Shown: positions 1 to 6,845 of the stretch, piece by piece
Numbering within the stretch: position 1 is the stretch's first letter
Layout of the letters: the number at the start of each line of letters is the position of its first letter
Virus record (IMG/VR): IMGVR_UViG_3300028829_005090
Location: 1-6,845 of that record
DNA: 6,845 nt
Origin: a virus
Direction: 5' to 3' (one strand)
Notes under the pieces: model-generated
Told to the model about the DNA's origin: nothing
What the model saw: only the letters and a program-made list of their open reading frames with translations
Databases searched by the model: none
Translations under genes and position numbers: made by a program

Positions 1-144
1 ATTGCTGGCGAATGTGTTTCAACTCCTGCACCAGAAGAAAGTAACGAAAATTCAACCGTTAGAATAAAGACTCCTACCGTAACCGAGGGCTTTTATACTT
101 CCCTTTATCCAGACGGTTTTGACGGTCTTTTGAATAGTTCAATC
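1..144. repeat. Terminal redundancy, copy A (identical to 6702-6845)
   Basis: Direct base-by-base comparison of both window ends shows 144/144 identity. Confidence 0.97.
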
Positions 145-363
145 GACGGTTTTAAGTCAGGGCCTTTTTATGAAGGTATGCAACAATTTTCTATTTCCAT
201 TGGCGGTGGTTCTGTACCTAGTTGGAATCTTTGTTTCGATGTAGGTATTGCCAACCTTGGCTGTCATGACCTTTCCGTTCCTGCTTACGTTTGGGACTTT
301 ATTAAAGCTTGTTTACTTATTTGCTCTGCTTTTCTTTGTCGTGCAATAATTTTTGGGGGTTAA
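1..363 (+). CDS. pIII-like minor coat/adsorption protein, C-terminal 120 codons (continuation of 5634-6845 across the circular junction)
   Basis: Position 1 is in phase with the ORF that starts at 5634 (6702 and 1 are both codon starts). It ends ...VWDFIKACLLICSAFLCRAIIFGG-TAA, a C-terminal hydrophobic anchor as in Ff g3p. The 130-363 ORF in the track is only the tail of this gene. Confidence 0.8.
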   Translation: MAGECVSTPAPEESNENSTVRIKTPTVTEGFYTSLYPDGFDGLLNSSIDGFKSGPFYEGMQQFSISIGGGSVPSWNLCFDVGIANLGCHDLSVPAYVWDFIKACLLICSAFLCRAIIFGG

Positions 364-366
364 GTT

Positions 367-681
367 ATGGATTTATTAAATCAAATTTGGAATGACTTTG
401 TTGATTTTTGTTATGCCATTGTCATCTCATTAGTTGAAATGTTAAAGGATTTATTTTTTTGGCTTTATGAAACGGTTACAAATGCTTTGATGTTGCTTGT
501 TAACTCTTTGTCTGATGTATTCAGCCTTTTTGATATCACTAGTTATTTAACTGGTTTACCCGCAGACACTCTTAACATTATGGGCCTAATAGGCTTAGAT
601 ACTATTTCATCAATGATTGTTGCGTCTCTTTTGGTTCGTCTTGTTCTCCAACTAATTCCTTTTGTTCGTTTAGGCTCATAG
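367..681 (+). CDS. pVI-like small hydrophobic minor coat protein (104 aa)
   Basis: The ATG lies 4 nt after the pIII-like stop, with SD GGGGG at 355-359. The protein is largely hydrophobic with several membrane-like segments. It sits between the pIII-like and pI-like genes, exactly as Ff gene VI does (112 aa). Confidence 0.6.
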   Translation: MDLLNQIWNDFVDFCYAIVISLVEMLKDLFFWLYETVTNALMLLVNSLSDVFSLFDITSYLTGLPADTLNIMGLIGLDTISSMIVASLLVRLVLQLIPFVRLGS

Positions 682-689
682 GGGTAATT

Positions 690-1877
690 ATGTCTATTTA
701 TTTAATTTTAGGTCGACCAGGTGGCGGCAAAAGTTATGAAGCCACTGTCTATCATGCACTTAAAGCTTTAAAAGATGGTCGCAGAGTTATAACTAACCTT
801 CCTTTAACTGTTTCCGTATTTGAGAAGGTTTTTGGAGAGGAATTTATTGCTTCACACCTAGAGATAAGAACCGAGGCCATTGGCCCACCTCCTAACATCA
901 AATCCAATGGCATTAACTGGAAGCGTTCACCCTCTGAAAAACTTATTCGAAAGCCATTTTCTACCGTTGAATGCTATCAAGATGATTGGAGGCACCCTGA
1001 CACCGGCATCGGTGCTTTGTTTATCGTTGATGAATGTCACTTTGTTTTGCCTCGTGCTAGCACTCCTGTTGAGGTTTCTAACTGGTATTCGATGCATAGG
1101 CACCATGGCTATGACATTCTTTTAATCTCACAAGGCTATAAAAAAATTAATGCTGACATTATCGACATGGTCGAGTTAGTTTATTTTCTTCAAAAAAACA
1201 AAATGTTAGGCGATGAAGGTTCTTATACAAGGAAAATTAAAGATGGTGTTCGTGGAGCTATTGTCAATGCTGATACTCGAAAGTATCAAAAAGAGTATTT
1301 TAAATATTATAAAAGTCATACAGCCTCTAATTCATCTGTTACTGAAGCTCATGCTCAAGATATTCGCGGCTTTTGGCAAGGTGGTCTTATTCGTTCTTCT
1401 ATTGGGATTTTTGTCTTGGTTGGTATTGGCATTGTCTACAACCTAACAAATATGAAAGATGAGCCTGTTTCCCCTACAGTTGAGCCTATAAAAGAGGTTA
1501 GCTATTCTAGACAACAAGTCCTTGATAGAGCTGATTCTAATAAAAGCACTGTTTTAGCTCCTCCTCCTGTTGTCCCTGTCGCTACTGTAGCTGAGACTAA
1601 AAAAGAAGTTGAAATTAAGGATCATCCTTTTTCTAAATTTGAATTTATAATTAAAGGTCGTTTCTTTATGAATGATGTGCAAGATTTTTCTTTTGTGGCT
1701 ACCCAGAACGGCCAACCGCTTTTCTATGTGACTATGCGTGATTTTTATATGGCAGGTTATGGCCTAGAAGTTCTCGGTGATTGTGCTATAAAAATTACCT
1801 ACAAAGACTTTTATTCTTCTTTTATTAATTGTGGCCTTCCTTCCGTTTCAATGACTGGTACTCAACCAATTAATTAA
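690..1877 (+). CDS. Zot/pI-family P-loop NTPase, filamentous phage assembly protein (395 aa)
   Basis: Walker A GRPGGGKS is encoded at 711-734 at the extreme N-terminus. Walker B LFIVDECH has its DE at 1029-1034. There is a single central TM segment (SSIGIFVLVGIGIVYNL) followed by a roughly 140-aa C-terminal domain. This is the Zot (PF05707) architecture. SD AGGGG is at 679-683. Confidence 0.9.
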   Translation: MSIYLILGRPGGGKSYEATVYHALKALKDGRRVITNLPLTVSVFEKVFGEEFIASHLEIRTEAIGPPPNIKSNGINWKRSPSEKLIRKPFSTVECYQDDWRHPDTGIGALFIVDECHFVLPRASTPVEVSNWYSMHRHHGYDILLISQGYKKINADIIDMVELVYFLQKNKMLGDEGSYTRKIKDGVRGAIVNADTRKYQKEYFKYYKSHTASNSSVTEAHAQDIRGFWQGGLIRSSIGIFVLVGIGIVYNLTNMKDEPVSPTVEPIKEVSYSRQQVLDRADSNKSTVLAPPPVVPVATVAETKKEVEIKDHPFSKFEFIIKGRFFMNDVQDFSFVATQNGQPLFYVTMRDFYMAGYGLEVLGDCAIKITYKDFYSSFINCGLPSVSMTGTQPIN

Positions 1878-1887
1878 TAATTATTTG

Positions 1888-1929
1888 CGCTTATTTGGCC
1901 TAAATAGTTGTACTTTAGCCAAATAGGCG
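1888..1929 (+). repeat. Inverted repeat / ssDNA hairpin directly after the pI-like stop (12-bp stem, 18-nt loop)
   Basis: CGCTTATTTGGC (1888-1899) pairs with GCCAAATAGGCG (1918-1929), with one G-T pair. An alternative inner hairpin TATTT-GGCCT-AAATA is possible. No T-run follows, so it is not a classical terminator. Confidence 0.6.
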
Positions 1930-1935
1930 TATAAT
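1908..1935 (+). promoter_or_regulatory. Sigma70-like promoter candidate for the 2060-2818 cassette
   Basis: TTGTAC (1908-1913), a 16-nt spacer, then TATAAT (1930-1935). It is oriented toward the ATG at 2060 and overlaps the loop and 3' arm of the hairpin. Confidence 0.45.
1913..1934. repeat. Left copy of a split direct repeat bracketing the accessory cassette
   Basis: CTTTAGCC-AAAT-AGGCGTATAA here, versus CTTTAGCC-CGCGGC-AGGCGTATAA at 2813-2836. Identical blocks of 8 and 10 nt, exactly 900 bp apart. Confidence 0.6.
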
Positions 1936-2059
1936 AGAATTCAGAAGTTAAGGGAATGGCAGTCAAACGACAGACTTAAACAAGTCGGAGCAAGGGAAAT
2001 AACCCAGATTAAAAATTACTTCTACTAACTATTAACTAATTAATTAAAAGGAATATCAG

Positions 2060-2221
2060 ATGACTACATTAGAAGATTTAAAACATACGCACATGACGTC
2101 TCTTCAATTGAAACGTAAGCTTGAAAACGTTCGTAATGATAAGACTCTTTCAACAAGTGAAAAGATAGCTAAGAAGCGCGCTTTATGGTCTGAATTTGAA
2201 TCTAAATTTCTTGAGGGTTAA
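2060..2221 (+). CDS. Hypothetical 53-aa charged, helical protein (below the ORF-track size cut-off)
   Basis: My own translation is MTTLEDLKHTHMTSLQLKRKLENVRNDKTLSTSEKIAKKRALWSEFESKFLEG. SD AAGGA (2048-2052) lies 7 nt before the ATG. The stop TAA (2219-2221) is 3 nt before the next ATG, and that gene's SD GAGGG lies inside this ORF's 3' end. This is an operon-like arrangement. Confidence 0.55.
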   Translation: MTTLEDLKHTHMTSLQLKRKLENVRNDKTLSTSEKIAKKRALWSEFESKFLEG

Positions 2222-2224
2222 CTT

Positions 2225-2818
2225 ATGATAGGTAAAACATTTTCTGAATCTTGTAAGTTAATGAATATCTCTAGAGTTCAGTTATCAGATGACACTGGCG
2301 TTCCTATTAAGACACTGGGTACATGGTATAAGACTAAGCCAAAGCTAATGTCAAAGCTCTTTGATTCTTATTCAACAGTTTCTAACTCAGAGCTTAATAA
2401 TGCCCTTTCTGTTATAGAGAGATTAAAAATAACAATCGATACTTTAACAAGAATAAAAGATGATAGATTTAAGACTTACGAGCCTATTGAGCCTATTGAG
2501 CCTATTGAGCCTATTGAGCCTATTGAGCCTATTGAGCTTATTGAGCCTATTGATCCTATTTTTAGTGAATACTTTAAGCAGATTATATTTTTTGTTAAGA
2601 ATTCGATTGTTAAAAGGTGTAATCTTAGTTGTTTAGGTTTCAAGCCCATATCTGTTTCGCCTAACGGTTCTTTCACACCAGAGAGCAGGAATGACTTACG
2701 AACGTACATCAACTGGCTTATTAATCTTAGTAGTGTTGATATCCCCGATTATCAAGATGGAGATCCTACAATAGAGGAAATCATTGATTATGTTGAATCT
2801 TCTAATTCTTTTCTTTAG
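2225..2818 (+). CDS. Putative DNA-binding protein: N-terminal helix-turn-helix, (EPI)n repeat linker, unknown C-terminal domain (197 aa)
   Basis: The N-terminal segment ISRVQLSDDTGVPIKTLGTWYK fits the classic HTH pattern (hydrophobic, G, V/I-s, T-h, W). The central part is YEPIEPIEPIEPIEPIEPIELIEPIDPIF. I do not recognise the C-terminal 85 aa. Confidence 0.75.
   Translation: MIGKTFSESCKLMNISRVQLSDDTGVPIKTLGTWYKTKPKLMSKLFDSYSTVSNSELNNALSVIERLKITIDTLTRIKDDRFKTYEPIEPIEPIEPIEPIEPIELIEPIDPIFSEYFKQIIFFVKNSIVKRCNLSCLGFKPISVSPNGSFTPESRNDLRTYINWLINLSSVDIPDYQDGDPTIEEIIDYVESSNSFL
2480..2560 (+). repeat. Tandem repeat, 9 units of 9 bp (GAGCCTATT), in frame within 2225-2818
   Basis: There are six perfect GAGCCTATT units (2480-2533), then GAGCTTATT, GAGCCTATT and GATCCTATT. 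They encode EPI x6, ELI, EPI, DPI. Confidence 0.97.
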
Positions 2819-2836
2819 CCCGCGGCAGGCGTATAA
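2813..2836. repeat. Right copy of the split direct repeat bracketing the accessory cassette
   Basis: CTTTAGCC-CGCGGC-AGGCGTATAA. It includes the TAG stop (2816-2818) of the 197-aa ORF and matches 1913-1934. Confidence 0.6.
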
Positions 2837-2956
2837 AACAAGCCCAGCGCAGCGCTACTCTAAGGCCAATAGATATTTGTATATTTTAACAAGACCCGAT
2901 CATCATAAATAAGACTTTTACCGCCACTTGTACCAAACCGTCTTTTGATTTTAGGG

Positions 2957-2984
2957 TTTTAATCTTTTAATCTTTTAATCTTTT
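2957..2984 (+). repeat. Iteron-like tandem repeat TTTTAATC x3 (plus a partial fourth unit) upstream of rep
   Basis: TTTTAATC occurs at 2957-2964, 2965-2972 and 2973-2980, followed by TTTT. A degenerate relative, CTTTTGATTTTAGGG, lies just upstream (2942-2956). Confidence 0.85.
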
Positions 2985-2998
2985 TGTAGTATATTTAC

Positions 2999-3018
2999 TT
3001 TTTTATAGATATAAAAAA
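2999..3018. repeat. 20-bp AT-only palindrome TTTTTTATA-GA-TATAAAAAA
   Basis: The 9-bp arms at 2999-3007 and 3010-3018 are exact reverse complements. It lies about 75 bp upstream of the rep ATG and directly after the iteron-like repeats. Confidence 0.8.
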
Positions 3019-3092
3019 AGCGTTTAGCAGTCACCACAACCGCCAAACGCCACCATAAACATTCAAGCCACCAAGCTTACAAGGTTTACAAT

Positions 3093-4448
3093 ATGAATAC
3101 TAATTTACAAACAATTAACAGTCAAGCTCACACATTGGGAGGGGCCCCACGTAGTGGGGAGGGCTCCCAATTTGGTGGGCTTCTTGTTACTGTTACCAAA
3201 AACTCTTCCGCCCCTTTAAAATCAAACACTTGGAGAGCACCGTTTTGTCATCCTAATACTGGTGAAGAGGTCTTTTTTGAGCAACCTAAAAAGGTTCAAA
3301 CAGATTATAGGGCTGATAGGTGGGCTTTTAAATCCGTTGTAAATAAAGTACTACCATTCTCTAGAACTGCCAAGTGTATGAGATTTAGGTCATTTACTGA
3401 CGATGGATTAAGTTTGATTAAAATCATGAAGAGTAAAGACAATAAAGCTTTCTATTCTGGCTTGATGGCTTGCGGTAGTGTTTGGAATTGTCCTATTTGC
3501 GCGGCTAAGATTTCAGAGAAAAGACGTATTGAATTAAAAGATGCTTTGGATGTTGCTAAAGATAACAATTTTAAAACTTTCTTGGTTACTCTTACCGTTC
3601 CCCATGGCATCGGTGACGATTTAAAAGATTTACGTTTAAGAATTAGGAAAGCACAAGGTAAATTATCATCTGGTAGGGCATCTATTAAAAATCAACTTAA
3701 AAATCTTGATTTGGGATATACCCAGCACGGCTTTATTCGTGTTCTCGAAGTCACGCACGGACAAAAAAACGGCTTTCATCCTCATTTGCACATTTTAGTT
3801 TTTACGAGTCAATCGGTAACATCTGAACTTCTCGATTCTGTTTATACTTCAAGTTGGCTCAATGCTTGCGTTTCTTCTGGTTTGCCTTTGCCAACTGAAA
3901 AACATGGTTGCCATGTTCAAGATGGTTCAGTTGCCTCTGACTATGTAACAAAATGGGGCATTGAGGATGAAATGACTAAATCTAATTCTAAAGTCTCGCG
4001 TTCTAATAAAGGTGTTACCCCATTCGGTCTATTAAAATGCATTATTGACGGTGACGATGAATTTTATACACCAGAAAAAGCTACTAAACTTTTCTCCGTT
4101 TATTCAAAATGCTTTAAGGGTGCCCGTCAATTGCATTGGTCAGTTGGACTTAGAAAGCTATTGTCACAAGAAAACGAAGTATCAGACCAAGAATTGGTTG
4201 ATTCTAAAGATGATGAAGCCTTTACCATGGGAGTTCTTAGTTTTGAGCAATGGCAAGTCATACGTAGAAAGAAACTAGAATCTAGCATTTTAACTTTGGT
4301 GGAAACTAGTTCTCTTGATGATTTAAAAAGTTTTATTTTTAACTCTACAAATTTAATCCTTATGTCTCATAAAAACGAACTCGATGCACATAATATTGTT
4401 TCCCCTTTCCCAGAGGACCCCAATTATTACAATCGTTATTTAGAATGA
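3093..4448 (+). CDS. rep: Rolling-circle replication initiator, HUH endonuclease of the pC194/pUB110 Rep_1 type (451 aa)
   Basis: There is a Cys-rich motif CGSVWNCPICAAK (3471-3500 covers C..C). Motif 1 is FLVTLTVPH. The HUH motif HPHLHILVF is at 3777-3803. The Y-x-x-K motif DYVTKW has its Tyr codon at 3942-3944. Order and spacing match Rep_1 (PF01446) plasmid initiators. The stop is TGA at 4446-4448. Confidence 0.85.
   Translation: MNTNLQTINSQAHTLGGAPRSGEGSQFGGLLVTVTKNSSAPLKSNTWRAPFCHPNTGEEVFFEQPKKVQTDYRADRWAFKSVVNKVLPFSRTAKCMRFRSFTDDGLSLIKIMKSKDNKAFYSGLMACGSVWNCPICAAKISEKRRIELKDALDVAKDNNFKTFLVTLTVPHGIGDDLKDLRLRIRKAQGKLSSGRASIKNQLKNLDLGYTQHGFIRVLEVTHGQKNGFHPHLHILVFTSQSVTSELLDSVYTSSWLNACVSSGLPLPTEKHGCHVQDGSVASDYVTKWGIEDEMTKSNSKVSRSNKGVTPFGLLKCIIDGDDEFYTPEKATKLFSVYSKCFKGARQLHWSVGLRKLLSQENEVSDQELVDSKDDEAFTMGVLSFEQWQVIRRKKLESSILTLVETSSLDDLKSFIFNSTNLILMSHKNELDAHNIVSPFPEDPNYYNRYLE
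3134..3171 (+). repeat. GC-rich imperfect hairpin embedded in the 5' coding region of rep
   Basis: ATTGGGAG-GGG-CCCCAC-GTA-GTGGGG-AGGG-CTCCCAAT has an outer 8-bp stem, a G-rich internal loop, an inner 6-bp stem and a 3-nt loop. It also contains GGGGCCCC. It stands out strongly against the AT-rich background and encodes the Gly-rich peptide LGGAPRSGEGSQF. Confidence 0.8.
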
Positions 4449-4687
4449 TCTCTTTTCATTTTCTCTTCTATTGCAATACTCGCGAACTGGCTACTAGTCA
4501 CCACAGTATCTTTACAGTGACTTTTTAGCCTCTCTTTTGTTACATCAAATATTCTTATTGTTGATGTATCTTTGTTTTTCTCAAGATCTTCTATTCTCAC
4601 TGTTTTTCTGAATCCCTCCTCTTTTATTATCTCTCTCGCTACTTCTTTGGCTATTTCTTTTATATTTCTTTTTTCTTCTTCTTGCAT
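4436..4687 (-). CDS. Small charged protein, putative transcriptional regulator (possible ribbon-helix-helix at the C-terminus), 83 aa
   Basis: This is the only convincing minus-strand ORF. I place the start at the ATG at 4687, not the track's GTG at 4696, because that GTG is part of the SD AAGGTGA, which lies 5 nt upstream of the ATG. The segment TIRIFDVTKERLKSHCKDTVVTSSQFASIAIEEKMKR fits a beta-strand, helix, helix pattern. The 3' end overlaps the rep 3' end by 13 nt. Confidence 0.55.
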   Translation of the reverse strand: MQEEEKRNIKEIAKEVAREIIKEEGFRKTVRIEDLEKNKDTSTIRIFDVTKERLKSHCKDTVVTSSQFASIAIEEKMKRDHSK

Positions 4688-4707
4688 TTTATTCACCTTT
4701 TGTTTAT

Positions 4708-4742
4708 TGTGTCGTTATGTGTCGCATTGTGTCACAGTGTGA
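4708..4742. promoter_or_regulatory. Operator-like array: TGTGTC x3 at exact 10-bp spacing, ending in the palindrome TCACA-G-TGTGA
   Basis: TGTGTC occurs at 4708-4713, 4718-4723 and 4728-4733. TCACAGTGTGA is at 4732-4742. The array lies in the 96-bp gap between the minus-strand regulator start (4687) and the ATG at 4784. Confidence 0.55.
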
Positions 4743-4783
4743 TTAATCTTTTCTTACATTTTTTATAATATGAGGCTTTATTT

Positions 4784-5083
4784 ATGAAAGTACAAATGCA
4801 AGTTCTATCAATTGGCTCGGGTACTTTAGAAACTGGCGGCGAATGGGCTAATGCTCACGTTCTTGATAGCAACCAAGTTGAGTTTGACGATGGTACTAGA
4901 CAGGAAAAAGGCTGCAAAGTTGCAAAAATCAAAGTCGATTCCTCTAATGATAACCTTGTTGCTAAACGTTTTTTTAGAGAAAACTTTCCCGCTACTTTTA
5001 CTTTAGAAGTAGATACAAGCGTTAAAAAAGGCGCAATGGAAGTCGTTATCAAAGATTTTTTATCAAACATTAAAACGGCTTAA
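4784..5083 (+). CDS. Putative ssDNA-binding protein (pV-like by size and position), 99 aa
   Basis: SD GAGG (4772-4775) lies 8 nt before the ATG. It is the first plus-strand gene after rep and before the coat genes, and its length is close to Ff gVp (87 aa). I recognise no direct motif, so the assignment rests on position only. Confidence 0.45.
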   Translation: MKVQMQVLSIGSGTLETGGEWANAHVLDSNQVEFDDGTRQEKGCKVAKIKVDSSNDNLVAKRFFRENFPATFTLEVDTSVKKGAMEVVIKDFLSNIKTA

Positions 5084-5086
5084 AAA

Positions 5087-5329
5087 ATGGCTGTTTGTAC
5101 TGAATTTGTCAATGGTTACTTAATGCAAAGCTCTGTTAGCGTTGCAAATTGTACTAATTACATTCTTGTAACTGCTGACGAATACAACTCTTTTGCGAAT
5201 GTTTTCGCATTAGATTCCTCGACAATTACCCTTTGCATTACTTTTGGCTTTGGCATGGTTGTCTCTACTTACTTTTTAGCTTATCCAATAATGATGGCTC
5301 AAAAGATTATTAAACTAATAGGAAAATAA
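5087..5329 (+). CDS. Hypothetical small membrane protein (80 aa), possible minor virion or assembly component
   Basis: The ATG is 4 nt after the upstream stop, suggesting coupling. It has a C-terminal TM-like segment ITLCITFGFGMVVSTYFLAYPIMMA followed by the basic tail QKIIKLIGK. There is no clear SD. Confidence 0.45.
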   Translation: MAVCTEFVNGYLMQSSVSVANCTNYILVTADEYNSFANVFALDSSTITLCITFGFGMVVSTYFLAYPIMMAQKIIKLIGK

Positions 5330-5333
5330 AATT

Positions 5334-5474
5334 ATGGATGCAATTTTAGCAGGTGTGGATATTGGTGCGGTTGCCGCTTGGGTTGGAACAATCGGTCTTG
5401 CAATCGTTGGTATTGCTATGGCTTTTCGTGCAATCTTTTTATCAAAATCCGCTGTTCGTATGGTCGGTAAATAA
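5334..5474 (+). CDS. Major coat protein (pVIII-like), 46 aa, no obvious cleavable leader
   Basis: My own translation is MDAILAGVDIGAVAAWVGTIGLAIVGIAMAFRAIFLSKSAVRMVGK. It has an acidic N-terminus (D2, D9), a hydrophobic Gly/Ala-rich core and a basic C-terminus (R32, K38, R42, K46). This is the canonical inovirus coat layout, and the size is close to the leaderless Pf3 coat (44 aa). SD AGGAAA is at 5320-5325, and a strong terminator follows. Confidence 0.8.
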   Translation: MDAILAGVDIGAVAAWVGTIGLAIVGIAMAFRAIFLSKSAVRMVGK

Positions 5475-5491
5475 TCCAAACGTTCAGTTTT

Positions 5492-5528
5492 AAAGGGGCT
5501 TTTTAGCTCCTTTTTTTTCTTTTTTTTT
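5492..5528 (+). terminator. Rho-independent terminator after the major coat gene
   Basis: The stem is AAAGGGGCT (5492-5500) paired with AGCTCCTTT (5505-5513), with one G-U pair. The loop is TTTT, and a T-run follows (T8-C-T9 spans 5511-5528). Confidence 0.8.
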
Positions 5529-5539
5529 GGGGGTTTATT

Positions 5540-5641
5540 ATGGTTACTGGTCTAGTTAGTGCTTTTTGCTATACGTGCTTTGTAATGCTTGGCGCTTTGA
5601 TGGGCGATGTTCTTGTTAAAGGGATACATAAACATGCTTAA
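5540..5641 (+). CDS. 33-aa hydrophobic protein, pVII/pIX-like minor coat candidate
   Basis: My own translation is MVTGLVSAFCYTCFVMLGALMGDVLVKGIHKHA. SD GGGGG (5529-5533) lies 6 nt before the ATG. Its stop overlaps the pIII-like start (ATGCTTAA, 5634-5641). The size matches Ff pVII (33 aa) and pIX (32 aa). Confidence 0.5.
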   Translation: MVTGLVSAFCYTCFVMLGALMGDVLVKGIHKHA

Positions 5642-6845
5642 ATTTATTTTTCTTTTTATACCTGCTTTTTTCATTTTTTCCACTTCCTCCTTTGCCGATG
5701 AAATTCCTGCAACTTTAAATCATTTTCCTACTGGTACATGTAAACCTTATCAAAACTTAGGTGACTTTTCTTATAATGTCACTTTTGAAGCTTGTTTTTC
5801 TGAAAAATCCGCTCTTGCCGCCCAAAGAGGTCGCAATGTTGTCCCTGTTTATCCTACATTGGAATCTGACGGCACTTATTCAAATGGTGGCGGTTATTAT
5901 TATAATGACGGCTTAAAATTTACCGCTTTTAGTTTTACAACTACTAATGTCGTTAGCTCTTATTCTTGTGATGACCCTGCTTATCCTGAGATGTCTCAAG
6001 ATGGAAAAAGCTGCTTAAATAGTTTCGGTGGCGCTTCTTCTGAGCTTGACCAATTTATAGAGAATAAAGCTGATTTAGAGATTGCCTTTGATGCTTTAGA
6101 TACAAATGTCATTGATCCTAACTTAGAAGCTATGTCTAATATTAATAATTCTATTGACGAACAACTCGATGCTACAGCCCAAGCAATGGCAAACGTTGAT
6201 AATATTACTCAAATTAATGATAATGTTAAAACTTTGTCTGATTTATCCCCTGATAATTCTTCTTTGCAATCTCTTTCTAATATTGCCAATTCTATTGATA
6301 TTGAGAGCCAAGCACTTCTATCAGATTCTTTTGAAAATGTCACAGGAATGATTAATCAACGTTCAGATGCTACAGCTATTTTTAATTCTTCTAATCAATT
6401 TGCCGGATTTGCTCAAGATGGAATCGAATATTATTATGGACTTGGAGAGCAACTTTATACAGCAACTAGCCAGTCTCAAGTAGATAGCATTTCCGATAGT
6501 ATGGCTCAAGCTATGAGCGAAATTAATTCTAATATTGAACAATCCTATACAACTTCATCTGAAATAAATAACTCGATTAATATTATTAATTCTTTAGCTA
6601 CTGAAAATAATAACAACATTGCACAAATTTCTAATAACAATCAAACAGCTTTAAATATTAATAGTGAATCCTCCAATGCTTCTTCGAACGGTGAGACTTG
6701 TATTGCTGGCGAATGTGTTTCAACTCCTGCACCAGAAGAAAGTAACGAAAATTCAACCGTTAGAATAAAGACTCCTACCGTAACCGAGGGCTTTTATACT
6801 TCCCTTTATCCAGACGGTTTTGACGGTCTTTTGAATAGTTCAATC
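5634..6845 (+). CDS. pIII-like minor coat/adsorption protein, N-terminal 404 codons; runs off the window end and continues at 1-363 (476 aa in total on the circle)
   Basis: Hand translation found no stop from 5634 to 6845. The signal peptide is MLKFIFLFIPAFFIFSTSSFA, followed by DE. A 4-Cys N-terminal domain is followed by a long Asn/Ser/Asp/Ile-rich central region. The C-terminal anchor is encoded at 1-363. The ORF is missing from the track because it has no stop inside the window. Confidence 0.8.
   Translation, partial: MLKFIFLFIPAFFIFSTSSFADEIPATLNHFPTGTCKPYQNLGDFSYNVTFEACFSEKSALAAQRGRNVVPVYPTLESDGTYSNGGGYYYNDGLKFTAFSFTTTNVVSSYSCDDPAYPEMSQDGKSCLNSFGGASSELDQFIENKADLEIAFDALDTNVIDPNLEAMSNINNSIDEQLDATAQAMANVDNITQINDNVKTLSDLSPDNSSLQSLSNIANSIDIESQALLSDSFENVTGMINQRSDATAIFNSSNQFAGFAQDGIEYYYGLGEQLYTATSQSQVDSISDSMAQAMSEINSNIEQSYTTSSEINNSINIINSLATENNNNIAQISNNNQTALNINSESSNASSNGETCIAGECVSTPAPEESNENSTVRIKTPTVTEGFYTSLYPDGFDGLLNSSI
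6702..6845. repeat. Terminal redundancy, copy B (identical to 1-144)
   Basis: Direct comparison shows 144/144 identity. Confidence 0.97.

Follow-up and report, generated by a model that had tools for sequence, protein, structure and literature searches.

The stretch of DNA analysed here (6,845 nt in all, hereafter the window) begins and ends with the same 144 nt, bases 1–144 recurring as an exact direct repeat at 6702–6845, a terminal match for which chance is far too unlikely an origin and which leaves a unit of 6701 nt. The left copy (1..144) encodes residues 357–404 of a pIII-like adsorption or minor coat protein, whose gene starts on the plus strand at an ATG at 5634, runs to the right-hand end of the window (5' part, 5634..6845) and, after joining of the ends, resumes at 145–363 (3' part, 1..363, stop codon 361–363). 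The intervening 1068 nt make exactly 356 codons, so the reading frame set by this ATG continues in register at position 1. The sequence-only reading had taken the repeat to mark a complete, circularly permuted genome, with a single ORF that makes a sensible protein once the ends are joined, and both claims were borne out. The joined ORF encodes 476 aa, with a signal peptide (MLKFIFLFIPAFFIFSTSSFA, followed by DE), a Cys-containing N-terminal domain, an Asn/Ser-rich repetitive middle and a conserved C-terminal domain with a hydrophobic membrane anchor (...ACLLICSAFLCRAIIFGG); residues ~283–476 match phrog_4544 (7e-20), phrog_31956 (1e-18) and phrog_19407 (9e-15). The protein aligns end to end with its homologues in L007 (E 9e-86) and L011 (E 2e-36), both of them diverged relatives, unbroken over the junction residues, and all three share the C-terminal motif FLCRAxxFGG.

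A second assembly, L005 (ENA ERZ27295583, contig k141_6161952, 6815 nt), circularises the same sequence at another breakpoint: it has a 141-nt terminal overlap of its own and a unit of 6674 nt, opens at window position ~3022 and is continuous over the 6701/1 junction with the 476-aa gene intact. Its sole difference from the window is 27 nt, three units fewer of a 9-nt repeat, a comparison between independent assemblies that may share the same or a related sample and hence perhaps the same biology. Contigs from two further datasets, L006 (148–2509) and L010 (5138–6440), are 100% identical to the window, and host flanks occur on none of these three or on any other contig carrying the genome (all ≤6.8 kb). 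Neither an integrase nor a transposase ORF was found among the window's ORFs (ORF list and Pfam profiles), nor a dif-like site or a secretin gene anywhere in the window. The genome is circular and carries the genes described below; the 144 nt duplicated at the ends are an overlap left by the assembler, the redundancy of a circular molecule, and the linear break of the contig is arbitrary, falling within the pIII-like gene.

Profile searches returned matches for all three of the modules that had been proposed as Zot, Rep_1 and coat. The pI/Zot-like morphogenesis ATPase (690..1877, plus strand, 395 aa) matches Zot PF05707 (7.5e-28) and phrog_197 (8e-65), which place it in the Zot/pI family; it has a Walker A motif (GRPGGGKS), a Walker B motif (FIVDECH) and a transmembrane segment at about residues 245–265, and tblastn gave 32–47% identity to inovirus assembly proteins (best matches 36–47%). 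The leaderless 46-aa major coat protein (5334..5474, plus strand), which is acidic at the N-terminus, hydrophobic in its core and basic at the C-terminus, is assigned to the major coat family by phrog_3354 ('major capsid protein', 1e-12) and phrog_6548 ('major coat protein', 4e-11), and its tblastn matches include annotated coats of Vibrio fs1/VSKK-type phages, Pseudomonas phage 17897 (CoaB) and WC36-1, at 48–55% identity. Between the pIII-like and pI genes lies a pVI/Ace-like minor coat protein of 104 aa (367..681, plus strand; phrog_974, 9e-12; phrog_306 'Ace-like', 5e-10; Pfam DUF2523, 8e-4, below cut-off), which is 84% identical in L007.

Two small plus-strand ORFs lie on either side of the coat gene, and their roles are less certain. 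ORF80 (5087..5329), with a C-terminal hydrophobic segment, matches phrog_2924 (1e-13) and phrog_969 (2e-10), is 69% identical in L007 and 43% in L011, and is a candidate minor virion or assembly protein at the pVII/pIX position. ORF33 (5540..5641; RBS GGGGG) encodes 33 aa, is hydrophobic and ends on a stop codon that overlaps the start of the pIII-like gene (ATGCTTAA). We regard it as a candidate for a small minor coat protein; it shows 76% aa identity in L007, and its place is taken by a 32-aa hydrophobic ORF in L011 (judged by eye) and a 29-aa ORF in fs1. Directly 3' of the coat gene, an intrinsic terminator-like hairpin with a T-run (5492..5523, plus strand), which has a homologue in L007 (GGGGCTTTCATAGCTCC and a T-run), probably attenuates the V-to-VIII transcript, which is highly expressed.

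Directly 3' of pI (1886..1931, plus strand) is a hairpin or palindrome of 17–18 bp with the loop AGTTGTAC, followed by TATAAT. Its DNA fold has a z of -2.3, and it is kept in L011 and L008 with two compensatory pairs and as a partial copy in L007; IG1, the region that carries it, is 93% identical to that of L011. This hairpin is a candidate for the minus-strand origin or for a packaging signal, or else could be an operator over a promoter of the downstream genes. ORF53 (2060..2221, plus strand), a small charged helical protein of the accessory or regulatory module with no family match in Pfam and PHROG profile searches, occupies the same position as ORF54 of L011 (81% aa identity). ORF197 (2225..2818, plus strand) has a putative N-terminal HTH (weak HTH_26 match, E 0.025) that an (EPI)n linker connects to the C-terminal domain; its first 75 aa are 57% identical to a stand-alone 78–85-aa HTH ORF of L011. 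The linker is encoded in frame by nine copies of the 9-nt tandem repeat GAGCCTATT (2480..2560, plus strand; TRF score 148), which number six in L005. The contig L006 stops within this array.

The intergenic region upstream of rep (2819..3092, plus strand), at 93% nt identity to L011, probably serves as promoter and regulatory region of rep; it contains short GC-rich hairpins, iterons (TTTTAATC x 3.5 at 2957–2984, TRF), an AT-rich tract and, at 3019–3051, a further hairpin. The rep gene (3093..4448, plus strand) encodes a 451-aa rolling-circle initiator of the Rep_1 (pC194/pUB110) type (Pfam Rep_1 PF01446, 6.5e-13; phrog_11698, 1e-68), with a Cys cluster and HUH motifs I–III. All three motifs are invariant in a 22-sequence alignment, the invariant residues comprising C127, C133, P134, C136, T166, T168 and H171 as well as H229-P-H231-x-H233 and Y284-x-x-K287-W288, and we assign the protein by sequence to the Rep_1 HUH family.

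Within the 5' end of rep, a DNA island at 3180..3214 (plus strand; CTTCTTGTTACTGTTACCAAAAACTCTTCCGCCCC, CTTGTTA..GTTACCAAAAA), just downstream of a GC-rich hairpin at 3134–3171, is a candidate double-strand (plus-strand) origin. Its pattern, cccCTTGgTA..GtTACcAAAAc..CTTCc.cCc, is kept in 10 replicons of 31–63% GC with unconserved flanks. Small (2–3 kb) plasmids of the Rep_1 type from Aeromonas, Vibrio, Shewanella and Pseudomonas carry the island, and the core CTTGGTA recurs in the corresponding position in L007 and in Rep_1 plasmids that are more distant; the phage core, CTTGTTA, is one base off this plasmid consensus. Because the island also encodes a conserved peptide, LGxVTKTSSP, its conservation could be partly at the protein level. 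The sequence-only reading had placed the origin among the intergenic structures, but the plus-strand origin most likely lies inside the 5' end of rep; the packaging and switch roles proposed for those structures are putative. The phiX174 origin likewise sits within its own initiator gene A, and phiX174 and pC194/pUB110 use initiators of the same HUH superfamily, with a nick core of the CTTG/ATA type. On the pC194 model (CTTG/ATA), nicking is expected to fall between G3186 and T3187. The pC194 origin, TTCTTTCTTATCTTGATAATAAGGGTAAC (PMC7072734), is located upstream of rep, whereas the candidate origin of the window is within it.

The gene set and order listed by the sequence-only reading are present, together with one gene that it had not listed, encoding 83 aa on the minus strand (4436..4687, ATG 4687, RBS AAGGTGA) and converging on rep with a 13-nt overlap. 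Both its orientation and its place, flanked by rep and the gene V-like ORF, are kept in L011 (70% aa identity) and L007 (54–55%). Weak, sub-threshold ribbon-helix-helix matches (RHH_5, E 0.005; RepB-RCR_reg, 0.01; Arc-like phrog_582, 0.003) and a low-confidence model with beta-alpha-alpha at residues 43–81 (pLDDT 62) suggest that it is possibly a ribbon-helix-helix repressor. The divergent region between this gene and the gene V-like ORF holds 10-nt-phased TGTGTC(G/A)C repeats ending in a TCACAGTGTGA palindrome (4706..4741; TRF period 10, 3.6 copies), which are kept in L011, while L007 has a GTGTCAC...GTGACAC inverted repeat. With minus-strand promoter-like sites at 4735–4706 and 4715–4686, the repeats are putative operators overlapping -35-like hexamers. 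The gene V-like ORF itself (4784..5083, plus strand, 99 aa) has the size and position previously noted for a ssDNA-binding protein, and matches phrog_14411 (3e-9, function unknown) and no PDB entry by sequence search. Its AF2 model has the topology b1-b2-b3-a-b4-b5 at a pLDDT of 50, and the top ~45 PDB matches in Foldseek are SSB/PriB/Rim1 OB folds (E 4e-3 to 7e-2, TM about 0.5), which weakly support an SSB-like OB fold and the proposed ssDNA-binding role.

The window is thus very probably the complete, circular, episomal genome of a filamentous ssDNA phage of the Tubulavirales, an inovirus sensu lato, of 6701 nt (6674 nt in the variant). We consider it very unlikely that the window represents a rolling-circle plasmid of non-viral nature, or the remnant of a defective inovirus, with phage-derived genes but no further production of virions, although the closest relatives of Rep are overwhelmingly 2–3 kb plasmids, a secretin gene is lacking and the phage is known here from its genes: the core morphogenesis genes (coat, pIII-, pVI- and pI-like, small hydrophobic ORFs) are all intact, their synteny and protein-level conservation in diverged relatives indicate selection for function, and many inoviruses normally have no secretin. 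Considerably less probable still is an integrated prophage excised in silico from a host chromosome. Many inoviruses integrate, for example those of the fs1/VGJ/CTX types, and direct repeats at both ends formally fit att sites; however, this repeat lies within an essential gene that is intact solely with the ends joined, and neither host flanks, an integrase nor a dif-like site was found. The att-duplication reading is effectively ruled out by L005, which opens elsewhere and is continuous over the junction. A chimera or artefactual circle assembled from two co-occurring related phages has a negligible chance of being correct, even in a setting as chimera-prone as datasets in which closely related mosaic phages such as L011 and L012 co-occur, given that two assemblies with different k-mer overlaps (144 and 141) agree over 6674 nt and that L006 and L010 match perfectly across module boundaries.

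The genome is mosaic with co-occurring sister phages. Synteny is identical in L007 and L011, antisense gene and ORF33 included, and matches fs1 and silverpheasant213. The Vibrio fs1/VSK/VGJ/VEJ group (Fibrovirus and relatives) and the Vf33/VALG types likewise have 6–8 kb genomes without a secretin. In these phages, too, rep is followed by a gene V-like gene, a small ORF, a short coat gene, an ORF of ~30 aa, the pIII-like, pVI-like and pI/Zot genes and small accessory ORFs, with pI 32–44% and coat about 48% identical and no nucleotide similarity. They differ in Rep lineage (Rep tblastn of the phage collection gave no Vibrio phage), in the dif-like attP, not found in the window, and in their antisense regulator, which is upstream of rep rather than between rep and gene V. 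'Phage silverpheasant213', 'blackswan219-6', Pseudomonas 17897/PMBT54 and the deep-sea phage WC36-1 are similar in size and gene order, with identities all <60%; the top full-length matches to pI (36%, 35%) are among them, as are the top phage matches to Rep (37%, 31%), and WC36-1 has 47% identity over the N-terminal domain of pI and the best coat match (55%). Rep_1 plasmids of aquatic Gammaproteobacteria (Aeromonas pAhX22, pAerI and pAerIV; also 2–3 kb 'protein rep' contigs of Vibrio, Photobacterium and Shewanella) have Rep proteins of 46–58% identity that share the Cys cluster and motifs I–III, and the same DNA island ~100 nt before the conserved Rep core, but lack morphogenesis genes and read CTTGGTA in the island where the phage has CTTGTTA. 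Propionibacterium phage B5 (Bifilivirus) is also an inovirus with a Rep_1-type initiator, but has a Gram-positive host and a much lower Rep similarity (26–27% identity over 70% of its length), and its structural module is absent among the pI tblastn matches.

Those related contigs for which a named site was traced are from the North Sea (marine metagenome Ga0055584), and the host is probably a marine gammaproteobacterium. No nucleotide match was found in phage or plasmid databases, and the genome is that of a previously undeposited marine inovirus, a kind of virus already well known. As all identities are below 60% and no single deposited phage matches both modules, it would count as a new species at the least and, probably, as a new genus.

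In the life cycle that we propose, the Rep_1-type HUH protein would nick the plus strand at CTTG/TTA, ~90 nt into its own gene, leading to rolling-circle replication, and the 99-aa OB-like protein would cover the displaced plus strands. The hairpin that follows gene I would act as the minus-strand origin, the packaging signal or both. The leaderless 46-aa coat, ORF80, ORF33 and the pVI-like and pIII-like proteins would await in the inner membrane, from which the pI/Zot ATPase would extrude the filament via a secretin of the host, since the genome encodes none. Expression would probably be controlled by the antisense RHH-like repressor acting on the 10-nt-phased repeats of the divergent promoter region, with the HTH protein encoded after gene I as a probable second control.

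The window carries an exact 144-nt direct repeat at its ends (1–144 and 6702–6845) and, because this repeat is exact, joining the ends yields a unit of 6701 nt. Window position 1 lies in frame with an ORF starting at ATG 5634, whose stop falls at 361–363 once the ends are joined; the sequence-only reading had described an end repeat inside one junction-spanning ORF, and both the exact repeat and a joined ORF of 476 aa were confirmed. An exact-protein look-up of the pI-like product retrieved a second complete assembly, L005 (ENA ERZ27295583 k141_6161952, 6815 nt), which has its own 141-nt terminal overlap and closes into a 6674-nt unit, starts at window position ~3022 and contains the 476-aa gene uninterrupted. 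Its sole difference from the window is 27 nt, corresponding to three fewer copies of a 9-nt repeat. Two fragments of the same phage, L006 (Logan SRR5204267) and L010 (JGI 3300004097), are 100% identical to window 148–2509 and 5138–6440, respectively.

An origin of the 144-nt repeats by att duplication is ruled out for practical purposes, because L005 forms its own circle, no host-flanked contig was found and pIII-like alignments run unbroken over the junction. Homologues from two diverged relatives align with the joined pIII-like protein over its whole length, junction residues included. The host flanks beyond both repeats that would mark an integrated element were sought, and no contig carrying window sequence contains host DNA or exceeds 6.8 kb. 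ORF, profile, tRNA and Rfam searches of the window found no integrase, transposase, secretin, tRNA or Rfam element. A search for a dif-like attP (XerC arm, 6–8-nt spacer, XerD arm), using an E. coli/Vibrio-type consensus that may not be that of the host, gave no composite site; the sole near XerD arm in the window, at 2788–2798, stands without a XerC arm. Scanning genome_contigs with Rep found no integrated copy or close relative in a named host, the 52–60% relatives being located on tiny contigs. The evidence supports the window as a complete, apparently episomal and previously undeposited inovirus genome, in line with the sequence-only reading of one complete inovirus-like genome, which gains support from two differently permuted assemblies and from the gene set.

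Inovirus genomes are small and circular, ~5–15 kb (Roux et al. 2019, PMC6813254), and are detected by their pI/Zot-like morphogenesis ATPase (PMC6813254). The 6701-nt unit, a circle in two differently permuted assemblies, lies within this range, and the product of 690–1877 matches PF05707 well above the cut-off (97.8 bits versus 20.3, E 7.5e-28) as well as phrog_197 (8e-65). Inoviruses also encode, near pI, a major coat of ~30–90 aa with a single transmembrane segment. The window has a leaderless major coat of 46 aa (5334–5474) that matches phrog_3354 (1e-12) and phrog_6548 (4e-11); in tblastn it reaches 48–55% identity with the coat genes annotated in VSKK, ND1-fs1, Pseudomonas phage 17897 (CoaB) and WC36-1. 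Profile searches thus bear out both the Zot and the coat assignment made from the sequence alone. The coat gene is preceded by ORF80 (5087–5329; phrog_2924, 1e-13) and directly followed by a terminator-like hairpin (5492–5523), also kept in L007, a related inovirus contig. A hydrophobic 33-aa ORF (5540–5641) overlaps the start of the pIII-like gene by ATGCTTAA; it is 76% identical in L007 and has a 32-aa counterpart in the sister contig L011 and a 29-aa ORF at the equivalent place in fs1. The 476-aa pIII-like protein (5634 to 363 across the junction) begins with a typical Sec signal peptide (MLKFIFLFIPAFFIFSTSSFA/DE) and an N-terminal domain containing Cys, continues through a repetitive middle rich in Asn and Ser, and ends in a conserved C-terminal domain matching three PHROGs (about 1e-15 to 7e-20) and a hydrophobic anchor; its gene is followed by a pVI/Ace-like gene (367–681; phrog_974, 9e-12; phrog_306, 5e-10).

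The genes run in the modular order replication, structure, assembly, nearly all on one strand with a sole antisense gene at 4436–4687, and the gene order equals that of fs1 and silverpheasant213. Ff-type phages (genus Inovirus: M13, fd, f1) differ in having a pIV secretin and a Phage_CRI-type gpII; the window has no secretin-sized or secretin-like ORF, and its Rep belongs to Rep_1 rather than Phage_CRI.

Neither megablast and blastn searches against phages nor megablast against plasmids gave a nucleotide match for the whole unit, and pI peptide scans of viral_contigs and metagenome_contigs found no match. The best deposited pI matches are 32–36% identical over the full length (silverpheasant213, Pseudomonas phage 17897, Vibrio phages) and 44–47% over the N-terminal domain (WC36-1, Vf33/VALG type); in a set of 5.8 billion proteins, three pI proteins exceed 40% identity (72%, 61% and 43%). 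Comparison with related contigs shows a clear mosaic. L011 (ENA ERZ27295583 k141_6070014, 6212 nt), a nearly complete sister inovirus, and L012 (JGI 3300004097) were assembled from datasets that also yielded fragments of the window phage. Their replication and regulation block is 80–93% identical to that of the window (Rep 85–88% aa; the intergenic regions after pI, IG1, and before rep, IG2, 93% nt) and their gene V-like protein 72%, with a divergent structural block (pI 44%, coat 57%, pIII-like 35%). L007 shows the reverse, with a structural block 69–84% identical at the protein level (pI 76%, pVI-like 84%, coat 78%) except for an N-terminally divergent pIII-like protein, and a Rep of merely 34%. 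A third combination is found in L020 (Logan ERR11749014, 5771 nt), which carries a Rep of the same clade (51%) and the origin island described below; its structural module is unrelated to that of the window, since it encodes a Phage_coatGP8-type coat and a DUF5455 protein. The L011/L012 pattern is evidence of recent module exchange within one community, and the mosaic fits the pattern known for inoviruses, whose replication modules are their most exchanged genes (PMC6813254). The marine metagenome Ga0055584 (JGI 3300004097) is from the North Sea (PMC12324236), and the named relatives of both the replication and the structural module are mostly from aquatic Gammaproteobacteria.

The antisense gene, absent from the list of the sequence-only reading, encodes 83 aa on the minus strand (4436–4687; ATG 4687, RBS AAGGTGA) and converges on rep. 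It occupies the same place and orientation in L011 (70%) and L007 (54–55%). Profile matches of its product, all sub-threshold (RHH_5, 0.005; RepB-RCR_reg, 0.01; Arc-like phrog_582, 0.003), point weakly to a ribbon-helix-helix (Arc/CopG) fold. An AF2 single-sequence model has beta-alpha-alpha at residues 43–81 (pLDDT 62) and gave no Foldseek match; hhalign against CopG returned a probability of 1.5%, and a PDB sequence search with the protein found no meaningful match. The 96 nt that separate the antisense gene from the gene V-like ORF hold TGTGTC(G/A)C repeats, phased at 10 nt, with a TCACAGTGTGA palindrome at their end; the repeats are kept in L011 and take an inverted-repeat form in L007. 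We infer that repeats and protein form a putative repressor-operator switch over divergent promoters. The gene V-like ORF itself (4784–5083, 99 aa) plausibly encodes a ssDNA-binding protein; this role is weakly supported because it draws on a low-confidence model (pLDDT 50) of OB topology b1-b2-b3-a-b4-b5, whose best Foldseek PDB matches are almost all SSB/PriB/Rim1 (E 4e-3 to 7e-2, TM about 0.5), with no informative sequence match and no meaningful hit in a PDB sequence search.

Between IG1 and IG2 lies an accessory module (2060–2818) of ORF53 (2060–2221), 81% identical at the amino-acid level in L011, and ORF197 (2225–2818). The N-terminus of ORF197 has a weak HTH match (HTH_26, E 0.025) and shares 57% identity with an HTH ORF that stands alone in L011; a PDB sequence search with ORF197 found no meaningful match. 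Nine in-frame copies of the 9-nt repeat GAGCCTATT (2480–2560) give ORF197 an (EPI)9 linker in its middle. L005 has six copies (6160–6213 region) and is otherwise identical, making this repeat number the sole polymorphism between the two complete assemblies; the (EPI)n linker of this putative HTH regulator seems to be hypervariable or phase-variable. The L006 contig breaks inside the GAGCCTATT array.

IG1 contains a 17–18-bp hairpin directly after gene I (1886–1931), with the conserved loop AGTTGTAC and followed by TATAAT. The fold has a z-score of -2.3, two compensatory pairs occur in L008, another related inovirus contig, and IG1 retains its 93% identity to L011, yet the adjacent pI genes have 44% aa identity. 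Candidate roles for the hairpin are those of a minus-strand origin or a packaging signal; alternatively, it could be a palindromic operator over a promoter. Collection scans with the pattern of this hairpin found no match. IG2 (2819–3092) holds TTTTAATC iterons. The strongest terminator-like site of the window is on the minus strand at 3019–3051, where a T-run follows a 15-pair hairpin. The site sits a short way upstream of rep and is kept in L011, and no minus-strand gene ends there. It may be an antisense transcription terminator or part of the origin/promoter architecture.

The replication gene (3093–4448) encodes a Rep_1 (pC194/pUB110) initiator (PF01446, 49.2 bits versus a cut-off of 33.2, E 6.5e-13). 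An alignment of 22 Rep sequences shows an invariant Cys cluster (C127, C133, P134, C136), motif I (T166, T168, H171), the HUH motif H229-P-H231-x-H233 (L at x in the window) and Y284-x-x-K287-W (Y284-V-T-K287 in the window), and we infer a catalytic role for the HUH and Tyr motifs. The closest relatives are >1100 proteins of 45–58% identity, nearly all on contigs of 1.8–3 kb, and those with names are annotated as 'protein rep' of Photobacterium damselae, Vibrio parahaemolyticus and V. cholerae; PF01446 is present in every homologue listed. The best PLSDB matches are the Aeromonas plasmids pAhX22, pAerI and pAerIV (2.3–3.0 kb, 47–51%), and the best phage matches are blackswan219-6 (37%), PMBT54 (31%) and Propionibacterium phage B5 (about 27%). 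An exact look-up of the protein found no record, a PDB sequence search gave no meaningful match, and an NCBIfam search returned a weak IS91 transposase match alone, consistent with HUH ancestry.

Comparing Rep-related replicons revealed a DNA island, cccCTTGgTA..GtTACcAAAAc..CTTCc.cCc, on the rep strand ~100 nt upstream of the conserved Rep core. It is near-invariant in 10 replicons of 31–63% GC, with unconserved flanks. In the window it reads CTTCTTGTTACTGTTACCAAAAACTCTTCCGCCCC (3180–3214, plus strand) within rep codons 30–41; elsewhere it lies at L001 1303, L002 2366, L013 843, L014 239, L015 244, L016 94, L019 ~4318, L020 1693 and L011 5686, in some plasmids upstream of the annotated rep start. 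Rep_1 plasmids that are more distant (Cupriavidus pTJ86-1, Comamonas, A. baumannii p3AB5075, B. licheniformis pBL63.1) have its core CTTGGTA at the corresponding place, as does L007, a phage with a divergent Rep. The plasmid pC194 is nicked within CTTG/ATA. Its origin is TTCTTTCTTATCTTGATAATAAGGGTAAC (PMC7072734). By analogy with pC194, we propose the island as the plus-strand origin, with a predicted nick after G3186, in a core that reads CTTGTTA in the window versus CTTGGTA in the plasmids. A conserved peptide is encoded there too, so constraint on the DNA alone does not account for all of the conservation. A very large family of 2–3 kb cryptic plasmids probably uses this island as double-strand origin, which their annotations do not mark.

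The canonical pC194 CTTGATA was rejected as the origin because all its occurrences are inside other genes (1521 and 4862; minus strand 975 and 2750), and TTGTAC, present in the IG1 loop and in IG2 at 2928, was dropped as a nick motif because it is not enriched (5 found versus 3.2 expected). No k-mers of at least 9 nt are common to the intergenic regions and the Rep-related plasmids, and folds of the origin region, IG2 and IG3 are not significantly more stable than shuffles.

Several deposited Rep replicons have features of their own. Genome assemblies of bacteria with no close phylogenetic relation include tiny contigs of low coverage that encode Rep relatives of 52–60%, namely L002 (Streptomyces sp. 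P17 NODE_166, cov 2.3), L003 (Bullifex porci), L004 (Pollutimonas NODE_223, cov 1.2) and L001 (Shewanella sp.); these have the look of contaminating small plasmids, or of carry-over between samples, and not of residents of the genomes concerned. The island of L002, with 6 bases on each side, exactly matches L013, a Vibrio parahaemolyticus plasmid contig. L019 (P. aeruginosa NZ_CP124661.1, 7695 nt), deposited as 'plasmid', consists of two head-to-tail copies of a ~3.85-kb Rep_1 plasmid, with one rep copy annotated shorter, probably an assembly or annotation artefact. The rep of pAerIV (L016) has a 48-nt tandem duplication in its 5' part (~344–440).

This work contributes a complete genome with well-defined limits from a divergent lineage of marine inoviruses, with a pI at most 47% identical to that of any deposited phage, and the window and its sister contigs provide a clean natural example of module swapping. 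Thousands of inoviruses have already been catalogued (PMC6813254), and the current understanding of inoviruses is unchanged by this genome; its most useful by-product is a testable origin prediction. An island inside rep, common to many tiny Rep_1 plasmids, would explain the easy movement of the initiator between plasmids and filamentous phages. We consider it quite unlikely, taken as a whole, that rep and a plus-strand origin nested in it form one portable cassette, common to the abundant 2–3 kb cryptic plasmids of aquatic Gammaproteobacteria and to several inovirus structural modules unrelated to one another (those of the window, of L011, and of L020 with its different coat family), that the plasmids could be phage satellites and that the phase-variable (EPI)n linker could tune the switch. 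In this reading, if phage Rep and plasmid origins cross-react, the plasmids could be replicated to ssDNA in trans and even packaged, as satellites.

Follow-up and report, generated by a model that had tools for sequence, protein, structure and literature searches.

The stretch of DNA analysed here (6,845 nt, referred to below as the window) represents a circular inovirus of ∼6.7 kb (a 6701-nt genome) with 36% G+C. Its assignment to the inoviruses in the first-pass annotation was borne out by matches in both Pfam and PHROG: the plus-strand gene at 690-1877 encodes a pI/Zot-like assembly ATPase (Pfam Zot, E=7.5e-28; PHROG 197, E=8e-65) and that at 3093-4448, also on the plus strand, a rolling-circle Rep protein (Pfam Rep_1, E=6.5e-13; PHROG 11698, E=1e-68). 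These genes are the left and right neighbours of a slot that holds two open reading frames on the plus strand, ORF53 (2060-2221) and ORF197 (2225-2818), the latter with a helix-turn-helix (HTH) domain. The gene order pI, ORF53, ORF197, rep, which recurs in the related loci L010 and L012, confirms the earlier placement of both ORFs 3′ of pI/Zot and 5′ of rep, and the slot has the two attributes of an inovirus regulatory module, namely a position between the assembly genes and rep and a gene for a transcription regulator. No phage recombinase gene was found in the window among its ORFs or with Pfam, and a search of the whole window against Rfam gave no match. A separate RHH-like gene lies 3′ of rep on the opposite strand (4436-4696).

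The left side of the slot is built around an imperfect palindrome of 42 bp (1888-1929), the 19-nt arms of which (1888-1906 and 1911-1929, 79% complementary) flank a GTTG centre. Folded as single-stranded DNA, the palindrome of the window has a z-score of -4.6, with 0 of 200 shuffles as good, compared with -6.7 in L007 and -1.25 in L010, and in an alignment with L013, L010 and L007 compensatory changes that keep the pairing occur at 3 of 14 palindrome pairs. A sigma-70-like promoter can be read from the sequence on the plus strand (TTGTAC-16 nt-TATAAT, 1908-1935), its predicted -35 box lying at the palindrome centre and its -10 box abutting the 3′ arm; it was left unlisted by a consensus scanner because only three of six positions of the -35 box agree. 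L007 and L013 both retain GTTGTAC and GCGTATAAT; TATAATAGAATTCAGAAGTTAAGG is shared without change by L010 and L013. Downstream follows a conserved leader (1936-2059, plus strand), the 5′UTR of a putative two-gene operon, which is 91.9% identical to L013 and has no Rfam match; the region 1918-2045 is ∼83% identical to L135.

Candidate roles for the palindrome are an operator-like site and a hairpin in single-stranded DNA. As a hairpin of the viral strand, it might serve, for example, as a packaging signal or as a minus-strand origin primed by RNA polymerase, and its conservation across backbones would reflect dependence of replication on the host. Ff phages carry such hairpins in the intergenic region 3′ of their morphogenesis genes, and the long stem, 4-nt loop and strong fold z-scores, together with the presence of the element in phages with unrelated Reps, are consistent with this role; the compensatory changes suit base pairing as well as a symmetric operator. 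However, the element lies directly 5′ of the HTH gene and travels with it, the L010 version folds weakly, and the arm sequence tracks the type of recognition helix in the HTH protein: KTLGTW helices occur with ..TTTGGC.. arms (window, L010) and RT[LF]RDW helices with ..TTTCGC.. arms (L007, L135), a co-variation that comprises two classes only and that linkage could also account for. We consider the hairpin explanation fairly unlikely, while recognising that the hairpin and operator roles are compatible with each other.

On the right side, two conserved blocks precede rep. The first is a GC-rich intergenic block that starts with AGCCCGCGGCAGGCG (2817-2907, plus strand) and has 87% identity with L134 across 92 nt. 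Its core A.CCC..GCAGG does not vary among five loci, and regulator genes of differing length enter the block and stop at differing points. The second (2936-2985, plus strand) consists of AACCGTCTTTTGA followed by 3.5 copies of TTTTAATC (2957-2984, identified with TRF) and matches L010 at 90% over 50 nt despite the unrelated Rep proteins of the two phages. The string AACCGTCTTTT is present in L007 too, and a similar string occurs in L135.

The first-pass annotation had described the slot as a 900-bp cassette bracketed by an 8+10-base split direct repeat, and the repeat is there, on the plus strand, with 900 bp from start to start: copy 1 (1913-1934) reads CTTTAGCC-AAAT-AGGCGTATAA and copy 2 (2813-2836) reads CTTTAGCC-CGCGGC-AGGCGTATAA. 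The copies belong to two different conserved edge elements. Copy 1 is made up of the 3′ palindrome arm and the -10 box up to its fifth base, and copy 2, at the 5′ edge of the right-hand GC-rich block, corresponds to the first 20 nt of that block. The region of copy 2 is identical at 24 of 26 nt in L010, where the block is translated, and similarity to L134 sets in exactly at 2817, inside copy 2. As claimed, ORF53 and ORF197 are the only genes enclosed, but copy 2 overlaps the TAG stop codon of ORF197 (2816-2818) and is thus not purely intergenic. Two further functions considered for copy 2 were rejected: as a rep promoter, TTTTCT-17-TATAAA scores only 8/12 and the L010 block is coding, with TATTAA in place of the hexamer; no structure was found that would make it a hairpin or terminator (z=+1.35).

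The split repeat is real, and given its location pure chance is an unlikely origin. The exact pattern was absent from all 200 shuffles, a result to which we attach little weight because the test was post hoc. An unbiased test required a pair of exactly matching blocks on the same strand, each 8 nt or longer, with at least 18 matched bases, gaps of up to 8 nt and a gap difference of up to 2. By this measure 136 of 1000 dinucleotide shuffles of the complete 6701-nt genome (14%) contained an equally good split repeat, whereas shuffling of the two flanking intergenic regions alone produced one in 12 of 20000 cases (0.06%), so that the shuffling check proposed earlier returned an unremarkable repeat genome-wide and an improbable one within the two flanks. 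That the resemblance of the copies is a coincidence is in keeping with the genome-wide figure, with a gapped local alignment of the left and right flanking regions that did not rise above shuffles, and with decay of the repeat to 13/18 in L010 and lower still in L007 and L135. Against coincidence stand the restricted shuffles and the high G+C content of both repeat halves relative to the genome; we find it doubtful, if quite possible. The restricted result also means that calling the copies two unrelated elements leaves their resemblance partly unexplained.

Another possibility is that copy 2 is an auxiliary operator or half-site through which ORF197 would also act at the 3′ end of its own gene, upstream of rep, for instance by looping or by blocking read-through. 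Both the outer part of the 3′ arm (AGGCGT) and the inner part (TTTAGCC) recur unchanged in copy 2, which lies upstream of rep and is conserved as DNA whether translated or not. Yet the spacing of the sub-blocks differs by 2 bp, copy 2 is without a partner arm or structure, and the right element does not co-vary with the HTH and arm type: L134 and L010 retain AGCCCGCGGCAGGCG, and the right elements of L135 and L007, which have TGCG...ACGCG arms, resemble that of the window and not their own arms. An operator at copy 2 has, in our judgement, only a slim chance of being correct.

The earlier note recognised neither protein beyond the HTH, and no family match above threshold has emerged for either. 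In ORF197, aa 1-47 form the predicted HTH and ∼aa 39-81 a long helix, after which an (EPI)n linker joins the helical domain of the C-terminus (aa 115-193). The linker is encoded by a 9-nt tandem repeat, GAGCCTATT x 9 (2480-2560, plus strand, identified with TRF), the copy number of which varies, L001 being the same phage with 27 nt fewer. Sequence matches place the N-terminus near Xre/Cro-like regulators but remain below threshold (Pfam HTH_26, 15.2 bits against a cutoff of 22, E=0.025; PHROG regulator families, E=0.016-0.044); there was no NCBIfam match, and a PDB profile search returned nothing below E=0.06. An AlphaFold model of the N-domain (pLDDT 85) has helices at 6-12, 17-24, 28-37 and 39-80, and its top-ranked Foldseek matches, all weak (E≥0.9, TM 0.27-0.44), are nearly all of Xre type, including P2 C (31% identity over 55 columns), EnrR, C.Kpn2I, SinR, HigA and Aca. 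The full-length model (pLDDT 68) gave no meaningful Foldseek match, and the C-terminal domain has no PDB sequence match. Of the roles offered in the first-pass annotation, the regulatory one reads best.

A family search with the N-domain alone, since a full-length query was swamped by low-complexity EPI/EPV matches, found nine cluster representatives among 1.84 billion proteins, which suggests that ORF197 is an HTH regulator of a very small, unnamed family. In every relative seen, the slot is occupied by the HTH gene, which, where the surrounding sequence is long enough (L007, L008, L010 and L012), lies 3′ of pI/Zot and, in L010 and L012, 5′ of Rep.

ORF53, a small, charged and probably helical protein, is by comparison an interchangeable member of the slot. 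It is 84% identical at the amino acid level to ORF54 of L013, where the next gene 3′ differs, and its counterparts in L010/L007, L012 and L008 are unrelated to it. With ORF53 beside another partner in L013 and the HTH gene beside unrelated partners elsewhere, the fixed gene pair originally envisaged does not hold. ORF53 matched nothing in Pfam, PHROG, NCBIfam, PADLOC or PDB, and the partner ORFs of L012, L013 and L008 nothing in Pfam, NCBIfam, PADLOC or PDB; the L010 partner has weak matches such as PDC-S57 (E=8e-4). Codon differences between ORF53 and L013 comprise 4 synonymous and 8 nonsynonymous changes, no sign of purifying selection in this one comparison, and coding by ORF53 is therefore unproven.

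A toxin-antitoxin operon of HigBA-like order, or an acr-aca-like operon with small ORFs as effectors and the HTH protein as autorepressor, would have much the same layout: a promoter with inverted repeats, a non-homologous small ORF and a conserved HTH gene, tightly spaced. HigA and Aca are among the weak Foldseek matches, and shuffled toxin-antitoxin partners have been reported in inoviruses (PMC6813254). On the other hand, no recognisable toxin or anti-defence partner stands beside the HTH gene, the small ORFs matching no toxin, defence or other family; the order is reversed in L135, with the HTH gene first and a membrane-protein ORF after it; ORF53 has the codon pattern described above; and the Foldseek matches reflect generic HTH similarity. 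We regard an addiction or counter-defence operon as distinctly unlikely, bearing in mind that anti-defence proteins often lack detectable homologs and may be missed by such searches.

Comparison with the related loci shows that the slot is a mosaic. Similarity between the window and L010 was undetectable in Rep, pI and ssb, yet the two share DNA at 1868-1956 (81%), 2283-2340 (83%), 2812-2837 (24/26) and 2936-2985 (90%). L013 is 90% identical to the window in nucleotide sequence over 1875-2231, that is, over the promoter and ORF53 only, and its pI protein is 41% identical. Mosaic junctions fall at the pI stop (∼1875), at the ORF53/ORF197 boundary (∼2231), at 2817 and at ∼2985. There is in addition a sign of recent transfer. 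L006 ends in 30 nt that are the same as L010 3682-3711, the 31st nucleotide being different, and a 1006-nt contig from the same sample as L006 equals L010 3719-4724; a 30-nt end match combined with an identical contig is the pattern expected of a k=31 graph in which two backbones share one cassette. We infer from these contig ends that a segment (L010 3682-4724) is probably common to two phages in one sample. In this respect the notion of a discrete unit in the slot stands: it is exchanged horizontally among marine filamentous phages, and its conserved edges and HTH gene recur in inoviruses with unrelated backbones.

The promoter string alone retrieved one from viral contigs (L013), and scans of viral contigs with pI, Rep, the HTH profile and two right-block strings returned nothing. 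Genome contigs searched with pI, a 24-nt promoter string and the HTH profile gave no usable host match, and a metagenome scan with the 17-mer GCCCGCGGCAGGCGTAT was discarded, as all 120 returned loci lacked similarity to the window and were chance matches.

In the first-pass annotation, recombination between the repeat copies was expected to excise the cassette cleanly, and the copies would on that account be recombination sites at which a site-specific recombinase or slippage removes or exchanges the cassette and leaves one hybrid copy. The improbability of the repeat within the two flanks, the demonstrable exchange of the slot between phages, the start of the right conserved block within copy 2, and the presence in L008 of two directly oriented, true dif-like sites that flank its HTH gene and one further ORF all fit this explanation. 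The remaining evidence does not. No cassette-less relative was found in the small sample of L006, L007, L008, L010, L012, L013 and L135 (the slot is filled in all, in L006 by inference), and a flank-to-flank repeat above shuffles is absent from L010, L007 and L012, while that of L008 consists of its genuine dif-like sites. The mosaic junctions do not coincide with both copies: that at 2817 is within copy 2, but those on the left (∼1868-1875 and 2231) are away from copy 1, and both copy positions fall inside the inferred shared segment. The copies also have spacers of unequal length (4 versus 6 nt), and the window has no recombinase gene of its own. As Xer sites the copies are at background (XerC arm 7/11, XerD arm at most 6/11): a dif/Xer reading of AGGCGTATAA was rejected with 7+6/22 for copy 1 and 7+2/22 for copy 2, against 17-19/22 for the dif-like sites of L008, L012 and L136, the consensus being gammaproteobacterial and possibly not that of the host. 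We consider excision or exchange at the copies improbable.

We favour, as probable though far from certain, the view that the slot is a mosaic regulatory module with the phage's own DNA-binding regulator and not repeat-excised cargo. The phage regulatory and accessory module would span ∼1868-2985, with the palindrome-promoter as its left edge and the GC-rich block and TTTTAATC-repeat block as its right edge. The promoter TTGTAC-16-TATAAT inside the 42-bp palindrome probably drives the leader and the tightly spaced ORF53 and ORF197. ORF197 would be a dimeric Xre/Cro-like HTH protein that shuts down its own promoter by binding to the palindrome, an autorepression as in phage repressors, C-proteins and Aca proteins. 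The gene content between the edges is reshuffled among inoviruses, likely through ordinary recombination within the conserved edges, and the split repeat would be a resemblance of the left element (3′ arm and -10 box) to the first 20 nt of the right element, the copies not being excision sites.

A more far-reaching proposal is that the slot is a dedicated cassette-exchange site of marine inoviruses, in which edges sharing AGCC-N-AGGCGTATAA are the recombination points and small effectors are swapped around an Aca-like HTH autorepressor. Counted in its favour were a 1-kb cassette that, judging from the contig ends, is identical in two unrelated backbones of one sample, and the p of ∼6e-4 from the restricted shuffles; anti-defence, exclusion or toxin genes are its candidate effectors. 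To this proposal we give little credence; if true, the slot would be an integron-like or acr-aca-like system in filamentous phages.

The regulatory-module reading replaces an excised-cargo story with a testable one, which comprises a small unnamed HTH family, a probable operator and two conserved edges. The edge elements would delimit a 1-kb module that is traded between inoviruses whose replication and structural genes are unrelated, and the variable small ORFs next to the conserved HTH gene are reasonable candidates for genes of host manipulation or phage-phage interaction. Conserved anchors have been used likewise to find anti-CRISPR genes.

Among known systems, the comparison made at the outset was with CTXphi, in which ctxAB, a lineage-specific toxin cargo, lies immediately 3′ of zot. 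The position directly 3′ of the zot/pI gene is indeed common to both, but the HTH gene is constant across all relatives examined and not strain-specific, and nothing in the slot has homology to a toxin. Xer-dependent elements and dif-flanked modules (IMEX, pdif) likewise have genes between short repeated sites, and L008 has two direct dif-like sites, whereas the copies in the window lack a XerD arm, score no better than background and do not resemble dif. With acr-aca and type II toxin-antitoxin operons the module shares a conserved HTH gene beside non-homologous small ORFs and a promoter with inverted repeats; it differs in having no effector or toxin homology and an inconstant gene order. 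Compared with Xre/Cro regulators (P2 C, 434 Cro, C.Kpn2I, Aca), which provide the best, if weak, structural matches, ORF197 is below the Pfam threshold and stands out by its unusual (EPI)n linker and an additional helical domain at the C-terminus; like them, it is predicted to form a small HTH bundle at the N-terminus, with a dimerising helix next in the chain, and a palindrome extends across the -35 and -10 boxes of its own predicted promoter.

A similar position is known from the vibrio inoviruses, for which both mosaic junctions and a regulatory module in this part of the genome have been documented; modules of the VGJphi/VEJ/VFJphi type carry transcription regulators and are exchanged as blocks between otherwise different phages, conserved non-coding sites forming the junctions (PMC3731265). 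Unlike those modules, the window has its regulator on the strand of the structural genes and without detectable similarity to annotated regulators, no recognisable dif-like site, and its RHH-like gene 3′ of rep on the opposite strand. Like them, it has its module 3′ of the assembly genes and 5′ of rep, and its relatives L012/L136 and L008 have dif-like attP sites in this region. The underlying biology, an autoregulated phage repressor module combined with modular recombination, is familiar.

The window has the gene order of a typical inovirus without a secretin, and its genome is circular, at about 6701 nt, because the initial 144 nt recur at the window's end. A g3-like gene spans the ends, and the remaining genes are g6 (367-681), pI/Zot (690-1877), ORF53 (2060-2221), ORF197 (2225-2818), an HUH Rep of the Rep_1 type (3093-4448), an 86-aa RHH-like gene on the minus strand (4436-4696; weak RHH_5, RepB-RCR_reg and Arc-like matches), ssb (4784-5083), an 80-aa ORF (5087-5329) and the major coat gene (5334-5474). 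No nucleotide match was found in the INPHARED phage collection, and the closest annotated phages have a pI ∼35% identical to that of the window. An ENA contig, L001, represents the same phage, the sole difference being an EPI repeat 27 nt shorter. The RHH-like ORF, which has a homolog at 52% identity in the related contig L006, overlaps the final 13 nt of rep and faces ssb across a region with 3.6 copies of ATTGTGTCGC (4706-4741); together they are probably a second regulator with iteron-like operators. Just upstream of rep, a hairpin GCGTTTAGCAGT / ACCGCCAAACGC (3019-3051) adjoins an A/T-rich palindrome (2999-3018), making this a candidate origin or packaging structure.

The first-pass annotation had described ORF53 and ORF197, which occupy the slot between pI/Zot and rep, as a CTXphi-like cargo cassette excisable by recombination between two copies of a split direct repeat. 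Both copies were found exactly where it placed them, at 1913-1934 and 2813-2836 (+ strand), 900 bp apart, with copy 2 overlapping the ORF197 TAG stop. A split repeat of equal quality arose anywhere in the genome in 136 of 1000 dinucleotide shuffles, and in the two flanking intergenic regions alone in 12 of 20000; the repeat is real, weak as a genome-wide find but not easily dismissed given its position. Excision is not supported, since no flank-to-flank repeat rises above shuffles in the related loci L010, L007 and L012, and none of the relatives, of which only a handful exist, showed an empty slot. In L010, the counterparts of the two repeat elements agree at only 13 of 18 positions.

A strong direct repeat around slot genes was seen only in L008, where the repeats are true dif-like sites (ACTGCGCATAA-N6/7-TTATGT..) in direct orientation, ACTGCGCATAA-TTTATC-TTATGTCATAT at 2132-2159 and ACTGCGCATAA-TGCACGG-TTATGTTTAAT at 2847-2875. 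These have AAAGCTAACTGCGCATAAT in common and bracket an HTH gene and a 111-aa ORF, and could delimit a sub-module that Xer can excise, or mark where an integrated array ends. Inverted dif-like sites ∼120 nt apart lie just after the Zot gene in L012 (2249-2276(+) and about 2366-2393(-)) and L136 (11-38(+) and about 129-156(-)). The attP of CTXphi is likewise an inverted pair of dif-like sites, and the shared arrangement suggests that L012 and L136 integrate through host XerCD. When scored as Xer sites, the window copies gave background values, and the window phage is without such a site.

The slot of the window holds ORF53 followed by the 197-aa HTH protein. Those of L007 (pI 61% identical to the window) and L008 (pI 43%) hold, respectively, a 72-aa ORF then a 123-aa HTH, and a 50-aa ORF, a dif-like site, an 81-aa HTH and then the 111-aa ORF. 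On backbones unrelated to the window, L010 (short Zot, Phage_CRI Rep, GP8 coat) has a 121-aa ORF then a 193-aa HTH, and the L010-like L012/L136 a 74-aa ORF then a 128-aa HTH. Two short contigs with the backbone outside them carry an 86-aa HTH then a 127-aa membrane ORF (L135) and a 74-aa HTH (L134), and in L013 (pI 41% identical) a homolog of ORF53 (84% aa) precedes a 117-aa membrane ORF. Most partner ORFs bear no relation to one another, the exception being those of L010 and L007, which match each other. The slot is thus usually occupied by the HTH gene, with exchangeable neighbours, which leaves cargo status unsupported. The membrane ORFs (L013:4206-4559, beside ORF53; L135:421-804, beside the HTH gene) each have one N-terminal hydrophobic helix and are candidates for exclusion or host-interaction functions. 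What stands of the original interpretation is a discrete, mobile, undescribed module; its repeat-driven excision and cargo role are not supported.

Mobility is apparent from mosaicism. The window and L010 have no detectable similarity in Rep, pI or ssb, and have in common four short nucleotide islands (1868-1956, 2283-2340, 2812-2837 and 2936-2985). L013, whose pI is 41% identical as protein and ∼67% in stretches alignable as DNA, matches window 1875-2231 at 90% nucleotide identity, with similarity ending at the ORF53/ORF197 junction. The L006 contig (sample SRR25654137; pI 72% identical to the window) stops exactly k-1 (30 nt) past its final difference from L010-type sequence (L006:5799-5828 versus L010:3682-3711), and a separate 1006-nt contig, L011, equal to L010 3719-4724, was recovered in three samples. 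For a k=31 de Bruijn assembly, we infer from these contig ends the signature of two unrelated backbones sharing one identical cassette. The stretch in common starts at the 5′ palindrome arm and ends 2 nt beyond the stop codon of the regulator; both repeat positions therefore fall within it.

The two copies belong to different elements. Copy 1 combines the 3′ arm of an imperfect palindrome, whose arms span 1888-1906 and 1911-1929 around a GTTG centre, with most of a perfect TATAAT box, and the palindrome centre holds TTGTAC 16 nt upstream of TATAAT. At this left element TATAATAGAATTCAGAAGTTAAGG is identical in L010 and L013, and in L008 the corresponding position relative to the HTH gene is taken by another palindrome. 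The fold of the palindrome as ssDNA is much stronger than that of shuffles (z=-4.6 for the window, -6.7 for L007), and 3 of 14 stem pairs, in the window aligned with three relatives, changed on both sides with pairing kept; the palindrome may serve, additionally or alternatively, as a hairpin in viral ssDNA. Recognition helix KTLGTW is paired with arms ..TTTGGC.. (window, L010) and RT[LF]RDW with ..TTTCGC.. (L007, L135), an observation, from two classes only, that goes beyond simple adjacency. The 124-nt operon leader (1936-2059) is 91.9% conserved in L013, at least equal to ORF53 (88.5%), and recurs in L135 before a different first gene. Rfam gave no match for it, and a role as a regulatory RNA leader is possible. 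In L135 the leader is window-like and the start of the first ORF L010-like.

Copy 2 lacks a partner arm, shows no structure, and opens a conserved block. Similarity between L134 and the window begins exactly at 2817 and extends to 2907 (87%), and L135 and L007 retain recognisable versions. In L010, matching the copy 2 region at 24 of 26 positions, it encodes ...LKPAAGVL... within the regulator gene, and in L134 ...QPAAGELKQA-stop. ORFs of 74-197 aa enter this block and end at different points, so its conservation is of DNA rather than of coding sequence. The window TAG stands where L010 has an AAG (Lys) codon, an in-frame PAAGV-TAA coming after, and ORF197 looks like a recently truncated, or read-through, version of a longer ORF. 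A second block (2936-2985) consists of AACCGTCTTTTGA and then 3.5 copies of TTTTAATC. These right-hand blocks travel with the module and not with Rep type, so a host-dependent function, for example complementary-strand synthesis, is a reasonable guess; a role as recombination anchors is another guess. The string GCTACTCTAA (2856-2865) resembles the nick-site loop of pT181-type rolling-circle origins (CTACTCT/AATAGCC), but the window encodes a Rep_1-like protein, not a Rep_trans one, and neither L010 nor L007 conserves the string; the likeness is probably coincidence.

A homology search with full-length ORF197 was swamped by EPI/EPV low-complexity matches. When residues 1-84 were searched exhaustively, only 9 cluster representatives turned up among 1.84 billion, with the common motif ..(T/L)(F/L)S..CK....(I/V)....L....G(V/I)P..TL..W..TKP.L..., and Pfam HTH_26 matched below threshold (E=0.025). 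The N-domain AlphaFold model is confident (pLDDT 85), with three short helices followed by a long one that extends to about residue 80; its top-ranked Foldseek matches, none significant, are nearly all Xre-type regulators, the P2 C immunity repressor first. The C-terminal domain (helices 115 to 193, moderate model confidence) had no match, nor did ORF53 in any family or database search made. The (EPI)n tract is encoded by a 9-nt repeat, GAGCCTATT (2480-2560), in 9 copies in the window and 6 in L001, which is identical in all else. Taken in the register GCCTATTGAGCC, the repeat shares 10 of 12 positions (+ strand) with the motif of the palindrome arm, GCYTATTTGGCY, which could be coincidence or extra binding sites within the regulator's own gene.

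The best-supported reading of the slot is an autoregulated module, in which ORF53 and ORF197 would be transcribed from a promoter embedded in a palindromic operator, to which ORF197, as a dimeric HTH protein, would bind. In vibrio inoviruses, a regulatory module is documented for the corresponding part of the genome, as is the exchange of blocks whose junctions fall at conserved non-coding sites (PMC3731265); gene shuffling inside tightly linked pairs has been reported across inoviruses (PMC6813254). In architecture the window slot resembles acr-aca and HigBA-type operons, with no effector homology in support; new here are the HTH family, its (EPI)n linker and the two conserved edge elements.

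Follow-up and report, generated by a model that had tools for sequence, protein, structure and literature searches.

The 5' end of the rep gene in the 6,845-nt stretch of DNA analyzed here (the window) contains a GC-rich imperfect hairpin, which probably (at a rough probability of 0.6) forms the 5' structural half of a Rep_1-type rolling-circle plus-strand ("double-strand") origin lying within the first 40 codons of the gene. It is assigned to the Rep_1 (pC194-type) plus-strand origins because a conserved, predicted nick-site motif adjoins the hairpin foot; its likely part would be in Rep recognition and termination. Across the family, this motif lies inside the open reading frame (ORF) and often has a hairpin abutting it, with a bias toward the plus strand; between the window and one related inovirus, the stems show compensatory change.

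The hairpin and the rep gene

The main features, by position in the window, are:

3093 to 4448, plus strand: rep, 451 aa, a Rep_1/HUH rolling-circle initiator (Pfam PF01446, E 6.5e-13)
3124 to 3182, plus strand: 59-nt, 22-bp three-tier imperfect hairpin (minimum free energy as single-stranded DNA -16.7 kcal/mol, z -4.2)
3124-3131 (AAGCTCAC) with 3175-3182 (GTGGGCTT), plus strand: basal stem of 8 bp, the third tier
3134-3141 with 3164-3171, plus strand: middle stem, 8 bp
3145-3150 with 3154-3159, plus strand: apical stem, 6 bp
3134 to 3171, plus strand: upper two tiers, the 38-nt hairpin of an earlier sequence-only reading, by folding as single-stranded DNA (ssDNA)
3150 to 3154, plus strand: C-GTA-G apex (C3150-GTA-G3154), a GNA triloop closed by C:G, read from the sequence
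3183 to 3189, plus strand: CTTGTTA, predicted core of the Rep nick site (consensus in relatives CTTGGTA), unpaired at the 3' foot in the minimum free energy fold
3180 to 3211, plus strand: extended conserved origin motif, CTT CTTGTTACTGTTACCAAAAACTCTTCCGCC, from conservation by position in 68 loci

The sequence-only reading gave 3134-3171 exactly, as ATTGGGAG GGG CCCCAC GTA GTGGGG AGGG CTCCCAAT, and described an interrupted stem of 8 bp plus 6 bp. Folding as ssDNA reproduces this stem (-11.8 kcal/mol, z -3.6; 0 of 200 dinucleotide shuffles equally stable), but the basal stem extends the structure to 59 nt. At 71% GC, against 35.7% for the genome, the upper part is indeed the top 38-nt segment; to call it by far the most GC-dense patch was an overstatement, with 2818-2855 in the same genome at 68%. 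No other 60- or 80-nt segment of the 6701-bp circular inovirus genome folds as stably in ssDNA form as the complete hairpin, under a nearest-neighbor energy model that gives the GNA triloop no special bonus, and its minus-strand version is weaker (-14.8 vs. -16.7 kcal/mol). A search of the window against Rfam at a permissive threshold gave no match. A reading of the hairpin as a plus-strand terminator or attenuator was rejected, there being no U-run after it in relatives.

Rep matches PF01446 over residues 132-243 (49 bits, cut-off 33) and has more than 1000 homologues (Logan). The hairpin occupies codons 11-30 and the whole origin codons 11-40, which agrees with the earlier placement of the hairpin in N-terminal coding sequence ahead of the Rep_1 core. 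Across 31 homologues, the HUH-type motif H229-P-H231-x-H233 and the Y284 region are conserved. Family-wide conservation begins at about residue 68-73; residues 1-50 are not conserved in the homologue alignment, and are predicted to be disordered from an AlphaFold2 model (pTM 0.72) in which their pLDDT is below 50, at about 30. A rep start at Met96, preceded by an untranslated leader, was considered and rejected, because R73, R76, S81, P88, and C95 are invariant, the frame from the motif into Rep is open in nearly all relatives (the other two close within a few codons), and the window has no in-frame start codon between the motif and residue 73.

The adjoining motif

Directly after the end of the hairpin at 3182, the sequence CTTGTTACTGTTACCAAAAACTCTTCC begins at 3183. 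This is one version of CTTGGTATAGTTACCAAAAC, a sequence similar to CTTG^ATA, the nick site of pC194 and phiX174; in the extended form typical of the family, the motif reads CCC CTTGGTATAGTTACCAAAAC-TCTTCC. The sequence-only reading had missed this conserved motif, one base after the hairpin foot. The core in the window matches the Rep_1 nick-site consensus, CTTGATA (PMC10378824), at six of seven positions, the exception being a T in place of the G of the family and the A of pC194; it is therefore a variant of the heptamer rather than its canonical form. The site is on the rep strand only. Judging from sequence, Rep would be expected to nick at this motif, and by analogy with CTTG^ATA of pC194 and phiX174 the nick may fall between G3186 and T3187. 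In the minimum free energy fold, the motif is unpaired 3' of the hairpin rather than in its loop. In the window, TTTGGT (3171-3176) could instead pair with ACCAAA (3195-3200), a fold that would leave the nick within a loop; this alternative was set aside because it is not conserved in two relatives, L077 and L078, that carry the same motif variant (a 20-nt sequence, CTTGTTACTGTTACCAAAAC, identical in all three).

Codon usage reveals the level at which the motif is constrained. With the motif located by its peptide alone, in replicons of median 57% GC, synonymous codons are nearly frozen: Leu is CTT in 88 of 94 cases, Gly GGT in 87 of 89, Ile ATA in 56 of 58, and Lys AAA in 66 of 69. The motif is also translated in all three frames by different lineages (frame 0 in 92 loci, frame 2 in nine, and frame 1 in two). 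Given both the frozen synonymous codons and the changes of reading frame, the constraint at the motif acts on the DNA and not on the protein.

Distribution in plasmids and phages

A whole-genome nucleotide search against 50,697 phage records gave no match, and a single-protein scan of IMG/VR found no relatives; those in IMG/VR needed an alignment-based scan. By tblastn against known phages, only distant Reps were found (blackswan219-6, PMBT54, and Propionibacterium B5), aligning from residue ~89 onward and therefore uninformative on the N-terminal region. The closest relative (P0001, 96% identical; L001) is a 1.3-kb contig beginning after the hairpin, which precluded a synonymous-site analysis of the hairpin among near-identical genomes.

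Of 125 related replicons (Aeromonas plasmids, metagenomic circles of 2-3 kb, and other inoviruses), 103 have the motif on the rep strand within a Rep ORF that runs on uninterrupted, many of the surveyed loci being metagenomic contigs without known host or completeness. Near copies lie just 5' of rep or inside it, always on the rep strand, in pAhX22, pAerI, pAerIV, pAerVI, the inovirus L002, and dozens of metagenomic circles. Several RefSeq Aeromonas plasmids have their annotated rep start codon downstream of the element.

This distribution bears on the first of two functions suggested by the sequence-only reading, a packaging signal or an origin hairpin. In favor of a filamentous-phage packaging signal, like hairpin A of Ff but placed in coding sequence, the element is the most stable plus-strand hairpin of the phage genome and adjoins the predicted origin, as in the Ff intergenic region, and the related inovirus L002 retains the three-tier design. 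Such a function is nonetheless very improbable, because bona fide plasmids carry the same hairpin-plus-motif element: complete Aeromonas plasmids of 2.3-3.0 kb, not of phage origin and encoding only Rep and one or two small ORFs, contain it, as do many 2-3 kb circles without morphogenesis genes. Foot hairpins of at least 12 bp are present in 21 of 49 plasmid-sized (up to 3.3 kb) motif-bearing lineages, while tblastn with the Zot, coat, and pIII-like proteins of the window found no matches beyond L002, L059, and a few viral contigs. Tight coupling to a nick motif would also be unexpected for a packaging signal. The origin hairpin is the better of the two options.

Coupling, covariation, and strand bias

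The hairpin and the motif are positionally linked across the family. In 65% of 66 non-redundant loci, the 80 nt upstream of the motif rank among the top 5% for fold stability within the replicon concerned, with a median gap of 3 nt between hairpin foot and CTTG; the dinucleotide-shuffle z-scores of these folds are modest (median -2.1, only half below -2). In some 40% of relatives, the hairpin at the motif is the strongest fold of the whole contig. When loci were clustered into 71 lineages and compared with random positions (not GC-matched), helices of at least 20 bp ending 0-4 nt before CTTG were found in 27%, compared to 10% of controls (p 8e-5), and helices of at least 4 bp in 75%, compared to 43%. 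The foot lies 0-1 nt from CTTG across very divergent replicons, often with the conserved CCC within the stem. About a quarter of lineages have no helix at the foot, and most others only a minihairpin of 4-9 bp; an origin must therefore be able to function without a long stem.

The hairpin of inovirus L002 (1634-1691) has the same three-tier architecture as that of the window. MAFFT was unable to align the two because their stems share no sequence; with the tiers used to fix the register and a script to check it, 8 of the 14 pairs of the 38-nt hairpin are changed on both sides, none on one side only, and none is broken. In L156 and other relatives, the stems are again unrelated in sequence. Together with a variable peptide predicted to be disordered, these compensatory changes support the earlier proposal that it is the DNA structure rather than the peptide that is conserved.

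The fold is more stable on the plus strand in 51 lineages and on the minus strand in 19 (p 1.7e-4), and the loops are biased as well. C-GNA-G apexes make up 15 of 78 loops beside the nick motif in relatives but 9 of 1632 in controls, with none on the other strand; upstream of the motif, C-GNA-G minihairpins occur at 4.6 per kb on the plus strand and 0 on the minus strand, against a background of ~0.5 per kb. Loops of d(GNA) with a C-G closing pair have exceptional thermal and nuclease stability (PMC3201870, PMC13037366). The suggestion of a strand-specific, single-strand-type signal overlapping coding sequence is supported by the plus-strand bias and by the in-ORF position in relatives.

A chance palindrome, or a functionless by-product of Gly-rich low-complexity coding, is hardly credible in light of these results. 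GC-rich Gly, Pro, and Arg codons do increase self-complementarity, and a helix of at least 20 bp occurs at ~10% of random positions in these replicons. Against such a reading are the failure of 200 shuffles to match the hairpin in stability, the compensatory changes relative to L002, and positional coupling to the motif and biases of strand and loop across the family.

At the RNA level, the hairpin would lie in the rep mRNA 31 nt after the AUG, where it could limit or regulate Rep translation, possibly along with an antisense RNA from two minus-strand features close upstream, antisense to the rep ribosome binding site:

3097 to 3125, minus strand: promoter-like site TTGACT-17-TAGTAT, by consensus match only, directed leftward across the rep start; candidate countertranscript promoter
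3009 to 3051, minus strand: intrinsic-terminator-like hairpin and T-run upstream of rep; candidate end of the same countertranscript

L002 has equivalents at the same relative place (promoter-like, 1619 to 1592; terminator-like, 1545 to 1515), and in pC194 and pUB110 the translation of Rep has been proposed to be under antisense control (PMC5703833). The hairpin is very stable as RNA (-34.1 kcal/mol, z -4.5), and a plus-strand bias with G:T pairs, G:U in RNA, is equally consistent with a transcript. However, the stability associated with the enriched C-GNA-G triloops is specific to DNA (PMC3201870, PMC13037366); the position of the helix follows the nick motif and not the start codon, with ATG-to-motif distances of 15 to 46 codons and some loci lacking an upstream ATG; and the hairpin would lie outside the putative countertranscript. 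An RNA element of this kind is improbable.

Minus-strand priming was also raised by the sequence-only reading. At a minus-strand (single-strand) origin (sso), host primase, RNA polymerase, or PriA would prime at the hairpin on plus-strand circles coated with single-strand binding protein (SSB); lying just upstream of the predicted nick, the hairpin would be exposed only when a round was nearly finished. Plus-strand-biased stability and C-GNA-G caps are equally expected of such a site: minihairpins of the GCGNAGC type mark priming sites in G4, St-1, alpha3, and RSF1010 ssiA, and GNA caps bind SSB poorly (PMC13037366). An sso functions on one strand only (PMC5703833), and the hairpin is the strongest ssDNA fold of its genome, as are its counterparts on the ~40% of relative contigs mentioned above; the pC194 hairpin at the same position has TAGCGA, resembling the CS-6 sequence of ssoA (PMC10378824). 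On the other hand, priming needs no exact spacing such as the 0-1 nt between foot and CTTG in divergent replicons, or inclusion of CCC in the stem. Known sso elements are non-coding and cassette-like, 130-300 nt long and variable in position (PMC5703833), whereas this one is coding and has 59 nt; 3124-3182 contains no CS-6 (TAGCGT/A), and a conserved primase CTG is likewise lacking. A second good hairpin in the window, at 1887-1931 (-12.5 kcal/mol, z -3.0 as ssDNA), is truly intergenic. Priming might replace the Rep-recognition role or accompany it; as the main role it is rather unlikely, and as a secondary or additional one it is possible.

Proposed function and implications

If hairpin and motif together make up a plus-strand origin, the Rep_1-family HUH nuclease encoded by the same gene would cut the plus (viral) strand at CTTG^TTA, four bases past the 3' foot, and remain on the 5' end while the 3'-OH primed leading-strand synthesis. 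The hairpin would be displaced last, and could refold on the displaced plus strand, or else be extruded from supercoiled replicative-form DNA, giving a compact landmark with a GNA-triloop cap. Adjoining the single-stranded nick motif, such a landmark could offer Rep a unique and correctly placed target when a round is initiated and, most importantly, when it is terminated and the circle closed again. The Gly-rich peptide (about residues 11-30) would then be a disordered N-terminal tail with a sequence dictated by the DNA.

A broader version, in which an all-in-one element of ~90 nt in the 5' end of rep serves as Rep landmark, minus-strand priming site, and phage packaging signal together, is conceivable but unlikely when all its parts are taken jointly. 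It would consist of a GNA-capped, SSB-resistant plus-strand hairpin fused to the nick site, and belong to a large Rep_1 clade spanning several inoviruses and the small plasmids of Aeromonas, Vibrio, Shewanella, and uncultured hosts; the disordered Rep tail would be a by-product of translating the origin, in a frame differing by lineage.

The plus-strand origin interpretation would locate a probable origin for an otherwise uncharacterized marine-type inovirus and, by extension, for more than 100 small plasmids and phages with unannotated origins. With its frozen synonymous sites, use of three frames, and disordered tail, the element clearly illustrates how a DNA signal acting in cis can take precedence over protein coding, and would extend to the Rep_1 family the layout of an origin inside the initiator gene known in pT181 and phiX174. 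In practical terms, it could be a precise and cheap ~90-nt handle for phagemid or ssDNA-production vectors from this family, and allows a test of whether pC194-type HUH Reps read a hairpin-plus-single-strand substrate as relaxases do.

Comparison with known origins

In the literature searched, with classical work on the pC194 origin known at second hand, no description was found of CTTGGTA in connection with rolling-circle replication, or of a double-strand origin (dso) within rep of Rep_1 replicons. The dso of the pC194/pUB110 family has an initiator of the same family (PF01446) and a CTTG-x-TA on the rep-sense strand near rep (PMC10378824), and the hairpin of pC194, built in two tiers under a C-GTA-G apex, ends 10 nt 5' of CTTGATA. 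The core is CTTGATA there, CTTGGTA in the relatives studied here, and CTTGTTA in the window; the extended motif (..TAGTTACCAAAAC.TCTTCC) is unlike theirs, and here the hairpin foot lies 0-4 nt from the motif. The origin of pC194 and pUB110 is non-coding, with stops in all three frames immediately after the motif, whereas here it is inside the translated rep ORF; the best-studied Rep_1 members are thus without the in-gene layout. A 36-bp pC194 sequence lacking the larger palindrome still terminates (PMC7072734, citing Gros 1989).

In the pT181 family, the origin is in the 5' part of the coding region of the initiator itself (repC), the peptide encoded there is dispensable, and a conserved nick element is found beside a divergent inverted repeat; a Rep-binding site adjoining the nick is usual (PMC5703833). 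The pT181 initiator is of the Rep_trans type, with a fold unrelated to that of HUH Rep_1; its nick is in the loop of the IR-II cruciform, while that predicted here is in an unpaired stretch 3' of the foot.

The gene A protein of phiX174 is an HUH initiator with its origin, CAACTTG^ATATTAATAAC, inside its own gene. The in-gene origin and CTTG cleavage context are shared with the element described here, but this Microviridae initiator belongs to the Phage_GPA Rep family and is not known to need an adjacent long hairpin. Substrates of the oriT/relaxase and IS608-type HUH enzymes have an inverted repeat just 5' of a conserved single-stranded cleavage site, by which that site is recognized on the displaced strand at termination. 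A hairpin immediately 5' of the cleavage sequence is a feature in common, although the likeness would be one of architecture only: these are conjugation or transposition systems, and this phage has no transfer genes. Reps of the pC194 type can function as relaxases, as covered in an overview of the HUH family (PMC5714925).

The GCGNAGC/GCGNNAGC mini-hairpins of G4, St-1, alpha3, and RSF1010 ssiA likewise combine a C-GNA-G cap with a plus-strand replication signal (PMC13037366), but they mark complementary-strand priming, while the hairpin capped in this way here is joined to a plus-strand nick motif, and the flanks are CAC-GTA-GTG rather than GC-GNA-GC. In Ff (f1/M13), strand-specific ssDNA hairpins (A for packaging, B and C for the minus origin) are clustered with the plus origin, but these elements are non-coding and phage-specific, and work with a gene II-type initiator; the element described here is coding, is found in plasmids too, and goes with a nick motif of the Rep_1 type.

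Genome context

The first 144 nt of the window are repeated exactly at its end (1-144 = 6702-6845); it is therefore one complete circular genome of 6701 bp, written out with a terminal overlap. It is AT-rich (35.7% GC), with every long ORF except one on the + strand, and a whole-genome search found no nucleotide relatives among deposited phages. The virus is a small filamentous phage (inovirus), with an initiator of the pC194-type HUH rolling-circle kind, not the Ff gene II type. Its features include:

690-1877, +: Zot-type assembly ATPase (PF05707)
+ strand: coat-like protein, 46 aa
+ strand: DUF2523 protein
3093-4448, +: Rep_1 protein (Rep), 451 aa (PF01446)
From 5634, spanning the circle junction, +: pIII-like ORF, 476 aa

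Within the ORF at 2225-2818, GAGCCTATT is repeated nine times in tandem (2480-2560), encoding an (EPI)n/(PIE)n stretch, likely a length-variable linker; the 197-aa product matches no Pfam family. A perfect 8-nt tandem repeat, TTTTAATC in 3.5 copies (2957-2984), is intergenic and upstream of rep; it could be an iteron-like or bent-DNA element. The sole long - strand ORF (4436-4696, 86 aa) is convergent with the 3' end of rep and weakly matches ribbon-helix-helix (CopG-like) proteins; 10-nt repeats lie ahead of it at 4706-4741. To judge from sequence, ORF and repeats are probably a repressor with its operator. At the start of rep, the first ~10 codons contain a - strand promoter-like site (3125->3097, TTGACT-17-TAGTAT), and a - strand intrinsic terminator (3051->3019 plus a T-run) lies upstream of the ribosome-binding site. 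The same arrangement is found on the - strand of L002 (1515-1619), an unrelated-looking 5.8-kb inovirus contig. Together (3009-3125) they suggest a countertranscript of ~75 nt, antisense to the ribosome-binding region of rep, which is how rolling-circle plasmids usually control copy number.

The hairpin

The sequence-only reading had described a GC-rich 38-nt hairpin inside the 5' end of rep. The sequence quoted for 3134-3171 is exact, and as ssDNA it folds into the claimed 8-bp plus 6-bp interrupted stem (-11.8 kcal/mol, z = -3.6 against dinucleotide shuffles, with 0/200 folding equally well). A basal tier, in which AAGCTCAC (3124-3131) pairs with GTGGGCTT (3175-3182), extends it to 59 nt and 22 bp (3124-3182; -16.7 kcal/mol, z = -4.2), the most stable ssDNA in the genome in both 60- and 80-nt windows. 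Its GC content was said to be by far the highest: it does top all 38-nt windows (71%), but not by far, with 2818-2855 reaching 68%. L002 repeats the design, with three tiers of about 9-10, 8, and 6 bp, identical internal-loop sizes, and a GCA triloop in place of GTA; of the 14 pairs originally proposed, eight differ on both sides between the two, none on one side only, and none is broken.

Two other structures may be mentioned. The second GC-rich island (2818-2857, 68% GC), just past the ORF at 2225-2818, has no significant overall fold (z = +1.0), and holds AGC-GCA-GCT, another C-GCA-G minihairpin. The genome's second most stable ssDNA hairpin (1887-1931, +; about 17 bp, -12.5 kcal/mol, z = -3.0) is intergenic, after the zot-like gene, and overlaps a promoter-like stretch (TTGTAC...TATAAT); packaging signal and minus-strand origin are candidate roles for it.

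A nick-type motif at the hairpin foot

A protein search yielded >1000 Rep homologues, sharing roughly 45-58% identity and carried for the most part on contigs of 2-2.6 kb; some bear the name "protein rep" of Vibrio, Photobacterium, and Aeromonas. Only a single short block of their N-termini can be aligned: LGIVTKTSSP (window, LVTVTKNSSAP), directly following a variable Gly-rich stretch. Its DNA form, CCC CTTGGTATAGTTACCAAAAC-TCTTCC, is near-identical in four complete Aeromonas plasmids, L002, and dozens of metagenomic circles, always on the rep strand. The window copy, CTTGTTACTGTTACCAAAAACTCTTCC, starts at 3183, one base past the hairpin foot; the identical 20-nt variant is also found in two related replicons (L077 and L078). 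Its core, CTTGTTA (3183-3189), resembles the CTTGATA nick site of Rep_1 initiators (PMC10378824), which was verified in the pC194 and pUB110 sequences. The bare heptamer occurs elsewhere on the + strand, at 496 and 5612, so the uniqueness of the origin presumably comes from the hairpin plus the extended motif. In two further replicons (L114 ~896-952, L115 ~566-622), tandem nick-type motifs 36 nt apart (CTTGGTATATACGCGAAAAC ... CTTGGTATAGATGCGAAATC) lie in one rep ORF; these may be duplicated or hybrid origins.

Among 66 non-redundant loci, 65% have an 80-nt stretch ahead of CTTG that ranks in the top 5% of its replicon for stability, with a median of 3 nt between hairpin 3' end and CTTG. Under a wider motif definition, with the upstream 70 nt clustered at 70% identity to limit redundancy, there are 71 lineages. 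Helices of 4 bp or more end 0-4 nt to the 5' side of CTTG in 75% of these vs. 43% of controls, and helices of 20 bp or more in 27% vs. 10% (binomial p = 8e-5), the controls being random positions in the same replicons, not GC-matched. Many of the loci are metagenomic contigs, and z-scores against shuffles are moderate (median -2.1). The rule is a GC-rich helix directly against the motif, anywhere between a 4-bp minihairpin and 32 bp long; the long hairpin, as in the window, is found in a minority of lineages only, and stem sequences are not shared between lineages.

The hairpin and motif, with the anatomy, conservation, covariation, and strand bias observed for them, are taken here to be the plus-strand origin (dso); we infer its nick position, recognition, and role in termination from sequence. 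Rep would nick the + strand after CTTG (putatively G3186^T3187), and the 3'-OH would then be extended. The hairpin would be the last sequence displaced, refolding as a compact landmark; directly 3' of it the nick motif, regenerated and single-stranded, would be the place of terminating cleavage and joining by Rep. At initiation, supercoiling of the replicative form could extrude the same hairpin.

Strand and function of the fold

G:T pairs favour the + strand fold over that of its complement, in 51 lineages vs. 19 (p = 1.7e-4). C-GNA-G apical loops are enriched (15/78 vs. 9/1632 at control positions), and NN-C-GNA-G-N'N' occurs upstream of the motif at 4.6 per kb on the + strand and never on the - strand, with about 0.5 per kb elsewhere. 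C:G-closed GNA triloops are an exceptionally stable DNA motif (PMC3201870), reported at ssDNA phage replication signals and poorly bound by SSB (PMC13037366). All this points to + strand ssDNA, either the displaced strand or a cruciform arm, as the folding molecule. The strand and loop bias argue against a duplex protein-binding site, and count somewhat against a purely RNA role. As RNA the hairpin is also strong (-34.1 kcal/mol), and an mRNA role alongside the origin role is possible, but would leave the DNA-type loops and the anchoring to the nick motif unexplained.

The hairpin may also prime minus-strand synthesis, particularly as an added function. This fits the + strand bias and SSB-resistant caps, but gives no reason for helix and nick motif to be fused at 0-1 nt in very divergent replicons, and the element has neither the size nor the CS-6 sequence of known single-strand origins. 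The packaging role raised in the sequence-only reading is unlikely. Hairpins of 21-26 bp occupy this position in complete Aeromonas plasmids (2.3-3.0 kb) whose only genes are Rep and one or two small ORFs; 21/49 plasmid-sized lineages have a foot hairpin of 12 bp or more; and homologues of the phage's structural genes are confined to a few viral contigs. For a phage-specific ssDNA signal, the intergenic 1887-1931 hairpin is the better candidate.

DNA- and protein-level constraint

To keep codon choice from influencing the counts, the motif block was first located through its peptide pattern only. In these replicons (median GC 57%), codons are near-fixed: Leu is CTT in 88/94, Gly GGT in 87/89, Ile the rare ATA in 56/58, and Lys AAA in 66/69. 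Among loci with enough upstream sequence, the motif is inside an uninterrupted Rep ORF in 103/125, in frame 0 in 92, frame 2 in 9 (read as PLVNITK...), and frame 1 in 2. The same CCCTTGGTAAACATTACGAAAT-type motif within the Rep ORF, read in a different frame (PLVNITKLR), is seen in Paenibacillus-like and IMG/VR replicons (L046, L047, L054, L060, L063, L066, L067, and others). Because its sequence stays intact while the reading frame changes, the motif is under DNA-level selection. The earlier suggestion that DNA structure rather than peptide is selected gains from the compensatory stem pairs relative to L002, and from a structure model in which Rep residues 1-50 are predicted disordered (pLDDT about 30) and the fold starts near residue 68.

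The motif region is nevertheless translated, since the Rep frame runs unbroken from the motif to the end of Rep in nearly all loci (other frames shut within a few codons), invariant residues R73, R76, S81, P88, and C95 precede the first internal Met, and the window has no in-frame start between motif and residue 73. RefSeq "protein rep" starts in the Aeromonas plasmids pAhX22 (L003, 329), pAerI (L005, 421), and pAerIV (L006, 271) are downstream of the motif; the ORFs are open and conserved upstream of these, through the motif, and the annotated starts are probably too short. Cys95-Met96 (Met96 = 3378-3380) shows no variation among 31 homologues, and is where gene callers often place the Rep start; a second, shorter Rep made from an in-frame internal start, as with Ff gene X or phiX A*, is conceivable.

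Comparison with known origins

An inverted repeat followed a few bases 3' by a conserved single-stranded cut site is the geometry used by other HUH enzymes such as relaxases; the likeness is a functional analogy in geometry and implies no membership. The dso is usually upstream of rep, with the pT181 family as the exception (PMC5703833); pT181 and phiX174 are therefore precedents for an origin within the initiator gene, although their initiators are unrelated or different. A partial literature search, which is not proof of novelty, found no description of this arrangement for Rep_1 replicons or inoviruses.

In pC194 (L158, - strand of the record), a two-tier hairpin, AAAGGATTT-GA-GC-GTA-GC-GAA-AAATCCTTT, is found in the ~80 nt 5' of CTTGATA; it has a C-GTA-G apex (containing TAGCGA) and ends 10 nt before the nick site, and an 11-bp palindrome follows the nick directly on its 3' side. 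Judged by the family of its initiator and its type of nick motif, the window origin would be assigned to the pC194 family. The window and its relatives differ from the studied members in motif core (CTTGGTA/CTTGTTA) and extended motif; in having the motif inside a translated rep ORF, whereas it is non-coding in pC194 and pUB110; and in the fusion of helix to motif.
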